Of a DNA stretch of 64,000 bases, positions 1 to 64,000 are shown one piece after another. Within the stretch, counting starts at the first letter, position 1. Every line of letters begins with the position of its first letter. A program made the position numbers and the translations under genes. The stretch lies in sequence record NC_048054.1. The stretch is one strand, 5' to 3'. The notes below the pieces were generated by a model. The model had not been told where the DNA came from and ran no database searches. It saw only the letters and a program-made list of their open reading frames with translations.

Positions 1-628
1 GCACATCGTACCCATCGAGCAAGCCGTGACGTTGATAAACTTCAAGGCGAAGTACCGGTGCGCTGACCCCACCACGTTCCATAATGGTGAGGTCAATCTT
101 ATCGGCATAAATGAATGGACGTTCGCGCTTACACAAGATGTAGTCAATCTCATGCAAATTAAACAGCGTGAAGTTCATATAGCCGATAATGAACTCGGCT
201 ATGAGTTTGAACGATTCACTCATGTCCTGCCGAAACTGTTGTGTGAGAATCTGATCAACGTAAGGACGAATCGCCATACGCATCTCATACCAACTCTCAC
301 AGAACAGCGCGGGAAAGTCTTCAGGATGGTGGGCCATAAGACCCAACACCTCGTTTTCAGTATCTGCAAAGGAACTTAAAATATCAGTGGCATCGTGTTC
401 CATTTCGACACCACGACCAGTTGAAATGAATCGACGTTCAATGTCTCTCAACCAAGACTCCGACGCAGATAGGTATTGAAGCAATGTTTCTCGTGCGGCA
501 GCCGTGAAGTTATGCCTGGTAGAGTCTAGGACTTCACCTAGCATAAAGGCTTTCGCTTTGTAGAAATCACCATAGCGTTCGGCGGTGAATCGTCTGAACC
601 CTATGTTATTCTTCAAATAGCCCATCAT
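1..628 (-). CDS. Hypothetical protein, 3'-truncated by window start (MMGYLKNNIGFRRFTAERYGDF..., >=209 aa)
   Basis: Read by hand: ATG at 628 overlaps the TGA of 625..1143 (ATGA coupling), and the frame is open to position 1. It is absent from the ORF track because no stop falls in the window. Confidence 0.75.
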   Translation of the reverse strand, partial: MMGYLKNNIGFRRFTAERYGDFYKAKAFMLGEVLDSTRHNFTAAARETLLQYLSASESWLRDIERRFISTGRGVEMEHDATDILSSFADTENEVLGLMAHHPEDFPALFCESWYEMRMAIRPYVDQILTQQFRQDMSESFKLIAEFIIGYMNFTLFNLHEIDYILCKRERPFIYADKIDLTIMERGGVSAPVLRLEVYQRHGLLDGYDV

Positions 629-1143
629 CGCAATGCCCTCAAATCATTCAACTCCGTGTTGCCTTGAGCATTCGGGGTTGTATAAAGAGAACTGGATATG
701 CTCTGCAATCGCAGACCGAGCTTCTCAAGTTCTTGTTGGCTCCCACCTAACTTATCAAGCACTTCGCGCATTAGCTCGACTGACACCTGATGGTCTTGGG
801 ATTGCTGGGATATGATTCGTTCGAAGCGCTGCATCGCACGAAGAACTGAGTTCAATCCCTCTCTCATATCCAAATTATCGACTGGTGCGGAATCGGCGAT
901 TGACTGAATCAGTCGCATCATCTGCGCTAAGTCGGCTTGCACTATACTGCTATCTGGATTGACAGCAGTAGTTGCGGCTTCCAGCTCTGCATTCCGCTCC
1001 CTCAGTTGCTCCAGTTCTTCAAGCTGAGGCAGTATTTTCCACCAAACATAGCCACCGCCAATGATCAGTAGAACAACAGAGAAGACAGTCGCATAGTTGG
1101 ACGCGAGCAACTTGTCTAAAATTTCCGCCCACATTATATTCAA
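625..1143 (-). CDS. Single-pass membrane protein with ~130-aa coiled coil (holin-like candidate)
   Basis: One TM segment (YATVFSVVLLIIGGGYVWW) followed by K and heptad-rich helices; ATGA-coupled on both sides. Confidence 0.65.
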   Translation of the reverse strand: MNIMWAEILDKLLASNYATVFSVVLLIIGGGYVWWKILPQLEELEQLRERNAELEAATTAVNPDSSIVQADLAQMMRLIQSIADSAPVDNLDMREGLNSVLRAMQRFERIISQQSQDHQVSVELMREVLDKLGGSQQELEKLGLRLQSISSSLYTTPNAQGNTELNDLRALR

Positions 1144-1424
1144 CCCTTACAGGTGTTGTCGTTCAGATCAACAATAATCCTCTCGGCACCTGGTTCGTTT
1201 ACGTCAGTGGTTTTGTACGTGTGCGCCATCCTAGGCTTGAACTCTAAGCAACTCTGTCCGTACCGACCATCGACGACACAAATGGCAGACAAGCAGCTAA
1301 CATCTTCCTTGAGTATCAAATTTTCAGGAGAGTCGTTGGCACTTCTAACAGCAGTGATCACGAAACCAACCACAGCGAGAGAAACAGCAACGATAATCGC
1401 AATCCTAATTCGCTTGGCTTGCAT
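1140..1424 (-). CDS. Small N-terminally anchored membrane/periplasmic protein with 4 Cys (antiholin-like candidate)
   Basis: Basic N-terminus, then an Ala/Val/Gly-rich TM (IAIIVAVSLAVVGFVITAV) and a Cys-containing C-domain; GAGGT SD; GCTAATTT motif upstream. Confidence 0.6.
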   Translation of the reverse strand: MQAKRIRIAIIVAVSLAVVGFVITAVRSANDSPENLILKEDVSCLSAICVVDGRYGQSCLEFKPRMAHTYKTTDVNEPGAERIIVDLNDNTCKG

Positions 1425-1459
1425 TTCGGGTTCTACCTCATGGTCCTTTTATCTGAGTG

Positions 1460-1467
1460 AAATTAGC
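1460..1467 (-). promoter_or_regulatory. GCTAATTT motif, candidate phage late promoter
   Basis: AAATTAGC on + strand in the 64-nt gap, 36 nt upstream of the 1424 start; same 8-mer recurs in other intergenic gaps. Confidence 0.5.
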
Positions 1468-1488
1468 GAACCACTGATGTACGGAAGG

Positions 1489-2514
1489 TTATTCCTTCAA
1501 TACACCGCCAATCTCCGCAAACATATTTTTGTAGACCAATGAGCCATCCAGCTTATCCAATCGTTCCGCCTGAACATAAAGTCTAGGTGATGTGCGCATG
1601 TTCGCCCACGTCTTTTCATTACGATCAAGTCCACCAAGCATCGGGACAATGACCATACTGAGATTCCTATTTGCTCTGACGAAACCTATGTCAATATGCT
1701 TCCTGTTTATGCTTATGAACAGTCTATTGATTGCGTCCAAACCAACAGGCCGATTGAATTCCGTGTCACTGACAGTATTGACTAAGCTAATGAGAAACCC
1801 TCTCTCCTTGCTTTCAATTTCAAACAGGTCTGCTTTCAAATCACCAACAGTTGACGCAGAGTAATACGACACGTCATGGCCATAGTCTTTGAGGCAAGCA
1901 CCTAGCGTACGGGCTGATTCAATGTGCGCTACGTTATCATCTCGCAGGATATAGACAGGAGCATCGGACTGATATGTCTTCTGCGCAATCATGCTGATAA
2001 GATCGCAAGAGGGCTTGCCTACAGTGGCCAAACCCTTATTGGCGACAAAGAATTTGTCACGATAAACATCATACACGTTTGGTGGCATGTACTTCATGTA
2101 ATCATCGTCCAGGCTAAGTATCACGCGAGGCTTAGTTAACTGGACGACGAGTTGCATACTGCGAAGTGATGCCTTGTACTCCGTGTCAGATAATACGCGA
2201 CTAATAGGCAGATACTGCACGACAACAAATCGGTCATCAATTGAATCGACAACCGAGCGTATCAGCGTACTGCCTAACGTAGGCCCAGCAGAGAATTGGG
2301 TAACGATCATTAGGCCATCTTCCACTAAGCCTTTCGACTCAGCGAGCGTCATGCCGTTACCTGTCTGCTTTACCGCGCGCTCCCACGTTATTGAAGGTTC
2401 GTCTCGGCTTTCGGCGTGTACAGAAGCTGCGCCGTACCAGAGACAGGCTCCAAGAATGTAAGCAGCAATACGTTGTCTGGATCGGCTTCGGCTGGAGTAA
2501 CAGTTTCCGGCCAT
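1489..2514 (-). CDS. Secreted/periplasmic protein, ABC substrate-binding/periplasmic-sensor-like fold
   Basis: GAGGAG SD 7 nt before the ATG. Sec-type signal (RSRSRQR-IAAYILGACLWYGAA-SVHA/ES). Segment KPRVILSLDDDYMKY resembles the KPDxIIxxDDxA motif of COG2984-like sensor domains. Confidence 0.55.
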   Translation of the reverse strand: MAGNCYSSRSRSRQRIAAYILGACLWYGAASVHAESRDEPSITWERAVKQTGNGMTLAESKGLVEDGLMIVTQFSAGPTLGSTLIRSVVDSIDDRFVVVQYLPISRVLSDTEYKASLRSMQLVVQLTKPRVILSLDDDYMKYMPPNVYDVYRDKFFVANKGLATVGKPSCDLISMIAQKTYQSDAPVYILRDDNVAHIESARTLGACLKDYGHDVSYYSASTVGDLKADLFEIESKERGFLISLVNTVSDTEFNRPVGLDAINRLFISINRKHIDIGFVRANRNLSMVIVPMLGGLDRNEKTWANMRTSPRLYVQAERLDKLDGSLVYKNMFAEIGGVLKE

Positions 2515-3212
2515 AGAACTTCTCCTCTCTCGTCAGTGACGTAAGGAATGCCGTTGCCTTTGCCCAATCCATGACGCAAAGCCCAAACGGTATCGGCATT
2601 CTCCTGCACGAACACTAACCCTTTTGTTTCTGGCTCACCCGCACTGTCTTCAAGTGCTGTAACACGCGCCGTAAGAAGCTGTGCATCAGTCTGAATAGTA
2701 CGAATGGCGCTAAGGTTAGAGTTAACGCGCTGGTTCATGTTGTTGAACATGGTGAAGAACGAATTGTTCATCGCCGTGCGAACGCCGTCCGTATAGGACT
2801 TAGGAATCAGTTCGTCGTTATCGTAGGTTGTTACACCTGAGCGCACAAGAACTTTACCGGTAAGACGTCCACCACTTGCGCTGATAATCTGAGGGGCTGG
2901 CAAATCAGCTTCGTCCCAGACTTGAACAGTGGTCATCACCGTATTGTAGTCGGTCTCTTCCTGCCACGTATTTCTATAAGGAGCTGTGGCAGTTTTGGAT
3001 TTACGACGCATCACCTTTTTATAGTTAGCGCTCGTACCGTCCGCGATAATCCAGAGACCGTTCAGTGGGAAAACGCGAGTGTAAGGCTCGGCGAATGCTA
3101 AGATGATCGTCACATCAGCACTTACCTTATACACAATATCGTTCGACGCTGACAGTCCTTGCTGTTGTGCAAGACTAATCAACGTGTCCACGTAGTTAGT
3201 CAACTGGCTCAT
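2388..3212 (-). CDS. Virion/tail-associated protein with C-terminal small beta domain
   Basis: AGGAG SD. C-terminal WALRHGLG..PYVTDERGE..DNVLLLTFLEPVSGTA matches the common phage W-x-I-x-H-N-L-G type module. Confidence 0.7.
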   Translation of the reverse strand: MSQLTNYVDTLISLAQQQGLSASNDIVYKVSADVTIILAFAEPYTRVFPLNGLWIIADGTSANYKKVMRRKSKTATAPYRNTWQEETDYNTVMTTVQVWDEADLPAPQIISASGGRLTGKVLVRSGVTTYDNDELIPKSYTDGVRTAMNNSFFTMFNNMNQRVNSNLSAIRTIQTDAQLLTARVTALEDSAGEPETKGLVFVQENADTVWALRHGLGKGNGIPYVTDERGEVLWPETVTPAEADPDNVLLLTFLEPVSGTAQLLYTPKAETNLQ

Positions 3213-3672
3213 CCGAGACTCCTAACGATTGAAGAATAATAGAACTTTTATCGGAGAAGGCCTTAGCGATCAGTTTGGCAGCAGCCTTATCGACAACGAG
3301 TGTGCTGATTTTCCCTTTGGTGTTGCACACAATAGTCTGCGGAGCAAACTGCGCACAAGCCAAAGCAAATAGCAGATGGTTGCCTAAGTCACCAGAGATG
3401 CTAATCTCAACGCCAAGTTCTGGCACTGAGATGTTCTGGTTGATTTCGGCAACGAACTGCGCCAGCACCACAGGGTCGATTTCAGGAGGCGCTGTATCAT
3501 ATCCTTCGACAAGATCAATCTGACCAGTAGAAGGGTCAAACGCGAATGCAGATGGGTCGCCAATGATTCTGCCGAATAGCTCGTCACTGACTTCAATGCA
3601 ATCGTCGTCTGTCTTCTCGCGCACACGACCAATGACTGCGTTCGTGGCGCGATTGATTTTGATTATCGGCAT
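3196..3672 (-). CDS. Putative tail-fibre assembly chaperone (158 aa)
   Basis: Follows a fibre gene; start moved to the ATG at 3672 (AGGTG SD, 1 nt after the upstream TAA); size and position typical of Tfa-like proteins. Confidence 0.5.
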   Translation of the reverse strand: MPIIKINRATNAVIGRVREKTDDDCIEVSDELFGRIIGDPSAFAFDPSTGQIDLVEGYDTAPPEIDPVVLAQFVAEINQNISVPELGVEISISGDLGNHLLFALACAQFAPQTIVCNTKGKISTLVVDKAAAKLIAKAFSDKSSIILQSLGVSDEPVD

Positions 3673-3673
3673 A

Positions 3674-4495
3674 TTAATCACCTACCGCAGTATACCAGAA
3701 GTCCCAGCCAGCAGTGTTGGTGCCAGTAGACTTGATGGTGAAGCCGCCTAACAGGGCGTTCTCATTCATCGCGCTTGTACCATCCAGATTGTAGAGCTGG
3801 TAGGTCTTCGCTTGGTTGAGTGCAGCGTTCACAAAGGTAATCTGAATGCTGATACAACGGTTGATGAATGCCGTGTTAAACACAACATGAATTGTGTCGG
3901 TAGTTGATGCGTTCACGACTCGACCCATGTTATGAGTAAAGCCAGTGTTCATATCGCGGTTGCTACCAATCCATGCGTTCGGTATCACTGCACCGGTAAC
4001 AGGGTTGAGCGCTTGAGACACACGATACTCGTCAATAGCAGCATCGCGGCCTGGGCTACCAGTAGGTCCTGTTGCACCCGTAGGGCCGACAGCACCAGTG
4101 TTACCTGTAGCACCTACAGGGCCTGTGTTACCTGTAGGACCGTTACGTCCACGAGGCCCACGAGGTCCTGGACAGCCGTCTTCACCGTCGCGACCATCAC
4201 GACCATCAGCACCAGGGAGGCCACGCAGACCTTCTTTACCCTGTTTACCTTCACGTCCTGATTTAAGCTGGTCGGCAGTAGGCAAACCAATCACACTCGA
4301 TTGACTGCCATCAGGCCAGATGACTGTTAGCGTACCTGTAGTTGTGTCGAACTCAACACCCTGAGAGCCGGGAATCTTTGCAGCCTCTGCTGGGTCGATA
4401 AACGCAACAGCGGTCGCCGTCTTCTTACCTAACACTTTACCGACAGGCGAAGCACCGCCGTCGATAAGTGCAGGATTAATCTTCGTAAGAGACAT
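3674..4495 (-). CDS. Collagen-like fibre protein A (24 Gly-X-Y triplets) with C-terminal beta domain
   Basis: GREGKQ...GSPGRD triplet run; shared N-module FDTTTGTLTV..GLPT. Confidence 0.85.
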   Translation of the reverse strand: MSLTKINPALIDGGASPVGKVLGKKTATAVAFIDPAEAAKIPGSQGVEFDTTTGTLTVIWPDGSQSSVIGLPTADQLKSGREGKQGKEGLRGLPGADGRDGRDGEDGCPGPRGPRGRNGPTGNTGPVGATGNTGAVGPTGATGPTGSPGRDAAIDEYRVSQALNPVTGAVIPNAWIGSNRDMNTGFTHNMGRVVNASTTDTIHVVFNTAFINRCISIQITFVNAALNQAKTYQLYNLDGTSAMNENALLGGFTIKSTGTNTAGWDFWYTAVGD

Positions 4496-4506
4496 GGGCT
4501 AAACTC

Positions 4507-4710
4507 CTAACCAGTCAGTGTTGTCCAATCTGGTTGACCCGATTGTCCGGCCTCAGGATTTTTAACTTTGGTGTTGTTGATTGTCATGCGAACCCAACGC
4601 ACACTTCCATCTGAATCCTGATACCGAACCTTCGTTCCACCATACGCTAAATTAGCTACCCATCTGTCTCTGCTTGGGTCTTTGAATGCTAAACGTGCAT
4701 AAGCTGGCAT
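4507..4710 (-). CDS. Small fibre adaptor-like protein (67 aa, three Trp-ended repeats)
   Basis: Closely packed between fibre genes; repeats resemble the N-terminus of 7637..9661. Confidence 0.7.
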   Translation of the reverse strand: MPAYARLAFKDPSRDRWVANLAYGGTKVRYQDSDGSVRWVRMTINNTKVKNPEAGQSGQPDWTTLTG

Positions 4711-4719
4711 ACGCTCTCC

Positions 4720-7593
4720 TTAACTGTCAATCTCGTCTGGCTCCCAGCACAGGATAGGACGGCGCCACACTTGGAATACGCCTTGAGGACTAGCGAGCCC
4801 ATCGAAGCAATCCATAGTTGTACCACCTGAGTTGCCGCTTTTCATCAGCGTCTGCAAGTCTTGATACCAAGATGCACGGCCACCAGAGTCAGCTTCAAAC
4901 AATCCTTCCCATACCATATCGAAAGCGCCTTTCCACGCATTGAAGTGGTGAGAAGAAACAGCACCGTCTTCCGTTGTACACAATACCATGTACTGATAAT
5001 CCTTCACACACGGAATCATGTAGTTGTTACCGCGTGGCATTGTCGTACTGTTATTGTTGAAGATACATTCCCAACCAGTACGGTCAGCAGCGCCTGTCGT
5101 CAGGAACAGCGGACGACGGATGATCATCATGATGCCGTTTTCTGTACCGCCATTCTTCGATTTCTCGCAGTACGCATTACAACGGAACGCTCGGTCAACG
5201 GTGAACGTCGTTGAGTTCGAGAAGTCTCGGTTATAATAGTTAGCGCCCCACTTAGGCAGATATTCGGTAGGCGGTACGAAGAAATGACGCTCTGCAAGTT
5301 CAACCTCACCGTAGCGATCATACGCAAACACGATGTATTCATAGCCAGGCGCAATGGTAATGTTGTGGCCCTGAGTACCAACCCCGTTCCACTTCCAGAC
5401 AACCTGCCAGTCATTCGAATCACGCGATGCTTCTTCGGTAATGAGCTGATACTTACGCTCATAGATGTGCCACACTTTCCCTTCTTCTGTGGTGTTGATG
5501 TACAACGAGTTCGGGTCATTGATATTCCCGTTCTCAGTGCCGCAGTAAATCTTATGCGACGCACCAGCAGAGTTATAGATAGTGCCGGACCCGATTGAGC
5601 CAAACATATCCCAATTCATCATCAGGTGAGAGGTACACATTTCGTTCTGGCCGCTACCGTCCGACGTTGTGACAAGATATTCACAGAGGTCCTTGAACGG
5701 ATATTTAACGTAGCGATTGTTCGCACGGTTAACAACGTGAACCCAATCGTGGGACTGAATCTTAGGCACAGGGAAGCATGGGTTAGTTACGGAAACAACG
5801 AAGGTCTTTGTCTCGTACATAGGCAGCTTCTTGAAACGGTTATCCCTAATCGTAACAGTATGCTGCATACCCATTGTCGAAGCACCATCCTGAGAGCCAA
5901 GCACTTTGTAGTAGCGCAGATGACTGCTCTTGGTGTTTTCGAACAGGCCATTGAGCGCCATGCTCATGTTACCTTCGCGGTCTGTGCCTGTCACGTATGG
6001 GAAGCCATTCGTATCGAAGTCATAGCCGACAGAGAAGTAACTGTCAGTATCAGATGACTTGGCACCACGATACATTTCATTCCACGCGTTACCCTCACCA
6101 ATACCAGGCTCACCGAACAGTGAGTATGCAGCACGATACACGTATTGCGATCCTGCGTACACACGACGCGATGCACCGATGCGATACATGGCTTGAGGCA
6201 GACCGCCCTGCAGTCGGTTAACGTCGGCTGTATCGTATGACACAACGTAGACGTAATGGTCAGAGCCGATAGAGTTCAGGAAAGCCGCACATGCCTGAGC
6301 ATTCGCAACGCCTGGGTTAGTTCCTTCGGCCGATGCGTGAATGTCAAATGTACGACGCTCCACCAGCGCAAGGTCAGACTTACGAATCTTATAAACGTTC
6401 CAGCCACGAGTATCGGTGTAGCGGGTACCGTTAAAGATCGTGTAGCCTGTATCTCCTGTGTCCAGATAACGCTGATAGCCTACAACGTGAGAGAAGATTC
6501 GGCTACGCGCTGCAAGCGATTGAGCATTCTCGTTTGACCAACTAACAGACACGTCACCCGCAGCCATACGTGCTGCCCAATCGTCAGGCTTGTATGGATA
6601 TGTTGTGACGTCGAAGTCTACCTGATATGCAGAGCCAGGTTCGACGCAGCACTTATCACGATAGATAAGAGGCGGGTCAAGGATAACGTCATCGGAGATA
6701 TCAACCTGTCCGCAATAGAACTGACGCCATGTGCCAGGCTGGCCACCGATAGTACCTGGACCTGCTTGAGTGGTTCCTGTGAACTGATACGCGGCAGAGA
6801 CTTCGAAGTTGATTTGGTTATGCAACTGCACAACGTTAGTCCAAGATACGTGGTTGCCGAACGCGTTAATGCTTTTGTTCTTTGCTGCGACAGTGGCCGC
6901 AATATATGCTTGGCCATTGCTGCGAATACCGAGTGGGTTGAAGATCGCATTGAAGTTTACGTTACCTTCATACGGACCTTTCTGCAACACAATCAGGCTA
7001 ACACCATTACGATGCGCTTCACGCAGAGCAGTAAGCATCTGAGTAGGCATACTCTGGTTGGTAGCAGACAGCAGAAGCATTACGCAACTGAACTGTTTGA
7101 AATACTTGTACGTACCATCGTAACCATACGCACCAGCGTTAATCTCTTGCCAGCTATGTGCCAGCATGTCGAGAGGGATGCGCTGCATATACGCAACGAG
7201 TTGTCCCCACGACTCCATTGCAGTGTCATCATTGACAGGTGCAAGGTCTGATATGACAAGCATGGTGCTGCCATATGTGATGTTCGAGTTGTAGCCGCGT
7301 TGTGTCAACAGGTGACGCAGCACACCCATGTTGTTAATGCTCTTATTGCGGTAGTTACCGAGCCAACCGTAGTTAGCATCAACAAGAGGACTACCGTCAC
7401 GGACGAATCGACCATTCATGTAGACAGAGCCGAAGCCGCATACGTATGAAAGAGCATGACCATCAACAACAAAAGAGGTGAAGCGTGAGCTATCAACTGC
7501 CATAGCGTCTACTGCGGTAATAGAGCCATCGCCAGGACTACCGCTAAATACAGGCGTAATGCCTCGCGCATACAAGCAGCTTTGTTGCAGCAT
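4720..7593 (-). CDS. Large putative receptor-binding protein with ILEI/PANDER (GG-lectin-like) domain and three C-terminal repeats
   Basis: 957 aa. RTFDIH..AAFLNSIGSDHYVYVVSYD..YRAAYSLFG fits ILEI/PANDER. Three W-x-x-V...RRP/ERK repeats at the C-terminus. Confidence 0.65.
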   Translation of the reverse strand: MLQQSCLYARGITPVFSGSPGDGSITAVDAMAVDSSRFTSFVVDGHALSYVCGFGSVYMNGRFVRDGSPLVDANYGWLGNYRNKSINNMGVLRHLLTQRGYNSNITYGSTMLVISDLAPVNDDTAMESWGQLVAYMQRIPLDMLAHSWQEINAGAYGYDGTYKYFKQFSCVMLLLSATNQSMPTQMLTALREAHRNGVSLIVLQKGPYEGNVNFNAIFNPLGIRSNGQAYIAATVAAKNKSINAFGNHVSWTNVVQLHNQINFEVSAAYQFTGTTQAGPGTIGGQPGTWRQFYCGQVDISDDVILDPPLIYRDKCCVEPGSAYQVDFDVTTYPYKPDDWAARMAAGDVSVSWSNENAQSLAARSRIFSHVVGYQRYLDTGDTGYTIFNGTRYTDTRGWNVYKIRKSDLALVERRTFDIHASAEGTNPGVANAQACAAFLNSIGSDHYVYVVSYDTADVNRLQGGLPQAMYRIGASRRVYAGSQYVYRAAYSLFGEPGIGEGNAWNEMYRGAKSSDTDSYFSVGYDFDTNGFPYVTGTDREGNMSMALNGLFENTKSSHLRYYKVLGSQDGASTMGMQHTVTIRDNRFKKLPMYETKTFVVSVTNPCFPVPKIQSHDWVHVVNRANNRYVKYPFKDLCEYLVTTSDGSGQNEMCTSHLMMNWDMFGSIGSGTIYNSAGASHKIYCGTENGNINDPNSLYINTTEEGKVWHIYERKYQLITEEASRDSNDWQVVWKWNGVGTQGHNITIAPGYEYIVFAYDRYGEVELAERHFFVPPTEYLPKWGANYYNRDFSNSTTFTVDRAFRCNAYCEKSKNGGTENGIMMIIRRPLFLTTGAADRTGWECIFNNNSTTMPRGNNYMIPCVKDYQYMVLCTTEDGAVSSHHFNAWKGAFDMVWEGLFEADSGGRASWYQDLQTLMKSGNSGGTTMDCFDGLASPQGVFQVWRRPILCWEPDEIDS

Positions 7594-7607
7594 GTTATGT
7601 CCTTAGA

Positions 7608-7631
7608 TCGAGAAGAGGGGCCGAAGCCCCT
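7608..7631 (-). terminator. Hairpin AGGGGC-TTCG-GCCCCT, probable terminator (weak U tail)
   Basis: Perfect 6-bp stem with C(UUCG)G loop just after the 7637 stop. Confidence 0.55.
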
Positions 7632-7636
7632 ATATG

Positions 7637-9661
7637 TTATTCAAATACTACGTTGGTGATGCCCAGATAGTCTAGATCGTTCGAGTCGCCGCGGTCGCCG
7701 CCGCCTTGAACACGAAGCCAGATTTCTTGGCCTACAGGTATGTTCACGTCAAACGTGAAATACTGATAGACACCACTACTGTTTCTCGGAGACTGTGCTG
7801 CGCCTTCGCCAGCAGTTCGCTCGTAGATATCAATAGTATGCCAACCACCATTCCTGCCGTCGTACACCCAGACGAAAGTGATCTGCTTAATCGGCTTAGT
7901 GAAGAAGTTACCCCACTTGAACCAACCATTCACACCACCCCAGATGTTCATGTAGTTACCGTCGCGTGTCCACACAGGAGAAGCATCAGGGCGACCAGTA
8001 CCACGACCACCTGTCTGTTCCCATGCGTTTGGCTGCCACGGCAGAACGTCTGAATCTGGCGGCTGATCGTTACCACCTTCAATTGTTACGCAACGATAAG
8101 GAACGGTGAAGTCACTTACGTTAATCTTAGGCGGTTGAATAGGACAGTACACGAAGTACGACCAATCACATCCGATAGGAGCTGTCACTCGCACAGTGAT
8201 GTTAGAGCGCAACACATGCTCAGGGTATTTCCAAAATTCGAGTGTACCAGTCTTGCCCGCAGCAACGATAGAAGTATCGAGTACGTTCATGTCTTGGTCA
8301 AACACTTCGAACTTGGTATCGAACGAGTTCGCAACACAAACAACAAGCTCGGCGCGAATGTCCGACTGAGTTCCTAACGCAAAATTATCTTCTGTGGTTG
8401 GATGCCCGGCAGAGTATACGCTGTAGCTCTGGCATGGGTGCATGTATTCACGCGCACCACGTTCACCTGGACAGTACAGACTGTAGAAGCAACTCGCAAG
8501 CGATGCAGCATTACCAAAGTCCTTACTGACCACGCGCACCATGATATCACACGCAACGCCTTGAGGGTCAAAGTAGAAATACAGATAACCCTCACCAGTA
8601 CGCGCATCAAGCGTTGTGGCGATACGACGACCAGACTGATAGACCTCAATGAAGTCGAACGTTTCCCATGAGGTGTAATCGAGATACATCCAACCCGCTG
8701 TCCAACCAATGAAGTGATAGTATTCGAAAGCGTTAGCATTCTGAATACGTTCCGCGATAGGCCAAACAGTTGCATGGCACGGCGCAGGGAAGATTGGGCT
8801 GCCGATGTAGTCTGGATGAATGACGTCAGGGAAGTTGATAACGTCATACGCGGCCTGACTATCGAGAGCTAATCCACCACGGTCAGAAGGTGCTGCGAGG
8901 CGCGGCGGATATACTTCTAAACTCCAGCCGTATCCCTGAGTTGTACGCACACGCACCATGATACGCATATCAGCAGCGTCAGGGTCGAACTGGAATTTGA
9001 TACGCGAGCGACCAGCCAGCTTACCACACGTCGATGCAACACGCACACCCATATGGTACACGTCAACACTCGCACCAGCTGGCGCATAGGACGCGATCAT
9101 CAGCTCAACGTAACCTTCGATTGCTGGCATTGCATAATACGTCTCGGTGATAACAGCACCACGCCCATGAACAGAAGCGTAAGGCACGTTAGGGTTAGCG
9201 TAAGTGCCTAGCCCTGCGCGAGAAGCAACACCAGTAGGGTCGTATGATTCGATGGTCTTGATGCCGGGTCTATTGATAGATCGACCAGTAGGAGGAGAAA
9301 AAGAGTTGATAAGACCGAAGCCAGTGCGACCAGCATCAGGCAAATCGAACCCCGCAGGATAGCCTTTGAGGATATCGTATTTCTCACGACCGCCACTCCC
9401 TATCCCGTTACCAGAACCTTTGGTAGTTGACGTCGGTCCGCCGCCACATGCACCCGTCTCAAGGTTTGAGCACGGGTCATCATAAGTAGGGTCGAAAGAG
9501 TCGTTGATGTGCATCCAACTCTTTCCCCACTGATTACGCACACTGAATTTGTCTGGGCTTAATGGTGTCCAGTCTCCTGCATGTGTGCGTATGAACATGG
9601 GCGTGTCCACGCAGTCAAGCCAACCGTTATTCGCAGCATTACGAACGCGAAAACGAGCCAT
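7637..9661 (-). CDS. Fibre-associated protein with three internal beta-sandwich repeats and a C-terminal carbohydrate-binding-like domain
   Basis: 674 aa; repeats ending MVRV..W/FxYxxYxP three times; N-terminal R-x-R..W triple. Confidence 0.7.
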   Translation of the reverse strand: MARFRVRNAANNGWLDCVDTPMFIRTHAGDWTPLSPDKFSVRNQWGKSWMHINDSFDPTYDDPCSNLETGACGGGPTSTTKGSGNGIGSGGREKYDILKGYPAGFDLPDAGRTGFGLINSFSPPTGRSINRPGIKTIESYDPTGVASRAGLGTYANPNVPYASVHGRGAVITETYYAMPAIEGYVELMIASYAPAGASVDVYHMGVRVASTCGKLAGRSRIKFQFDPDAADMRIMVRVRTTQGYGWSLEVYPPRLAAPSDRGGLALDSQAAYDVINFPDVIHPDYIGSPIFPAPCHATVWPIAERIQNANAFEYYHFIGWTAGWMYLDYTSWETFDFIEVYQSGRRIATTLDARTGEGYLYFYFDPQGVACDIMVRVVSKDFGNAASLASCFYSLYCPGERGAREYMHPCQSYSVYSAGHPTTEDNFALGTQSDIRAELVVCVANSFDTKFEVFDQDMNVLDTSIVAAGKTGTLEFWKYPEHVLRSNITVRVTAPIGCDWSYFVYCPIQPPKINVSDFTVPYRCVTIEGGNDQPPDSDVLPWQPNAWEQTGGRGTGRPDASPVWTRDGNYMNIWGGVNGWFKWGNFFTKPIKQITFVWVYDGRNGGWHTIDIYERTAGEGAAQSPRNSSGVYQYFTFDVNIPVGQEIWLRVQGGGDRGDSNDLDYLGITNVVFE

Positions 9662-9670
9662 GACTTCTCC

Positions 9671-10162
9671 TTACGGTCTTACCCAGATGGCACCTGGCGC
9701 AATCTCATTATCAATAGCAGGGTCGGTGTCTTGCACGAACACCTGTACTGTACCTGGGTTACCTGGGGCACCAGTTGGGCCAGTAGGGCCTGTCGGACCA
9801 GCAGGACCACGATTACCTACGTAACCTTGCTTCCCCTGTAGTCCATCATTACCACGAGGACCAGGACAGCCATCAGTACCACGACGACCATCGCTACCCA
9901 TGAGACCGTCAATACCGTCACGACCAGCAGGCCCAACGCCGCCGGCAGGACCGTAACCGATGCTATGAATAGTAGGTAGCCCAGATATCTGGAGCTTGCC
10001 GATAGTAGGGATGTTGATAGACAGAAGACCTGTAACCGCATCAAATGCCCCGCTAAGTTGGCTATCGTCTTGCGTAGTGTCAACTGTGATTCCCCCTTCG
10101 GTCGCTACGACAGGACCAGAAGCATTGGCCTTGACTAGCGATATATCAACTTTTTCTACCAC
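9671..10162 (-). CDS. Collagen-like fibre protein B (~23 triplets)
   Basis: Gly-X-Y run, shared N-module, C-terminal PGAIWVRP motif. Confidence 0.85.
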   Translation of the reverse strand: MVEKVDISLVKANASGPVVATEGGITVDTTQDDSQLSGAFDAVTGLLSINIPTIGKLQISGLPTIHSIGYGPAGGVGPAGRDGIDGLMGSDGRRGTDGCPGPRGNDGLQGKQGYVGNRGPAGPTGPTGPTGAPGNPGTVQVFVQDTDPAIDNEIAPGAIWVRP

Positions 10163-10171
10163 GTTGCCTCC

Positions 10172-10804
10172 TTATGGCCATGTGATATTCTGATCTTTGG
10201 TAGGGTCCACCCAGATCGTGCCAGCAGCAACGTTCCCTGGGTTAGTAGCACTGACGATGATAGACAGGCGTCCAGCAGGACCTGCAGGGCCGGTAGGACC
10301 CGTTGGTCCTGTAGAGCCAGTAGCGCCTGTCGGACCAGTACCGCCACGAGGACCAGTAGGACCAGTAGGACCCATAGGGCCTGTTCTACCATCTGGGCCA
10401 GTAGGACCAACAGGACCGGGTAGTCCGTCACGCCCGTCTGGCCCAGGGATACCTTGCTCACCATCTGGGCCCACAGGACCAGTACATCCAGGCTCACCTG
10501 GATTACCATCGCGACCATCTCGTCCGTCTTTACCATCAGCGCCTGTCTCTCCTCTTCCGCCCTGACGACCTTCTGGTATATCAGCAGCAGTAGGGAAACC
10601 GCCCACCTTAACTGTCTGCCCGTTAGCAAACTTGAGAGTAAGAATACCCGAAGTTGCATCGAACGACGAATCAGCAGTTACCTCTGAGGGAACCTGTTCG
10701 TCGCTAGGGTCTATCGAGAGAACCCCAGACTGAGCGCGAATCGCAGTAGGCGTAGACGAAGAACCAGCCTGAATGAGACCGGTCTTAACTTTAATCAGAC
10801 TCAT
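10172..10804 (-). CDS. Collagen-like fibre protein C (34 triplets)
   Basis: Gly-X-Y run rich in GPT; C-terminal AGTIWVDP motif. Confidence 0.85.
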
Positions 10805-12243
10805 TACTTTTTCTCCGCTTTCGCAACAATATCCGTGTTGTGTGCGAGCACATCACCAACGAAATAACAATCAAATGGATCAACGTCGATATCAACAGTT
10901 TTCACCAGATTATCTACGCGGCGAAACTCGTACACAGACACAGGTCCCTTACGACCTAGCACTGTATTCCCAGGCTGTACGTCACGCGCAGGGATATAAC
11001 GCCATACGCTATCGTCATACACAAGCACTGGATGTTCGTGTGTGAACTTCTGGCCGTTGATAACGAAGTAATGATCTTCTTCGCCATACTTCAAACCGAC
11101 AACAGTAGCGTTCACCAGATTACCTTTTAGGCTAGGCGAAGACCACTGACGGAAGTTCTTCGGCTGGTTAGAGAAACTCAGCAGGCTATCACCTACACGT
11201 AAGTCCTCGACAGCTTTAGGTCCTGTAATAGTTTCGACAACAGAACCAAACACAATACAGCCAGACGTTGAGCTTGTAGGGTTACGTGCAACAACTGTCA
11301 GCGCAGAACTCACGGTAACAGTAGGGCGTGAGGGTTGGCCCATGTCAGTCACTACGCAACGAATAGTGCCTTTGATTGTACGATCAGCACCAAGTCCGAG
11401 ACGCAGATAGAAGTTAACAATACACGTTGAGGTATCAGTAGCGCCAAGCGTTACGCCCTCAGTGGTTGTGATAGACCATTGATACTTATATGGACCTATA
11501 CCACCACGTGCATTGACAGGAAGGTATGCAAGCGAAGTAAATACATCAGAGCCTTGCACTGCACGTTGACCTACCATGTACAGGTTAGACACTGACGCAG
11601 CAAGAGGCGTTATAGTAGGCAGAGGCGGTGCTGGCGTAACGTTGGCTGTAGGGTACAACCAAACGAACACACGACCGTCTGTAGGCTGCGTGTTAGACTG
11701 AACAGCAGTTGTAATAGGCGCTGGGCCAGTAGGACCTGTAGCACCAGAGATACAGCTTGCGCCAGTAGCACCACGAGGACCGATGTTCCCTGTAGGACCG
11801 GGAGGACCGTCTGGACCAGTAGGACCGTCTGGACCTTGACGCCCAGTATCACCAGGAGGACCGTCTTCACCGTCGCGTCCTGGGTCACCAACAGGGCCAG
11901 TCTTACCTTTAGAGCCAGGGCCACCTTCGCAGCCCTGTCTACCTGTCTCACCGTCTCGACCATCACGTCCGTCACGGCCGGGAGCACCTGGAGCGCCGCG
12001 ACGCCCAGGCTTCCCTTCACCGAACATAGCAATAGTAGGAAGTCCGGGGACGTTCACTACTTCCCCGTTCTTCTTGATGAACACCAACACGCCTGTCTTG
12101 CTGTTAAACCTTACGCTTGCGATTTGAGTATTCGTCGCTAAGTCCGTAGACTCAAACTCGACGCTACCATCAACACCAACCAGCGACTTACCTTCATCGT
12201 TAGCGGTTGTTTCGATTTGCGAAAGTTTTAACTGTGTTGTCAT
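10804..12243 (-). CDS. Collagen-like fibre protein D with Ig-like domain and C-terminal Hint/intein domain
   Basis: 29+3 triplets, an Ig-like segment ([11 protein letters not shown]), then a Hint domain C329-N469. Confidence 0.85.
10837..11259 (-). other. Hint (mini-intein / bacterial intein-like) domain, 141 aa, no homing endonuclease
   Basis: Block [21 protein letters not shown]; block B FTHEHP; block F TVDIDVD..YFV; block G LAHN followed by Thr. Confidence 0.85.
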
Positions 12244-14579
12244 TTCGGTTCAACCTTAATGCACAAGTTACCCGACAGCTTCGATCCGTAGCTTGTAATC
12301 TGCGCGTTAACGATACGCACCTTAGCAACGATATCAATGAAGCCTTGAGGTTGGTTTTCTATCAGCACCGTGAACATCTGCGTCAGGCTGACGTTTGAAT
12401 ACGCAATAACTTCTGTCAGGCTTGCATCAGAAGTAACGACGTTAAAGCCCGCGCTACCAGTGCCTTTCAGGCCGCGACCGTATTCAGCTTCGGAGGTACC
12501 AGGCACCTTGAACGACAGAACGTATTCAAGATGTTCTTTACCGCTGGTGGCAGCAAAGCCTGGGCCGAGTTGACACTGGAAGTCAGCGACACACGTAAGC
12601 ATGACGCCTTTCTTGAACTCAATACGTTGCTGAATAACCAGCTCTTCCGAGTCGTCCGCATTCTGCTGAATGTTGTACATGTTGCGTGGGTCAGCTTCTT
12701 CGGCGAGAGCCTGAGTGTTACGAATCGTAATCTCTGGCCACTTACCAGTAATCTGAATGCCCTCACCCTGAATGATCTCAGGAGCAGCTATAGGCACGTC
12801 GATAGGAGGCAGACCTTGACGCTTGAACATGTAACCAGTCGGTGTAGGGATAGCGTCAATGATAACACCGTCAACCGAACTGTCTTTCGAGCCTACTGCC
12901 ATGACGTTCTCAAAGATTGTGATCTCAATGAGTGTGTCGGCAGGAATAGGCGACAACGTTTTCAGCACATTGCCAGTTACTGTGAAGTCCTGCGTGTGTA
13001 CTGTCAGGCCGCTCATGGCCATAACGCAGTGCGACTTATTCAGCGGAGTAGTTGGCAGAACAAATGTATCAGCATCATAAGGCAGGCGATACTGAGCAAC
13101 ACGAATACGAGTAGACCAGTTGGCGCGTTCTTCATAGCGAGCTACATAGAATGTGTACTTCTGACCTGACGGGATCGCTTCGGTTAACGTTACGCTGTTA
13201 CCATTCGTGAGTTTATACACGGTGGTAGGCTGCCACGTTGAACCGACGACACAGAATATCATGTCAACGCTATCAATCGGTTTGCTGCCGAGTTTAAACA
13301 GTGCAGTCTGGCCATCGCCGACACCCTCGTATGTTTCAAACAGGACAACATGGCCCTGAGAAGGCTCAACGCGGAACTGACGCATATCGAGCTGCATACG
13401 CTGTTCAGGATAGGACGAAAGCAGAAGCTGATCGTCAACGACACTGTATGCAGTACGTGGCTGGAGAACACCAGACGTGCCAAGCAACAGGTCGGTCGAG
13501 CTATCGAGAATCTCAGACAGCGTATAGCGCAGCTTATCAGGCGTTGCTGTAGTCACAACAGAACTGAATAACAGTTTGCCTGGAGGAACAAACAGCGTAC
13601 CAGTTGTCTGACGAGTACCACCAGCAACAGGTCCCCAATAAGGCTGCAAGTCTTTGCCTCTGTACAATGCCCACGCTTCTGGTACATCGTTATTCAGTGG
13701 CCACGGAATGCCAGCAGACGGAGTTGTTGGGTTAGTGATGCGTCGCCACACAGCGATAGTTGTCTGTGCGCTAACGAATGGAATCGCGCTGTCCATGTTG
13801 ACCAGTTGACCATTCGTGTATTTGAAGTGACGACATGCGCCGGCGCCTGTGCCAGAGATTGTCTGAATCAGAACAACCTCGTTAGCTTTCAACACTGAGG
13901 ACAGCGAAGCAATCTTGAACGTGTTTGCGTTGATGAAACCTGCGGCAGTAATCTGTCCGCTGAACACACGGTCATGCTCGCTGAAAGCCCAATAGTATGA
14001 GCCTTGTCCATAACGATATGCAGTACCTGGAGAGCGAGTGCCGTCCGAGTTAACGTGCATATCAAGAACCGACACGGCATTGAACACGTTATCGCTCAAG
14101 CTCGGCAGATTCTGGAGCGTTGCCACACTCGGTATAGAGGTGTAGTCCGCCATTTTCACAGCAAGAATCTTTTGGATGTCCTGCTGAATATGTACGAGAA
14201 GGCTAACGCGATTGATAGAGTTTGGTACGGCGATGATAGGCTCTTGTAGAACAACGTGACCAAAAGGTCGGTTGTCAGAGAGCATGATCAACAGCTCACC
14301 AACTCGTTTCAGTGCTTCACCTGCAACGTAGTTGACTTTAATATCAAAGATAAAGCGGGCGCTGTTCTCGGTAAGAACCTGAACATACGACAATGCGCCC
14401 GACGCAAGCTCGCTGCCAAGTAACTGCTCTGGAACCACAGACGGGTTAGAGCCAACAAAGTCACCTGCTTTAAACGACACTGGCTGAACAGCAAGTCCAC
14501 CAGCGTTAGCGTTCGCAACGGCCTGTTCTCCCTGAGGCGTTAGACGCAATGCGTCAACGTAGATAGATTCAGTGGCCAT
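12240..14579 (-). CDS. Baseplate/tail-collar fibre-anchoring protein (779 aa)
   Basis: N-terminus [21 protein letters not shown] resembles the P2 gpH-type tail-collar domain. Three GDGxTxxFxL-type repeats. Start at ATG 14579 (AAGGAG SD). Confidence 0.65.
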
Positions 14580-14618
14580 CAAAGAACTCCTTGGGTTTTA
14601 ACTCTTATAAATTATCGT

Positions 14619-14662
14619 AAAACAAAAGGGAGCCGGGAACATATAGCTCCAGACTCCCTTTA
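14619..14662 (-). terminator. Rho-independent terminator
   Basis: AAAGGGAG...CTCCCTTTT stem followed by TTTTGTTTT on the minus strand, directly after the 14665 stop. Confidence 0.7.
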
Positions 14663-14664
14663 TT

Positions 14665-17600
14665 TTATTGATAGCGAACTGTGATGACTGAGGAGCCGAA
14701 TGCACGAGCGTTGGTGCGATAGATCAAGACGTTTTCTGTCAGGTTATCGTACACAATCTTACCTACAATCGGTCCCTTCTTACCGTTGTCTCCAGTTACT
14801 GGCCACTGAGCACCATCGAAGCCTTGCCACCCTTTGTTCACGTTGCCTGTACTGTCTGCGGCGGCTGCAAACACAGCGTTACCGTATGACTGTCTGACAA
14901 CGAAGTAACCGTATTCGTCCTGTTTAGTAGACAACACGAACTGGCCACCTGTCTTAGAACGTAAACGTGTGGGCAACTGAGCAAGCGCGATACTTACACC
15001 TGTGATACCGAAAGGTGCAACACCGAAGCGAGGATAAGACGACATGGCTTTCATGAAGTGCGTCTGCGTAAGCGTCTGCTGTCCTTCACTGTAGATAGCC
15101 TTGACACCAAAGTCGGTATCGTTAAGCAACAGGCCTATGGTCAGTCGTCCAGTCTGAGCGTTGATAGAGATGCCTTGAACATCAACCACGTCGCCCTTAC
15201 TGTTAGTGACTTGCCACAAGCACTTGGCGCTAACATCATCTTTCACGAACGTACCAGTACGGCCGAGCAATGCGTTCATCTGCATTGAACTATCGTCACG
15301 CACATTCGTATATCCACCTACTGTCAGGTCTTGTGGGAAGCCAATGCCGGGGCAAGTGATTTCCTGGACGAGACTGATTTCGGTACGCTGCTCGGTGATG
15401 ATACATTCCACTTTAACTTTCTGCGGGTCTTTCGATGCAGGGAATCGGAAGGTACCGTCTTGGGCCAACGTAAAGCCGCTAACAGATTCGACTATGTTCC
15501 ACTTGAACTTAACTGAGTTCGCATCAGGCAAACGGCTTGAGCCAGTAGCGCCAGAGCGACGAGTATAGAACGCAGTGAATCGGTAATCGGTGTTAGGGCT
15601 AATGTTGCCTGGAGGATTCTCGATGTAGCCGTTGAGAATCGTGTTCTGCGTGTGAAGCTCAATCGTACGGAAGCCTGTGATAGTTTCATCAGCAAGCGAC
15701 TGTGGATTCTGCTTGGTGAACACGGCGCGAAGGTTAATCAGGCCGTCAGACAACTGAGACTGACCAATGAACAGATGACCGTTGAGCGGGTCAATCGAAA
15801 CACCATCAACGTTTGTCTCGTCACCAATAGACCAGATAGCATCTGTGGTTGTGAGTTCGTCATCAGGGTCGATGATAACACGCAGACTGTATGGCACGTA
15901 CCAGCGTCCATTTTCGTAACCGATGGTTGGGTTACGATCAGAAACGTCCCACACTACATCAGGACCAACGATACCAATCTGACGGAGATACGTGTTCGCC
16001 TGCACAAGGAACACAAGCAACGTTTTCTCAATCTGATACTGGTCGCACGTAAAGCGAGCACGAATCAGCACAGCACCGTTAACGTTCTGACTTGGCGTGA
16101 GTGAGCCATCAGCATCAATCTCGGCAACACTGTCTGTGGTAGGAATCAGCACAGGCGTGTTGTTCGGTCCTGGTTGCGTGTAATAGTTCTGCACAACAGC
16201 CCATTCCGAATCGACTTCAAGGTCAAACGTCTTTGGAGTTTCCTCCGCATACGAACCATCGAGGGTACGCATCACACCACCAGTCTTATACGTGTTGACC
16301 AGAGTGTATGACTCGGACAGCACATCAGCACTGATTTGCGTTGCACCTTCAATACGGCTGTTAATGATGTTGTTGATACTCTGCTTAGGCGCAGGCGAAA
16401 CGATCATATCAATCTTATTGCTCACTCGGAAGAATGAAGCGATAACCTGAGTGTATGTATCGTAATCGTATTTCAGTTTGCCTGTTTGCAGAATAGCGCC
16501 ATCGTAGTAAGACTTGTTCAGGTCGGCGATACTACCAATTGAGTTGAACATCGGCAGCTTGCTGACATTCATCGAACGGAAGTCTTTGTAGTCGAGAGGA
16601 GTACGGCCTTCGATGATTTCGACAACAGCCATACCACTATAACGTCCAGGCGAGAACTGGAGGAACTTGTACTCGTCTTCTTCTTTCTCTGGCCAGTTGC
16701 CTACCCATTCAGCAGCAGTCACATATTCCTGAGTACCGTCAACGTAAGTTGCGAGCAAACGAACGAAGGTGCGTGTTTTCTCGTACATCGTATCAGGACA
16801 TTCAATAGTGATACTGTCCACCAGCGAACGAGTTGGAATGAGTTGCAGGTCACGGTAGTTTGTGAGATGCGTTCCATCATACTCATATTCCATAGTGATA
16901 CGCGCAGAGCCATGCAGGTCACCCTGATAGTAAAGCACATACTCTTTAACGCTACGTCCCATCACTGGGTCATACACCGTGTTGTTACTCAGGCTTACGG
17001 TCAGCGTTACCCAACGTGCGTAGTCAGGATGATCAGGGTCGTACTGGCTTGGGTCTTTGCCTTGTTCGACCGCTTGTTGCTGCAATCGAATTGTACGCGC
17101 TCGCGCTTCTTCCCGTGCCGAGTCAGATGGAATGTACTCGACCTTAACAGCAGCCGCAGCAGCGTAAGACAGGCCGTTATTCCACAGACACACAACAGGC
17201 AACATCAGCGTATTGCCGCTACTGATAGTCGGAGAGGAGCGCAGGTCAACAGACTTCGGAATCATAATCGTGTCGTTAACGAGAATGATTCGGTTGAACG
17301 TCACTGTGGAGCTACCATCAATGAACGTGAAGTTGAGAGCGTACTTAACAGCATCACCACTAACCAGAGGCGCTTCGAACTCACCTGTCTGTGTATCAAC
17401 ACGAGGCAGAGCGTTAACAGCAGTCGCCGTGTCTTCGCTACTGAACCAAATGCCAAACACTTCGGTGTAAGCTACCACGATCGATGGGTCACGCGCATTA
17501 ATCTGCGCCTGCGTTGCAGACCCAAGTACATAGAGCGCCATAGCTTTTGGCCGCACGATATCGCGCTCAACAACAGTCTCAGGAACAACGAGATCAATCG

Positions 17601-19200
17601 TCGCCAGTTTGATATCTGGAGCTTTCAGCGTAACCTGCTTCACAGCTTCGACAGGAACAATCTCGCCGAACGAAGCATAGATAGACGTCAGGTAATCACC
17701 GCGTAACACTTTAGACTTGAGGACGTTCTCAACAATCTCGGTGTGTTCGCTGGTGGTACGTGCCTGCGCAATGCCGAGCTTTGACGTGCCATCGTTATAG
17801 GTTATAGCGTACTTGAGGGCAATCTCCTCGCCCTGTGGTATTTCATCATCGACGATGATACGCAACTCAGTAGGCACCAAGTCTTTGACGCTACGGTTAA
17901 CATCAAACTCCTGCGTCTTGGACATATCGAACTGTCCTTGATACGCAACGCTGATATCGATCTTCGAATCTGCATCAACGCTAGGCAACAGGAGAGTCGT
18001 GCCATTGAACGTACCGAGAGTAGAGGACAAAGAGATCATGCCGCTATCGGTCAGTTCTTTAGTTGCGCCTGTAGACAGATACTTTCCGTACACGCGAACC
18101 TTAGCACTGGAATTGCCATACAGAGTAGGGCACTCGATTGTCAATTCATCAGGGTCAGGCTCGACACCCATTGGATAAATGCGCGACTCCAGTGGTTGCT
18201 GTGTGCCGTTGTAGGTGAGAGTCAGGTTGATAACAGAGATGGCCAGTGGCTCATTGAAACGAACAGCGTTACCATCGCGTTCTGCAATCCACGTTGAATC
18301 TTCTACCCACACTTCGACCGTTTCTTCTGTGTTGTCGCTGTATTTAACGATAGCACCGAACGTAGTCCACTCACCGCCACGAATAAACTCGGGCTGAATG
18401 AACGAGATAGATTTCTGCAACGGTCTGCCTACGTTGAAACGACGAACAGGCTCGACAACTACATGCGCACCGAGATACAGCTTGGCCCCGATGTTAATCG
18501 CAGCATAGACACCTTCCAGCACTTCTTCGATGGGTGCCCACTGATAGAACAGGTCTGCGATGCGACGATAGAACATGGCCGAACGCGCAGTGTATTGCTG
18601 CACATCGTTGTTCACTGGCTCAAAGCCAATGTGGTTGTTGAACCAATCTTCGGCCTCTTGCTGTGTCATGCCTACTTCTTGCAGAGCATTGACAACATCT
18701 TTCTCGGCATCTTTCGTGATAGTCAGGTCGAGGCCACCGTCAATTAGATGGGCGTCAACTTCAAGGTTAACCTTGTTCGACTTATACCACGTACCGCCGT
18801 CTTGAATCAGAGTGCCTAATGGAGTAGGAACAAACGTCTGATAGTCAGCGGTGTACAGGCGAGAAGAATCAAACTGACCGCCGAGTAACATGCCCACGAA
18901 CTTAGGCCATTGAGTTGTACCAGATACTTGCTGCCAATCAGGCAAGCAGTCGATAACACGTTTCAATGACGGCAAACGATACTGCATCAGGTCACGCGTA
19001 ATGTTGATGCCGAGCTGGCGAATACTCGCTTCGGCCAGCTCGTCGTTTGTGTCACCATTGATACGACGAAGATTAAGCAGTTGCTCAATGGTCTTGAGGT
19101 TCTGCTCGTCGTTGTGTGCATCGAGAATCTCGAACAACTCCGCCCATGATTCGTTGGCTTCAAGGAAGTCAATGTTAAAGGCTAGAGTGTTTGATTTCAC
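14665..19200 (-). CDS. Large baseplate wedge protein with multiple Ig-like repeats (1511 aa)
   Basis: Directly downstream of baseplate J-like gene; N-terminal wedge-like helical part followed by repeated IxGPxx..YxA..W modules. Confidence 0.7.
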   Translation of the reverse strand: MKSNTLAFNIDFLEANESWAELFEILDAHNDEQNLKTIEQLLNLRRINGDTNDELAEASIRQLGINITRDLMQYRLPSLKRVIDCLPDWQQVSGTTQWPKFVGMLLGGQFDSSRLYTADYQTFVPTPLGTLIQDGGTWYKSNKVNLEVDAHLIDGGLDLTITKDAEKDVVNALQEVGMTQQEAEDWFNNHIGFEPVNNDVQQYTARSAMFYRRIADLFYQWAPIEEVLEGVYAAINIGAKLYLGAHVVVEPVRRFNVGRPLQKSISFIQPEFIRGGEWTTFGAIVKYSDNTEETVEVWVEDSTWIAERDGNAVRFNEPLAISVINLTLTYNGTQQPLESRIYPMGVEPDPDELTIECPTLYGNSSAKVRVYGKYLSTGATKELTDSGMISLSSTLGTFNGTTLLLPSVDADSKIDISVAYQGQFDMSKTQEFDVNRSVKDLVPTELRIIVDDEIPQGEEIALKYAITYNDGTSKLGIAQARTTSEHTEIVENVLKSKVLRGDYLTSIYASFGEIVPVEAVKQVTLKAPDIKLATIDLVVPETVVERDIVRPKAMALYVLGSATQAQINARDPSIVVAYTEVFGIWFSSEDTATAVNALPRVDTQTGEFEAPLVSGDAVKYALNFTFIDGSSTVTFNRIILVNDTIMIPKSVDLRSSPTISSGNTLMLPVVCLWNNGLSYAAAAAVKVEYIPSDSAREEARARTIRLQQQAVEQGKDPSQYDPDHPDYARWVTLTVSLSNNTVYDPVMGRSVKEYVLYYQGDLHGSARITMEYEYDGTHLTNYRDLQLIPTRSLVDSITIECPDTMYEKTRTFVRLLATYVDGTQEYVTAAEWVGNWPEKEEDEYKFLQFSPGRYSGMAVVEIIEGRTPLDYKDFRSMNVSKLPMFNSIGSIADLNKSYYDGAILQTGKLKYDYDTYTQVIASFFRVSNKIDMIVSPAPKQSINNIINSRIEGATQISADVLSESYTLVNTYKTGGVMRTLDGSYAEETPKTFDLEVDSEWAVVQNYYTQPGPNNTPVLIPTTDSVAEIDADGSLTPSQNVNGAVLIRARFTCDQYQIEKTLLVFLVQANTYLRQIGIVGPDVVWDVSDRNPTIGYENGRWYVPYSLRVIIDPDDELTTTDAIWSIGDETNVDGVSIDPLNGHLFIGQSQLSDGLINLRAVFTKQNPQSLADETITGFRTIELHTQNTILNGYIENPPGNISPNTDYRFTAFYTRRSGATGSSRLPDANSVKFKWNIVESVSGFTLAQDGTFRFPASKDPQKVKVECIITEQRTEISLVQEITCPGIGFPQDLTVGGYTNVRDDSSMQMNALLGRTGTFVKDDVSAKCLWQVTNSKGDVVDVQGISINAQTGRLTIGLLLNDTDFGVKAIYSEGQQTLTQTHFMKAMSSYPRFGVAPFGITGVSIALAQLPTRLRSKTGGQFVLSTKQDEYGYFVVRQSYGNAVFAAAADSTGNVNKGWQGFDGAQWPVTGDNGKKGPIVGKIVYDNLTENVLIYRTNARAFGSSVITVRYQ

Positions 19201-20660
19201 TGGTTCATCTTCCTTTCACTATAGGTGATATTGATGCGAAGGTTACGCAGCGCAACATACTCCAGCACCGTGTTAGGAATGATATCCTGCACAGGACTTT
19301 CAATGTTGCAGTAGTCCACTTCTGGACGACGTACAGGCTGATCTGGATCAGTCCAGTCATACAACACACGGTCTGTAATGTCTGACAGCGCAAGACGTTT
19401 ACCAAGCAGACCAGGACGACGTTCAAACAGTTTCAGCACCGATTGTTCCAGAGTAGCCTGATTTGACTCACGCGTACCAGGAGCATCTGCATACAGCGCA
19501 ACGTTCAGCGTACAGTCAATCTGTAGCTTCTCGGGGTTCCATGATTGAACGTCAAGCGGGCTATTGAATTGAGCCAGCCACGTCAGGAACTTGTTCCATT
19601 GCGCAGAGCTTGGGTTAGGGTTGATGCCTCCCCAAGTGCTGGTGTTACGAGGCAGTACGCACACACGCACGACACCCTGCCACTCACGATCATTAGGAGC
19701 AATCTCGGCCTGACCCTGAACAACAACGTCAGCAACATCTGGATAGAGCGCGATAGCTGCTTTCCATTCATCACGGCGAATCAGCTTCTTACGGCTACGT
19801 CCTACGATTGGTGCGTAGTTACGATAGTAATCAACAGGCGTTTCATCAGAGCCGCCTACAATAGCACTGACTGTTTTGCCTTGCAGTTGTGGGTTAGACA
19901 GGCACTGCACTTTGAGGCCTGTACTGTCCGTGTTACCACTAGCGCCGAGAGACTTAATGCCCTGCACACGCAGCGTATAACCAGCTGGCGGCTGTGCGCC
20001 CCACTGCTCACCACCGAATTGAATCTCAACGTCACCTTCATCGGTTGTTACATCGAGGAAGATCTGCTGGTCAGCATATGCCTCAAACAGACACTTGGTA
20101 AAACGCTGATACTCAATACGTGTGCCAGTAGGATGTTCGAACCACACACGAATATCGTCAGTAAGCTGGAAGTTCTCTGTGCCGAGTTTAATCGACATGT
20201 AATCGACAGGCGTAGGAACAATCTGGCTGAACGTGAACACTTCACCGATGATGAAGTCAACGTTCTTCACTTCGCCTGGTTCCCACTGAGTTACTTCTGC
20301 AAGCAACGCATTGAACGTGCCGATAGTGAACGGTGTGTACTTGTCGTAGGATTGTTTTACAGAGCTTAGGTTAGCAACTGAGGCAGTAACCGTAGATACT
20401 GATTTGCGTCCGATATCCACACCAAGATAACGAGCGTTAGCAAGGATAGAAGTGTTACGGCGAGCAAGTCGGCTGAATGCTTCACGCGCCGCAATCAGTG
20501 ACGCATAGGCATTCGTTACGCCAAGATCACCAAGCGCATCAGCAAGCAACGAGGTCAATGAACTAACCTGTGCATCAGTCCAATGGCTGGAGCTGTTAAT
20601 ACGATTCAGGAAGTCTTGCGCAAACTCCTCATGAGTCGTGTAAGTGTTAAGCATGGACAT
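19197..20660 (-). CDS. Baseplate wedge protein, T4 gp6 / P2 gpJ-like
   Basis: Motifs AREAFSRLARR..ARYLG, IQFGGEQWGAQP, GGSDETPVDYYRNYAP..RRDEWKA are typical of gp6/J. Confidence 0.85.
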   Translation of the reverse strand: MSMLNTYTTHEEFAQDFLNRINSSSHWTDAQVSSLTSLLADALGDLGVTNAYASLIAAREAFSRLARRNTSILANARYLGVDIGRKSVSTVTASVANLSSVKQSYDKYTPFTIGTFNALLAEVTQWEPGEVKNVDFIIGEVFTFSQIVPTPVDYMSIKLGTENFQLTDDIRVWFEHPTGTRIEYQRFTKCLFEAYADQQIFLDVTTDEGDVEIQFGGEQWGAQPPAGYTLRVQGIKSLGASGNTDSTGLKVQCLSNPQLQGKTVSAIVGGSDETPVDYYRNYAPIVGRSRKKLIRRDEWKAAIALYPDVADVVVQGQAEIAPNDREWQGVVRVCVLPRNTSTWGGINPNPSSAQWNKFLTWLAQFNSPLDVQSWNPEKLQIDCTLNVALYADAPGTRESNQATLEQSVLKLFERRPGLLGKRLALSDITDRVLYDWTDPDQPVRRPEVDYCNIESPVQDIIPNTVLEYVALRNLRINITYSERKMNQ

Positions 20661-20822
20661 GTTACTGTGCCCTCATTGCAAACGTAATTGATTGTTGTGC
20701 ATCAGTCCAATGGCTGGAGCTGTTAATACGATTCAGGAAGTCTTGCGCAAACTCCTCATGAGTCGTGTAAGTGTTAAGCATGGACATGTTACTGTGCCCT
20801 CATTGCAAACGTAATTGATTGT
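20569..20822. repeat. Perfect 127-bp tandem duplication (20569-20695 = 20696-20822)
   Basis: Direct comparison of the sequence; spans the gp25-like stop and the J-like start. Confidence 0.95.
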
Positions 20823-21211
20823 TTGTCTTCGAGCTTAGGACAACGCCATGTGACCACGCACACGTAGGTCTGGTCAAATTGCTCGCTCGCAGTACATGCG
20901 GTTTGAACGTTAGTCACATCCTGCGTCAGACCATTGTACGGGTCTTCAAGTGCAAGGCGCATATACGTTGCAATCCAGTCGGCCGTCGTTTGATCGAACG
21001 GCTCAAAGAGATATTGATACACGTCAGCGCCGAAGTTCTCACGCCACTTACGGGATTTCTTGCGCGTACCAATTACCATCAGAATCTTTTGGACAATGCT
21101 GTCCATGTTCTGAACGTTATCACGCGGTTCGAGTTGAATCCACGCATTGATATCACAATAGATGCGCTCACTAATAGGCACATCTATCAGTCTAATTCCG
21201 ATTCCTGCCAT
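20789..21211 (-). CDS. Baseplate wedge protein, gp25/GpW-like
   Basis: SIVQKILMVIGTRKKSRKWRENFGADVYQYLFEP is the gp25 family pattern; adjacent to PAAR and J-like genes. Confidence 0.85.
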   Translation of the reverse strand: MAGIGIRLIDVPISERIYCDINAWIQLEPRDNVQNMDSIVQKILMVIGTRKKSRKWRENFGADVYQYLFEPFDQTTADWIATYMRLALEDPYNGLTQDVTNVQTACTASEQFDQTYVCVVTWRCPKLEDKQSITFAMRAQ

Positions 21212-21501
21212 CAGCCAAATCTCACGTTAGAACTACCGTTAGATGCTGTGTCGCCGCAACTGTTTGCATCGCCAGCACGTTGGGCCGGCTTACCGTTGAC
21301 ACGCACACTGGAACTAGAAGTAGCTTTACCTGTATGTGGTGGCTTCTTTGGTTTCCAGTGAGGACGATAACTATCGCCTTGGCGAACACTCCCTTTTCCA
21401 TTCACAAGCACGTTAGAAGATGCCTGTGCAGGGACAACAGGAAAATAACCGTTATGGCCTGTAGACAGATCTGTGCCTAAACGAATAGCTTTCTGACCCA
21501 T
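21211..21501 (-). CDS. PAAR-repeat spike tip protein (T4 gp5.4-like)
   Basis: AIRLGTDLSTGH, VLVNGKGSVRQGD..H, VRVNGKPAQRAGD..CG..GSSNV. Confidence 0.9.
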   Translation of the reverse strand: MGQKAIRLGTDLSTGHNGYFPVVPAQASSNVLVNGKGSVRQGDSYRPHWKPKKPPHTGKATSSSSVRVNGKPAQRAGDANSCGDTASNGSSNVRFG

Positions 21502-21502
21502 G

Positions 21503-21628
21503 TTATTTCCTCTTGTCTGAGGCTCTAGGAATTTTTGGAGCCTTTGCGGGCACGAAGGGACTCGTATCGAGTTTTCGTTTACCGTGAAGAATGTCTAAAT
21601 ACTGTTTCCAATTGGTGCAGCGGCTCAT
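21503..21628 (-). CDS. Small basic protein (41 aa, MSRCTNWKQYLDILHGKRK...)
   Basis: GAGGAG SD 6 nt upstream; TAA-C-ATG coupling to PAAR; GCTAATTT motif 23 nt upstream. Confidence 0.6.
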   Translation of the reverse strand: MSRCTNWKQYLDILHGKRKLDTSPFVPAKAPKIPRASDKRK

Positions 21629-21650
21629 GGTATTCTCCTCTGTTAGACAC

Positions 21651-21658
21651 AAATTAGC
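21651..21658 (-). promoter_or_regulatory. GCTAATTT motif, candidate late promoter for the baseplate operon
   Basis: Located between a terminator and the first gene of the operon. Confidence 0.55.
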
Positions 21659-21671
21659 TTGTTGTGCAGCA

Positions 21672-21707
21672 GAAACGAAAACGGGCGACCCGAAGGCCAC
21701 CCGTTTT
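21672..21707 (-). terminator. Rho-independent terminator closing the ncRNA-like interval
   Basis: AAAACGGGTGGCC-TTCG-GGTCGCCCGTTTT then CGTTTCT. Confidence 0.8.
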
Positions 21708-21737
21708 CTAGTGCTTGGATTTTGTGTCGTTACTCCC

Positions 21738-21896
21738 TCACACCCGAAGCGAGTGCCTATCAGCTTTCGCTGGTAAGCCGGAGTGGAAGACCGAGAGTGG
21801 AGCCGCACGCCACGGCAACAGTAAGTGACTCTCGGGCCTAGATAGCGCGTGACCAAGCAGCACAATCGCCATCAACGACACGAAGAACAAAATCAT
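21738..21896 (-). CDS. Possible 52-aa hydrophobic peptide (MILFFVSLMAIVLLGHAL...)
   Basis: AGGAG SD 5 nt upstream and an 18-aa hydrophobic N-terminus; its 3' part overlaps strong RNA hairpins. Confidence 0.35.
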   Translation of the reverse strand: MILFFVSLMAIVLLGHALSRPESHLLLPWRAAPLSVFHSGLPAKADRHSLRV

Positions 21897-21964
21897 GTTT
21901 GCTCCTGTGTCTCTCTGTAAGTAAAACATTTGCAAATGTCGATCAAGTTACTTCGAATTGCCCT

Positions 21965-22362
21965 TCGCCCAACATCACTAGGGTTTCAATTCTTTTTCTC
22001 TCTTTACCGCCTGGGTTGCGGCGAACCGCGCACAAGAACAACGCTTCAACGATACGTGGGCAGGAAGGGCACGTACCGCATTCACATCGCTCAAGCGAAG
22101 GAGGTCTCCCATCGGTGATCTGCGGTGGTTAATACACTCTTTAACAATCGCTCTTGTTGTGCATTAGATCGTGGTAGGAACGCGATTGACCGCTAACAAG
22201 TCCTATACGATATTTCACTACCCGGAAAAAGTGGGCAAGCTATGGCAGCACGTCAACGACAGCAGGCGCGGACACACTCCATTAAGCATTGTTAAGGGCA
22301 ACACTTAACAGGCTGTGAACAGCTTTGACCAAATGTAGAGTCGCTCGTCGCCCAACATCACT
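21965..22362 (-). repeat. 15-nt direct repeat AGTGATGTTGGGCGA (copies at 22348-22362 and 21965-21979)
   Basis: Exact match; both copies preceded by CAGG-NN-GTAAA(A)GAG and enclosed by different but pairing stems. Confidence 0.85.
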
Positions 22363-22957
22363 TGAGTATCTCGTCTACACTCTTTTACTCCCTGAATACC
22401 GTACAAGGAATACGGCACCCATGAGGGTCTGCGGATGTTTATCACTCTCAGACTCTTGAGCCACTATCTGGAAACTAACACGTTGAGTCGTCCGCTGGAT
22501 GACGTGTTAGCTCTCCTCTCCCCGTCGTGCGAGGGCCAGAGTGGTAGCTGATGGATTGTCATGAAGTCCTGACAGGAGTCATCGCTTCCCAATGCCCACA
22601 GAGTGAAAGTCTATGCGCATCAGGCAGCGTAGGCTGCGGTACTGCTGTCCCTATTAGATGGTCCACAACGTTGAGAATACGTTCCAACCATCTACGTGCC
22701 TAGAGGCCATTGCCGTGCCATGTCTTATGCAAGATGAAATCAAGCTGGGTCCTGGTAGACGTCAGCAGCAGAGCAATAGTCTATCACGTGGGTGCCGGGG
22801 TTGTCCTCACGATTACAGAGCGTAAACTCAAACCGGCTGGAGGCCTATGTGTTGGCAAGAACAACTCACAGGTTTATGGCTCACGGAGAGCGCCCGCTAA
22901 GTACACTCTCCGTTGATACATCTTGATATTACTATCTGCAATTTTTATTTACAGATT

Positions 22958-24721
22958 TTAGAACGCTTTACGTTCGATATTCGAATATAAAGTTTCATAC
23001 GGTTCAGAGTAAAGCTCAGGTCCACGCTGTGCGCGAATCGTCACGTAACCCGTATGACGATTGAATGCAATAATCTCGACCGTAGGCTGTTTAGGCTTGA
23101 TGGTCGCATAGATAGGAGCATTCATTGTTGGTTCGTCTGTCTGAATCTTATTTACAGATTGCAGAGCAGCACCAGAAACGTTAGGCAGATTAAAACGCAG
23201 TTCAGCGCGTTTCTGACCGAACGCAGTACGTAGCATACCTGCTTCCAGAGGAACACCATTCTGCTTGAGATATGCAGCGATACGACGGCCGATACCTGTG
23301 AGCTGGTCGCGAGTGCGTGGGTCGAATGTACCTTCGAAGCTGATTGCTTCTGACGGTTGACGTACAGACAAATGCAGGCCTGTGTTGAAGTAGCCTTCGG
23401 TCAGCAGACGCAGAATCTCTTTGACCACTTCTTTGGTGTTCGGCTTGATAGCAGCGATACGCAGTTCAGGCACGTCCACTTTCACAGGGTCACGCAGTTC
23501 GGTCTGGTTGTCCATGTAACCGAGAGATACGTGCTTTGCGTTGGTGTACGTGTGTTGCAGAACACCAGTTGCGCGAATCAGTACAGAGCCACCTTTCGCC
23601 TGATCATAAAGTTCATCGCTGGTGGTTGTGCTAAACAGGTAGTAGTCTGTAGGAACAGCCATGCGATTAACAGCTTCAATCGCTTTGGTCTGCGCTTCTT
23701 TCACAGTCGTACCGAATACAACACGGCTACGGTTAGGCTGTGCAGCAGATACAGGGAAGAACGCACCGTACACGACGCTTACGTTTTTCTTAATCGGCTT
23801 TTCAGACTGTATTTTCTTACCGCCAGTCAGCGCAGGCAGCTTGACGCCCACCAGCTTACCTTTGACGATATGTTTGTTCTCTTTAACAGGCTTGAGGCCG
23901 TCAATGAGTTTCGCCAGATCAGCACCGCTAAGAATCTTCTCCAGCGGAACAGCAAGGTTCTGCGGCAGATAGTGCTTCTTGCGGAACATGTAGATGACGG
24001 TGTCTTTCTTGATCTGCATTGGCGTAGCCATGTTGCGACCAATAACACCGACAGGCTGGAACGTGTTTGCTTTATCGTCAGCGACTGCACCGAACTGCTT
24101 GGTGAACTCAGTCTGACCGATGATGTTAGCGGCACGTAAATGACCACGAACGATAAACACGATCTTCGGTTCATCTTTCATGCGCAACTCGTAGCGGTCA
24201 CGGTTCAGATAAACCATGCTGAACTTGTCGCCCTTCTCCAGCTCCAGATCGTACTCGTCGTTAGCGTCGTCGATAACAACTTTCTTACCCTGATAGGTAG
24301 CGTACACGCGAGGACCAGCAGACTCGGAAGCAATCTGCATTGCCTGGCCAGTGTTAGACAGAGAAGCAGCAAAGTCCATGACAGCAGGCATCAGGTCGAA
24401 TGAAGATGCTACTGCATACGGCTCACGCTTCTTACCGAGCTGTACGTGGACAGCGCTACTGCTGGACATGAACACAGTATTACCTGTGTCTTCATGGGTA
24501 CCAGCGAAGTGCATACCACTAATACGTTCAATGATGTTTGCGTTAAGCGATTGGAAGTTTACTTCGCTTCCTGCGGTGAAGTCATAAATCTCACCGTTAC
24601 GCCACGCATATGCCACGTTGTTGGAGCTAAGACCCACAAAGGCATCACCCAACTGACGAATGGTCAATGGCATGATGCTCAGGTCACGAATAATCGAAGA
24701 CTGCTTTTGAATGAGGTTCAT
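22958..24721 (-). CDS. Putative virion (head) protein, 587 aa, carrying the shared ~65-aa domain
   Basis: Long ORF with typical codon use; IASESA motif followed by YQGKK..EKGDKF domain. Confidence 0.7.
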   Translation of the reverse strand: MNLIQKQSSIIRDLSIMPLTIRQLGDAFVGLSSNNVAYAWRNGEIYDFTAGSEVNFQSLNANIIERISGMHFAGTHEDTGNTVFMSSSSAVHVQLGKKREPYAVASSFDLMPAVMDFAASLSNTGQAMQIASESAGPRVYATYQGKKVVIDDANDEYDLELEKGDKFSMVYLNRDRYELRMKDEPKIVFIVRGHLRAANIIGQTEFTKQFGAVADDKANTFQPVGVIGRNMATPMQIKKDTVIYMFRKKHYLPQNLAVPLEKILSGADLAKLIDGLKPVKENKHIVKGKLVGVKLPALTGGKKIQSEKPIKKNVSVVYGAFFPVSAAQPNRSRVVFGTTVKEAQTKAIEAVNRMAVPTDYYLFSTTTSDELYDQAKGGSVLIRATGVLQHTYTNAKHVSLGYMDNQTELRDPVKVDVPELRIAAIKPNTKEVVKEILRLLTEGYFNTGLHLSVRQPSEAISFEGTFDPRTRDQLTGIGRRIAAYLKQNGVPLEAGMLRTAFGQKRAELRFNLPNVSGAALQSVNKIQTDEPTMNAPIYATIKPKQPTVEIIAFNRHTGYVTIRAQRGPELYSEPYETLYSNIERKAF

Positions 24722-24729
24722 ATAAATCC

Positions 24730-25164
24730 CTAATACGAAACAATGCGGAAGGCGTTCTGCTTGAGCAGATTGAGGTTACCAAGCATCAGGCTATAAGCCA
24801 GAGTGCCATGATGTTCGATCAGATCATCAGGTACGATTGACCCGAAGTACAGGGCCTTATCTGGTCGAGCATTGATTTCCTCTCCAACAGACTTCATTGC
24901 GTCAGGGACAACGAAGCACCATGGTTCAGCAATATACTTGCCTTTGACGTACTGAATCCTATAGCCAACAGCCATGTGCTGGCCTTTGGTAGGGCGGTAC
25001 GCGAAAACATCCGTGTTCTGGTTGCGAGACTTCCTCACAGAGAACAGCGCCATAGTAAGGAAGCGCTGTTCAAACTGTGGGATGAATGCGTTGTCTTCGC
25101 AAATCTTTTTAAGTACCGCCTCTTGTCGAGCACGAGGCATCGACGCGTAGAGGTTTAAATTCAT
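24730..25164 (-). CDS. Hypothetical protein (144 aa)
   Basis: ATGA-coupled to tmk; GGA-containing SD-type spacing to the next gene. Confidence 0.75.
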   Translation of the reverse strand: MNLNLYASMPRARQEAVLKKICEDNAFIPQFEQRFLTMALFSVRKSRNQNTDVFAYRPTKGQHMAVGYRIQYVKGKYIAEPWCFVVPDAMKSVGEEINARPDKALYFGSIVPDDLIEHHGTLAYSLMLGNLNLLKQNAFRIVSY

Positions 25165-25775
25165 GACAGCTTGGCGAGAATTTGACGAACAACATCGGAC
25201 ACCGAATTAACCTCAGTGTCGATAACCAAATCAAAGCCGCCAGGCACTTCGAGATAGCGTTGGTTGTATTGCTCAAACACTTCTTTGGTCTGACGCTTTT
25301 CGATACGGTCTTCACCGCCGATGCGAATCTTCCGACGCTCAACAGACGTTTCATAGCCACACGTCAGCAACACGGTCAGACGATTCTCAGGAGCAAGCGC
25401 TTCCCAAGTATGCTGATAGATGTGTGCGTTAACGTCCGACTCACCCGCCTGATAAACGTAAGTGGAAGGATAGCCGCGATCAGCAATAATGATCGTGTCT
25501 GGTTCGTTGGCGAGAATGCGCTCATACGCAGTCATCGTTGAAGAACGTGCAGCAAGGAAGAGCAGCAGTTCGGTACGCGGGTCCATACCCTCGTTAAGAG
25601 GATTTGAATTGGACAGCAGAACATCACGAATGTGTTCGGCAAGCGGCGTACCACCAGGCTCACGTAAGCGCAGAGTCTTCGCGCCACGCTGCGTCAGTAT
25701 TTCAGACAGAGCAGTACACACAGTAGATTTGCCGCTACCTTCGGGGCCTTCGACTAAGAGATAGGTTGAGTTCAT
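25161..25775 (-). CDS. tmk: Thymidylate kinase
   Basis: P-loop EGPEGSGKST, LREPGGTPLAEHIR, ELLLFLAAR, IADRGYPSTYVYQ. Confidence 0.95.
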   Translation of the reverse strand: MNSTYLLVEGPEGSGKSTVCTALSEILTQRGAKTLRLREPGGTPLAEHIRDVLLSNSNPLNEGMDPRTELLLFLAARSSTMTAYERILANEPDTIIIADRGYPSTYVYQAGESDVNAHIYQHTWEALAPENRLTVLLTCGYETSVERRKIRIGGEDRIEKRQTKEVFEQYNQRYLEVPGGFDLVIDTEVNSVSDVVRQILAKLS

Positions 25776-25784
25776 AATGAGTCC

Positions 25785-26276
25785 TTAGGCAAATCGCCCA
25801 CCACGCCATGCGGCCTTAATGAGCAATTTTGCCACGATTTCGTTCTTCATTGTCTTTCGCTTGGCATTGCTTCTGACAAATGCAGAGCCGAACTTATTCA
25901 CGACAATCAAACCGCAGCCGCGCTCTTTAATACGTGCTACGATCTGTTCGCCGCGAGATTCAAACAGTTGCTCGTCAATGATGAAGTACATGCGCATACA
26001 GTAAGGCAAATACTTATGCCACTTCTTATCGGTATTGAAGTCGGCCCAGCAACTTTTCACCTCTGTGATAATCATATCGCATTTGGTGTTTAGGCAGAAC
26101 ACGTCAGCCCGTAAGTTACCGTGCTTAATCAATCCGAGTTCGATGTGGCATGAATAGCGTTTGTCAATCCAGTAGCGTTGTGCAGCTTCGGTGAGAAAGG
26201 CCGTCTTATCAGGACGGCTCATTGACTTGAACACGGCAGTTTGAACAGGTTCAGCCTTGCGCTTCTTATACGCCAT
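25785..26276 (-). CDS. MmcB-like PD-(D/E)XK putative endonuclease
   Basis: RADVFCL..ITEVKSCWADFNTDKKWHKYLPYC..YF is the MmcB family pattern. Confidence 0.8.
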   Translation of the reverse strand: MAYKKRKAEPVQTAVFKSMSRPDKTAFLTEAAQRYWIDKRYSCHIELGLIKHGNLRADVFCLNTKCDMIITEVKSCWADFNTDKKWHKYLPYCMRMYFIIDEQLFESRGEQIVARIKERGCGLIVVNKFGSAFVRSNAKRKTMKNEIVAKLLIKAAWRGGRFA

Positions 26277-26724
26277 ACGAGTCGATAATGTCCAGGGCTT
26301 GCTCTACGATAGGACGAAGTTTCTTGTCTACTTTACGCAGAGCCTTATCAGCTTTGAACCACTTGCGTTCACGCGTCAGGGCTTCATCGTACTCAGTCAG
26401 CATAGTCTTGACCTTCATGATGAACCATTCGACGTGTTGCTCGCGGCCTGTTTTGCCTTTGACATAACGCATGATATCTACGAAGTCTTTTGGCTTACCC
26501 AGGACACCAGCTTCTTCCATAGCTTCTTTAAGCGCACTGTCAAGTGGAGTCATTCCCGGCTCCACACCGCCTTTCGGCAGTCCCCAGTTACCAGCGTGGG
26601 TGGTACGAATCAACAGCAACTCGACTGTACCATCCTTTTTCTTTCTGTATGGAATAACGCCTGACTGCTTACGAGGTTTCTTCTCGTGTGGCAGCTTGGC
26701 CGACAATGATACGTTGATCATCAT
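26266..26724 (-). CDS. Nudix hydrolase
   Basis: Nudix box GGVEPGMTPLDSALKEAMEEAGV preceded by WGLPK. Confidence 0.95.
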   Translation of the reverse strand: MMINVSLSAKLPHEKKPRKQSGVIPYRKKKDGTVELLLIRTTHAGNWGLPKGGVEPGMTPLDSALKEAMEEAGVLGKPKDFVDIMRYVKGKTGREQHVEWFIMKVKTMLTEYDEALTRERKWFKADKALRKVDKKLRPIVEQALDIIDSYGV

Positions 26725-27224
26725 AATGAATCGAGTCCCCGCGGCAGGTCAACATCCCAACTGCCGGAATTGTCTTTCCACAGGCCTTGTTCCTGCAACT
26801 CTTTATATGCTTCATAGAGAGTAGCGGAAGCCTGCACAGAGACTTCATTCACACCAGCAGCACCTAAGCTGTAGCTATAGAAATAGCCAGGGAAGTATTG
26901 TGTGCGAGTGGCTTCGTATGTGTCAAACACAATACGGCCTTCTTCGTCAGCAACCACACAATGCGATGCCATACCACCTTGCCCAAGAACAACGATCTGA
27001 TAGTTCGGGTGCTTGTTGTAGACACGTTGGATAAACTCGGCAGCGGCAGCGAACGGTCGAGCTACAGTTGCAGCACGATGACAGTTCTGTTCTACCGCAG
27101 ATTCAGCGAGAGCGCGAGCACCAGTCAAATTCATAGCCGAGGCAAAGATAAGAGTTGTGAGCGCTTTTGGCTCAACAGCAGTGGGGAAAAACTTTGTGCC
27201 CCACGCTTGTGATAACGAAAGCAT
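26721..27224 (-). CDS. Hypothetical protein (167 aa)
   Basis: AAGGAG SD; ATGA coupling to the Nudix gene. Confidence 0.75.
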   Translation of the reverse strand: MLSLSQAWGTKFFPTAVEPKALTTLIFASAMNLTGARALAESAVEQNCHRAATVARPFAAAAEFIQRVYNKHPNYQIVVLGQGGMASHCVVADEEGRIVFDTYEATRTQYFPGYFYSYSLGAAGVNEVSVQASATLYEAYKELQEQGLWKDNSGSWDVDLPRGLDSL

Positions 27225-27253
27225 GGACGTCTCCTTATACGATAGTCTCAGCT

Positions 27254-27261
27254 AAATTAGC
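27254..27261 (-). promoter_or_regulatory. GCTAATTT motif
   Basis: In the 38-nt gap, 30 nt upstream of the 27224 start. Confidence 0.5.
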
Positions 27262-27262
27262 G

Positions 27263-27553
27263 TCAGTCATCCCGACAGGTAAGGACTTGCTTGCGAATCT
27301 GTGTAAACTCGCGGGGCGCAGGACCTGAGACAACAATAGCGAGTGTAGCAGGGCGCTTTGGCTCTTTCAGAGTCACGTTACAGCCAGCATGAGACAGTGC
27401 TGCGAAGGCGCCCTCAGCACACGGGCCACTAACCACAAGACTATGCGAATAGAAAGGCTTGTCCTTCTTAGCCATAAATCGGGATATTGCACCATGTATA
27501 GCTCGGCACTGCAACTCGTTAGGTACAGAGCCGCACCAAATCGCGTATATCAT
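27263..27553 (-). CDS. Hypothetical protein (96 aa)
   Basis: AAGGAG SD; ATGA coupling. Confidence 0.7.
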   Translation of the reverse strand: MIYAIWCGSVPNELQCRAIHGAISRFMAKKDKPFYSHSLVVSGPCAEGAFAALSHAGCNVTLKEPKRPATLAIVVSGPAPREFTQIRKQVLTCRDD

Positions 27554-28275
27554 TTCGTGTTCTCCTTAATCAAAAGGAGACCATTGAAGATACCGAACTT
27601 ATCAGTGAAATCGCCGAGGACGTTATGGAGACTACCACTATCACCAGGAGCACCGTAAGGATTAAAACCTGTGACGTTGATTTGCAGATGCGATGAACTG
27701 ACGGTATCGCGTCCCTTTTCCGACAAAAAGATGGTATGGCCAGAAAAACGCTGCTTATCAGTAATGAGCACACCCATGTTAGACCACGTACGGGAAGAGG
27801 TTTCCAGCACAAAGACAGACGCTTCGAAAAACTCTCGTCCCAGCTCTGGCTTGATATCTTCAATGTAGTGTGCATCTTCATGGTCAGCAACAACAACGTC
27901 CACCGTAATGAAATCAATCGCATCACGACGGTTGCGCAACCAGACTTGCATACAGCGCTCAAAGTAGTCAGCCAGCGCACAGCAGATGCAGCTATAGTTT
28001 GACGGGTCTTTCTTGGCGCGCGGTATGGCTGTAATGCTGCGGTCATTGAATTTCCAGCTAATGTGATCAGTTACGAGTATATCGCTCTGCATCTCAACGT
28101 CTTCATCGTTGATATAGAACAGGTTGGTGCGTTGCATAGCGATGTGAGACATGACGTGGAGGGCACTGCCCTGTAATCCCAGCGGATGCTGAATCATAAC
28201 ACGGGCAGTAACCACGCGAGGTACGCCACCATCAAGATATGCGAAGTTCATGGTGCGATGTAATACAGTGCGCAT
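27550..28275 (-). CDS. Hypothetical protein (241 aa)
   Basis: AAGGA SD; follows the spike gene in the same operon. Confidence 0.75.
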   Translation of the reverse strand: MRTVLHRTMNFAYLDGGVPRVVTARVMIQHPLGLQGSALHVMSHIAMQRTNLFYINDEDVEMQSDILVTDHISWKFNDRSITAIPRAKKDPSNYSCICCALADYFERCMQVWLRNRRDAIDFITVDVVVADHEDAHYIEDIKPELGREFFEASVFVLETSSRTWSNMGVLITDKQRFSGHTIFLSEKGRDTVSSSHLQINVTGFNPYGAPGDSGSLHNVLGDFTDKFGIFNGLLLIKENTK

Positions 28276-28285
28276 GATGCGTCCT

Positions 28286-29074
28286 TTAGTTCAGGTTGAT
28301 TGTCTGTCCATTTACAGATACGTCTTGACCTGCCTCGATATTGATCGCACCCTTCACGTCCAGCGTATCATCGCCTTTAACTCGGACAATACGATTACCA
28401 CCAACTTCAACGGTCTGATTGCCTGTGATTTTGGTGTACTGATTACCCGCATCGTTCTTGGCCGTTCCCTTAAACTTCACACGCTTCTTAGGGTCAGGCT
28501 TCAAGGACTTAGGTGTCATCGTCGGGTCATTCAGAATGTAGTCAGGAATATCACCTTTACTACCTGTGACGATCAGTTGCTGATTACCCACAATCGTTTG
28601 GTTAACGTCGCCCATAATCGTCATATGGAAATCACCAGACGTCACGAGGAAGTGCTCGTTTGTCATGCGGTCGATAATGAGCTGGGTACCAGTAGACAAT
28701 CTGATACCAATACGATGCGGATAGTTCACCTGAAACTCTGGCAGCATATCGGCTTGAGTCATACGCACGTCAGTAGAGTAAATACCTTCGTGCAATTGCC
28801 CTGTAGGGAATTTGACACTAACCTTACCGCCGCGAGTAGGAACGAACTGGGCGCCAAACACGACGCCCTGACTGCCACCCTTGAGTCCTTCGAGATGACC
28901 AACAGCAGGACGAATCCACGGAATAGATTCATCAGGAATGTCATCAGTCAGACCCATAATACGCGCACGAATCTGACAAATTTTCTGAGGGTCGTTGTTA
29001 TCAATAACGATAGCCTCGTAGGTCATCTGCGGGTCGATGCCTTTCTTTGAGTTAACGGAGTTGAGTGGAATCAT
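28286..29074 (-). CDS. Baseplate central spike, T4 gp5/VgrG-like without lysozyme domain
   Basis: OB-fold start (AIVIDNNDPQKICQIRARIMGL..LPW-like WIRP) and C-terminal VxGNQT beta-helix repeats. Confidence 0.85.
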   Translation of the reverse strand: MIPLNSVNSKKGIDPQMTYEAIVIDNNDPQKICQIRARIMGLTDDIPDESIPWIRPAVGHLEGLKGGSQGVVFGAQFVPTRGGKVSVKFPTGQLHEGIYSTDVRMTQADMLPEFQVNYPHRIGIRLSTGTQLIIDRMTNEHFLVTSGDFHMTIMGDVNQTIVGNQQLIVTGSKGDIPDYILNDPTMTPKSLKPDPKKRVKFKGTAKNDAGNQYTKITGNQTVEVGGNRIVRVKGDDTLDVKGAINIEAGQDVSVNGQTINLN

Positions 29075-30966
29075 TGGTTCACCCGTGGTAAATACATTTC
29101 AAGTTTATCGCCGTCTGGAGTACCGCGCTTACTTGAACCATCAACAGTACCATCTCCAAGAGAGCACAAGAAGTTACGCAGGTTCTCTTCCTGCTGACGA
29201 ATAAGCTGTGCAAGGTTGGTACTAGGCCCAAGTAGCTTACTGATAGAGAACGCATCGAGACACTTATCAGGCAGCGCATCCGACAACATACGGTTCATAT
29301 CTTCCAGTTTGTTACTGACGCAACGCTGGTTAATCTGAGGGCCGTCGAGATACTCAGCAGGGATATCGCCGTTAGCAATCAGTCCGTTCACGTCACGCGT
29401 GAATCCACCAAGCATGTTCTCCATGCTGTCAATGCGATTGGCCAGCGCGTCCAGTATGCCGCCTTTGTAGTTGATGGCCAGATTGACGCTCAACTTCTCC
29501 AGCGTGTTCAACGCGTTACATATACCAGTCAGGTACTTGGCCATGTTAAACTCTTGCATCAGACTGTTCAGATAGTCGGCGCCTTCGCCGTACTTGGCAG
29601 CAAGCTCTGGGAACTTGAATGCCTCACTGTCAGTCTGGAACTGGTCAAGCATTACGTCCAGTTGTAGGTTGTGTTGTTGTGCAAGGAAGTCGATTGGGTT
29701 CGAACCATCGAGTGCCTGTTTGATATTCGAGTTAATCTGGAACGGACGCAGAATACTCGCAACGGTAGACAACGGCGTCTGAATGATGTTAGAGCCACCG
29801 CCTATGTTTGACGTACCCTCAACGGGAGTGAAGTTACGACTCAACAAGAACGCTTCGCTGTACATGCCACCAACGAATACGCGAGTACGACCAATGACAA
29901 GCCACTTGCCCGATACCTTGATATCAGTTTCAACCTCACGCTGACCGTTAATCACACCAGCAGACACGTCAACGATATCAAACAGGTCTACCTCAGGACA
30001 GCCGCCCAAAACGAGTGCGCGAGCAGTTTCCGTGTAGGTCATTGACTGGCGCTTGTTCGAGTAACGCGCTTCCATGTATTTGTTGTGCGTGTTGATATCG
30101 TTCGTTGGCTGCGCGTATGTTTTACGTGTGCCTGCGATAGTACCACGCGTGTCGCTGTTAATGTTCAACGGGTCACGGCTTCTGACAGTCACTGAGCTAA
30201 GTTCGTTAGTCTTGCCAGTGGAGTCTGCCCACATCAGCTTCTCGCCGTAGTTGGACATGCCGTTGAAGATACCACTCATGGACTTAGGACGAAACTCATG
30301 CAGGTTATACATGGGGGATTTGCCTATAGGCACATGGTTGAACAACCAGTACGCTTTAGGTTCGTCGTCAAAGAGTTTGTTGATATCACGCACGACCATA
30401 CGCTTGTCGGCAGTGATGAACATCTTCGGCAGCGCTTCTTCGGATATCCACATGTGCTGTTCGATCATGTGCGTAAACTTCTTAGGTGAACAGGTAGCAG
30501 ACACCCAGTTCATGATATCAGAAGTTTGCACGTCACCGAAGTCAGGCGTTAAGCCGCTAAACGAGGCAACCTGATTAAGCGCATCAATGGAAGTCCCGTG
30601 GATGCTAAAGCTACGGGTATCGAAGATGAAGGTAGGAGCGTCGAGAATACACAGCACATCGAGCATAGGTGTACCACTCTCGCCGTATTCCTTAACAGCG
30701 AATACAGAGAACGTGAGCGTAGACGCTGAATCTTGGTCAGGGCCCATCACCATTGTTACCTTTGTGCCGTCTACAATCGCGTGGGAAGATCGCAGCACGT
30801 TCGTCTGATCGGAGAATACGATCCGAGCGCAGGGAATAGCAAATGTGTTTTCGTACACATGGACAGAACGGATAAGGTTAGGCATAGACGGCGGTGCTTT
30901 GCCGTCTAACAGTAGCCCAAAATAACCCTGATCCTTTACGCCACCAGCAGTAGCTTGATCAGACAT
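29071..30966 (-). CDS. Baseplate hub, T4 gp27/VgrG-N-like, with helical C-terminal extension
   Basis: SVHVYENTFAIPCARIVFSD; SGKWLVIGRTRVF..YSEAFLLSR; directly upstream of the spike. Confidence 0.7.
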   Translation of the reverse strand: MSDQATAGGVKDQGYFGLLLDGKAPPSMPNLIRSVHVYENTFAIPCARIVFSDQTNVLRSSHAIVDGTKVTMVMGPDQDSASTLTFSVFAVKEYGESGTPMLDVLCILDAPTFIFDTRSFSIHGTSIDALNQVASFSGLTPDFGDVQTSDIMNWVSATCSPKKFTHMIEQHMWISEEALPKMFITADKRMVVRDINKLFDDEPKAYWLFNHVPIGKSPMYNLHEFRPKSMSGIFNGMSNYGEKLMWADSTGKTNELSSVTVRSRDPLNINSDTRGTIAGTRKTYAQPTNDINTHNKYMEARYSNKRQSMTYTETARALVLGGCPEVDLFDIVDVSAGVINGQREVETDIKVSGKWLVIGRTRVFVGGMYSEAFLLSRNFTPVEGTSNIGGGSNIIQTPLSTVASILRPFQINSNIKQALDGSNPIDFLAQQHNLQLDVMLDQFQTDSEAFKFPELAAKYGEGADYLNSLMQEFNMAKYLTGICNALNTLEKLSVNLAINYKGGILDALANRIDSMENMLGGFTRDVNGLIANGDIPAEYLDGPQINQRCVSNKLEDMNRMLSDALPDKCLDAFSISKLLGPSTNLAQLIRQQEENLRNFLCSLGDGTVDGSSKRGTPDGDKLEMYLPRVNQ

Positions 30967-30968
30967 GA

Positions 30969-31403
30969 TTAACCCTCAGCGTCAAGCTCAATCGCAATGG
31001 CTTTGAGTTTTGCAGCGAGCAGCTTAATATCAGCAGACTTGGCTTGCATGTTAAAGCCACCGCGACCTGGCTTGATTTCAGAATCGTTTTTGGTGTTGTA
31101 CCACTTACGCACTTCTACGATACGGTTACCGGCATCGTCGTTGGCGAGATCCACAGACAGGAAGCTATGAGGTCCAATTTGAATACGAAACATCTCAGGC
31201 TCAGAAGTCTCTACGCGAGTTTTCTTCTTTGCCTTTTGCGGCTTCTCTTCCTTCTTGGCCTTCTTCTCGACTTTCTTCTCCTTAGAGGCTTTCAACTCAG
31301 CAGCCTGTTCAGCGAGAGGTTTATCGTGCTTCTTTTTCTTCTTCAAGCTGTCTTTGATCTTCTTCGCTTTTGTACCAACAATCTTGCCGTTAACCATAGC
31401 CAT
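30969..31403 (-). CDS. PC4/p15-like ssDNA-binding protein with Lys-rich N-terminus
   Basis: IGPHSFLSV..RIVEVRKWY..EIKPGRGGFNM matches the PC4 (KELP) pattern. Confidence 0.8.
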   Translation of the reverse strand: MAMVNGKIVGTKAKKIKDSLKKKKKHDKPLAEQAAELKASKEKKVEKKAKKEEKPQKAKKKTRVETSEPEMFRIQIGPHSFLSVDLANDDAGNRIVEVRKWYNTKNDSEIKPGRGGFNMQAKSADIKLLAAKLKAIAIELDAEG

Positions 31404-31696
31404 TAGATTTGCGTCCTCTTAACTTTCTTGATAGCAGAACTCGGACGCTTCTGGGGAATTGCCATCAGCTTACCCGCAGTCATCTCAGACGGATGAATCA
31501 GCGCGTTTGCAATCAGCAGCAATGCCCAGTTAGCGTTCGAGCCATATGTAATGTGTGACAAGAGTTGGGGGTTACCCTCCATAGAGGCATCAATGCGTGT
31601 CGGCGTCGTATACAGTGCCGTGTCCACATCATCAAACACCTTCATGGTCAGAGGGTCAATCCCCCACTTGTCAATCACGCCTATTGTTTCAGCCAT
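31403..31696 (-). CDS. Small baseplate wedge protein (gp53/LysM-like)
   Basis: PQLLSHITYGSNANWALLLIAN..HPSEMTAGKLMAIP. Confidence 0.75.
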   Translation of the reverse strand: MAETIGVIDKWGIDPLTMKVFDDVDTALYTTPTRIDASMEGNPQLLSHITYGSNANWALLLIANALIHPSEMTAGKLMAIPQKRPSSAIKKVKRTQI

Positions 31697-32487
31697 TTCT
31701 TCAAGTCCTCTCGCGTTACAGCAAAGTAGCTACTGACCTGTAGAATGAAGTCCACGCTGATAGGATTTCCTGTACCATCTTCCCACACGTTGTCAAAGTT
31801 AGCACTTACGCTATCAATGATGCAGGGACTCATGGAGAAGAAATTACCAATGTCAACGAAGAACGCTTCACTGTCCTCTAAGACGTTACCGATAGCAGCG
31901 TTGGCCGCATCTGCGCCTTGACCACTTGCAGCCATAGTAAGCGTTTCCATACTTACGGCTTTCAATGGACTTGGACCAGGAGGAAGCAACAGGCCTCCTT
32001 TCTCTGACGGAGCACACAGCGAGAGCAGAGCTACTGTGGTATCAACAACTTCGCTTTTCGTATCAGAGTAAGCATCAACAAAGATAGGAAGGTCGATCGA
32101 CAGGTAACTCGGACCGCCCCACACGCGAGCACTCGCCAACTTGTGCATAGAACTAGCGCCAGCAAATCGCAGCGCCTTATCCATTGCACCAGCATTGTTG
32201 GCAACGAATCGCCCAGCAGCACCGGCAGCACCGCCGACAGTTGACAGTGCGTTACCGCCTTGTGCAGCAAGGTCAGCCAACGATGTGTTAGCGAACGGTG
32301 CATCCCACTGAGAGGACAAACTGAAAGTGAAGTCTGGCGGAATGAAACCAGTAAACTTGATTGTACCACTCTTGTTGTAGATTTTCACACGATACATGTT
32401 ATCGACAGAAATGATATCGTCACGCGACCGTGTGTTCCCAACAGAAGTGGCTTGCCCACCATCGGCGGGCATTAAGTAGTTAGCCAC
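31681..32487 (-). CDS. Tail tube initiator / baseplate-tube junction protein (gp48/54-like)
   Basis: Position after the tape measure; IDIGNFF..CIIDSVSANF..PISVDFILQ pattern. Confidence 0.6.
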   Translation of the reverse strand: MANYLMPADGGQATSVGNTRSRDDIISVDNMYRVKIYNKSGTIKFTGFIPPDFTFSLSSQWDAPFANTSLADLAAQGGNALSTVGGAAGAAGRFVANNAGAMDKALRFAGASSMHKLASARVWGGPSYLSIDLPIFVDAYSDTKSEVVDTTVALLSLCAPSEKGGLLLPPGPSPLKAVSMETLTMAASGQGADAANAAIGNVLEDSEAFFVDIGNFFSMSPCIIDSVSANFDNVWEDGTGNPISVDFILQVSSYFAVTREDLKKWLKQ

Positions 32488-32499
32488 ACAAACTCCTTA

Positions 32500-35139
32500 T
32501 CACATGTAGCCCATAGTAATCATGTTCAACATCGGGTCATCCATAAAGATTGGAATCGAATCGAGCGAATGTGCGTTACTAGGACTTGCGTTGTTAGAAC
32601 CGCTTGAGCTTGGACGTGAGGCAGCAATTGCTTTAGGAACCTCAGGCGTTGGAGCTTGTTGCACAGCGGCGGGTGCTGGAGCTTCTGTACGAGCAATGTC
32701 GCCCTCAGTAACGAGTGGCTGTCTCGCAACAGTGTCTTCCTGCTTGACCGTAGGTGCAATGCGATTAACTTCTGGAGCTTGCATCATAGCGTTCGGAGCC
32801 ATGTTACCTAGCTGAGTAGCAGCCACAGCTTCTGGCTTCTGTTCATCAGTCTTCGGCGTCTGGGCAGCAGCGACCTGCTGTGGCTTCGCAACGTCTGCGG
32901 GCAATTGCTCTTTATTTACAGCTTTCTTCTGGCGATCTGCCTCGGCAACCTTGAGCAATACGTCTTTCTCATTCTGCGCTCGCATTGCAACGGATTGCTG
33001 TGTCTGAGCATCAGATGATTTGAAATATTTGCCAGTCGTTGCAGCCTTGTAGTCCTGAATGGTCTTAATCAGATCATCGTCAGACATGGCGTTAACGTCT
33101 TTGCCTTGCAGTGCATTGGAGATAACACTGGTGCCAGCTCCATACTGAACCGCCGTGCTGTACAGAAGTTCTTTCACGCCAGCGCCACGCTTCGTCAAGT
33201 CAATACCCACATCGTTCTGTGTCTTAGCAACGAGAGGTGCATAGTGAGTGCGCGTGATATAATCCGACTGTGCTTTGTCGAACGCTTCGCCCTGCGTGTT
33301 CGCAATGTCTTTGTAGACAGAGTTGAACTGTGACGTACCTGGAGCCAGACCACCGAAGCGTTCAAGGAACGGTTTACCTTCAGGGCTGTTCAGGAAGTTC
33401 ATCATACTACCGTTGTTCGTGGCCAGCTGGTGCTTACCATAAGACACACCACCATAGTCACCACGACCAGTAGAGACAGTACCTACACCACGGCCACCAG
33501 ACTCGAACTGCTCTGACACAGCACCAAGACCGCCCTCAGCAATTGCTTTATTGGCGATATCAGTAACCTGTTTGCTGTCATAGCGTTTAGCAGGTTGGGC
33601 ACGTAACGGACCTTGATAAGTACCGCCACCCATACCCATTCCCATCATGCCCATGCCTAATGCGCCGAAACCAAATGGCGTTGGAGTAGGTGAAGGGAAC
33701 TTAGCTTTGTTCTCGTTCTCGTCAGTGGTCTTGTTGTACTCCTCCATCTTCTCTTTACGGTCTTTCTCACCCTCAGCCAGCATCTTATCTGACTCGTCAG
33801 TTATCTTCGTAGAGACATACTCACCTACGGAGCTACCGAAGTAGTCACCAAGAATACCACCGATAGTAGCACCAAGCGCAGCGCCCGCAGCAGTGCCGGC
33901 TACAGGAACAACTGAACCGAGAATACCACCAATCCAACCACCAGCCACTGCACCGATAGAGCCACCGGTAGCACCACCAACGGCAGATCCAGCAGCCTGC
34001 TTCTTAGCCTGCTCTTTCTCAGCATCAGTCATCTCCGTGTCGCTATTGATATGACTTATATTGTTCGCGTACTGCAAACCATTGCCGAGCACTGAGCCAA
34101 CAATAGGGATCTTCTTCGATGCGCCAGCAAGCAACACGGTAGCGCCATCGACGGCAGCATCCTGCACGACAGAAGGAGCTCGTGGGACTTCACCCTCTAC
34201 TTTTTCTTTTGCTGTGTCATCTGCGCGTTGTACTTCTTGTTGCTGTGCTTGTGGTTGAGGCTGCGCTGGAGCTTCTGGCATACCTGCGCCAGCATTCGAT
34301 GCGTTGTCCTGCTCGAACTCCTCTTGCGATTTGTTCTTTAACCACAGACCACCCACCGTAGCAGCAGCTACACCAGCGAGTGCTAACATCGCACCAGCTT
34401 TGCCTCTCAGTCGAGGGAATCGTGAACGAGGGAGGTTGCGTCCTGGACCACGACGTTGACCTGCGCCTCTGCCGTAACGTCGGCCACGGCGATTACGACC
34501 ACCGGTACGGCGACGACGATTATCGTTGCCATTATCACCGAAATCAGGACCGCTATTATCATCTGGCTGGCTGTCGTCATCTGCTGGACCTCCTGTGCCT
34601 GGACCACCAGCACCTGGCTGTTGCCCATGAGGGTCTGACTTAGCGCGGTTCTTCTCTTTGAATGCTTCGCGCTTTTCCCACTCCAGCCAATCTTCGAGGG
34701 CTTTCTGCGTCTTGGTTGAGACTGCATTGCCTTCTTTGATTGCTTTAACGATATCATCGCCTGACTTCTCACCTGCAATGAACAGGTCTTCAAGCGCGGT
34801 CTCTACTTCACGAGAGTTTGGCTGTTGAGCTACAGGACGCGGAGATGCAACCGACTGCGGTTCGCCTTCAACATAACGAACACGCTGGTTAGCCATCTTC
34901 TCGCGCATAGCTTTCGCAGCACGGTTCTTAGCCCTTGACCCAGGACCAACGTACACAACTTCTTCGTCGTACATCTCTGGGTCATAGTCGCGCTCAAAGT
35001 CGGCTTGCGTCTGATAATCATTCGCTGCCTTACGTTTGCGCTTTGGCTTTGGCATACCTGCTACGGAGGAACTAACGTTATCCGCATGTTCGATCATTAG
35101 TTCGAGTGCGGACAACTCTTTCTCTTGTGGCTTAGCCAT
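32500..35139 (-). CDS. Tape-measure-like protein with VgrG3-type muramidase domain
   Basis: Coiled coils and Gly/Ala-rich TM-like segments. LGAVSEQFESGGRGVGTVSTGRGDYGGVSYGKHQLA..STAVQYG resembles the VgrG3 C-terminal lysozyme-like domain. Confidence 0.75.
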   Translation of the reverse strand: MAKPQEKELSALELMIEHADNVSSSVAGMPKPKRKRKAANDYQTQADFERDYDPEMYDEEVVYVGPGSRAKNRAAKAMREKMANQRVRYVEGEPQSVASPRPVAQQPNSREVETALEDLFIAGEKSGDDIVKAIKEGNAVSTKTQKALEDWLEWEKREAFKEKNRAKSDPHGQQPGAGGPGTGGPADDDSQPDDNSGPDFGDNGNDNRRRRTGGRNRRGRRYGRGAGQRRGPGRNLPRSRFPRLRGKAGAMLALAGVAAATVGGLWLKNKSQEEFEQDNASNAGAGMPEAPAQPQPQAQQQEVQRADDTAKEKVEGEVPRAPSVVQDAAVDGATVLLAGASKKIPIVGSVLGNGLQYANNISHINSDTEMTDAEKEQAKKQAAGSAVGGATGGSIGAVAGGWIGGILGSVVPVAGTAAGAALGATIGGILGDYFGSSVGEYVSTKITDESDKMLAEGEKDRKEKMEEYNKTTDENENKAKFPSPTPTPFGFGALGMGMMGMGMGGGTYQGPLRAQPAKRYDSKQVTDIANKAIAEGGLGAVSEQFESGGRGVGTVSTGRGDYGGVSYGKHQLATNNGSMMNFLNSPEGKPFLERFGGLAPGTSQFNSVYKDIANTQGEAFDKAQSDYITRTHYAPLVAKTQNDVGIDLTKRGAGVKELLYSTAVQYGAGTSVISNALQGKDVNAMSDDDLIKTIQDYKAATTGKYFKSSDAQTQQSVAMRAQNEKDVLLKVAEADRQKKAVNKEQLPADVAKPQQVAAAQTPKTDEQKPEAVAATQLGNMAPNAMMQAPEVNRIAPTVKQEDTVARQPLVTEGDIARTEAPAPAAVQQAPTPEVPKAIAASRPSSSGSNNASPSNAHSLDSIPIFMDDPMLNMITMGYM

Positions 35140-35984
35140 TATCCACCTCTACGGCCTCTCTGCGCTGCTAACGCAAGTGCTCGCTGTTCTTCTGCCTTGT
35201 TCTTATCGTGAACATAAGCACTGTGCCAGTAAAGCAGTTTGTTGATCGTTATATCATCTGGCACGTAGATGTTCTTGGCGCTGGCGAGGTCAAGCGTCAT
35301 GTTCATCATTGACGTGTCAGAGAACACACGGAAGTAACCGAGAATATCAATAGGGCTTGTGTATTTGTATGTGCGGAAACAACGGTTACACTTATGCGTG
35401 GTCTCCAGTTCGCAACTCACGTACACATAGTTACTGGCTTCGAGCAATTCGATTGGGTCTGCGTACTCCAGCGTCTGTGCGAGAGGGATATCGCTGTCGA
35501 TATACATCGCGTTCATTACCTGAGTGCGGTTCTCATGCTCGGCCAATAACTCAGCCTCAATCCAGCGTTGAACGGTAGGATGGCGCAAGCCTTTAGGAAG
35601 GTCGCGCCACTTGTGCTGGATTACTCTCTGTCGCATAACCTCTTCGGTGTTAAGCAGGTTACATTCTACTTCAACGAACTTGCATCCTTTTGGCCTATCG
35701 TAGTAACGCTCACCACGCATATCAACAAAGAACGGCGTGGTGCATCGCCATTCATACAGACGATGCGATTGCGGCCAACTATTTCTGTCGAACATTGCCA
35801 GCATGTAGCGGAAGTCTTCGAGGTACATCTCTCTGATCTTCACGTTGGTGAAACGCTGCAACGTATCAACAAAGAGTTCAGGCAGTTTGTGTTTCTGCGC
35901 GTTAAACAGACTCGACATAGCATCGGCCGTTATCTGGCTGATACGACAATCTGACCTGCCTGAAGGGAGATAGATCTCTAACAT
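35139..35984 (-). CDS. Baseplate hub / tail assembly chaperone (T4 gp26-like)
   Basis: N-terminal LPS motif, C-terminal CxxC (CNRC); upstream of the tape measure. Confidence 0.6.
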   Translation of the reverse strand: MLEIYLPSGRSDCRISQITADAMSSLFNAQKHKLPELFVDTLQRFTNVKIREMYLEDFRYMLAMFDRNSWPQSHRLYEWRCTTPFFVDMRGERYYDRPKGCKFVEVECNLLNTEEVMRQRVIQHKWRDLPKGLRHPTVQRWIEAELLAEHENRTQVMNAMYIDSDIPLAQTLEYADPIELLEASNYVYVSCELETTHKCNRCFRTYKYTSPIDILGYFRVFSDTSMMNMTLDLASAKNIYVPDDITINKLLYWHSAYVHDKNKAEEQRALALAAQRGRRGG

Positions 35985-36667
35985 TAGTTAACGAAGACCG
36001 ATGGGTTGAGATCCCATGTGCGTGTGCTGCGGCGATTGCAATGCGGACACAAGAGATCAATATCGGTCAACAGGCCGTGACGAGAAGCGCGTACCCACTC
36101 AGACAGTTCAAGCCAGAGAGTAAGGTCGGTCTGTTCTTCCAGACGCGCTACGTTGGCGTCGAAGTTACGACCCATGTGCGCTACATGCCAGTTGAACATA
36201 TCTTCGGACGCTCGCTCATAGTGACGCATACGAGGCAGGTCAAAGTGTTCGTGCTCGGCATTAAGCATAGCAACGGTCATCGACGATTCATCGACAACAC
36301 CAACGTTGTTTGCATCGCAAGGGAACGTATTGATAACGCCACCTTCAGGACGCAACTCGTTCACGATACCGTCGGAATATTCAAACAGCGGTTTCTTGCA
36401 ATTCCAGTATGTACGCAGTGGCATCACAGAGTTCATCCACATACGCTGCTGGAAGACAAGCGCATAGGCATCAGGCACGGTCAGTTCTTCGAGTTTGATA
36501 TTGAGACACGGTGCCAGTGCATCGAGCAGGATATACTTCATGTCCTTAGAGTCGATTGCCTTAGCGATGGCGCGGTTCTCTTTACCACCGAAGCGACGCA
36601 TCTCAAAAGCTGTAGGCAGTTCCGCCTTGTAGCCACGAGATGGTAAACTCGCTGTTTGAATTTCCAT
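35984..36667 (-). CDS. Baseplate hub / tail assembly chaperone paralog (T4 gp26-like)
   Basis: LPSRGY..MRRFGGKEN..; C-terminal CPHC; paralog of its neighbour. Confidence 0.6.
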   Translation of the reverse strand: MEIQTASLPSRGYKAELPTAFEMRRFGGKENRAIAKAIDSKDMKYILLDALAPCLNIKLEELTVPDAYALVFQQRMWMNSVMPLRTYWNCKKPLFEYSDGIVNELRPEGGVINTFPCDANNVGVVDESSMTVAMLNAEHEHFDLPRMRHYERASEDMFNWHVAHMGRNFDANVARLEEQTDLTLWLELSEWVRASRHGLLTDIDLLCPHCNRRSTRTWDLNPSVFVN

Positions 36668-36677
36668 AGTTTTAATC

Positions 36678-37190
36678 TCACATCATTGGACGGGAAACAT
36701 CGAGGGCCATTTGAACAGACCACATACCACGCCCACCGGTTCCGTTAAGCTGAATGCTTTGACCACCGATAGGCCAGCAGTTGCGGAGCTGTTGTTCGCC
36801 AACCATTTGCCCTTGGTTGTCGTATAGCTCGATGATAATGTTTTTCTTATACACAGACGGCAATCTAAAACCACCAGTGTATGGGTTCTGAATCAAGTTC
36901 TGCCATGCAGTGAAATACTTCATCACGGCCAGCTTCTGGTCGATACCAAATAGCAGACTGAATCCGTCAACGCTCGAACCATGTGGCCAGTTGATTTGCA
37001 CCGTGGCCACTTCTTTTGATTTCGATTGATAGACAGAGAACGGCAGGTCTACTTCTTCACACGCGAATGGGCTTAACGATATATTACCAATTACAGGAAA
37101 TTCTCGCACACGCCACTTGTCTTGCATGAAGGGATCGTCAAGGCCAGGAGCAGAAGAATCATTCAGGTCATCAAGCGTCGGCAGCGGCAT
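36678..37190 (-). CDS. Tail tube-like protein (gp19/gp54 family paralog)
   Basis: Similar size and pattern to 37919..38431 (MPxxTLDD/E..DP..; IELYD..G..V....NCWP). Confidence 0.7.
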   Translation of the reverse strand: MPLPTLDDLNDSSAPGLDDPFMQDKWRVREFPVIGNISLSPFACEEVDLPFSVYQSKSKEVATVQINWPHGSSVDGFSLLFGIDQKLAVMKYFTAWQNLIQNPYTGGFRLPSVYKKNIIIELYDNQGQMVGEQQLRNCWPIGGQSIQLNGTGGRGMWSVQMALDVSRPMM

Positions 37191-37192
37191 GA

Positions 37193-37867
37193 TTAGTCCT
37201 CTACAATAACAAGCACAGGCCTAACAGCATCGTCGAACTTGAGGAACGTAGCACCAACCAGATAGCCGCCGTTTTCAATCTGCTTCACGACTGCTTTCTC
37301 GTAGTCCGTTTCCCACTTGTCACGCTGGCTGGCCTTGTAGCCTTCAAACGTTTCTGACGCATCGTAATAGTTATACGTTCCGCCAGTTGGCATTGGGATT
37401 CGAGCAAGGAACTCAATACGACCAGCGTTCTTAAACTTGGCCTTACGCAGTTCTTGAGTCAGCTTCGTGTTCTCGGCCTTAGAGCCAGGAACAGCTTTGA
37501 ACGGTTTCTTCGGTTGTGGTTCTTTCGGTGCAGCAGGAAGTTTCTCACGCGCTGGAGTGTTCTTGTCTGTCGCCTTCTTAACACGAATACCTGATACGGT
37601 ACCAGTGAATGGACGACTGCGGCCCAGCAACGAACGTGCTGTAGCGGCATCGACTTCAAACACAACTGACGGGTCATCCTTATGCAGCACATAGAACTTG
37701 TTACGCTTTGCAGCCAAGATACCGAATACATCTTTTTCTTCGATATCGGCTTCATGCTCCTTGTTCTCAATGCTTACCTTGCGCTTACCTTCGAAGCGAT
37801 ACCAGTCGCAGTCTTGAATCCCTACGTCTGGTTTCTTACGTGCGCTTTCGCTCAGTAGAATAAGCAT
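37193..37867 (-). CDS. Putative virion protein with shared ~65-aa N-terminal domain
   Basis: GGAG SD; LLSESA propeptide-like start; WYRFEG..EKDVFG domain. Confidence 0.7.
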   Translation of the reverse strand: MLILLSESARKKPDVGIQDCDWYRFEGKRKVSIENKEHEADIEEKDVFGILAAKRNKFYVLHKDDPSVVFEVDAATARSLLGRSRPFTGTVSGIRVKKATDKNTPAREKLPAAPKEPQPKKPFKAVPGSKAENTKLTQELRKAKFKNAGRIEFLARIPMPTGGTYNYYDASETFEGYKASQRDKWETDYEKAVVKQIENGGYLVGATFLKFDDAVRPVLVIVED

Positions 37868-37876
37868 AGTCTCTCC

Positions 37877-37911
37877 AAAACGAAAAAGGGCCAGAACGAA
37901 TCTTGGCCCTT
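37877..37911 (-). terminator. Rho-independent terminator after the tube gene
   Basis: AAGGGCCAAGA-TTCG-TTCTGGCCCTT followed by TTTCGTTTT. Confidence 0.8.
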
Positions 37912-37918
37912 GTGTTTC

Positions 37919-38431
37919 TTACGATGCGAGTTCGGCGTAGTCGAAGGACCATTCGATTGATACCGGAACAGCCTGCGCAGCACCAGAGAACTGCAAGTCA
38001 GGAACCTGTTTCGGCCACACACCGTAGATGTTGTACTCAGCAACTACAGAACCGTCCATATCGAAGATACGGAAGATTGCTTTGGTCGCGTAGTCGGCTT
38101 TACGTGCGCCCAGCTGGGTTTGAGTAGCACGAACAAATTCATGCCACGCTTCCAGTTGTTTGTATACGGCCATTTCTGAGTTTTCGTTATACTCAGTGGA
38201 GAGCGCGTGAGAGAAGATCTTACGACCAGCGTAGTTGAGCTGGTGGCCGAACGCTTCTTTCAGAACTTCTTCCAGAGTAGAACCTGGCTTAACGCCAGTC
38301 TTACAGAACAGACGCAGAGTACGCGCATAGTCCGTACCACCAACAGGTGGGTTAGGGATCAGGAACTCGAAGTTGTCATCGAGTAACGGATCTTTCGTAG
38401 ACGAAAATTCGTCAAGAGTTACCTTTGGCAT
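37919..38431 (-). CDS. Major tail tube protein
   Basis: Directly after the sheath; T4 gp19-like (NYAGRKIFS..WHE..YNIYGVWP..WSFDY). Confidence 0.85.
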   Translation of the reverse strand: MPKVTLDEFSSTKDPLLDDNFEFLIPNPPVGGTDYARTLRLFCKTGVKPGSTLEEVLKEAFGHQLNYAGRKIFSHALSTEYNENSEMAVYKQLEAWHEFVRATQTQLGARKADYATKAIFRIFDMDGSVVAEYNIYGVWPKQVPDLQFSGAAQAVPVSIEWSFDYAELAS

Positions 38432-38442
38432 CTAAAAGCTCC

Positions 38443-40128
38443 TTAGAGTGCACCAGAGTTAATCAGTTGCAGCGCGTACTGGATATCACCGACAGGCGGT
38501 ACGATAGCAGTAACGTGAATGCGTTTGGTGTAGCGAGTCGGGTCAAGGAACACGTCGATGATCAGATCGCCACGCGCTTCGTCTTCTGCGGTGTTGTTGG
38601 TGTAGTCACAAGTAACTGCATACCAACGCAGGCCACGACCAGTTTTAATTGGTTCGAGGATTGCTTCCATAGCAGACTTCTGGCGCTGTTTCAGAATGTC
38701 GTCGTTCGGTTCGAAAACAGCACTCAGGTTGTTAGCGCGAGCAGAAGCGTGAAGCATTGCCAGCAGACGACGGATGCCGATATCTTGCAGCGGAGACTTC
38801 GTAGTGTAGGTGGTATCAGCACCCCACATGAAGATCCCTTCGCCTTCGAAGATAGCAATCGGGTTAATCTGGTTATCTACCAGAACGTCGCGGTCGCCTT
38901 GTTTAAAGCGATAGCGCACATCAGTAGCGAAGTCCAGCTTACCACGATTCAGACCACCAGGTGCCAACCACGATGCTACTTGGTCAGCAGTCAACATGCA
39001 GTACGCCATACAGATAGACGCAGGCACATAGTAGTCACGCGCATTGTCGTTATCACGGGCTTTAACGTCAGCGTTCGAGATAGCAGACCAAGAGCCGATG
39101 ATAGAGAACTCTGCTTGCTGGTAGGGCTTGTTGCCACGACGATACGCAACAGCATTGTCACGCGCCTGAAGGCTAACAGGAACACCATGCGTAGCGATAC
39201 AATCCATGCGGCTTTCGGCCAGTTCATCGATCTTGTTCGCAATCACTGGATGCTCAAGGCCACCAGAGCACAGGATGCCTGCCTGAACGTCTTCCCAGTC
39301 ACGGTAGTTGTCCCACGCAGTAAGGACAGCAGACAGACTCTGGTTAGCGATAGTCGCGTCAGAATGGTCTACGTCGATAACAGCGCCGTCGCTACCACCA
39401 GTGAACTGACCGTTAGGAGCAGTCGGGTTGGTTGGGTCAGCAGGGCCACCGCCAATTGAGTTGATGACCACATAGTTCGGGTCTTCCACCAGCTTGTAGT
39501 GGTTCTCGTTCAGCTTAACGCGGATGTACTTGGAGTTAACGTTGATAACGTCTTCAATGAAGAACTGGTTACCAGCTTCGTCTTTGTAGTAGCGCGTTGT
39601 TACGGTGTGTGACTCAAGAGGAGTCAGGTAGCCGACACGATACACTTTGATGATGGACTTAATGCCCAGCGCATCAGTCACGTCAGGTTCGAACGTGATG
39701 TACATGTCGTTTGCCGCTGCGTACTGAGACATTGCGTAGATCAGGCAGATATCGCGATCAGAGAAAGCAATCTGCTCAGGGTCAACAAGTCCAGCGTCAC
39801 CGAGAGGGCGGCAGGTGGCAAAGTTATTATAAGTTGTGAGGTACACACCTGCGTATTTCACGGAGAGAGCGACACGCGTAATGTTCAGCTTGGTTGCTTT
39901 CGTCATCAGAAGTTTTGCGTTCTGGACGTTGTTAGCGTACTGCCCCGTTGCTGGACCAAAAATTGCGTCAATCTCATCCTTAGAGGTAACAGTTGTGTTA
40001 ACACCCACAGGTCCGCGAGGGAATGGCAGAACCAGAGTACACATGCCGTACTGCACAAGTGACGCTTGGTTGCTGCGATCATTCTCCTGCGAATAGACCC
40101 CCGGAGAGGGGTGATTAGGTTGTAACAT
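38443..40128 (-). CDS. Tail sheath protein
   Basis: PGVYSQENDRS start; WLAPGGLNRG; INPI..WGADT; RRLL; C-terminal sheath fold. Confidence 0.95.
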   Translation of the reverse strand: MLQPNHPSPGVYSQENDRSNQASLVQYGMCTLVLPFPRGPVGVNTTVTSKDEIDAIFGPATGQYANNVQNAKLLMTKATKLNITRVALSVKYAGVYLTTYNNFATCRPLGDAGLVDPEQIAFSDRDICLIYAMSQYAAANDMYITFEPDVTDALGIKSIIKVYRVGYLTPLESHTVTTRYYKDEAGNQFFIEDVINVNSKYIRVKLNENHYKLVEDPNYVVINSIGGGPADPTNPTAPNGQFTGGSDGAVIDVDHSDATIANQSLSAVLTAWDNYRDWEDVQAGILCSGGLEHPVIANKIDELAESRMDCIATHGVPVSLQARDNAVAYRRGNKPYQQAEFSIIGSWSAISNADVKARDNDNARDYYVPASICMAYCMLTADQVASWLAPGGLNRGKLDFATDVRYRFKQGDRDVLVDNQINPIAIFEGEGIFMWGADTTYTTKSPLQDIGIRRLLAMLHASARANNLSAVFEPNDDILKQRQKSAMEAILEPIKTGRGLRWYAVTCDYTNNTAEDEARGDLIIDVFLDPTRYTKRIHVTAIVPPVGDIQYALQLINSGAL

Positions 40129-40170
40129 CGTGAATCTCCATAAGAATGGGCATCGTGTAACGACTGTATG

Positions 40171-40178
40171 AAATTAGC
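40171..40178 (-). promoter_or_regulatory. GCTAATTT motif upstream of the sheath gene
   Basis: In the 56-nt gap, 43 nt upstream of the sheath ATG. Confidence 0.55.
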
Positions 40179-40184
40179 GAGAAC

Positions 40185-40529
40185 TCAATAGCAAATCACA
40201 TTAACTCGCTGATCCACGTCACTTACCAGAACAGATTGTGCCATCTTTCCTGTGAGTGTGAATTGGCCTTCGATAATCATTTGCCCACCAGCGAACTGGA
40301 GAACAACAGGCTCTGCGGTATCAATGTACAGCAGCCCTTTAACCTCAGGCAGTGCGTAGCCTTTCGGACCAACGATAACACTCTGCATCTGATATTCACC
40401 ATCGAGAGGAATACCTACAGCGTGTGACTGTCGTTTCAGAATGGCATTCTGGTTAGAAGTGACAGCACGTACACGGCTATCAATGACCAGTGTGCGGTCG
40501 AGCTTACGATACTTCTCGCGTGTGTACAT
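40185..40529 (-). CDS. Small structural protein (114 aa)
   Basis: TAATG coupling; GAGGAG SD; lies between neck and sheath genes. Confidence 0.7.
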   Translation of the reverse strand: MYTREKYRKLDRTLVIDSRVRAVTSNQNAILKRQSHAVGIPLDGEYQMQSVIVGPKGYALPEVKGLLYIDTAEPVVLQFAGGQMIIEGQFTLTGKMAQSVLVSDVDQRVNVICY

Positions 40530-41218
40530 TAGTCGAACTCCTCTTCATCTTCTTCCGCGGCAGCCATAGCGCGAGGACCTAAGTCCATATCGATCTCAAC
40601 GTTCTCGGTGATTTCACCGTAGTTGTTAATCTTCGCTTGCTCCAGATTGAAACCAATCTTGGTGTGAATCGTGATTGGAATCTCCAGTTCGAAACTACCC
40701 GGCGTACTGCCGTCATCGAGGTCATCAATGTTAGGCATAGGGATAGAGTCATCGAGTTTAACGCGCACAGTCCATTTGGACGAGGGCATCTCGATAGAGA
40801 AACTCATGAGGTCAGTTAAGCCTGCGATAAGCGCCTGTTGAATAAACAGCAGAGCCTGATCGATATTCATGAACTTAACGAACAATGAGCCAGTGAGTGT
40901 TACAGGGAAGTAGTAGTTCGTTACCACGACGGCGTTAGTGTCATCATTCCCTAGTGCCCAGCCTGAACCGTGTCGAGCGATGTTCTTAATGTTCACCGAT
41001 TCTTCACGGTTGAATGCCATAGTAGGCAACTTGAACCATCCATATGGATAGTCAGTGCTTTGATTGTTCGTTGCACGAATACCTTGCTTAGGGTTGTTAT
41101 GCACAGACCAAACAAAACGCTTTAAGTTGAATCCTTGGCGGAACTGACGTTGAAAGCCAAAGATGGTAGCTTTCAGTGACGTACTGTTCTTGAGCATACC
41201 AGCAAGGTTCGCGCTCAT
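40529..41218 (-). CDS. Putative tail terminator / neck protein
   Basis: Position upstream of the sheath; beta-rich fold pattern with acidic tail. Confidence 0.55.
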   Translation of the reverse strand: MSANLAGMLKNSTSLKATIFGFQRQFRQGFNLKRFVWSVHNNPKQGIRATNNQSTDYPYGWFKLPTMAFNREESVNIKNIARHGSGWALGNDDTNAVVVTNYYFPVTLTGSLFVKFMNIDQALLFIQQALIAGLTDLMSFSIEMPSSKWTVRVKLDDSIPMPNIDDLDDGSTPGSFELEIPITIHTKIGFNLEQAKINNYGEITENVEIDMDLGPRAMAAAEEDEEEFD

Positions 41219-41236
41219 TTTCTCGCTCCAGATACG

Positions 41237-41264
41237 AAAAAAGGGCGGCCGAAGCCACCCTTTT
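41237..41264 (-). terminator. Rho-independent terminator after the capsid operon
   Basis: AAAAGGGTGGC-TTCG-GCCGCCCTTTTTT. Confidence 0.85.
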
Positions 41265-41283
41265 GGTTACCCTTAATCGGGTG

Positions 41284-41706
41284 TTAGTCGTCGAGTCGTA
41301 AACGAATCAATGTGGAAGGGGCGGACGAATCGGATTCGATAGCATCATCTGCATCGTCCTCTTCTTCATCTTCAAGCTCGTCTTCCAATTCGTCCTCTTC
41401 TTCAACGTCGTCATCAGAGTTGAGGCTGATAACTTCGTCGTCGCAAAGGGACTCGGCTTTTTCTTCCTCGGCATTAAGCTCTAAAGCAGCGGATAACGCA
41501 GCAACGGAGTCAGCCATTCCAGAAGCGTTCGACACAGAGTTAACGAGGCATGACGCTTCGAAGTTGTCTGCGAGTTCGCATTCGAGAAAGTCCTCAGCGT
41601 CTGGTGCACACGCCGCTTGAGCAAGCAAACGCGCAACATCAGTCCACTGTCCGTCACGCGCCGCGACGATTGCCAGTGCAGCTAAGGAACCAGATAAAGT
41701 CTTCAT
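41284..41706 (-). CDS. Acidic small head/core protein (140 aa)
   Basis: AAGGA SD; D/E tract; directly after MCP. Confidence 0.75.
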   Translation of the reverse strand: MKTLSGSLAALAIVAARDGQWTDVARLLAQAACAPDAEDFLECELADNFEASCLVNSVSNASGMADSVAALSAALELNAEEEKAESLCDDEVISLNSDDDVEEEDELEDELEDEEEDDADDAIESDSSAPSTLIRLRLDD

Positions 41707-41758
41707 GCTTGGTCCTCAGTTAAGAGGGCAGCGTAATGTTGCCCTCATTGCACTATGC

Positions 41759-42859
41759 TCAGCCTCGGACGGCTTTTGCGACAGAACGCACGTTCGCCAG
41801 AGTGAAGGAGAAGGTGCTAGACAGCAACCAACCGCGGTCGGTGTTGCCCTGGTTAGCGCCGCTGGTCGGGGTAGACTGGGTGCCGCCACGAGTGGTGTAC
41901 ACTGCGTGGTAGTCCTGGTCAGCCAGAACGTACAGTTCGCCGTCGTGCAGAACGCGGTGTTCTGGAGCACGGAAGCCGTCGGTGATCAGTTCCATACCCA
42001 GCAGGGTACCCAGACGACCGGTAGTGATCAGGTCATACTTAGACACTGGGTCCAGAGCAGAGCTGAACTGATCGTTACCAACGATATCGTTCCAGTAGTC
42101 CTGCGCCATAACAGCGGTGCTTACAGGCAGCGGCCAGCTTGACACAGAATTTTTCAGAGTAGACAGCAGACGCGGAGTCAGGTCGCCGTGTACCCAGGTG
42201 ACAGGGTTAGCAACGCCAACAGCCTGGTCACAAGCGCGTTTCCACAGACGGTCTTCTGCAACCATGATAGAAGACAGGCCGTCTTGCTGTGCGCGGTCCA
42301 GCAGGTCGCCGTTGATCTGGTCCAGGTCCATCTTGCTTACGCGGATGTTGGATTTCAGTTCAAACTCAGCAGGCGTGTAAACACGGCCGCGGAATTGACG
42401 GTAACCGAAGTCGGTAGGACCAGTAGCGATTACTGCTTCTGCCTGGTGGATTTTCAGTTCGATACGAGCGATATCGCCCTGACGAACGGTAGCGCCTTTA
42501 CAAACTTTGCGCAGCAGGCCAGCACGTTCAGCACGGTCTTCGATAGATGCAACGATAGATGCACCCAGAGAAGCCCACTTCTCGCCGCTGCCGTCTGCAA
42601 CAGCTTCCTGAATCAGCTCGATCTTCTCAGCTTCGGACAGACCGTTCTGAGCGCCCGAGTGAGAGTGAACCAGGTTACCAGCAGCAGCTTCTGCCATCAG
42701 AGCAGAGATACGAGTCAGCAGGTCTTTGTTCGAGTAGGCGTTGATTTCGCCAGTGCTTTGGCTCAGAGCCAGATCGCCTTTACCACCGAAGCGCAGGTCT
42801 TCGATTGGGGCACCGTTACGCAGAGTTACTTTAGCGCCGCGCATTAAGGAATTGTTCAT
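41759..42859 (-). CDS. Major capsid protein (HK97 fold)
   Basis: 366 aa with strongly biased high-expression codons. Order is protease, scaffold, decoration, MCP. VYTPAEFELKSNIRV..IMVAEDR and GRLGTLLGMELITD segments fit the HK97 fold. Confidence 0.85.
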   Translation of the reverse strand: MNNSLMRGAKVTLRNGAPIEDLRFGGKGDLALSQSTGEINAYSNKDLLTRISALMAEAAAGNLVHSHSGAQNGLSEAEKIELIQEAVADGSGEKWASLGASIVASIEDRAERAGLLRKVCKGATVRQGDIARIELKIHQAEAVIATGPTDFGYRQFRGRVYTPAEFELKSNIRVSKMDLDQINGDLLDRAQQDGLSSIMVAEDRLWKRACDQAVGVANPVTWVHGDLTPRLLSTLKNSVSSWPLPVSTAVMAQDYWNDIVGNDQFSSALDPVSKYDLITTGRLGTLLGMELITDGFRAPEHRVLHDGELYVLADQDYHAVYTTRGGTQSTPTSGANQGNTDRGWLLSSTFSFTLANVRSVAKAVRG

Positions 42860-42918
42860 TAGTTGCTCCTGAGAATAATCTCGTAAGTTTCAGTTCAAAC
42901 AGTTACGGTGCGCGACGA

Positions 42919-43626
42919 TTAGGCGCCGTAAGAGGAAGACATTTCAACGATCAGGTAACCACGTTCAGTGGTAGGCGCCTGCTTGATGATGCAGCCTTTC
43001 AGCACAGTGCCGTTACCGCCGATAGTCAGCAGACCGTTCGGGCCGAGGGTAGGATGCAGCACGTTGTCAGCAGACCAGTCAGCAGTTGGGTCAAACATAG
43101 AGGTAGCGATGTTACCCAGTTTGATGTAACCAACGCGGCCTTCAACGTTAGACGGCAGACCACCGATAGGAGCATCAGCAGTGTAAGAACGCGCTTCGGT
43201 CACGGTCAGTTCGTAAGCATACACGATGCGAACTTTCTTACCAATGTCGTCAGCGTGGAAGTACAGGTCAGCGCCCTGCACACCAACTTTACCGGCAGCA
43301 GATGCAGAAGCAGTAGCTTCCTGTTCAGCTTTAACGCCGTCGATTTTAACCAGCAGTGCGCCAGCGTTAGGAACGCGGGAAGCAGTGAACTTTTTGGTCG
43401 CGTCGATTGCGAACTCTTCCACACGGTTCATGTGCGCAGGCGGCATAGAGCGAGCCAGAGCAAAACCAGCGAAGACTTCTTCGGCAGCACCAGTAGACAG
43501 GCGCAGGTAGGAGTGGCCGCCTTCGCGAGCCCAAACCAGTGCAACACCTTCTTCGTGGATTACTTCGCCCGGCAGCAGATCAGCTTCCTGGGTCTGTACG
43601 ATATCAGTAGCGTTTTGAAACAACAT
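42919..43626 (-). CDS. Head decoration / minor capsid protein
   Basis: High-expression codon bias; lies between scaffold and MCP; FAGFAL..; APT..GYLIVE end. Confidence 0.65.
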   Translation of the reverse strand: MLFQNATDIVQTQEADLLPGEVIHEEGVALVWAREGGHSYLRLSTGAAEEVFAGFALARSMPPAHMNRVEEFAIDATKKFTASRVPNAGALLVKIDGVKAEQEATASASAAGKVGVQGADLYFHADDIGKKVRIVYAYELTVTEARSYTADAPIGGLPSNVEGRVGYIKLGNIATSMFDPTADWSADNVLHPTLGPNGLLTIGGNGTVLKGCIIKQAPTTERGYLIVEMSSSYGA

Positions 43627-43681
43627 AATCAGTTTCTCCAGATTAGAGATAAAGGTTTAACTTGCTACCGCTTGCTGCCCA

Positions 43682-45676
43682 TTACAGGCAGCGGAGGCGG
43701 GCGAGTTTATCTTCGAAAGAGCCAGTGGAAGCTGAACTCTGGGATTCGACTTTCTCGTCACCCTGAGCCAGAAGTTCAACAGCAGACGCCGGGGCTTTAG
43801 CCTGGGCAACTACAGGTTGTTGCTGAACAACAGGCGCACGTTCTGCGGTAACAGTACCAGCAGCCGCGTCGATGGACTCAGAGATTTCGTTCTGTGCGAC
43901 TTCGGACTTGTTCATCAGGTCCAGCGCTTTTGACAGCGATACCTTCAGGAAGTCTTTGCCGTGAGCGATGAATGCACGTTCAATCAGAGCGCGAGGCTCT
44001 TTGATGCCAGCAGCCGACAGAGAGTTGACCAGGCTATCAACGATTGGGTTACGCACATCGCCCCAGAAGTTTTTGGTAATACCCAGCTGAGATGCAGACA
44101 GAGCAGCAACGAGGCGGTCGCCGTAGGCGGTAGTCGCTTCTTCGATAGTGCTCGTAACGTTCGCACTAGCTTCGCTAATACGTGCGTCAGATTCTGCGGC
44201 CAGCAGTTTATCAACCGGCATTTCGATCTGATACGGCATAAAGCCGAATGCTTCACAAGTGCCGGTCACGCCAGTCTGATTCAGAGAGTGTGATACTGCA
44301 CGGATGAAATTATCAGATGCGAAAGATTTCACTGCATTTTCTTCGCCGACTGCATTAGATACAGAAGCGAGAGTTGCGCGAGCAATCGGCTGGCCGTCAT
44401 AGTACATGTGTACAGTGTCGAGCTTGCCAGTAGCGCGGCTCAGGCTGACCAGTTGAGGGTCGAGCGTACCGTGCTGCACTTGCACAGTGGACAGGCTGTC
44501 GAAGACGCGGCTGACGACTTTGCTTTCAGAATCAAATTCATCTTCCTCGTCATCGAGGTCGAGATCGTCTTCTTCGAGGTCTTCGTCATCCAGATCATCT
44601 TCCTCGTCATCGAGGTCCAGATCATCTTCGTCGTCATCGAGGTCGTCTGAGCTGGATTCAGAGTCGATATCCTCTTCATCGAGGTCTTCGTCATCTTCCA
44701 GATCTTCCTCGTCTTCGTCGTCCAGATCATCTTCATCCAGATCGTCTTCGTCGAGGTCGTCCTCGTCGTCGATATCGTCTTCATCATCGTTAGATGATTC
44801 AGAGTCGAAGTCTTCGTCCTCGTCATCAGACGAATCATCTTCGTCCTCGAGGTCTTCTTCTTCGATGATATCAATGTCGCTGTCATCGCCGTCGTCGCCA
44901 GACTGAGATTCAATCGGCTCGTCAACCAGCGCGGCAGAGCAGTGAGCGCAGAACACAGGTTCTTCGTCAGAGCTTACAGTGAACGGCTGTTCGCAGTTAG
45001 CGGAGCAGCTATAAATGTGAGCTTCGACTTCGCCGTTATCAGCAGCGCTGGACAGCGCAGTGATTGCCTCAGGAGATTCCTGCGGTTCACAGCTAGTAAC
45101 AGCCTGGCCGGTATACGGGTCGAAGTTTGCGGTAGTAGCAGCGTTAAAGCTACCAGTACCAGACAGCGCGGTGAACGCGTGTGCGTTGCTCAGAGCCAGA
45201 GCGAAGTTGCGTTGTGCAGCTTGCGCGGTCTCGCCAGTAGCAACCAGACCAGCGTGTTCGATTTGTTCGTCGGCGGAAGCAGATTCGGCCAGGAACTGCG
45301 TAACACGTTCGTCAGTGATTTCGGACAGGTCAGCAGAGCACGATGGGCAGCAGCCCTGAACCAGCGCAGCAGAGTCAGAGATAACGTGGCTACCACAACC
45401 ATCCAGACAGATAGTGTAATGCGCCTTAACGTCACCAGCAGAAGACTGCGACTGGACTTCGGCTTTCTCAACCAAATCAGGATGCTCCACCAGCAGTTCT
45501 TCACCGCCGTTAGGATTGTAGAGGTCTGCGCCACTTTGCGAAGCAAAGCCTACACCGTTAGCAGAACCATAAATCATCAGGTTCTGACCGGTTGCAGTAA
45601 GGCGAAAGTTCTCTACTGCCTGATTATGGTTTTTACCGACACACAGGATACCCGCGAGTTGGGTAATCTTTGGCAT
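43682..45676 (-). CDS. Prohead scaffold/core protein with Cys motifs and long Asp/Glu tract (664 aa)
   Basis: Start at ATG 45676 (GAGG SD). Motifs CLDGCG, CCPSC, CSANC, CAHC; ~125-aa D/E tract; upstream of decoration and MCP. Confidence 0.7.
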   Translation of the reverse strand: MPKITQLAGILCVGKNHNQAVENFRLTATGQNLMIYGSANGVGFASQSGADLYNPNGGEELLVEHPDLVEKAEVQSQSSAGDVKAHYTICLDGCGSHVISDSAALVQGCCPSCSADLSEITDERVTQFLAESASADEQIEHAGLVATGETAQAAQRNFALALSNAHAFTALSGTGSFNAATTANFDPYTGQAVTSCEPQESPEAITALSSAADNGEVEAHIYSCSANCEQPFTVSSDEEPVFCAHCSAALVDEPIESQSGDDGDDSDIDIIEEEDLEDEDDSSDDEDEDFDSESSNDDEDDIDDEDDLDEDDLDEDDLDDEDEEDLEDDEDLDEEDIDSESSSDDLDDDEDDLDLDDEEDDLDDEDLEEDDLDLDDEEDEFDSESKVVSRVFDSLSTVQVQHGTLDPQLVSLSRATGKLDTVHMYYDGQPIARATLASVSNAVGEENAVKSFASDNFIRAVSHSLNQTGVTGTCEAFGFMPYQIEMPVDKLLAAESDARISEASANVTSTIEEATTAYGDRLVAALSASQLGITKNFWGDVRNPIVDSLVNSLSAAGIKEPRALIERAFIAHGKDFLKVSLSKALDLMNKSEVAQNEISESIDAAAGTVTAERAPVVQQQPVVAQAKAPASAVELLAQGDEKVESQSSASTGSFEDKLARLRCL

Positions 45677-45752
45677 GGTTAAAACCCTCATAGAATTTAG
45701 TCGTTGAATCGACAGGTTGAAATTAAAATGTGCAGAAAAAATTCAGGTATTT

Positions 45753-46880
45753 TTAAATTTTTCTGCTATCAATGTCAGTCTGAGGAATATATCTGTTTTC
45801 GAAGTATTTCGAGACAATTTCTACCCCATTTAAGGTGTATACGTTGCGCAGACTATATCCCCAAACCATCAGCTCCGCAAGCGTTGCGAAGTGCTCGGCG
45901 GGTACCGAACTGATTGTTCGTGCATTAAGCGAATCCGGGTGTATTTTCTTACCACGGATAGCCTGATCGAACTTCATACGGTCTACGTTACGCAGCATAG
46001 TATGGTCCACAAAGTGCGCCAATTCATGCGTTATAACGTGGGCCATGGACAGGCTATTATAGCCACCAAGCAATTGCACTAACTGCTGTGGGTGGATTGA
46101 AATAGCACCGTACAGGAAGCCGTGTACGCGATACGTCGCAATGTGACTACCACCACTATCCGAGCTGGCTTTTAACACGCCAACATACAGACGTTTGAAT
46201 GGCAATGCTAGGTTTAAACCAACCCCAGGCATAACGTTCTCCTGAATGTCTTTAAGCACATAATCAGGAGGACTAACGCCATTCTTTTCGAGAGTCACAC
46301 CAGGCACACGTAAATCATCCATACCCATTACTTCGAGATGCACTTTACCGCATTTCTTAACAGGCTTGATGGAGTAGTTATTCGGCGTACCACCAGGATA
46401 GATTGCAGACGCGTACTTTAATGGTTTGAAATTACCAAAATCAGGCATATCCATCAGACGACGCTGTGCAGCTTTCATGGAGTCTGGTGTGTCTTCGCCT
46501 GGTCTGTCATCATTGCCTGTGAATATAGGAGGCGCTGGTTCTGCTTCTTTCTTAACTGACACAGGCTCTGGTTTGGGTTCTGCTGGTGGCTCAGGCTTCT
46601 TGTTCTTCTCCTCGTAAGGAGTGAAGTCGAAACCAGGCTTAAAGAGAGCGTCAGGCTTTGCAGTGAATGAGCGACTATTCTCAATGAGTTTGTCACCGTC
46701 TTCTCCACTGATAGCGTAAGCCTGATCGTATTTAGGATGGGCTATGTAGTACAGGTCGCTACTAACCTTTAACAGGCCAATGACCTCGCGAGTCTCCATA
46801 TGGACACCGTTTGAGATCATGGCCGAAGGACCCAGATAGCGATAGTACGAATAGTCTGTGATTGACAGACCTCCGAGCAT
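45753..46880 (-). CDS. Putative zinc metallopeptidase-domain virion protein (375 aa)
   Basis: TGATG-coupled start at 46880. THELAH at 46014-46031 with downstream AEHFATLAE; shared N-terminal domain. Confidence 0.65.
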   Translation of the reverse strand: MLGGLSITDYSYYRYLGPSAMISNGVHMETREVIGLLKVSSDLYYIAHPKYDQAYAISGEDGDKLIENSRSFTAKPDALFKPGFDFTPYEEKNKKPEPPAEPKPEPVSVKKEAEPAPPIFTGNDDRPGEDTPDSMKAAQRRLMDMPDFGNFKPLKYASAIYPGGTPNNYSIKPVKKCGKVHLEVMGMDDLRVPGVTLEKNGVSPPDYVLKDIQENVMPGVGLNLALPFKRLYVGVLKASSDSGGSHIATYRVHGFLYGAISIHPQQLVQLLGGYNSLSMAHVITHELAHFVDHTMLRNVDRMKFDQAIRGKKIHPDSLNARTISSVPAEHFATLAELMVWGYSLRNVYTLNGVEIVSKYFENRYIPQTDIDSRKI

Positions 46881-47659
46881 CAGGCCATCCTTAACAAATG
46901 TTCTTTGTACGTTGCAGCACAAGCGAATGCTGGATCGTCCACGCTACTGCATTCGAAGCCAGTAAGCATCTTACAGTCACGATAAACCAGACGGCCAGTA
47001 CGCGCATCGAGATACGTTGGCTTGTTGAACGCCGTGTGCGAACAGAAGTTGCGGTGCTTAGGAGTAACGAGCTGACCACAAATACTGCATTTATAAGCAC
47101 GGTAGGTTGTGCCTTTGCTGTACGTGTTCAGGTCACCACTAAGAATACGGTCACAGCGCTCAGGACAGCGAGTGCGGTCAAACGCCAGCAGCAGAGTCAG
47201 TCGCGCATGATCACCACGAAAGTTCTTGAGCTTGGACAGGTTGCTGTCGAAGATCATGCCCATGGCTTGGCGATAGTCTTTGTTGTTGTGTTCGATGAAC
47301 GTAGGCTTACCAATGAACGTCTGATACGCAAGACGGCCTTGGTCAGGGTTGAACGTCAGCCACTCTTGCAGACTAAACGCATCACCATTGGTGTTCGGCA
47401 GTTCAGTAATGTTCACTGGAACAGGCACGATGATATAGTCACTGATATTGCGCGACGTGTTATACATCTCAGCAGCCTTAGGCAGCCACACGTTCACGTC
47501 GAGATTAAAAGAGCCTGTCTGAATACCAAAACGAGAGGCATCCACACGAATAGACTTAGCTGTACGGCTAACATCTTCCTTGTGGAGGTCAATCGCATTC
47601 AATCCGACGAGGCCCATGTCCGAGGTATCAAACGACTCGGAACGAATGGACTGGTCCAT
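46880..47659 (-). CDS. Prohead (maturation) serine protease with Zn-ribbon insert (259 aa)
   Basis: PNTNGDAF, GKPTFIEHN (His), YSKG (Ser), CSICG..CSH, FECSSVDDPAF; start at 47659 (GGAG SD). Confidence 0.8.
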   Translation of the reverse strand: MDQSIRSESFDTSDMGLVGLNAIDLHKEDVSRTAKSIRVDASRFGIQTGSFNLDVNVWLPKAAEMYNTSRNISDYIIVPVPVNITELPNTNGDAFSLQEWLTFNPDQGRLAYQTFIGKPTFIEHNNKDYRQAMGMIFDSNLSKLKNFRGDHARLTLLLAFDRTRCPERCDRILSGDLNTYSKGTTYRAYKCSICGQLVTPKHRNFCSHTAFNKPTYLDARTGRLVYRDCKMLTGFECSSVDDPAFACAATYKEHLLRMA

Positions 47660-47669
47660 CGTGTTCTCC

Positions 47670-48080
47670 CTATTGGAATTTGTCGATATTGCTTGGTGTA
47701 TTGGCGAGACGTACTTGGCCTTCGTCTGCTTGGAAGCCGTCGAGTCCATTTGCGCTGTTCAGCCAATAACGTAAGCGGCCATTAGAAATTACTGCACTTT
47801 CGACAAATGCGGGAATTTCGAAACCATCTTTTGTCTTCACGAATACTTCGACGCCTGGGTAGAACACGTCGAAAGACTTCGTACTGAATATCGGTTTAAC
47901 GATAGCAGATTCACAAACAGGGTGCTGTGCGTAGCGGCTGCTTATCATATAGATAGCCTCTTCCTTACCGATAAGGATAGAGTTGATTGTGCCACGCAGA
48001 ATACACGGCGAACAATGCTCGGACGGAATCTCGAACGAAACAATGTCGCCAATGTTATGAGCAAAAGAGAATTGCGGCAT
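47670..48080 (-). CDS. Hypothetical protein, two SH3/KOW-like halves (136 aa)
   Basis: GAGG SD; TAA-C-ATG coupling; IGDIV../PGVEVF.. duplicated pattern. Confidence 0.7.
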   Translation of the reverse strand: MPQFSFAHNIGDIVSFEIPSEHCSPCILRGTINSILIGKEEAIYMISSRYAQHPVCESAIVKPIFSTKSFDVFYPGVEVFVKTKDGFEIPAFVESAVISNGRLRYWLNSANGLDGFQADEGQVRLANTPSNIDKFQ

Positions 48081-48081
48081 G

Positions 48082-48963
48082 TTAACCTCGCAGTGCTCCA
48101 CGCGCCCAAGACTTAGCAAGTGCCAGAGTCATACGCGATGGGTTATGCAGTTTGACTTCGCCTTTATGGACAGCAGTGAACGGCTCATGCGGGTTAGTAC
48201 CGCGACCAGAGCGATAGGCTGCTTCGTTGAATCCATCAAACAACGTTACTACCCAGCCAGTAGATTTCTCAGAACATTCACCGCAGGCTTTATCCCACGC
48301 AATCTTACCGCACACACGACCACCAGCAGTAACAGCATAACTGATCTGCTCAGTGCCTTTGTAGATATCAGGCGCCTTGATGGTCTTGAAGGTAACACGC
48401 GATGCAGATTCAGAACGCGGCACCATTTTCTCTTTCAATGCTTCTACGTCGAGTGAACCCCAGAATGATTCAAACAACGCAGCGAACTTCTGTTCAATAG
48501 GAAGTTCGAGAGCATTGATTTGTGCGATAGTGCTGGAACTATCCTCCAGCACACGATTCAGGAAGTAACCGCCAATCACTACAGGCAGTTGTGTGCCTTG
48601 AGAGCCAGTAGTCAAGCCAGCTTTCTTGCAGTAGATTTCAGACAGGCCGATAGCCAGACGCGCAAGAGTCATGAACGTCTGCTTCTCGGTACTGTTAGCA
48701 ATCTCTGTGTAGATACGCGCAGCAATGGCAGGAACAACGGTACGTTTCGCCACGCTCAGAACATCCTCTGGCTTGATAGGCTGGCCGAGCTTTTTACGCG
48801 CAGCCAGTTCGAATGCGTTAATCAGACTGGCTTTGTTCGCTGCCGTCAACGACTCGCTTAACTTCGTAGTTGTCAGCTCCGCGCTGTTCACTATCCCCTG
48901 TTGAGGCGTTTTCTCCAGTCGGCGCACTCCCGACGTCGATCTCACCAATCGCTTCACTGTCAT
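48082..48963 (-). CDS. Hypothetical (possibly head) protein (~293 aa)
   Basis: Most plausible start MTVKRLVRSTSG (AGGA SD); overlaps the glycosyltransferase tail by 146 nt. Confidence 0.65.
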   Translation of the reverse strand: MTVKRLVRSTSGVRRLEKTPQQGIVNSAELTTTKLSESLTAANKASLINAFELAARKKLGQPIKPEDVLSVAKRTVVPAIAARIYTEIANSTEKQTFMTLARLAIGLSEIYCKKAGLTTGSQGTQLPVVIGGYFLNRVLEDSSSTIAQINALELPIEQKFAALFESFWGSLDVEALKEKMVPRSESASRVTFKTIKAPDIYKGTEQISYAVTAGGRVCGKIAWDKACGECSEKSTGWVVTLFDGFNEAAYRSGRGTNPHEPFTAVHKGEVKLHNPSRMTLALAKSWARGALRG

Positions 48964-50071
48964 TTGTTTGTTCCTGAGTAGCAGGCTGCTGCAAATAGGC
49001 AAGCAGACCAGAGTTCTGAATTGCCTCTTCCAGATTCTCACCACGATGAATGGTAAGCTGGGCGAGGTAGTTGAGAGCAGGTTCAACCATACCGAGATTA
49101 CGACAGCCCCAATAAGCTGTATCGTAACATAGGTCTAAATTAATAGCGGTCTGGTCAAACAAGAAACTTTTTGGATTCTGCTTAGTGGCTTCAATGCCTT
49201 GAATCGCCATGCCAGTAGCATTGATGTTATCGCCATGACGATAGAAGATATCGGCCAGCATCGCATAACACTCGATGCGGTCGGGACGGAATGCGATGGC
49301 GCGATAACATGCAGCAATCGCCTCCTGAGTGAATCCCTGTTTGAATGTTGCTTTCGCCAGCTCAATGTTAGCGATAGAAACATAGTCAGCCCACTTCGCA
49401 ATGCCGGCCAAGCGATCTACCTCACGACGGGCATCGTCCAGTAGGTCAGGACGTTCGTAGTAGCTTACTGCGTAGCACAGTTCACGCGCATAGTAGAAGC
49501 TGCAACGATCATCATGAGGATAATCACCCACGTCCAGACCAAGCTCCAGCAGATAACCGCGAGGCTTTGAATGGTCAGGGTAGTGGTCAGTTGCAAAGGT
49601 CGCTTCTACTGTACGCAACTGCTGGCCAGGCTTACGAGAAGACAGGACTTCATGCGCACGGTACTTCCAGAAGTAAGAGCGACGACGATACGCTTTCATC
49701 TGCTGGTAGTGACTGTCACCGTTGCGCATCAGAATCCAAACTGCTTCGGCATGTTTAATGTGCTTAGTGTTGCGCAGCGTTTCAACCCAATTAGGGTCAT
49801 CGAAACGTTCGTCAATGTCGAGCCACACAACAAGGTCATCTTCGGAGAATGGCGTAGCGGCCAGCTCACGACTCGCGCCCAGATTACGTTCTTCTGATAC
49901 GTCGAACATATGGTACAGGTTAGGGTGCGTGAACGCCGAGATGATGTTCGTGGTTTGGTCTTCGCTACCGGTATCAACGATACTGATCGCATCAGCACCA
50001 GCAACGTGCTCCAACCACTCACGCATATTCTTTTCTTCATTACGGCAGATAGCCGCTACGCAAATTCTCAT
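48818..50071 (-). CDS. GT2 family glycosyltransferase with TPR repeats (SunS/SgtA-like architecture)
   Basis: ICVAAICRNEE, IVDTGSEDQT, WLDIDE (DxD), WKYRAHE, then RCSFYYARE and TPR helices. Confidence 0.9.
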   Translation of the reverse strand: MRICVAAICRNEEKNMREWLEHVAGADAISIVDTGSEDQTTNIISAFTHPNLYHMFDVSEERNLGASRELAATPFSEDDLVVWLDIDERFDDPNWVETLRNTKHIKHAEAVWILMRNGDSHYQQMKAYRRRSYFWKYRAHEVLSSRKPGQQLRTVEATFATDHYPDHSKPRGYLLELGLDVGDYPHDDRCSFYYARELCYAVSYYERPDLLDDARREVDRLAGIAKWADYVSIANIELAKATFKQGFTQEAIAACYRAIAFRPDRIECYAMLADIFYRHGDNINATGMAIQGIEATKQNPKSFLFDQTAINLDLCYDTAYWGCRNLGMVEPALNYLAQLTIHRGENLEEAIQNSGLLAYLQQPATQEQTNDSEAIGEIDVGSAPTGENASTGDSEQRGADNYEVKRVVDGSEQSQSD

Positions 50072-50087
50072 ACATGCCTCATTTGGG

Positions 50088-51011
50088 TTATACTAAAATG
50101 TTACCGCTATCCCACCACTGCTTGCCGTAGATATCAGACAGGCGGTAGTCAAGGAGAAGTGGCTTATCAAGGTCGACTTGCGTTATATTACGCCCTAAAG
50201 CAGGACTCCAAACTGTTTTCTCCTCAGTGTAGAGTCTTATCTCAAGTTCAATGTCGCCTTGCGAGTTCTTCGGCACAAACGGATGTGAGTAGTCACCATC
50301 AAAGCCTGCACCGAGCGAGTCGTCAAAGTAAGTGTATGCACGGATTTCTTCCGCACTGTTAATGATTGTAGGCGCATACACCTGACGGTTGTAATAGGAA
50401 GTGTAATCAGCAACGGTTGATTGCATGACAACACGGCGCTTGTAGATTCGCGTTACACCTTTGCTGTCTGTCTCAGCGCGATACTGGTTGTAGTACCAGC
50501 TTATCTGCGCAAACTTAACAGGCTTCAATGTAGGCTGACCTGTGGCATACTTCATGAACGGCTTCGCAGTGAAACGATGGTACGTCTTCTGCGAGTTCAA
50601 TCTGTACAGCAAGACCTGATACGTGTACCACTGATAAACATCAAGGGTAATCGTACCTGAGTCGGATTGCTGTGTGCCGTTAGTCAGGATGTAAGCGAAA
50701 CAGTCTGCACCAACGTAACCGCTTCGAGGACTGTAGATAAAGGCTTCGTTCAGATTGTTCAGTCGCACAGTGCCGACCAGTGGGTCATTGACCTTGATCG
50801 CAGAAAGGCGCCAACCCCTTTGAGCTGGCACCTTATCCAATACACCCTCAGTTGGGCTATGCAACGTCACTTCGTCACGAGCGCCTTGTAAGATCTTTTC
50901 GAGAGTTATCTCAGTGTCACCTGAGTTACGCACTCGCACAGTCAGGTTCGGAGCCAATGGCTTATAGTTACGCCAGTAGTCGAACGTACAAGGCAAAGAG
51001 AGCATAATCAC
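50088..51011 (-). CDS. Virion protein with cadherin/Big_9-like Ig domain
   Basis: GTVRLNNLNEAFIYSPRSGYVGADCFAYILTNG..SGTITLDV is a Big_9/tandem-95 type pattern; GTGA coupling to ligase. Confidence 0.7.
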   Translation of the reverse strand: MIMLSLPCTFDYWRNYKPLAPNLTVRVRNSGDTEITLEKILQGARDEVTLHSPTEGVLDKVPAQRGWRLSAIKVNDPLVGTVRLNNLNEAFIYSPRSGYVGADCFAYILTNGTQQSDSGTITLDVYQWYTYQVLLYRLNSQKTYHRFTAKPFMKYATGQPTLKPVKFAQISWYYNQYRAETDSKGVTRIYKRRVVMQSTVADYTSYYNRQVYAPTIINSAEEIRAYTYFDDSLGAGFDGDYSHPFVPKNSQGDIELEIRLYTEEKTVWSPALGRNITQVDLDKPLLLDYRLSDIYGKQWWDSGNILV

Positions 51012-52954
51012 TCCAGTTTGTATTTGCTCTTGAACTCCGCGATACTCATAACAGGAATGCCTTTGTCTATGGCCTTCTGGAGTTTCGCAGAACCAGAGCC
51101 AGGGTCTTTAGCAATCAGAATCGTCGTGTCGGACTTCATGCTGTCTGACGCTGTACCACCAAGCTCGACAATGCGTTGCATCAAGTCGCGATCACGCACA
51201 CCAGTGAATGCTACGTTAATACCTTTCAGCTTGGCACTAACCACTTTCACTTTCTTCGGTGCAACGAGAGTCACATCCATCTCGACAGCCATCAGATAAG
51301 ACTTAACGGCCGCATCTGCAATTTGTGGTGCGAGTTTATCGACGCCGTGCATACCGCTAATCTTAGAAGTCAGGTCAGCAGTCTTACCCTTCTTGAGATA
51401 CTGCTCAAGGTTAGGTACGGCATCAACAACTTTGTCGAACGTTGTATTAGCGCCTCGCATGAAGAATGAAGCAGTAGCTTTCAGCCACGTATTCATCGGC
51501 ACGCCAGCCTTCAACGCTTTCAGGTCTTTCGCCAGTTGACGTCCACGCGAATCACCAACGATCTCACGCAGAGAAGCCATAGGCGTCATGAACAATTGCT
51601 GAGGTGTTTTGATACCAGACTCAACAAGCAGCTTACAGGTACTTGGTCCTGTATTCGCAACGTCCAGACCTTTCAGGAACGAGCCGAGCATACGAGCATC
51701 AGCAGCACTGGTCTTCGTCTTAGCAACGAACTCAACGCCATTGATTTTGTACGGCACGTCAGGCAGCTTAGGCTTCTTAGCTGGCTTGAGAATCTCCATG
51801 ATATATGGGATTACCTTGCCGCTTCGAATCAACTTAACCTTAGCACCAGGACCGATTGGTTTCTTCGGACCAAGCACAGCGCCTTTCTTCTTCGGCTTGA
51901 GATAGCCGTGCTCAACGTAAAAGCCGTTGTGCGCAGAAGCACGTTCAACAGTCACACCGCCAGGCATAACAGTAGGCGGGAAGATTGCAACAGGAGCCAG
52001 CACACCGTACTTGGTCTCCTGATAGATTACGTCTTTGACAGTCACGATAACAGTGTCTGACTCAACGTTCATCTTGAACTTGAAGGCGTGTTTAGGGTTA
52101 CTGGCCGTTGCTTTTGGAGTGGGAACATCGCGGGTCATTACGATCCCATCGAGTTCATACTTCGCTTTGGCGATACGCTTATCCAGCCAAGGAATGAGTT
52201 CTTCCTCAGATTCGAAACGCATCGGGCCAAAGTGGCGCACTACTTCAAATCCCCACTTCTCCAGCAGCTTGAACTGAGATGACTGCTTGAGCGTAGCACC
52301 TTTACCACCGATGATACCGAAGCACACCATGTGGACGTACTTAAACTCTTTCGCAGTCTCAAAGTTACGCACCAGACCTGACGCTGCATTACGTGCGGCT
52401 TTGAAGCGACCGCCAGCAGATTCGTGCAGCTTTGCCATGAAGGTTTTATATGGAATCAACGCCTCACAGCGTAACACCACTTGGCCTTTCTCAGAGATTT
52501 TCTGAGGGATGCGCATTGCAGGAATGTGCTGCGACACGTCTTTACCGTGGGTTGCATCGCCACGAGTAAGCGCACGAACAGGTACGCCTTTCTCATAGAC
52601 GATCTCAATACTCAGACCATCGAGTTTGTCAGTGAGTACCCAATCAACATCTTCGGCCAGAGCCTTAGTCAACTGTTTCCCACCGAGCACGAACTGGTCG
52701 AGACTCGCCATCGGCACAGGCAGCTTAACATCCGAATCATCACGCGCACCGACTTTACGCGCCAGCTTAGACTTAGGCCAACGCTTGTCGATGTAGTTGC
52801 GAATATGATCGTACACTGCATCAGATATCAGACCTTCCGAATCAGTGTGGAACGCATCATCAAGATGCGCCACAAGTTTCGTTGCCTGCGTCAAATTGAG
52901 CGTGTCCAGAACCTTATCAGGATTCTTTTCGAGCCGCTTCAAAGAGATTTGCAT
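51008..52954 (-). CDS. ligA: NAD-dependent DNA ligase
   Basis: ISDAVYD (domain Ia), KLDGLS, TRGD..GKDV, YELDGIV, AFKF, OB fold, C-terminal BRCT (VAFTG..GSAKLQKA..GIPV). Confidence 0.95.
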   Translation of the reverse strand: MQISLKRLEKNPDKVLDTLNLTQATKLVAHLDDAFHTDSEGLISDAVYDHIRNYIDKRWPKSKLARKVGARDDSDVKLPVPMASLDQFVLGGKQLTKALAEDVDWVLTDKLDGLSIEIVYEKGVPVRALTRGDATHGKDVSQHIPAMRIPQKISEKGQVVLRCEALIPYKTFMAKLHESAGGRFKAARNAASGLVRNFETAKEFKYVHMVCFGIIGGKGATLKQSSQFKLLEKWGFEVVRHFGPMRFESEEELIPWLDKRIAKAKYELDGIVMTRDVPTPKATASNPKHAFKFKMNVESDTVIVTVKDVIYQETKYGVLAPVAIFPPTVMPGGVTVERASAHNGFYVEHGYLKPKKKGAVLGPKKPIGPGAKVKLIRSGKVIPYIMEILKPAKKPKLPDVPYKINGVEFVAKTKTSAADARMLGSFLKGLDVANTGPSTCKLLVESGIKTPQQLFMTPMASLREIVGDSRGRQLAKDLKALKAGVPMNTWLKATASFFMRGANTTFDKVVDAVPNLEQYLKKGKTADLTSKISGMHGVDKLAPQIADAAVKSYLMAVEMDVTLVAPKKVKVVSAKLKGINVAFTGVRDRDLMQRIVELGGTASDSMKSDTTILIAKDPGSGSAKLQKAIDKGIPVMSIAEFKSKYKLE

Positions 52955-52993
52955 GTTATTCTCCAATCGTCAGTAACACTGGTATTTACAGCC

Positions 52994-54853
52994 TTAACTG
53001 GCGATAGGGTCTTTGTTGACAGGATAATCTTCGGCCATGTCGAGCACACGATTGAACAGCTTAGGCGCCATATCTTTCACATGTTCTGCATAGTCAAAAA
53101 GGTTCTGTTTACGCGCACGATTCACACGTACCTGACGAACTTCATCAGGGCTATTGGTGATATCATACAGCGTATAGATGACGATGTTGTCGGACTTGGA
53201 GTGTGTGCTGACTTTCAACACAACCCAATCACGATTCAACTTGGCATCAGCTCGGAACTTGAGAACGTCACCTTCTTCGGCTTCTTCGGCACGATGATCA
53301 GGAGTAGACTTATTAGCAGCGGCGATTTTCTTCGCTGTCTCTTTCGCTTCCTGCTCTGCGGCAGCAACGTCAGAGTCCGTATCTTCCTCAGCAGATGTTT
53401 CGTCTACTGCATCAGATGCGTCTGCATCATCGTCTGTCTGTGCATCGTCTTCTCCATCCTCACTTTCTCCGTCAGCTCCTTCGTCGTCAGAGGCGTCATC
53501 ATCCACGGATTCGGAATCATCGTCGGAGGTGTCGTCCTCAGACCCCGCATCATCAGCACCTGTATCGCTATCGTCAGTGTCTTCTTCTGCATCTGGATCT
53601 TCCTCTTCTTCACTGCCATCATCTTCGGAAGGTTCTTCTTCCTCTTCTTCGGCATGAGCAGGAGCGACCTTCTTGCCTTTAGCGCGAACCTTAGGCGGAG
53701 GTGTATCTTCCTCGTCATCTTCTGGTTCGTCGATATCAGACAGGTCAAGAGCAGGCTCTTCGTGGTCCTGCGAATCATCACCACCAAACAGCGAGCCGAT
53801 AGAATCTTCGATGTTGAACGCATCACCCGCGAACGGGCTACGCGACAGAATATCTTCCAGCTTCTGCTCGTCGATATCGAGGTCGGTTACTTCCTCAATA
53901 TCATCATCGAGAATTTCTTCTTCGATAACACGAATGCGCTTACCTCGACGGTCAATGCCGTCCTCATAGACAGTGCGCACTTCGGCTTTAGGTGCTTCAA
54001 TCTCACCAGACTTAACCTTAGCACGAAGGTCACGCATTTCAGCAGAGCGCTCTTGGGCTTTCTTACGCGCTTCTTTCTGGAGTTCTTTGCGTTGCTGCTT
54101 CTGCTCCAGAATCTTCGCGTTGTTTGCAAGACGTTGCGCTTCTTCCTGTTCCTCTTGAGAACGACGACGTGCCTTGCGAACGATACGACGATAAGCCTTG
54201 ACAGTATCAACATCGACAGTGCCTTTCGGCCAGTCATTGATAGGCAGGATGTTGGTGTCATGCACCAGCAGGTCGTACTGTGCATCGTCCACTTTCAGGT
54301 ACATACCATCAGTGTTAACAACGATACCGCCTTTACCCTGTCTGAGGAAGCGCACACCAATCATATCGTTTTTGTACAGCTTGGTCATACCCTTAGAGGT
54401 CTTCACAGGATATTCAGGGCTTGCAACCATACGCCACTGATAGTTATCAAAGTCGAGGCCGTTAACAGCTTCGGCTTTTACGCCACGAGGACTGAATCGC
54501 GCTGCATCGAACTGGCTACGCATCAACTGACGCTGCAACGTCTTAGCACCAGCAGTCTTAACGCGTTTACCCTCAGTGTTCAACACATCAGGGACCTTGC
54601 GCATTTTCGATGCACGTTCCATCAGGAAAAGACCAGTAGCCTTATCCAGTGGAAAATCGACGTGCGGCATATCAGGGAAAATCAGAGTGTAGCGTCCGCC
54701 ATTACGCAGCGGGAGAATACCGAAGATATCACCTTCACGAATCATGCGTTTATGAGTTCGTTGGGATACTTCTTTTCCGCGTGAACCAGTATACTTCATC
54801 CACGCGTACTTCGATACGGCATCTTGATAGGATGCAGATACGGAAAGTACCAT
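52994..54853 (-). CDS. Acidic putative head protein with shared N-terminal domain(s), coiled coil and D/E tract (~619 aa)
   Basis: Likely start MVLSVSAS (54853); domain YAWMKYTG..EGDIFG; long acidic linker. Confidence 0.75.
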   Translation of the reverse strand: MVLSVSASYQDAVSKYAWMKYTGSRGKEVSQRTHKRMIREGDIFGILPLRNGGRYTLIFPDMPHVDFPLDKATGLFLMERASKMRKVPDVLNTEGKRVKTAGAKTLQRQLMRSQFDAARFSPRGVKAEAVNGLDFDNYQWRMVASPEYPVKTSKGMTKLYKNDMIGVRFLRQGKGGIVVNTDGMYLKVDDAQYDLLVHDTNILPINDWPKGTVDVDTVKAYRRIVRKARRRSQEEQEEAQRLANNAKILEQKQQRKELQKEARKKAQERSAEMRDLRAKVKSGEIEAPKAEVRTVYEDGIDRRGKRIRVIEEEILDDDIEEVTDLDIDEQKLEDILSRSPFAGDAFNIEDSIGSLFGGDDSQDHEEPALDLSDIDEPEDDEEDTPPPKVRAKGKKVAPAHAEEEEEEPSEDDGSEEEEDPDAEEDTDDSDTGADDAGSEDDTSDDDSESVDDDASDDEGADGESEDGEDDAQTDDDADASDAVDETSAEEDTDSDVAAAEQEAKETAKKIAAANKSTPDHRAEEAEEGDVLKFRADAKLNRDWVVLKVSTHSKSDNIVIYTLYDITNSPDEVRQVRVNRARKQNLFDYAEHVKDMAPKLFNRVLDMAEDYPVNKDPIAS

Positions 54854-54886
54854 GTTATTGTCTCTATGTTGTACGAACACACGATG

Positions 54887-54894
54887 AAATTAGC
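54887..54894 (-). promoter_or_regulatory. GCTAATTT motif
   Basis: Directly after the terminator, 34 nt upstream of the 54853 start. Confidence 0.55.
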
Positions 54895-54904
54895 TTGCGC
54901 GAGG

Positions 54905-54926
54905 TAAAGCGGGGATTAACCCCCGC
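54905..54926 (-). terminator. Hairpin GCGGGG-GTTAAT-CCCCGC-TTTA overlapping the stop codon
   Basis: Perfect 6-bp GC stem and short U tail. Confidence 0.55.
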
Positions 54927-57900
54927 TCAAATATCCTCTAGCGGCACAGGACATAGAACCGCAAGATTCTTCGCACACAGTAATCTGCGCCCAAGTCCAA
55001 TAGCCATTAGGCTGCTGGATAGCATACACCACAGAAGGATCGAAGCCCCAGACCTGAGTAGCGTTCTGCAACGCATCAAGTTCCGTAGCGAAATAGCCCT
55101 CTTCAAGAGGCTTATCAATCGAACCGTGGTTTGGCTCAACCGTCCATGCTTCGACAACAGGAGCTGCAACGCCATAAGCTGTGCTGGTGGCTTTGCGTGA
55201 CTTCTGAATCTCTACACGAATAGGTTTAGGGGTAACAGGATTACCAGCCTGACGAGCAACAGAAATGACAGTGCTTGTGTTGACCTGACGAGCGCCCAAC
55301 TCTTCCGTCTTACCTGACTGGCTGGTCTTAATGAACTGACCTTCAATCAAGTGACGATAAGAAACTGGATTCGCTGTAACCTCAGGACCAAACGCAGGCA
55401 GTCTATCTGCGGCCTGTTTGTGCTGATACCATTCGCTCTCTGCACTGCCCACGTGATAAATCACAGAAGGTTTCGAGTGCTCTGCCTCTGCTGGTGCCAT
55501 GTGATAGATAGGCGCAATAGGCAGACGACGAACGTAAGGAATCTCAGGTAAGAACAGAATCGCTGGGTGATAGATAGGGTCAACATAGCGTGGAGACATA
55601 GCATCCACTTTATAGGTGACCAAAGCTGGAGCCCATTGAGGCTGTGCCCACCCCACATGATACGTTGTGCCAGGAGGAACGTAACGTGCTTCTGTCATTT
55701 CCTGAGCAAACACACCGCCAGTTGCTGCCTGACGTGGTGCCAACGCTTCTGCTTTATTGATGCCAAGATCTTGCACGTAACGCGCACGACTAGCATCAGC
55801 AGGGTAGACGCCTTTCACCTGTGCAAACTTCGGCAGAATCTGATCAGACTTAGCCTTGATGCCTGTACGATACTCAGGGCTACGCAAATCGAAATACTGA
55901 GGTTCGTTATCCAGATGTTCGATGAAGTTATTGATGAACGTATCACTAACAACATACAGTGCTTCGGTGAAGTCAGGCCAGAACGTATCTGACACAACAT
56001 CGGCGCCAACCGTAGCTTCGAACAGGGGGAACTCGGCAGCAGTATCAACTTGGCCTTGAGTAAGCTCAAACAGTGGGAACGTGTCCGCTGTTACGCTCTC
56101 TGTCTTATCGGCAAATGCAGGCAGAGGCATCGCTTCGATAACGTCTTTCTGTCCTTGCGTAAGCTCGAACAAATCGAATTTATCGATCACGATATCAGAC
56201 TGAGCGATCAGGTCGAACATGCGGAAGTTATCCACGAAGTCCTTATGACCCGTATCGAACTGAGGACCTGCGATAATCTGCTTGTCTACAGTAGGACCTG
56301 CCTCAACAGTACGTCCAGTCGAATCTCCAATGTGTGTCTGAGCATCAGAGAAGTCCAGCCACTTGAGTTGTTCATCAAGCTCTGGGTCATACACAGGCGT
56401 AACGAGAACAACAGAACTGCCGGCAGCGCTATAGGTTTTCGCATCGACTGAGGTGACGGCTTCACGCACCGCATCAGAGTGTGTTACGCCAAATGATTCG
56501 ACAGCAACATCGGCATAAGCAGTGTACGACGGATCAACCGTCATATCATACAGCCAGCCAAATGGTGCATCACCAAACATCAAAGTATGAGGCTGGTCAT
56601 GCGACGGCAGGCCATAGATCTTGAGCATCGTGTCTGCGCATTCAAACGGACCGATGACGAGACCCTGCTCTTTGTACACACCGCGCGAATCAAGCTCTTG
56701 TTCGACACGCACACCATCAACATCCAGCAGCATACCTGCAGGCACCGTGATGTACGTCCAGAAGTTGTCTGGGATGTTATCGACAAACAACGTACCACTA
56801 TCGCCCATAACATAACGCTCTGCGCGTTTAGTCGGAGCAGCAGTACCTAGCCACTGAGCATCTGCCCACACATACCACTCATAGCTGTACTGATCTGAGT
56901 GGAACTTGATCGTGTACTGCTTATTCTCTGTAGGCGTGAACTTAATGCTGGTGGTTCCACCAACAGGCAACGTGACTGTCTGGCCGCCTTGTGCGAACTG
57001 CGCATCCGTCGTGTCGATTGTCAGAGTGAGTGGGATTGTGCCTGTGTTCGTAAACACATCCGACTGTACCTGCTTACCGACAGGCATGTATGCCCAATGA
57101 CGACCGACGTCAATCTGCGCCTCAACAATCGTGTACAGGCCGAAGCGAGAAGTGCCTTGACCAACATCGACGTCAATGCGAGTCGTGTCGTTCTCATGCA
57201 GAATACTGAAACCGAGTGTTTGATTGTTGCGGATAAAGACAGGCATTGCTGTCTCGATACCATCGACAAAAATCTTAACGCGGCTATAGTCTTCTACACC
57301 ATCCACCAGCACACTAACAGGAACAGAAACGTTGATGCCACTGATCGTAACATCTTCGGTACGGTTCCATGTGTCGTTATCAATGCCCAGAATGTTCTGC
57401 CATGAGAAAGCATTAGGCGTATCATCAGCTTTCATCTCGAACTGATAAACAGATCGACCGATAGAGATCGGGAATGACGTGCTGGTGATATACGCATGAC
57501 TGAGTGTGATAGTGACCTCTTGGCCATCATACACTTTGGTCACAGGCACGGTTGTTGTGTGCTCTACGCCATCTTCGTCTACAGTCGTTTCTTCAATCGT
57601 GGCCGCAACAGTTACTCCCTCAGGAGCAGTGATAGGCAGTCCGATATCAGGGTCACCCGCATCGACAACAACCTTGAACGTTACAGACGGACCTAAGTCT
57701 ACAGCACTCAGATCAGGCATGTTCACGGTGTAGTCACGAATAGCGAGATGTTTCAGGCCAGTCGTTGGACGTGCGGTGTAATAGAACAGGCGGTCATACG
57801 TATCTTCCTGAGTATACGGAGGTGTCAGGAGTTCAATGTAAGGCCAGCCGCCACGCGTTTGCACAGGACTGTCTGAGGATGCGAAGTCGAACAGTGCATT

Positions 57901-59043
57901 ACTACCGTTCGTGTCCATACCAGCAACGAGCTTACCGCCTTTCGCAGACCACGCAGCAGTCGTGTTAAACACAACAAGGTCATTAGCGACAAGCGGACGC
58001 GCAGCAACGTTCTGGACGTTATCGCGCAAGTTGAACTGGTAGATGTTGGTACCGTCGTGCCCGAATACAAGTAACGAACTCGGAACGAACTGATACCAGA
58101 AGACGTTTGCAGGTGCGGCAGCAGTGTTACCACCCACCAGCTTACCGTCCAGTGTTGACAGCACATCATAACTATCCGAGCCGTTAACGTAGAAACGATC
58201 TGACTTAACTGACGTTTCGACGAACGAGTCATTCAGATAGTGCGCACGACCATCAAGGTCAAATGCAACGTAGCTATCAACTGTGTTTGTACCAACACCA
58301 GCACGACGACACACAACGCGGTTAACTTTATAGCCGAGTTGTTTAGGCTCACCGAACTGCGTCATCGCTTCATCAAGCACGTCAATCTGACCTGACGTGT
58401 GGAATACGACGGCGCTACGTTTACCTGTAGAGTCGTAGCTGACCTTGTAGCCTGCGATATCAACGTCGTACATGCCGCCGAAGATTTTCGTATTCGTCAC
58501 AGCACCATCTGTGTGGATGTAGTAGAGAGCGCGAGCCACACGGTCGTAGACGATTGATACAGGCTTGGTTAAATCGAAGAACGTGGATTCAAAGTCCGAG
58601 AACTTTGCCACTGCCGATTGCTGCATGTCCTGCACTGTAGGTATGCGTACACCGCCACCAAGCACAAGACCACCATAAGTAGGATTGACAGCAGCGCCTT
58701 TCGGCATTGCATCCATACCTTTGACGACAAGACGGTAGTCCAGCTCTTTCGTTTGTGGTGTAACGAAGATGCGAGACAGAGAGTGCGCAAGCACCCACAA
58801 GTCACCGTCTTTGTAATACAGCAGAACAGGTTGCGTGGCGGAAGCAGCTACGATAACGTTGGCCATAAGGCTAACTGCGTAGTCTGAACCAGAACTCGGC
58901 GAGATATCCTTTTCTGTAGTCGCATCGTCAAACGTACCGCCTACTACGCGAAACGTTAGCGCATCAGTGTGGCCTTGAACAGTGATACTGTCCGACCAAG
59001 ACTGTGCACCAGTAGCCGACACAACAGGAATCATTTCAGCCAT
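54916..59043 (-). CDS. Very large virion/fibre protein (1375 aa): beta-propeller-like N-part, Ig-like middle, repetitive C-part
   Basis: GAGGTG SD; PNAFSW..N..Y..SE-type Ig motifs; FELTQGQ and RYV repeats. Confidence 0.7.
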   Translation of the reverse strand: MAEMIPVVSATGAQSWSDSITVQGHTDALTFRVVGGTFDDATTEKDISPSSGSDYAVSLMANVIVAASATQPVLLYYKDGDLWVLAHSLSRIFVTPQTKELDYRLVVKGMDAMPKGAAVNPTYGGLVLGGGVRIPTVQDMQQSAVAKFSDFESTFFDLTKPVSIVYDRVARALYYIHTDGAVTNTKIFGGMYDVDIAGYKVSYDSTGKRSAVVFHTSGQIDVLDEAMTQFGEPKQLGYKVNRVVCRRAGVGTNTVDSYVAFDLDGRAHYLNDSFVETSVKSDRFYVNGSDSYDVLSTLDGKLVGGNTAAAPANVFWYQFVPSSLLVFGHDGTNIYQFNLRDNVQNVAARPLVANDLVVFNTTAAWSAKGGKLVAGMDTNGSNALFDFASSDSPVQTRGGWPYIELLTPPYTQEDTYDRLFYYTARPTTGLKHLAIRDYTVNMPDLSAVDLGPSVTFKVVVDAGDPDIGLPITAPEGVTVAATIEETTVDEDGVEHTTTVPVTKVYDGQEVTITLSHAYITSTSFPISIGRSVYQFEMKADDTPNAFSWQNILGIDNDTWNRTEDVTISGINVSVPVSVLVDGVEDYSRVKIFVDGIETAMPVFIRNNQTLGFSILHENDTTRIDVDVGQGTSRFGLYTIVEAQIDVGRHWAYMPVGKQVQSDVFTNTGTIPLTLTIDTTDAQFAQGGQTVTLPVGGTTSIKFTPTENKQYTIKFHSDQYSYEWYVWADAQWLGTAAPTKRAERYVMGDSGTLFVDNIPDNFWTYITVPAGMLLDVDGVRVEQELDSRGVYKEQGLVIGPFECADTMLKIYGLPSHDQPHTLMFGDAPFGWLYDMTVDPSYTAYADVAVESFGVTHSDAVREAVTSVDAKTYSAAGSSVVLVTPVYDPELDEQLKWLDFSDAQTHIGDSTGRTVEAGPTVDKQIIAGPQFDTGHKDFVDNFRMFDLIAQSDIVIDKFDLFELTQGQKDVIEAMPLPAFADKTESVTADTFPLFELTQGQVDTAAEFPLFEATVGADVVSDTFWPDFTEALYVVSDTFINNFIEHLDNEPQYFDLRSPEYRTGIKAKSDQILPKFAQVKGVYPADASRARYVQDLGINKAEALAPRQAATGGVFAQEMTEARYVPPGTTYHVGWAQPQWAPALVTYKVDAMSPRYVDPIYHPAILFLPEIPYVRRLPIAPIYHMAPAEAEHSKPSVIYHVGSAESEWYQHKQAADRLPAFGPEVTANPVSYRHLIEGQFIKTSQSGKTEELGARQVNTSTVISVARQAGNPVTPKPIRVEIQKSRKATSTAYGVAAPVVEAWTVEPNHGSIDKPLEEGYFATELDALQNATQVWGFDPSVVYAIQQPNGYWTWAQITVCEESCGSMSCAARGYLSGG

Positions 59044-59061
59044 TGTTCACCTCACGAAACA

Positions 59062-59091
59062 GAAACTAAAAAGGGCGCCCGAAGGCACCCT
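59062..59091 (-). terminator. Rho-independent terminator
   Basis: AGGGTGCC-TTCG-GGCGCCCT-TTTTAGTTT. Confidence 0.85.
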
Positions 59092-59098
59092 GTGAGGA

Positions 59099-60280
59099 TT
59101 AGGCTCCGGCGCCTTCTGGGGCTTTATAGCCTTGCAGCAGGAAGATACGCATCCCTGTGTTGTTCGGACTGTTAGCAGTCAGAGCTTTGTAGGTACGTTT
59201 CTTCGCAGTCTGGCCGTCGTCTTCTTTCTCGTTGTACACCTGAACATCAATCAGGGTACCGTTCGAGATAACGTCAGCAGACGCGTAACCAACCATATCC
59301 ATTTCGTACGGATAGCTGTAACGCTGCGTGTTGAAACCTGCAGGCAGACGGAAATCGAAGTGGTTATCTTCGGAGAACGGAACCATCTGGTATGGGTTAA
59401 TAACAGCAGAGCTATCCGCACTGTGAACATGCGCTGGCGCTGGAACAGTCGGGGCGTTCACATCAGCTTCACGCACGGTAAAGCGCATGATCTGATATGA
59501 GCCGGGGCTATTCGGAACAGGACGCACTTCGTCGTTGTTGTTCATGGAGCCGCCGCCGTTCACAGAGAACATGCAGAACAGTGGAGCTTTACCATCAACC
59601 ACAACAGTACCATCGGAGTTGATGGCACGTTGAATTACGAGCCATGCACCACGACAGCCATCAGAGTCACGTCCTTCAACCTGGATGTGAATAGCAACGC
59701 CGTGATCAGACAGTGCGATGTGATACGTGAACGGAGTTGCTTCAGGATCAGCGAACACGAGGCTATCAGAGCTAGTTTGGCCAGTAGGCTGACTAGCTGA
59801 CGGTGGGTACGCCATGGTGCCAGCGTAGTACGTAGTGTTACCCTGGTTCACGATGCCGCGATGCCAGAAGTATACTTCGTTGTCGCCAGACGACGGGTTG
59901 ACCTGAGAGGTAGTTGCACGGCCACCAATCTGACCAGCGTACTCATTGACGGTAGCAGAACCGACAGTGATAGCGCCGATCTTAGAGATGGTACCAGTGT
60001 CAGAGATCTGTTCAGGCGCAGCACAGAAAAGCTGAGTACGCTTCTCGGTACCTTTCATCGCCAGACGCCAGCGCTGTTGACCTTCACCAGTGCCAGAGAT
60101 TGGGTCGATGGTGCTTGTCGCCTCGATAACGAAAGACGCGAGGTCAGTCGAAGGGATAGTCGAAGCGATAGTGCCGTTCACGCTCACCAGCTTGAAGCCG
60201 TTATCAACCAGATCCTGCAGGATTGATTTCCACATTTTCAGGTTGCTGGTGAAGCCGGATTTCACGATCAGTTTGTTCAT
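59099..60280 (-). CDS. Abundant structural protein, paralog 1 (393 aa)
   Basis: High-expression codon bias; clear paralogy with 60299..61285; own terminator. Confidence 0.8.
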   Translation of the reverse strand: MNKLIVKSGFTSNLKMWKSILQDLVDNGFKLVSVNGTIASTIPSTDLASFVIEATSTIDPISGTGEGQQRWRLAMKGTEKRTQLFCAAPEQISDTGTISKIGAITVGSATVNEYAGQIGGRATTSQVNPSSGDNEVYFWHRGIVNQGNTTYYAGTMAYPPSASQPTGQTSSDSLVFADPEATPFTYHIALSDHGVAIHIQVEGRDSDGCRGAWLVIQRAINSDGTVVVDGKAPLFCMFSVNGGGSMNNNDEVRPVPNSPGSYQIMRFTVREADVNAPTVPAPAHVHSADSSAVINPYQMVPFSEDNHFDFRLPAGFNTQRYSYPYEMDMVGYASADVISNGTLIDVQVYNEKEDDGQTAKKRTYKALTANSPNNTGMRIFLLQGYKAPEGAGA

Positions 60281-60298
60281 GAGTTGTTATCCCCTTAA

Positions 60299-61285
60299 TT
60301 AAGCCGCGCTGCCTGTGCCGATAGGAAGCATCAGACGCATACCACGGTTGTCTTTACCGTTAGCGTTCATGCCCAGGTATTTTGTTTTGTTTGCTTGTTT
60401 CAGAGGGTTCAACTCTACTTCCGAACCAGCAGACAGAACGTCGGCAGAAGTGTAGCCCAGCATGTCCAGTGTAGCAAAGTACACGTAACGCTGAGTGTTG
60501 ATCATCTGCGGGAACAGAACGATAGCACGATTCCCTTCTGCGATCATAACCTGCTGGAGAGGGTTAATGATTGGCGCAGAGTCAGGAGTAGGCTGCACGG
60601 CAGACACAGGAAGAGTAGCAGAGAAAATGCCGTCTTCGATTACTGTGTAGCGCAGAGCCGCTTCTGGTTTGATTGTGTCAGGGTCGCCAGCCAGACCGCC
60701 ACCACAGGAGAAGATAGCGAACAGTGGGCTATGATCACCAGGGGTAGTATCGCCAGACTGTACGCCACGCTGAACAACGAACCAGCTAAACGCAGTGCCC
60801 TTGTTGTCGAAGCCTTCTGCATTGATATGCAGAGCGATGCCGTGGTCGGTAGTGATGAAGTCATACGTCAGCGGGTATGCGGACATATCGGCGGCTGCGT
60901 CCATCTTCCAGTCATTGACCAGATCGATGAAGAAGTTAGCAGCCAGACCGCCTTTAGACATACGACCTACTTCTTCGGTAGCAGAGCGTTTTGCCGCAGT
61001 GTAGTCGGTGCTGTTTACCTGATTGTCAGGTAGTACGTTCACGCTAAGAGTTTTAGCGGTATTGTCAGCAGAGAGGATGATACCCCACTTCTGGTTCTGG
61101 TAGAGTGGATCTACTGAGGCAGAAGCCAGCAGATAGAAAGTCTTGCCAGAAGGTGTTACGGTGGTTCCTGCTGTGCCGTCAACAGCAACAAGCGAGAAGC
61201 CAGCCGTAATCATTTTGCCTACCAGATCGCGGGTCAGTTCTTCCAGACCTACGAGCTTAGTGGCATTTACACGTTGAATAGCCAT
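60299..61285 (-). CDS. Abundant structural protein, paralog 2 (328 aa)
   Basis: Shares DHGxAxHI, WxVxQR, PLFxxFS, NTQRY, DMxGYxSADV, GMR motifs with its neighbour. Confidence 0.8.
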   Translation of the reverse strand: MAIQRVNATKLVGLEELTRDLVGKMITAGFSLVAVDGTAGTTVTPSGKTFYLLASASVDPLYQNQKWGIILSADNTAKTLSVNVLPDNQVNSTDYTAAKRSATEEVGRMSKGGLAANFFIDLVNDWKMDAAADMSAYPLTYDFITTDHGIALHINAEGFDNKGTAFSWFVVQRGVQSGDTTPGDHSPLFAIFSCGGGLAGDPDTIKPEAALRYTVIEDGIFSATLPVSAVQPTPDSAPIINPLQQVMIAEGNRAIVLFPQMINTQRYVYFATLDMLGYTSADVLSAGSEVELNPLKQANKTKYLGMNANGKDNRGMRLMLPIGTGSAA

Positions 61286-61292
61286 ATGGTGA

Positions 61293-62078
61293 TCACTCCA
61301 TTACCAGATAGGTTACAGTGAGTTTCGGTTTCGACGGCGATGTGCCGATATTCTTCATACGCCATGCGATTGAAGGCGTGTTATCCTTGTTGGATAAGAA
61401 GCTATATCGACGGAGCTTACGTATGAGTGGATTGCCTTCGCTGTCCACGTCAGTAAACACACCATCATCTTCGAGAAAATTAGCAGTGGAACGGAATATA
61501 TACGGGTTTCTGTCATCGCGCAGTGAACTTTGGTACGCAGTTAATTCCACGTCAAAGGCATTGAGCCTAACAGAAAGTAGCATAACCGTTTTGTTCATTG
61601 CCAGATCGAAGTCGAGATGTTGGCCAGGAGTAATGTAGTCGGCGGCTTCGTACTCTACGGTCTTACGCACACCAGCACTCTCATTACCACTCATATCAAC
61701 CCAGAACATCGTACCGTTTGCACCAGACATGAGGGTCATACCCGCATACTGAGGCTCAGGCACCTGTTTACTTGGGTCGAGGCCTACAACTGTCAGACCT
61801 GTTTCATCCACAGCAGTAACGAAAGGTGACTCGAACTTGTAGTTAGAGCCACCGAATTTCGCTTCTTCCCACGTCACGTTATCCGCACCAAGTTGATACA
61901 TCTTCTTGGTCTCAGTGACGTAACACAGCATCCCAGGCTTTTTATTACCTACGGACATAGTGTCACGATCATTGAGCGTTGGCAGACAGCGCATACCCCC
62001 TCGAAGATATTTATCCTCAAGGAGGTATGGGAGTGCTGCGGATGCTGGCAACAGGAACGAAGTCATGTTAACCGGCAT
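61293..62078 (-). CDS. Fibre-associated structural protein (261 aa)
   Basis: TLNDRDTM..KPGMLCYVTE..MYQL is a common tail-fibre module; AAGGAG SD. Confidence 0.7.
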   Translation of the reverse strand: MPVNMTSFLLPASAALPYLLEDKYLRGGMRCLPTLNDRDTMSVGNKKPGMLCYVTETKKMYQLGADNVTWEEAKFGGSNYKFESPFVTAVDETGLTVVGLDPSKQVPEPQYAGMTLMSGANGTMFWVDMSGNESAGVRKTVEYEAADYITPGQHLDFDLAMNKTVMLLSVRLNAFDVELTAYQSSLRDDRNPYIFRSTANFLEDDGVFTDVDSEGNPLIRKLRRYSFLSNKDNTPSIAWRMKNIGTSPSKPKLTVTYLVME

Positions 62079-62088
62079 CCTATTCTCC

Positions 62089-64000
62089 TTACGCGATACC
62101 AGAACCTGGGTTCGATGAACCGTAGGTCAGTTTGAACGTGTACGCCAGATTATCGAACGGGAAGTCGTTACGATAGATAACGTAATCAACACCGTTGATA
62201 GTCACTTCGGCAGGACCAGCAAAGTTGAAGTCATCGAACTCCAACGCACCATCCCATGAACCAGCAAAGCCCTGTACGGACTCAACGAAGTAACCATAGC
62301 CAAGAGACTTAGGCCACGCAACGTAGAAGAACACGTTGTTCGTTGATGTACTGGTATTCGCAGGACAGTTCAGGAGCTGTTCCCCGCTCGTAGTCAGCGC
62401 AGTTTGCAGACCTTGCACGAATGCCGCGTCATAGCCAGCAGTAGACTTGATCTTAGAGTGAGAGCCGAAGCGAGCACCCAGGTCAGAAGACTGTTGTGGT
62501 TTGAGCGTAACGTCTTTGGTCGCAGTAACCGTCTTACCGTTCTTAACGTAAGTAACGGTGATAGTCACCACAGCATCAGCAGTAACGGCGTCAGACTTCA
62601 ACGAACCACCAGTGACGCTCAGACCAGTTGCCGTACCAGACTTCACGGCCACTGACCACGTCGTACCGCTATCAGTCGTAACATCAGGCGTGGTGCCATC
62701 AGACAGAGTAGCAGTCGCAGTGTATGCAGTAGTCACACCACCAATGATTGAAGCTGGACCAGTGATAGTCACAGAGTCAGGAGTCGGTGGAGCTGGCGTG
62801 TTCGTTACGGTCAGCGTCGCGGTCTGCGCTTGGCTGTTATACGAAGCAGTACCAGTGATAACTGCGGTCTGAGTAGTGCTCACAGTGTTACCTGTGATGG
62901 TGTTGTTACCGTTGAACGTGAAGCCTGTAGTGGAACCAGAGCTACGCGTAACAACAGGCGTCAGGTCAACCGTCGTGTTATCAGAGAACGTCAGGCGGAG
63001 AATGTAGGTACCAGTCTCACCTTTGTTCACAGCAGTAGGACCAATCAGTTCACGATTAGTGATCGTTGCTGCCTGATTGATAAGCTGAATCACTTTCTCT
63101 GGTGCATACGTCTGGCCATCAACCGTGACGTTAGCAGCACGAAGCGTAGCAGTCTGGTTCTGGCTAATCGAGTTAGCAGGTACGGTCAGCTTCACACGAG
63201 TTGAAGTAGAACCGACAGACATAGTTGCATACGCAGCGCCCTGAGGCAGTGACCACGTTGGCAGTGACGGGTATTCGTTCGTCGCACCAGACAGACGAGT
63301 AACACGAACGAGATAGTCACCAGATACCGTACCCTCAGTGATAGAGTCATCCCCGATGATTTCCACTTTGCTCACATCGTCAGTTGGACCAACAACGGAG
63401 AACTGCACGTTACCAGTTTTGGTAACAGAACCAACAGTCGCAGCAACGTTAAGCTGGAAGGTCAGTGTGCCATAGAAACCTGTGAGTGGTGCTTTGGTAC
63501 GAATACGCCAGCCAGTAGTGCCACCAGCAACGATCTCAAAGTAAGTCTGAGCCGCAGATGACAGCGTGTAAGACAGTTCACCACTAGTACCTTCACGAGT
63601 AGTAGAGTCGGAGAATGTCAGGATGCTATGCAGGTCACGCGTCACACCAGCTACAGTACCGAAGTCAAACACAGGCGATGGCGCTTGTGGCTGAACGGAC
63701 AGCAGGCTGATAACGATGACGTTTTTAACCAACACGGATTTCTGTGCGCTGCGACCATCGTAGGAAGCACGAATCAGAACAGTAGTGTCCTGAGTCACTT
63801 CACCAGCAGATAGCACACCGGTCTGTGCGATGCTTGCGATAGCGCTGCCCTGAATCACAGTCCACGTTGGGTTAGTTACCTGACGCTCTGTACTGTCGGA
63901 GAGAATTTCCCACGCGGTGTATTGCGAAGTGGTATTCTCATTCATCGAGTCGTTACCACGAACTTCCAGGGAGGTCACAGTCGGTGGATTACCAACGATA
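62089..64000 (-). CDS. Ig-like repeat virion protein, 5'-truncated by window end
   Basis: Frame stays open upstream of the 63978 GTG to position 63999 (IVGNPPT). Repeated IxGPxx..YxA..W Ig modules; C-terminus related to that of 14665..19200. Confidence 0.8.
   Translation of the reverse strand, partial: IVGNPPTVTSLEVRGNDSMNENTTSQYTAWEILSDSTERQVTNPTWTVIQGSAIASIAQTGVLSAGEVTQDTTVLIRASYDGRSAQKSVLVKNVIVISLLSVQPQAPSPVFDFGTVAGVTRDLHSILTFSDSTTREGTSGELSYTLSSAAQTYFEIVAGGTTGWRIRTKAPLTGFYGTLTFQLNVAATVGSVTKTGNVQFSVVGPTDDVSKVEIIGDDSITEGTVSGDYLVRVTRLSGATNEYPSLPTWSLPQGAAYATMSVGSTSTRVKLTVPANSISQNQTATLRAANVTVDGQTYAPEKVIQLINQAATITNRELIGPTAVNKGETGTYILRLTFSDNTTVDLTPVVTRSSGSTTGFTFNGNNTITGNTVSTTQTAVITGTASYNSQAQTATLTVTNTPAPPTPDSVTITGPASIIGGVTTAYTATATLSDGTTPDVTTDSGTTWSVAVKSGTATGLSVTGGSLKSDAVTADAVVTITVTYVKNGKTVTATKDVTLKPQQSSDLGARFGSHSKIKSTAGYDAAFVQGLQTALTTSGEQLLNCPANTSTSTNNVFFYVAWPKSLGYGYFVESVQGFAGSWDGALEFDDFNFAGPAEVTINGVDYVIYRNDFPFDNLAYTFKLTYGSSNPGSGIA

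Follow-up and report, generated by a model that had tools for sequence, protein, structure and literature searches.

A candidate large structured RNA on a putative dual-function transcript in Dickeya phage vB_DsoM_AD1 as well as related jumbo phages

Introduction

To our knowledge, only few RNAs of bacteria and phages combine a length of more than about 500 nt with densely packed conserved structure, and nearly all of the functionally solved classes of large RNA that we know of are either ribozymes, ribonucleoprotein cores, or striking RNA-only assemblies. The pRNA of phage phi29, which is shorter than 200 nt, is part of the packaging motor and provides a precedent for RNA as a structural component within a phage machine. 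RNAIII of Staphylococcus aureus has a dual function, since this structured RNA acts as a regulator and is also the message for a small amphipathic peptide. GOLLD and ROOL are large ornate RNAs, frequently carried by phages or prophages, and are found next to tRNAs. Cryo-EM shows that these two RNAs form RNA-only multimeric assemblies (bioRxiv 10.1101/2024.12.08.627333).

The DNA analyzed here, referred to as the window, is a stretch of 64,000 nt from NC_048054.1, the record of Dickeya phage vB_DsoM_AD1 (Alexandravirus), with which it was identical at 100%; window positions are obtained by subtracting 62000 from the record positions. Between the tail genes of this phage, within the tail/baseplate gene block, lies a unit on the minus strand (21671-22957) that reads from 5′ to 3′ as an upstream box, an RNA body of about 1,030 nt, a 52-codon ORF, and an intrinsic terminator (Table 1). 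The sequence comparisons are best read as a new phage RNA family whose members are large and structured, carried on a putative dual-function transcript that would comprise both an RNA and a peptide.

With GOLLD and ROOL, the AD1 RNA shares a phage-encoded origin, a length in the range of hundreds to more than 1,000 nt, many covarying helices, pseudoknotting, invariant junctions, and a non-coding body. Unlike them, it has no sequence or structure match in Rfam 15, lies in the tail/baseplate block, carries a small ORF, and is built of duplicated modules whose number varies by genus. It would resemble RNAIII if, as proposed, one transcript joins a long RNA of many hairpins to a short ORF whose peptide looks membrane-active; this is an analogy only, as the two are non-homologous and the AD1 RNA is twice as long with the ORF at its 3′ end. 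The type I toxin mRNAs (hok/sok-like) are likewise highly folded and have, toward the 3′ end, a hydrophobic ORF of about 50 codons whose translation start lies in a stem and which is soon followed by a terminator hairpin. In contrast to these mRNAs, the AD1 unit yielded neither a toxin-family match nor an antisense gene, its upstream RNA is several times longer, and the tail of its ORF is unconstrained. The phi29 pRNA is also a phage-encoded structured RNA located among morphogenesis genes, but its Rfam model does not match the AD1 RNA.

Table 1. Features of the AD1 locus, listed in the direction of the minus strand (window positions)
Feature	Position	Strand	Description
gp115	22958-24721	minus	One flank of the gap
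Upstream box	22925-22957	minus	Invariant 33-nt box AATCTGTAAATAAAAATTGCAGATAGTAATATC, promoter-like; near-invariant in 16 phages
Non-coding RNA body	21897-22924	minus	About 1,030 nt, without conserved ORF; covarying fold
5′ hairpin P1	22883-22913	minus	Stem sequence varies, loop CUUAGCGGG / CAUAGCGGG conserved
Domain D1	22692-22848	minus	Branched; invariant junction strands CCUCCAGC and UGUAAUCGUGAGGA; long hairpin
Domain D2	22581-22692	minus	Hairpin 22654-22692 and hairpin H 22585-22627, loop CUUUCAC
Middle domain	22315-22584	minus	Variable region, pseudoknot, module A; missing in one natural homologue
Pseudoknot	22431-22510	minus	Conserved 18-nt loop of the 22475-22510 hairpin pairs with 22451-22455 and 22431-22435
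Module A	22335-22448	minus	Shorter paralogue of module B; R2 match
Three covarying hairpins	22168-22323	minus	22312-22323, 22279-22311, and 22168-22211; conserved linkers
Module B	21952-22140	minus	Two-part closing stem, invariant single-stranded ACCUCCUU, two internal hairpins
Small ORF	21738-21896	minus	52 codons and stop; hydrophobic N-terminal segment, unconstrained tail
Covarying 3′ helices	21732-21835	minus	Over the small ORF's 3′ half plus a short 3′ untranslated part
Intrinsic terminator	21671-21708	minus	14-bp stem, UUCG loop, then T run; terminator scan
PAAR gene	21211-21501	minus	Other flank of the gap

Locus and transcription unit

The initial annotation had singled out this region as the sole long gene-poor interval in the 64 kb, and it was indeed the longest, since positions 21866-22957 formed an interval of 1,092 nt without any ORF of at least 80 aa on either strand, with a runner-up of 245 nt. 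All three types of stop codon were present in each of its six frames, which rules out a recoded gene or one using an alternative code. In AD1 and its relatives, the gap between gp115 and PAAR was without annotation except for short ORFs entered by some depositors. The view that the whole interval was non-coding held for the RNA body, in which comparison of the homologues revealed no conserved ORF, so that a hidden gene was rejected there, but not for the last 160 nt or so (21738-21896), which contain the only conserved ORF of the gap.

Both ends of the unit had been proposed at the outset as an AT-rich promoter-like segment and a UUCG terminator, and both were recovered. The former corresponds to the 33-nt box, the flanks of which diverge across the same 16 phages. 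A related box, AAATCTGTAAATA.TAATT, was found in Yoloswag, SNUABM_5, L057, and L058 after a terminator hairpin and before the RNA slot, which argues for an independent transcript. The core of the box, CTGTAAATA, had four copies on the minus strand and none on the plus strand, and one of the copies sits 24 nt ahead of the start of a different gene. The inverted repeat within the box was rejected as a hairpin because it is broken in L034, and a promoter-like reading is consequently preferred. The box would thus be a putative promoter, with the RNA expected to start within it or slightly downstream, and transcription of the unit would begin there, together with the surrounding structural genes. 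The terminator scan placed the terminator stem-loop at 21677-21708, with G-C pairs at 8 of the 14 stem positions and a T run after it, and this terminator was kept in all homologues as well as in Salmondvirus. The same scan revealed no terminator between the RNA body and the small ORF, both of which are conserved. The interval is read as a probable single minus-strand transcription unit of about 1.25 kb.

Distribution among phages

Full-length homologues of the RNA were found in Alexandravirus, Sasquatchvirus, Snuvirus, and metagenomic contigs, with identities as low as 57-59%. The contigs L034 and L040 (sample 3300013825) overlap within the RNA and were compared separately and left unjoined. 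Modules of the RNA occupied the equivalent slot with clear scores in Salmondvirus and a Yersinia phage, and the module matches in Yoloswagvirus and Rivsvirus were borderline or weak (15-16 bits). The RNA or its modules always lay directly downstream of a gp115 homologue. In L058, a gene-free gap of 1,341 nt had nothing in common with the RNA beyond the box, hairpin H, and some short elements, and searches with the domain models R1 and R2 produced no significant match there. Judging from these comparisons, conservation is as deep as the jumbo-phage clade.

Folding and covariation of the whole RNA

Among the expectations that the initial annotation had set for an RNA at this site were a folding energy exceeding that of dinucleotide shuffles and covariation among homologues. 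The former was confirmed on the minus strand only, with z = -4.0 versus -0.45 on the plus strand; coding controls had z values of -1.6 and +0.1, and a 1,000-nt stretch had a z value of -3.03. Covariation was abundant. RNAalifold analysis of the 16-phage alignment (21671-22925) produced 228 consensus pairs, 109 of which had compensatory double changes. Alignment columns 1-100, 388-500, and 745-830 were too variable to align for a consensus. The consensus fold had an energy of -223.9 kcal/mol in the sense and -137.6 kcal/mol in the antisense direction, and it contained 502 G-U cells versus 32 A-C cells, representing a 16:1 excess. When the minimum free energy pairs were set from AD1 alone and scored on the other 15 phages, a design free of circularity, 613 compensatory cells were counted versus around 230 in the slid controls. 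The domain models R1, R2, and R3 had 93-98% paired cells and covariation far above the shuffled and slid controls, in alignments that were fitted to the models and thereby favor pairing, and with kinship inflating the shuffle statistics. Compensatory changes maintained the helices at identities as low as 57%. Many invariant single-stranded stretches adjoined the covarying stems, a pattern that typically goes with tertiary structure or bound partners in RNAs. The AD1 RNA has the structural features of the ornate large RNAs, being longer than 500 nt with many compensated helices, a pseudoknot, conserved unpaired nucleotides, and no conserved ORF in its body; a discrete, stable transcript is predicted solely from the promoter-like box and the terminator.

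These results bear on whether there is an RNA gene at all, since the interval could instead be what is left of a decayed protein gene or could act at the DNA level, for example as an origin, a packaging site, or a hotspot of recombination. The content of the gp115-PAAR slot differs between genera and some depositors annotated short ORFs in it, as such an explanation would have it, but the annotated ORFs were not conserved in position, strand, or frame. Moreover, neither a DNA cruciform nor neutral decay would produce the strand-specific signal seen in the G-U excess, the better sense fold, and the z values, and the helices were held by compensatory changes in the most divergent homologues. We consider this explanation hardly credible, and it is very probable that the minus strand encodes a structured RNA that is real and under selection.

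Domains and modules of the RNA

The hairpins listed in the initial annotation were all present on the minus strand and mostly showed covariation, except that ACCGCA/TGCGGT was not kept in the relatives, where its bases pair with other partners in the consensus. At the 5′ end, the P1 stems, read by eye from the alignments, stayed complementary across lineages (GGAGAG/CUCUCC, AAGAUGC/GCAUCUU, GAAGAAC/GUUCUUC, and CCAGACAG/CUGUCUGG). In domain D1, model R1 on alignment A5 had 98% paired cells and double changes in 15 of 29 pairs, with a covariation score of 0.419 compared with 0.156 for shuffled alignments (0/500) and at most 0.08 for slid ones. In domain D2, where the pairing TAGATGGT.../...ACCATCTA forms the minus-strand hairpin 22654-22692, the values for R3 on alignment A10 were 96.5% paired cells, double changes in 13 of 25 pairs, and a score of 0.420 versus 0.193 for shuffled alignments. 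Hairpin H was highly conserved. It recurred in Yoloswag, SNUABM_5, L057, L058, and the Yersinia phage, where its stems differ in sequence. The two-hairpin model R3 had no match at E ≤ 0.01 in other genera; the assignment of hairpin H in these is based on BLAST, motif search, and folding.

The stem of the pseudoknot hairpin (CTAACACGT/ACGTGTTAG, 22475-22510) covaried in at least five positions, and the helices between its loop and the downstream segments held in all sequences, with three compensated positions, including a change from GC to AU in L054. The middle domain, which contains this pseudoknot, is naturally deletable, since L051 is without approximately columns 390-712 of the alignment and has gp115, box, RNA, small ORF, and PAAR in unchanged order. 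The three hairpins that follow correspond to columns 704-716, 717-749, and 826-869, several with double changes, and the pairing TGTTAAG/CTTAACA is the hairpin at 22279-22311.

Model R2, which was built from module B alone, matched module A in AD1 with 43 bits (E ~1e-9). Most of the searched phages had a match in the corresponding position, although the Sasquatchvirus loci L004 and L017 and the deletion variant L051 had none. Module B also holds a UAAAGAG linker and a hairpin with a GUGAUG loop, and the pairings TACGTG/CACGTA and GCGG-TTCG-CCGC both lie within it. On alignment A7, which comprises 36 matches including paralogues and other genera, R2 had 93.3% paired cells, double changes in 36 of 43 pairs, and a score of 0.318, compared with 0.121 for shuffled (0/500) and at most 0.064 for slid alignments. 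The pairings CCGAGAGT/ACTCTCGG and CAGC-GAAA-GCTG were present on the minus strand in the consensus fold. Toward the 3′ end, the helices over the small ORF (columns 1234-1278, 1285-1339, 1297-1308, and 1317-1333) also contained double changes.

Repeated modules and hairpins with fixed loops would suit multivalent binding, as expected of a decoy or sponge that works in trans and soaks up a host RNA-binding protein or a defense sensor. The loop GUGAUG occurs twice, CUUUCAC has up to three related copies in L059, and the RNA is phage-encoded and confined to one clade, which would all fit. Against such a role, no defense-related protein was found nearby, and the region had no match to CsrB/RsmB, 6S, or any other sponge family in Rfam. 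A CsrA/RsmA sponge in particular was rejected because GGA motifs were not enriched (17 observed versus 20.7 expected) and there was no family match. A decoy or sponge is accordingly regarded as decidedly improbable.

Comparison with known RNA families and analysis of gp115

The Rfam 15 collection comprises 4,227 models, including GOLLD, ROOL, HEARO, OLE, raiA, RNase P, tmRNA, 6S, CsrB/RsmB, group I and II introns, and small ribozymes. At gathering thresholds, nothing was found over the 64-kb window. In the E-value mode, the RNA region had only two chance-level matches, one of which was the terminator hairpin, and four divergent homologue loci had no match at E up to 1. A known RNA family was thus ruled out by these searches, in agreement with the initial annotation, which had noted no hallmarks of tRNA, tmRNA, RNase P, or group I/II introns. 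A search of the literature on these phages and on large phage RNAs retrieved no description of this RNA. Together with the covariation and the folding energy, the absence of an Rfam match supports the original proposal that the minus strand encodes a large structured phage RNA not described before, with a promoter-like box and a terminator of its own. The roles put forward with that proposal, as a scaffold, a decoy, or a packaging RNA, are conjectural.

Size, a pseudoknot, and invariant junction nucleotides are traits of large ribozymes, and in these the AD1 RNA resembles a self-processing RNA, either an intron-like element or a new ribozyme. Nevertheless, no group I, group II, or small-ribozyme model matched even at E up to 10. 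The element also lies between complete genes rather than interrupting one: the box follows immediately on the stop codon of gp115, all lineages have a separate start codon for the small ORF and most also have a Shine-Dalgarno sequence for it, and in relatives in which the full RNA is missing or much reduced, gp115 and the small ORF are separate genes and form no continuous exon. Self-processing is very unlikely on this evidence.

The constant neighbor gp115 was considered as a partner of the RNA. Its only detectable domain was KMPT-N. The AlphaFold model (pLDDT 80) had no match to PDB folds at E ≤ 0.001, a weak YajQ-like match at E 0.04 being unreliable, and a search of the sequence against PDB chains found nothing. 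As there was no significant fold or sequence match, gp115 was rejected as an identifiable RNA-binding or enzymatic partner.

The small hydrophobic ORF

The small ORF was open in 16 of 16 phages with 47-53 codons, and its indels were in-frame. Over the first 20 codons, the column entropy by codon position was 0.63/0.23/0.67, whereas the tail was flat, and the N-terminus was under selection at codon position 2. Searches against Pfam, PHROGs, NCBIfam, and PADLOC produced no match, including none to Hok/Gef or another toxin family. Type I toxins are encoded by small hydrophobic ORFs of less than about 60 aa, which the small ORF resembles in size and in its hydrophobic N-terminus; any toxicity would be putative. 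Neither membership in a known family of toxins nor an antisense RNA gene, whether overlapping or adjacent, was found. The plus strand had only one promoter-like site (22186-22214), distant from the small ORF, although an antisense promoter of unconventional type may be present. Matches to the small-ORF region were also obtained in Yoloswag and SNUABM_5.

The kilobase structure may instead be a cis-acting leader, a 5′ untranslated region controlling the stability or translation of the hydrophobic-peptide mRNA, as occurs in mRNAs of type I toxins or of other membrane peptides under tight gating. This is suggested by the position of the ORF within the RNA's unit with no terminator in between, by the hydrophobic N-terminus of the 47-53-aa peptide, by a conserved GACAC/GUGUC stem that encloses both its Shine-Dalgarno sequence and its start codon, and by the RNA helices extending over the ORF's 3′ half. 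Nevertheless, Yoloswag, SNUABM_5, and Salmondvirus have the peptide gene but not the full RNA, with other ORFs in between, and SNUABM_3 and the Snuvirus phages keep the RNA without a recognizable Shine-Dalgarno sequence. Pairing in cis between the invariant CCUCCUU stretch and the Shine-Dalgarno sequence was rejected, since the two do not co-vary across lineages. Known leaders of such genes also need far less than a kilobase of structure with a pseudoknot, duplication, and deep conservation, and the lack of a toxin-family match speaks against a leader as well. A leader role is considered unlikely, and a folded scaffold or ribonucleoprotein role is favored over it.

Proposed role of the RNA

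In the favored explanation, which we hold at a probability of roughly 60% as a whole, the locus is a transcription unit that carries a folded RNA body, acting as the scaffold of a ribonucleoprotein or as an RNA-only assembly, and an older peptide gene. The RNA body would act as a folded molecule, in which the invariant junctions, loops, and duplicated modules would supply repeated binding surfaces, rather than through plain antisense pairing or just as a leader. Taken by itself, the scaffold or ribonucleoprotein mode of action is given slightly less than an even chance. The small peptide gene would be an older neighbor that is now on a shared transcript, which would make the transcript a dual-function RNA.

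More tentatively, the AD1 RNA may be the founding member of a clade-wide set of modular phage RNAs that serve as a structural or catalytic component of a process linked to the tail/baseplate gene block or to gp115, a proposal that we regard as possible and somewhat unlikely. The D1-type junction, hairpin H, and the A/B module would be reusable parts that differ in number between genera, and the product may be, for example, an RNA-only or RNA-protein assembly of late infection, or a new ribozyme.

The AD1 RNA is cleanly bounded and occurs in cultured phages of the tractable hosts Dickeya solani and Erwinia amylovora, and its homologues are diverse enough for structure inference. The natural variants, with the deletion of one domain and module numbers that depend on the genus, hint at which parts form the core. 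For published genomes, several of the "hypothetical proteins" annotated in the slot are probably spurious, and a conserved membrane-peptide gene of about 50 codons has been mostly overlooked. If the proposal of a modular family were true, the RNA would represent a type of RNA machine that has so far not been reported from tailed phages.

Genomic context of the RNA unit

The sequence belongs to Dickeya phage vB_DsoM_AD1 (NC_048054.1, genus Alexandravirus, 261.7 kb), and window positions were obtained by subtracting 62000 from the record positions. Every gene of the neighbourhood lies on the minus strand, and the RNA sits within a 1,456-bp gap that is unannotated in AD1. The protein gp115 was kept clade-wide (33-99% identity, 34 clusters), in every case directly upstream of the RNA slot, the gap that ends at the PAAR gene. 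Its AlphaFold model was confident (pLDDT 80) and gave no significant fold match in the PDB. The most distant gp115 relative found (locus L056, 33% identity) was without such a gap.

Features of the RNA unit and its surroundings (window positions)
Feature	Position	Strand	Remarks
gp115	22958-24721	minus	587 aa, upstream of the RNA gap; sole annotation KMPT-N domain, residues 139-201
Upstream box	22957-22925	minus	33 nt, invariant
Hairpin P1		minus	After the box; stem varies between lineages, loop fixed
Domain D1		minus	After P1; invariant strands CCUCCAGC and UGUAAUCGUGAGGA
Domain D2		minus	After D1; includes hairpin H (22585-22627)
Variable stretch		minus	Between D2 and the pseudoknot
Pseudoknot	22475-22510 (stem)	minus	Stem covaries
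Module A	22335-22448	minus	Matched by R2, the covariance model of module B
Three further covarying hairpins		minus	Between modules A and B
Module B	21952-22140	minus
Stem enclosing the Shine-Dalgarno sequence and start codon of the small ORF		minus	After module B
Small ORF	21896-21738	minus	Further covarying helices across its 3′ half
Terminator	21677-21708	minus	Intrinsic; 3′ end of the unit
PAAR spike-tip gene	21211-21501	minus	Downstream of the RNA gap; followed by baseplate and tail genes
Other CTGTAAATA copies	52981-52992, 32911-32922, 23148-23159	minus	Coding strand only

The gene-poor interval reported in the initial annotation was recovered as 1,092 nt (21866-22957) in which neither strand has an ORF of 80 aa or more, the longest such stretch of the 64 kb, with a runner-up of 245 nt. 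Since TAA, TAG, and TGA are present in all six frames, stop-codon recoding rescues no gene. The terminator placed downstream was also located. In relatives, the gap is either unannotated or carries scattered, mutually inconsistent short "hypothetical proteins". GenBank/RefSeq place such ORFs inside the RNA at 3113-3271 and 3820-3969 of locus L003, 1491-1967 of L012, 680-823 and 1226-1387 of L014, and 1782-1925 of L011. In some relatives they lie on either strand, at non-homologous places, and are not conserved; they are probably spurious calls.

A 41-codon ORF (21503-21628, minus strand), preceded by a strong Shine-Dalgarno sequence, lies between the terminator and the PAAR gene. It is carried on an insertion of ~125 bp in AD1, 2910A, SNUABM_33, and the SNUABM_3 group, which other Alexandraviruses are without; it is annotated in 2910A and SNUABM_3, not in AD1, and had no family match. 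The ~45 nt from the terminator to the next start codon (21630-21670, minus strand; AACAAGCUAAUUUGUG.CUAACAGAGGAG) are almost invariant across three genera and could hold promoter or translation signals of the PAAR/baseplate operon.

Homologues, strand-specific folding, and covariation

BLAST found the region in 34 Alexandravirus records (73-93% identity), with patchy matches across the same ~1.27 kb in Sasquatchvirus (Y3, SNUABM_52) and Snuvirus (SNUABM_7, 13, 34, and others). Searches with the neighbouring gp115 protein and the conserved RNA pattern added viral metagenome contigs (L023, L026, L034, L040), ENA and Logan contigs (L053-L055), and L051, the lowest identity to AD1 being 57-59%. 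L051 (JAVWLC010000001.1) is a 34.7-kb contig labelled MAG Raoultibacter sp.; its gene order is that of an Alexandravirus (thymidylate kinase, gp115 homologue, RNA, small ORF, PAAR), and it looks like a jumbo-phage contig misbinned into an actinobacterial MAG.

Against dinucleotide shuffles, the minus-strand RNA folded with z = -4.0, as the proposal of a structured RNA would have it, while the plus strand (z = -0.45) and two coding controls (-1.6 and +0.1) were not better folded than their shuffles. For a 1,000-nt stretch, z was -3.03 and none of 20 shuffles was equally stable. All hairpins listed initially are present, and all except ACCGCA/TGCGGT are kept in relatives. In a 16-phage alignment, 109 of 228 RNAalifold pairs showed at least one compensatory double change, so that the covariation sought among homologues was found. 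As a guard against circularity, pairs were taken from the single-sequence MFE fold of AD1 and scored in the other 15 phages, where they gave 613 compensatory cells versus 206-253 with partners slid by 1-5 columns.

The consensus fold reached -223.9 kcal/mol with 228 pairs in the sense direction and -137.6 kcal/mol with 167 pairs in the reverse complement, and the sense structure held 502 G-U cells versus 32 A-C cells. This imbalance speaks for a minus-strand RNA rather than for DNA cruciforms or a plus-strand transcript. Sub-alignments served to build three covariance models, to which the sequences were then re-aligned; 0 of 500 shuffles reached the observed paired cells, double-change pairs, or covariation score for any domain, although these alignments are model-fitted and kinship inflates the shuffle control. 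The fairer yardsticks, namely the slid controls and the test of AD1 MFE pairs, agreed. An interval with no RNA function is scarcely credible beside these values.

Pairing and covariation in the three domain models
Domain	Cells paired	Pairs with double changes	Covariation	Shuffled	Slid
D1	98.0%	15/29	0.419	0.156	<=0.08
D2	96.5%	13/25	0.420	0.193	<=0.143
Module B, paralogues, and distant relatives	93.3%	36/43	0.318	0.121	<=0.064

Modular architecture and upstream box

The pseudoknot loop is conserved (18 nt) and base-pairs with two segments further downstream; three positions show compensatory changes. Because R2, built from module B alone, matched module A in AD1 (43 bits, E about 1e-9), the RNA holds an ancient internal duplication. 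R2 also matched at this position in most other phages searched; the exceptions were two Sasquatchvirus loci (L004, L017) and L051. L051 is without roughly 22315-22584 (variable stretch, pseudoknot, and module A) and keeps everything else including the gene order, a natural loss which argues that this middle domain is separable.

In Yoloswag, SNUABM_5, and two further lineages (L057, L058), the order after the gp115 homologue is terminator hairpin, closely related box, RNA slot. Because it comes after a terminator hairpin in these four lineages, the box is read as the putative promoter of an independent unit; it presumably resembles the late-promoter box of T4-type phages. Four copies of its core CTGTAAATA lie on the minus strand of the window and none on the plus strand. 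The copy at ~52990 falls within an intergenic spacer of 27 nt, with another gene starting 24 nt downstream, and CTGTAAATA may mark a phage promoter class. AD1 and its relatives belong to the PaBG-like jumbo phages and are reported to encode their own sigma-70-like factor (PMC7412058). Another element, AAUCUGUAAA, concerns two Salmondvirus loci (L006, L019) and has four copies in the JA11 gap (L006). Since the covariance model places one copy on the UCUGUAAU junction strand of D1, it may act at the RNA level, besides or instead of a promoter role.

A small ORF at the 3′ end

A frame of 47-53 codons is open at the same position in 16 of 16 phages, with all indels in frame at 40% nucleotide divergence, and is the sole such conserved frame in the gap. 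Over its first 20 codons, entropy at position 2 was 0.23, compared with 0.63 and 0.67 at the first and third, a pattern characteristic of selection for hydrophobic residues. Periodicity was lacking in the other ~30 codons (0.74/0.84/0.83), which overlap covarying RNA helices. The product (AD1 N-terminus MILFFVSLMAIVLLG) had no family match in Pfam, PHROGs, NCBIfam, or PADLOC. The same small gene was detectable in Yoloswag, where it is annotated, in SNUABM_5, and by eye in Salmondvirus; there, other small ORFs separate it from the gp115-proximal RNA. We conclude that the small ORF is, by its sequence pattern, a genuine, older gene for a predicted small membrane peptide, which in Alexandra-, Sasquatch-, and Snuviruses would share one unit with the big RNA. 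With the start codon of the small ORF inside a stem, the RNA might be a cis-acting leader gating the membrane peptide, a reading we find doubtful.

Distribution across genera

Directly after the gp115 homologue, Salmondvirus JA11, JA29, and L059 gave D1 matches of 17-23 bits (E 9e-5 to 2e-3) and one or two A/B-module matches of 21-27 bits (E 4e-6 to 3e-4). Yersinia phage fHe-Yen9-02 gave a module match of 32.8 bits (E 2e-7), and Rivsvirus and Yoloswagvirus borderline matches of 15-16 bits (E 0.003-0.006). Hairpin H recurred with its CUUUCAC loop on quite different stems in Yoloswag, SNUABM_5, L057, L058, and the Yersinia phage; L059 had three shorter related copies without the exact loop. Going by these model matches and hairpin H, a modular RNA accompanies gp115 throughout the clade, and AD1 carries its largest known form.

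In L058 (Logan ERR14654846 contig; gp115 47% identical), the same slot is a 1,341-nt gene-free gap (4977-6317) with terminator, box, hairpin H, and short shared elements. Neither the D1 nor the A/B-module model matched it significantly, and a strongly diverged version of the RNA may lie there.

Comparison with known RNAs and possible function

The whole window had no match in Rfam 15 at gathering thresholds, and in E-value mode nothing rose above chance in the region or four divergent homologues. These negatives exclude, as families, GOLLD, ROOL, HEARO, OLE, raiA, RNase P, tmRNA, 6S, CsrB/RsmB, group I/II introns, and known small ribozymes. The RNA interrupts no gene, and a self-processing RNA is very unlikely. 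Its GGA motifs are not enriched; a decoy role, suggested initially, is unlikely.

What the analysis shows is an RNA structure that is conserved, specific to one strand, and made of several domains, together with a promoter-like box, a terminator, a conserved small ORF, a modular build, and a constant place after gp115. The whole unit would be transcribed as one, and the RNA body would work through its own fold. Invariant junctions and loops combined with covarying stems, a pseudoknot, and duplicated modules are seen in RNAs with tertiary architecture or partners. Because of this match, we tentatively prefer a role as a scaffold or ribonucleoprotein, or as an assembly of RNA alone, with expression alongside the structural genes (probability roughly 0.45).

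The region is absent from papers on these phages, which treat taxonomy and biocontrol, and, as far as full-text search reaches, the RNA is not described in the large survey of viral structured RNAs or in work on ornate RNAs. The central proposal of an undescribed large structured minus-strand phage RNA thus stands on covariation, strand-specific folding, and the lack of an Rfam 15 match. The RNA represents a new family of a known kind, the large ornate phage or bacterial RNAs; for that kind, its coding tail, its internal duplication, and the differing number of modules from one genus to another are unusual.

Follow-up and report, generated by a model that had tools for sequence, protein, structure and literature searches.

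Paired Paralogous Hairpins in a Predicted Large Structured RNA of Dickeya and Erwinia Jumbo Phages

The locus and its repeated loop

At this locus, an identical 15-nt loop is closed by two different base-paired stems within phage DNA that carries no annotated gene. The phage is vB_DsoM_AD1, an Alexandravirus of Dickeya with a jumbo genome of 261,658 bp, in which a 1,456-nt stretch without an annotated gene houses both hairpins. It is flanked on one side by AD1_115, which encodes a protein of 587 amino acids, and on the other by genes for a PAAR spike, gp25 and the baseplate wedge. A KMPT-N domain was the sole domain found in AD1_115, and nothing corresponding to it was found in PDB sequences, NCBIfam or the ESM Atlas. 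The neighbouring genes are all on the minus strand, the same strand as the motif: the original prediction gave plus-strand coordinates for a motif whose letters are those of the minus strand. Coordinates below are those of the window (the whole 64-kb stretch of DNA that was analysed), and the features that they delimit are all on the minus strand. Judged from related phages, the two copies are most aptly called paired, paralogous recognition hairpins inside a putative new family of large structured RNAs that Dickeya and Erwinia jumbo phages encode.

Structured noncoding RNAs of very large size are seldom encountered and mostly functionally unexplained, and that of AD1 is one unusually rich in covariation, in which internal tandem duplication has produced two copies of the same recognition hairpin. 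As these modules are short and well defined, they can serve as experimental handles through which the function of the whole RNA becomes approachable. The phages infect Dickeya solani and Erwinia amylovora and are biocontrol candidates, for which reason an unannotated RNA in the structural gene block is relevant to their annotation and to the understanding of them.

A repeat search of the window and the genome confirmed that AGTGATGTTGGGCGA occurs twice, 383 nt apart, as copy 1 (22362-22348, AGUGAUGUUGGGCGA) and copy 2 (21979-21965), which are identical in AD1. With up to two mismatches allowed, the same two matches were the only ones in 64 kb (0.21 expected from shuffled sequences), and the whole AD1 genome contains those two and no others. 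When IMG/VR was scanned with the exact 15-mer, most hits were single chance matches, the real occurrences being jumbo-phage contigs and the fragment L015. Among 14 Alexandravirus-like sequences, the loop of copy 1 is variable only at positions 6 (U/A) and 9 (U/C); that of copy 2 is variable in relatives at positions 5-10, 12 and 14, and the pair closing the loop alternates among U-A, A-U and A.C in homologs. The loops of the two copies drift independently (in SNUABM_1, copy 1 has GAUGUU and copy 2 has GAAGUC) and yet remain on one consensus, which argues for a shared constraint rather than gene conversion.

Covariation of the two hairpins

The closing stems are as originally described, GTGTAGA..CTC/GAG..TCTACAT for copy 1 and GAATTG-AAA-CCCT/AGGG-CAATTC for copy 2, and covariation delimits a module around each loop. 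The copy 1 module (22332..22381) consists of an outer stem, CG/CG pairs, an A(G)AUA bulge and the inner stem CUC(A)/(C)GAG, and the copy 2 module (21955..21992) of the outer stem GAAUUG/CAAUUC, an AAA bulge and the inner stem CCCU/AGGG. In the copy 1 alignment of 12 homologs (A3, from which Y3 was omitted, as copy 1 there belongs to another sequence type), 96.1% of the cells are paired and eight of 13 pairs have two-sided changes (0 of 500 shuffles), and the pairing signal collapses once the partner strand is slid. In copy 2, 92.2% of the cells of 13 homologs hold standard pairs and eight of ten pairs have two-sided changes; 0 of 500 shuffles reached either this pairing or this covariation score, and sliding the 3′ partner by one to three columns left pairing at only 30-41%. 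The inner stems take part in these exchanges, with CUC/GAG changing to CCC/GGG and CCCU/AGGG to CCAU/AUGG. An alternative CUCAA/UUGGG pairing that RNAalifold proposed for copy 1 was rejected, being contradicted by copy 2 of SNUABM_17 (CCAU/AUGG) and copy 2 of SNUABM_35.

Both hairpins are maintained by compensatory evolution: their stems are conserved in homologs, with compensatory changes. A covariance model built from copy 2 alone (R1), which scores 64.5 bits on copy 2 of AD1, finds copy 1 in every Alexandravirus-type locus with 32-37 bits (E of about 1e-6 to 1e-7). It has exactly two matches in each such locus, and the rest of the 64-kb window scores at most 9.5 bits. The original prediction that these are repeated modules selected for RNA structure is thus borne out, both by the covariation of the stems in homologs and by the recovery of one copy with a model of the other.

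Two domains with a shared layout

Each copy was said to be preceded by the element CAGG-NN-GTAAA(A)GAG, which was located as CAGGGAGTAAAAGAG at 22394-22380 and CAGGCGGTAAAGAGAG at 22013-21998; the further recurrence of (A)GGGAGTAA reported near 21730 is at 21738-21730. Rather than a free-standing box, the "CAGG-NN-GTAAA" element forms the 3′ strand of a helix that covaries. Before copy 1 the helix belongs to domain A (22327..22429), which resembles a three-way junction whose P1 and P2 helices covary. P1 pairs GACC (22429-22426) with GGUC (22330-22327) and covaries to GGUC/GACC and GGCC/GGCC; P2 pairs 22425-22413 with 22401-22388 around an A/GG internal loop (CUC-A-UGGG... with ...UUCA-GG-GAG); covariation identifies CAGGGAGUAAAAGAG (22380..22394) as the 3′ strand of P2 plus the joiner, UAAAAGAG; and P3 is the copy 1 module. 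Before copy 2 it belongs to domain B (21941..22120), in which 26 of 46 predicted pairs have two-sided changes. There, P2 pairs ACCG-A-UGGG (22116-22108) with CCCA-GG-CGGU (22015-22006) and its GC pairs change to AU or CG in five to seven sequences, CAGGCGGUAAAGAGAG (21998..22013) is likewise identified by covariation as the 3′ strand of P2 plus the joiner, and P3 is the copy 2 module. Domain B also holds a long inserted branch, a GCGG/CCGC hairpin and an A-rich joiner, and a GAUC/GAUC closing helix is predicted for it.

The two domains therefore share a layout in which a closing helix is followed by a long P2 helix interrupted by an A/GG internal loop, then by an A-rich joiner and finally by the module as P3, and the same P1-P2-P3 layout appears in single-sequence folds of domain A of AD1 and of the second domains of SNUABM_5 and Yoloswag. 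Upstream of each module, in all lineages, is the word AGUG..AAC..CCGCAG. The similarity between its copies was not significant with a sequence-only HMM (E = 8.8 for the domain B model on the domain A element), and its duplication rests on the structural parallel and on its recurrence in distant lineages. An extended duplication beyond the hairpins is likely but not proven. As for the third AGGGAGUAA (21730..21738), RNAalifold makes it the 3′ strand of another covarying helix, in which ACUCC (21784-21780) pairs with GGAGU (21736-21732) to form five base pairs, three of them with two-sided changes. No third module was found near 21730 by either covariance model (R1, or R2 described below) in the AD1 window.

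The predicted transcription unit

The two domains lie within a predicted transcription unit (21677..22940, with a putative 5′ end) of about 1.25 kb overall, composed of about 1.04 kb of noncoding sequence, a small ORF of 52 codons and a terminator. In an RNAalifold consensus of 13 homologs, helices extend throughout the unit, about 25 of them showing compensatory change on both sides; in the same 13 homologs, neither codon periodicity nor a conserved ORF was found in the first ~1,040 nt (upstream of 21900). The small ORF (21738..21896), unannotated in AD1, is open in 13 of 13 homologs, where it has 47-52 codons and a common stop position, and it is annotated in some relatives. It encodes a hydrophobic N-terminal helix and is preceded by an AGGAG ribosome-binding site. 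The unit ends in an intrinsic terminator (21677..21708) with a 14-bp stem that has undergone compensatory changes in homologs, a UUCG loop and a U tract; the terminator was found in JA29 and JA33 as well.

At the 5′ edge of the unit, right after the stop codon of AD1_115, is a promoter-like motif, ATCTGTAAATA (22946..22956), which is invariant in 13 homologs. Genome-wide, this motif has 15 exact sites and 32 sites with one mismatch, against one or two for a reversed control. Of 24 NTCTGTAAATA sites, 71% are at most 150 nt upstream of the next gene start on the same strand (10% for random positions), at a median distance of 37 nt, and 58% are in noncoding DNA (7% for random positions). The leaders at other promoter-like sites are about 20-45 nt long; after the site that heads the unit, no gene-sized ORF follows for more than 1 kb. 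The 5′ boundary element also includes an inverted repeat.

The unit is presumably transcribed, as suggested by the promoter-like motif, the terminator and covariation of the type expected of RNA. Public RNA libraries contain metatranscriptome contigs from relatives, in which the flanking genes are covered too, and one metatranscriptome run contains a 124-kb contig of a relative, which indicates DNA carry-over in the libraries. Rfam 15 gave no match at gathering score in the window, a search of the unit and four distant loci at E ≤ 10 gave chance-level matches only, and no published description of this large RNA was found.

Distribution and ancestral form of the module

An equivalent gap of 1.27-1.45 kb is syntenic in every relative that was fetched. 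A protein search with AD1_115 led further, to Yoloswagvirus, Rivsvirus (SNUABM_5), Salmondvirus (JA11, JA29, JA33) and one Yersinia phage. In the four distant genomes that were fetched, the gene order is unchanged and long unannotated gaps are present, in which a profile of the AD1-type unit detected conserved blocks. A predicted large structured RNA is common to Dickeya and Erwinia jumbo phages of the genera Alexandravirus, Sasquatchvirus, Yoloswagvirus, Rivsvirus and Salmondvirus.

The module found in the distant gaps consists of an outer stem, an AGA (once AUA) bulge, an inner stem of eight base pairs that starts with CCU and ends with GGG, and a hexaloop of the form A-G/A-N-N-G-G (AGUGGG, AGUUGG, AGAGGG, AGAUGG and AAUGGG were seen). 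Yoloswag, SNUABM_5, JA29 and Y3 each have two such modules; JA33, which lacks one whole domain, has a single one. When eight of the hexaloop-type modules were aligned, 90.8% of the cells were paired and all seven outer-stem pairs had two-sided changes (0 of 500 shuffles); the inner-stem sequence is fixed as ACCU..CGGG, with an invariant U.G. The hexaloop-type pattern is restricted to this phage clade in IMG/VR. A covariance model of the eight modules (R2) recognises copy 2 of Y3, which was outside its training set, with 21.2 bits (E = 3e-4), and R1 recognises it with 36.4 bits, so that Y3 links both types of module. The best match of R2 in the entire AD1 window is copy 2, but its E value is 0.24.

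Realigned with the hexaloop type, the 15-nt loop of AD1 is a remodelled upper inner stem plus a hexaloop core, (U/A)GU(U/C)GG. Across six genus-level lineages, the module as reconstructed from these alignments has an outer stem, a 3-nt A-R-A bulge, an inner stem and an (A/U)-G-N-N-G-G cap, and in Alexandravirus the upper four base pairs have been replaced by non-Watson-Crick AGUGA/GCGA, giving an apparent loop of 15 nt. The module is of greater age than would be supposed from AD1. The parts conserved across the family are the bulge and the loop residues A and G..GG, with two middle loop positions that vary freely and differ even between the close relatives JA29 and JA33. In UViG 3300013825, the copy 1 arm has been swapped for GAAA- and UUCG-capped hairpins while copy 2 is retained. 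The remodelled loop, the tetraloop arm swap and the deleted domain are natural variants that amount to ready-made mutants.

Kink-turn and box C/D interpretations

The original prediction compared the motif to a kink-turn or K-loop and to box C. A kink-turn does not hold as a conserved feature, because the homologous positions form a plain Watson-Crick helix without a GA/AG tandem in five other lineages: Y3 (in both copies), Yoloswag, SNUABM_5, JA29 and JA33. It might still be a lineage-specific elaboration in Alexandravirus-type phages, rather than the identity of the module, in which the 15-nt loop would bend the arm or recruit a kink-turn-binding protein; we consider this improbable. Such a kink-turn would have the closing stem as its C helix, AGU as its 3-nt bulge, G4.A15 and A5.G14 as tandem sheared pairs, and a short capped NC element on top. 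The polarity of the Alexandravirus loop fits (stem, AGU, GA...GA, stem), as does the order of elements in known examples (Kt-7, the 5′ stem-loop of U4 snRNA, box C/D), with the closing stem again as C helix. Across 14 sequences of each of the two copies, G4 and A15 never vary and A5 hardly does, and position 14 changes only from G to A, A at the 2n position being a documented natural variant of kink-turns (PMC3985660). However, the AD1 modules have no NC helix, since after A5.G14 only a single Watson-Crick pair (G7-C13) is possible and the nucleotides left over make up the apical loop; in copy 1, moreover, the closing pair of the C helix is an A.C mismatch. Two rival registers fit equally: U3.G14 with G4-C13, in which the change of G14 to A gives U-A, and G2-C13 with U3.G12, in which the change of G12 to A gives U-A.

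In a K-loop, a loop takes the place of the C helix and the NC helix is kept (PMC3884654). The AD1 modules do not conform to this definition: the closing stem adjoins the 3-nt bulge and A15, hence it would be the C helix, and the polarity is opposite. Nor does the likeness to box C withstand comparison, as GUGAUGU and GCGA mismatch box C (RUGAUGA) and box D (CUGA), and no C/D-box family of Rfam matched the AD1 region at E ≤ 10. The L7Ae family (PF01248) has no match at E ≤ 1 in the phage genome, which is 99% complete. The same model has matches in eight of 14 control genomes, that of E. coli not being among them, so that an L7Ae-family protein was found neither in the phage nor in the E. coli control.

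Possible partners of the hairpins

With a likelihood that we would place a little short of even, the two copies are paralogous P3 arms of two tandem multi-helix domains of a large RNA, and their loops dock onto RNA. The promoter-like phage site would head this RNA and the intrinsic terminator would end it. The bulge and the fixed loop residues (A, G..GG) would form a docking surface, which both copies would present to the same kind of partner; that partner would most likely be RNA, and the contact, tertiary or quaternary, would fix each domain in the fold or assembly of the large RNA. The modules would then be peripheral stabilising elements and not the functional core, a role that would explain why one copy could be swapped for GAAA- and UUCG-capped hairpins or lost in some lineages. 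RNA docking is supported by the location of the modules as arms of junction domains in a heavily structured RNA, and by the arm swap of UViG 3300013825 and the domain loss of JA33, such changes being typical of peripheral elements that stabilise large RNAs. Counting against it, the fixed paired inner stem, the bulge and the hexaloop are equally typical of protein-binding hairpins, and the searches for an RNA partner were negative. The loop lacks a conserved Watson-Crick complement, its invariant segments being matched by G.U-rich complements only; no columns covary with the variable loop positions beyond chance (one helix pair matched, which is about chance level); nothing elsewhere compensates for the loop difference between JA29 and JA33; and no conserved T-loop-like receptor hairpin was found. 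A pseudoknot or kissing partner for the loop was rejected on the first three of these grounds.

Alternatively, a single protein of phage or host origin, probably dimeric, could bind both hairpins as twin operators, with the large RNA serving as a scaffold, a sponge or a ribonucleoprotein component; we regard this as possible, with a slight edge for RNA-RNA docking. What such a protein would recognise is the A-R-A bulge together with the AG..GG loop and the conserved sequence of the inner stem. A protein would account for an inner-stem sequence more fixed than pairing requires, with its invariant U.G, for an AD1-type loop that hardly varies on drifting stems, and for independently drifting loops that hold one consensus; two copies would suit a dimer, and the negative searches for an RNA partner also favour a protein. 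The PP7 coat-protein operator and HIV-1 TAR are protein-binding hairpins whose six-nucleotide loop stands a few base pairs above a small purine-rich bulge, and in the AD1 family a 3-nt bulge and a hexaloop are likewise conserved, with two loop positions free. Unlike those hairpins, with which there is no sequence match, the AD1-family hairpins are arms of a large folded RNA, and neither a levivirus coat protein nor a Tat-like protein is known in AD1. No candidate protein was found: L7Ae is absent from the searches above, and the always-adjacent AD1_115 has no informative match. Moreover, the modules are set in an elaborate RNA fold and not in a simple array, JA33 manages with one copy, and UViG 3300013825 has exchanged one for tetraloop hairpins.

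It is quite unlikely that the RNA acts in cis as a giant leader governing translation or stability of the small membrane-protein ORF, or of the baseplate genes downstream, with the modules as its sensor or folding elements. A conserved ORF with a ribosome-binding site does lie in the same promoter-to-terminator unit, and domain B contains a conserved word, ACCUCCUU, that is complementary to AGGAG-type ribosome-binding sites; but no known leader comes near the size of about 1 kb and the roughly 25 covarying helices of this RNA, the leaders at the other promoter-like sites are short, and in Yoloswag the small ORF has its own promoter-like element and is separated from the RNA by three ORFs. The exact repetition of the 15-mer and the inverted repeat of the 5′ boundary element would also fit sites that act as DNA, such as recombination sites or the footprints of proteins on double-stranded DNA. 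What the compensatory substitutions preserve, G.U pairs among them, is RNA pairing rather than DNA sequence, and both copies lie on the same strand, the one transcribed in the neighbouring genes, which makes DNA-level sites extremely improbable.

Comparison with known structured RNAs

Covariance models of group I and II introns, RNase P, tmRNA, riboswitches, GOLLD and ROOL (Rfam 15) gave no match in the window. The loop A-G-N-N-G-G flanked by CUC..GAG resembles a tRNA D-arm (A14-R15-N-N-G18-G19), except that the six-nucleotide loop of the AD1 family is 2 nt shorter and has no equivalent of A21. ARAGORN found no tRNA and RF00005 had no match at E ≤ 10 in the whole AD1 genome, and none was found in the related loci; D-arm mimicry and D-loop/T-loop docking were rejected for want of a tRNA-model match and of a conserved T-loop-like hairpin. 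Mimicry of 16S rRNA (h35-h37 or the 3′ end) was rejected likewise, as alignments to E. coli rrsB are no better than those of shuffled sequences: the module scores 20 (shuffled mean 19.7, with 144 of 300 shuffles scoring at least 20) and the whole RNA scores 28 (shuffled mean 28.2). The tandem aptamers of glycine riboswitches offer a parallel in architecture, being two homologous junction domains in series that keep the same joiner and arm; the AD1 domains differ in being 100-180 nt apart within a much larger RNA that no riboswitch family matches, and no ligand is implied.

More speculatively, the modules may be docking elements of a new class of giant baseplate-block RNA of about 1-1.25 kb. 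Its loops, on an equally speculative footing, might mediate assembly of the RNA or recruit a virion or host protein, which would make it a ribonucleoprotein or a self-assembling particle, not a leader. GOLLD and ROOL are large structured RNAs of phages and prophages that have no known function, with conserved loops for which no partners are evident from sequence. The AD1 RNA is similarly very large, elaborately folded, phage-encoded and noncoding, but the Rfam models of GOLLD and ROOL fail to match it even at E ≤ 10, and it differs from them in being longer (about 1.0-1.25 kb), in its occurrence in Dickeya and Erwinia jumbo phages, in lying within a block of baseplate genes and in ending with a small ORF.

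Probable small membrane protein and candidate promoter

The predicted minus-strand transcription unit of the Dickeya phage vB_DsoM_AD1 (AD1) at 21677-22940 includes, ahead of its terminator, a 52-codon unannotated orf (21738-21896, minus strand) that has an AGGAG ribosome-binding site and an N-terminal hydrophobic helix. The reading frame is kept open in all 13 of 13 homologs, with lengths of 47-52 codons and a common stop position, and covarying RNA hairpins overlap its 3′ half. This orf probably encodes a real small membrane protein.

A motif found genome-wide in AD1, NTCTGTAAATA, occurs on the minus strand of the window at 22946-22956 and 23149-23159. Across the genome it is strongly over-represented and consistent in strand, and the median distance from the motif to the gene start downstream of it is 37 nt. 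It is a candidate promoter of AD1-like phages and resembles the T4 late TATAAATA box.

Variation of the RNA among related phages

The two hairpins with a 15-nt loop, which are arms of domains A (copy 1) and B (copy 2), vary among relatives. In UViG 3300013825 (L077:5380-5460 and L015:177-220), a metagenomic relative represented by two contigs that overlap inside the RNA, a GAAA-capped hairpin and a UUCG-capped hairpin replace the copy 1 arm, and copy 2 retains the 15-nt loop on a new outer stem with compensatory changes. JA33 lacks a segment of approximately 270 nt that in JA29 bears the first domain and its module; therefore, the copy number of the module is one or two within a single genus.

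The order of conserved blocks in AD1-type RNAs differs from that in RNAs of the Yoloswag/JA type. In Yoloswag, the boundary element that begins AATCTGTAAATA is found twice, once where the RNA begins and once immediately ahead of the homolog of the small orf (L079:4823 and L079:6302), with three orfs between the two copies, indicating that in this phage the RNA is a unit separable from the small orf.

A single-stranded part of domain B contains GAUCACC and ACCUCCUU (22098-22120, minus strand), 8 nt apart, both of which are words of the 16S rRNA 3′ end (anti-Shine-Dalgarno). Both words are unchanged across 12 Alexandravirus-like homologs, and Y3 lacks them; the overall similarity to 16S rRNA is not above chance. 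Between module copy 2 and the ribosome-binding site of the small orf is a perfect 14-nt palindrome, ACATTTGCAAATGT (approximately 21922-21935, minus strand); phages of the AD1 subgroup carry it and those of the Alexandra subgroup do not.

Flanking and other features

A tRNA covariance model found no match at E ≤ 10 in the whole 262-kb AD1 genome. A 41-codon orf (21503-21628, minus strand), situated downstream of the terminator and ahead of the PAAR spike gene, is found only in AD1, 2910A and SNUABM_3; in the other relatives, which lack it, a conserved AAGCTAATTTGTG..GAGGAG element leads straight to the PAAR gene. A public RNA library run labelled as a metatranscriptome (X18), which was compared with 19600-25400, includes a contig, 124 kb long, from a related jumbo phage; therefore, phage DNA is present in that library.
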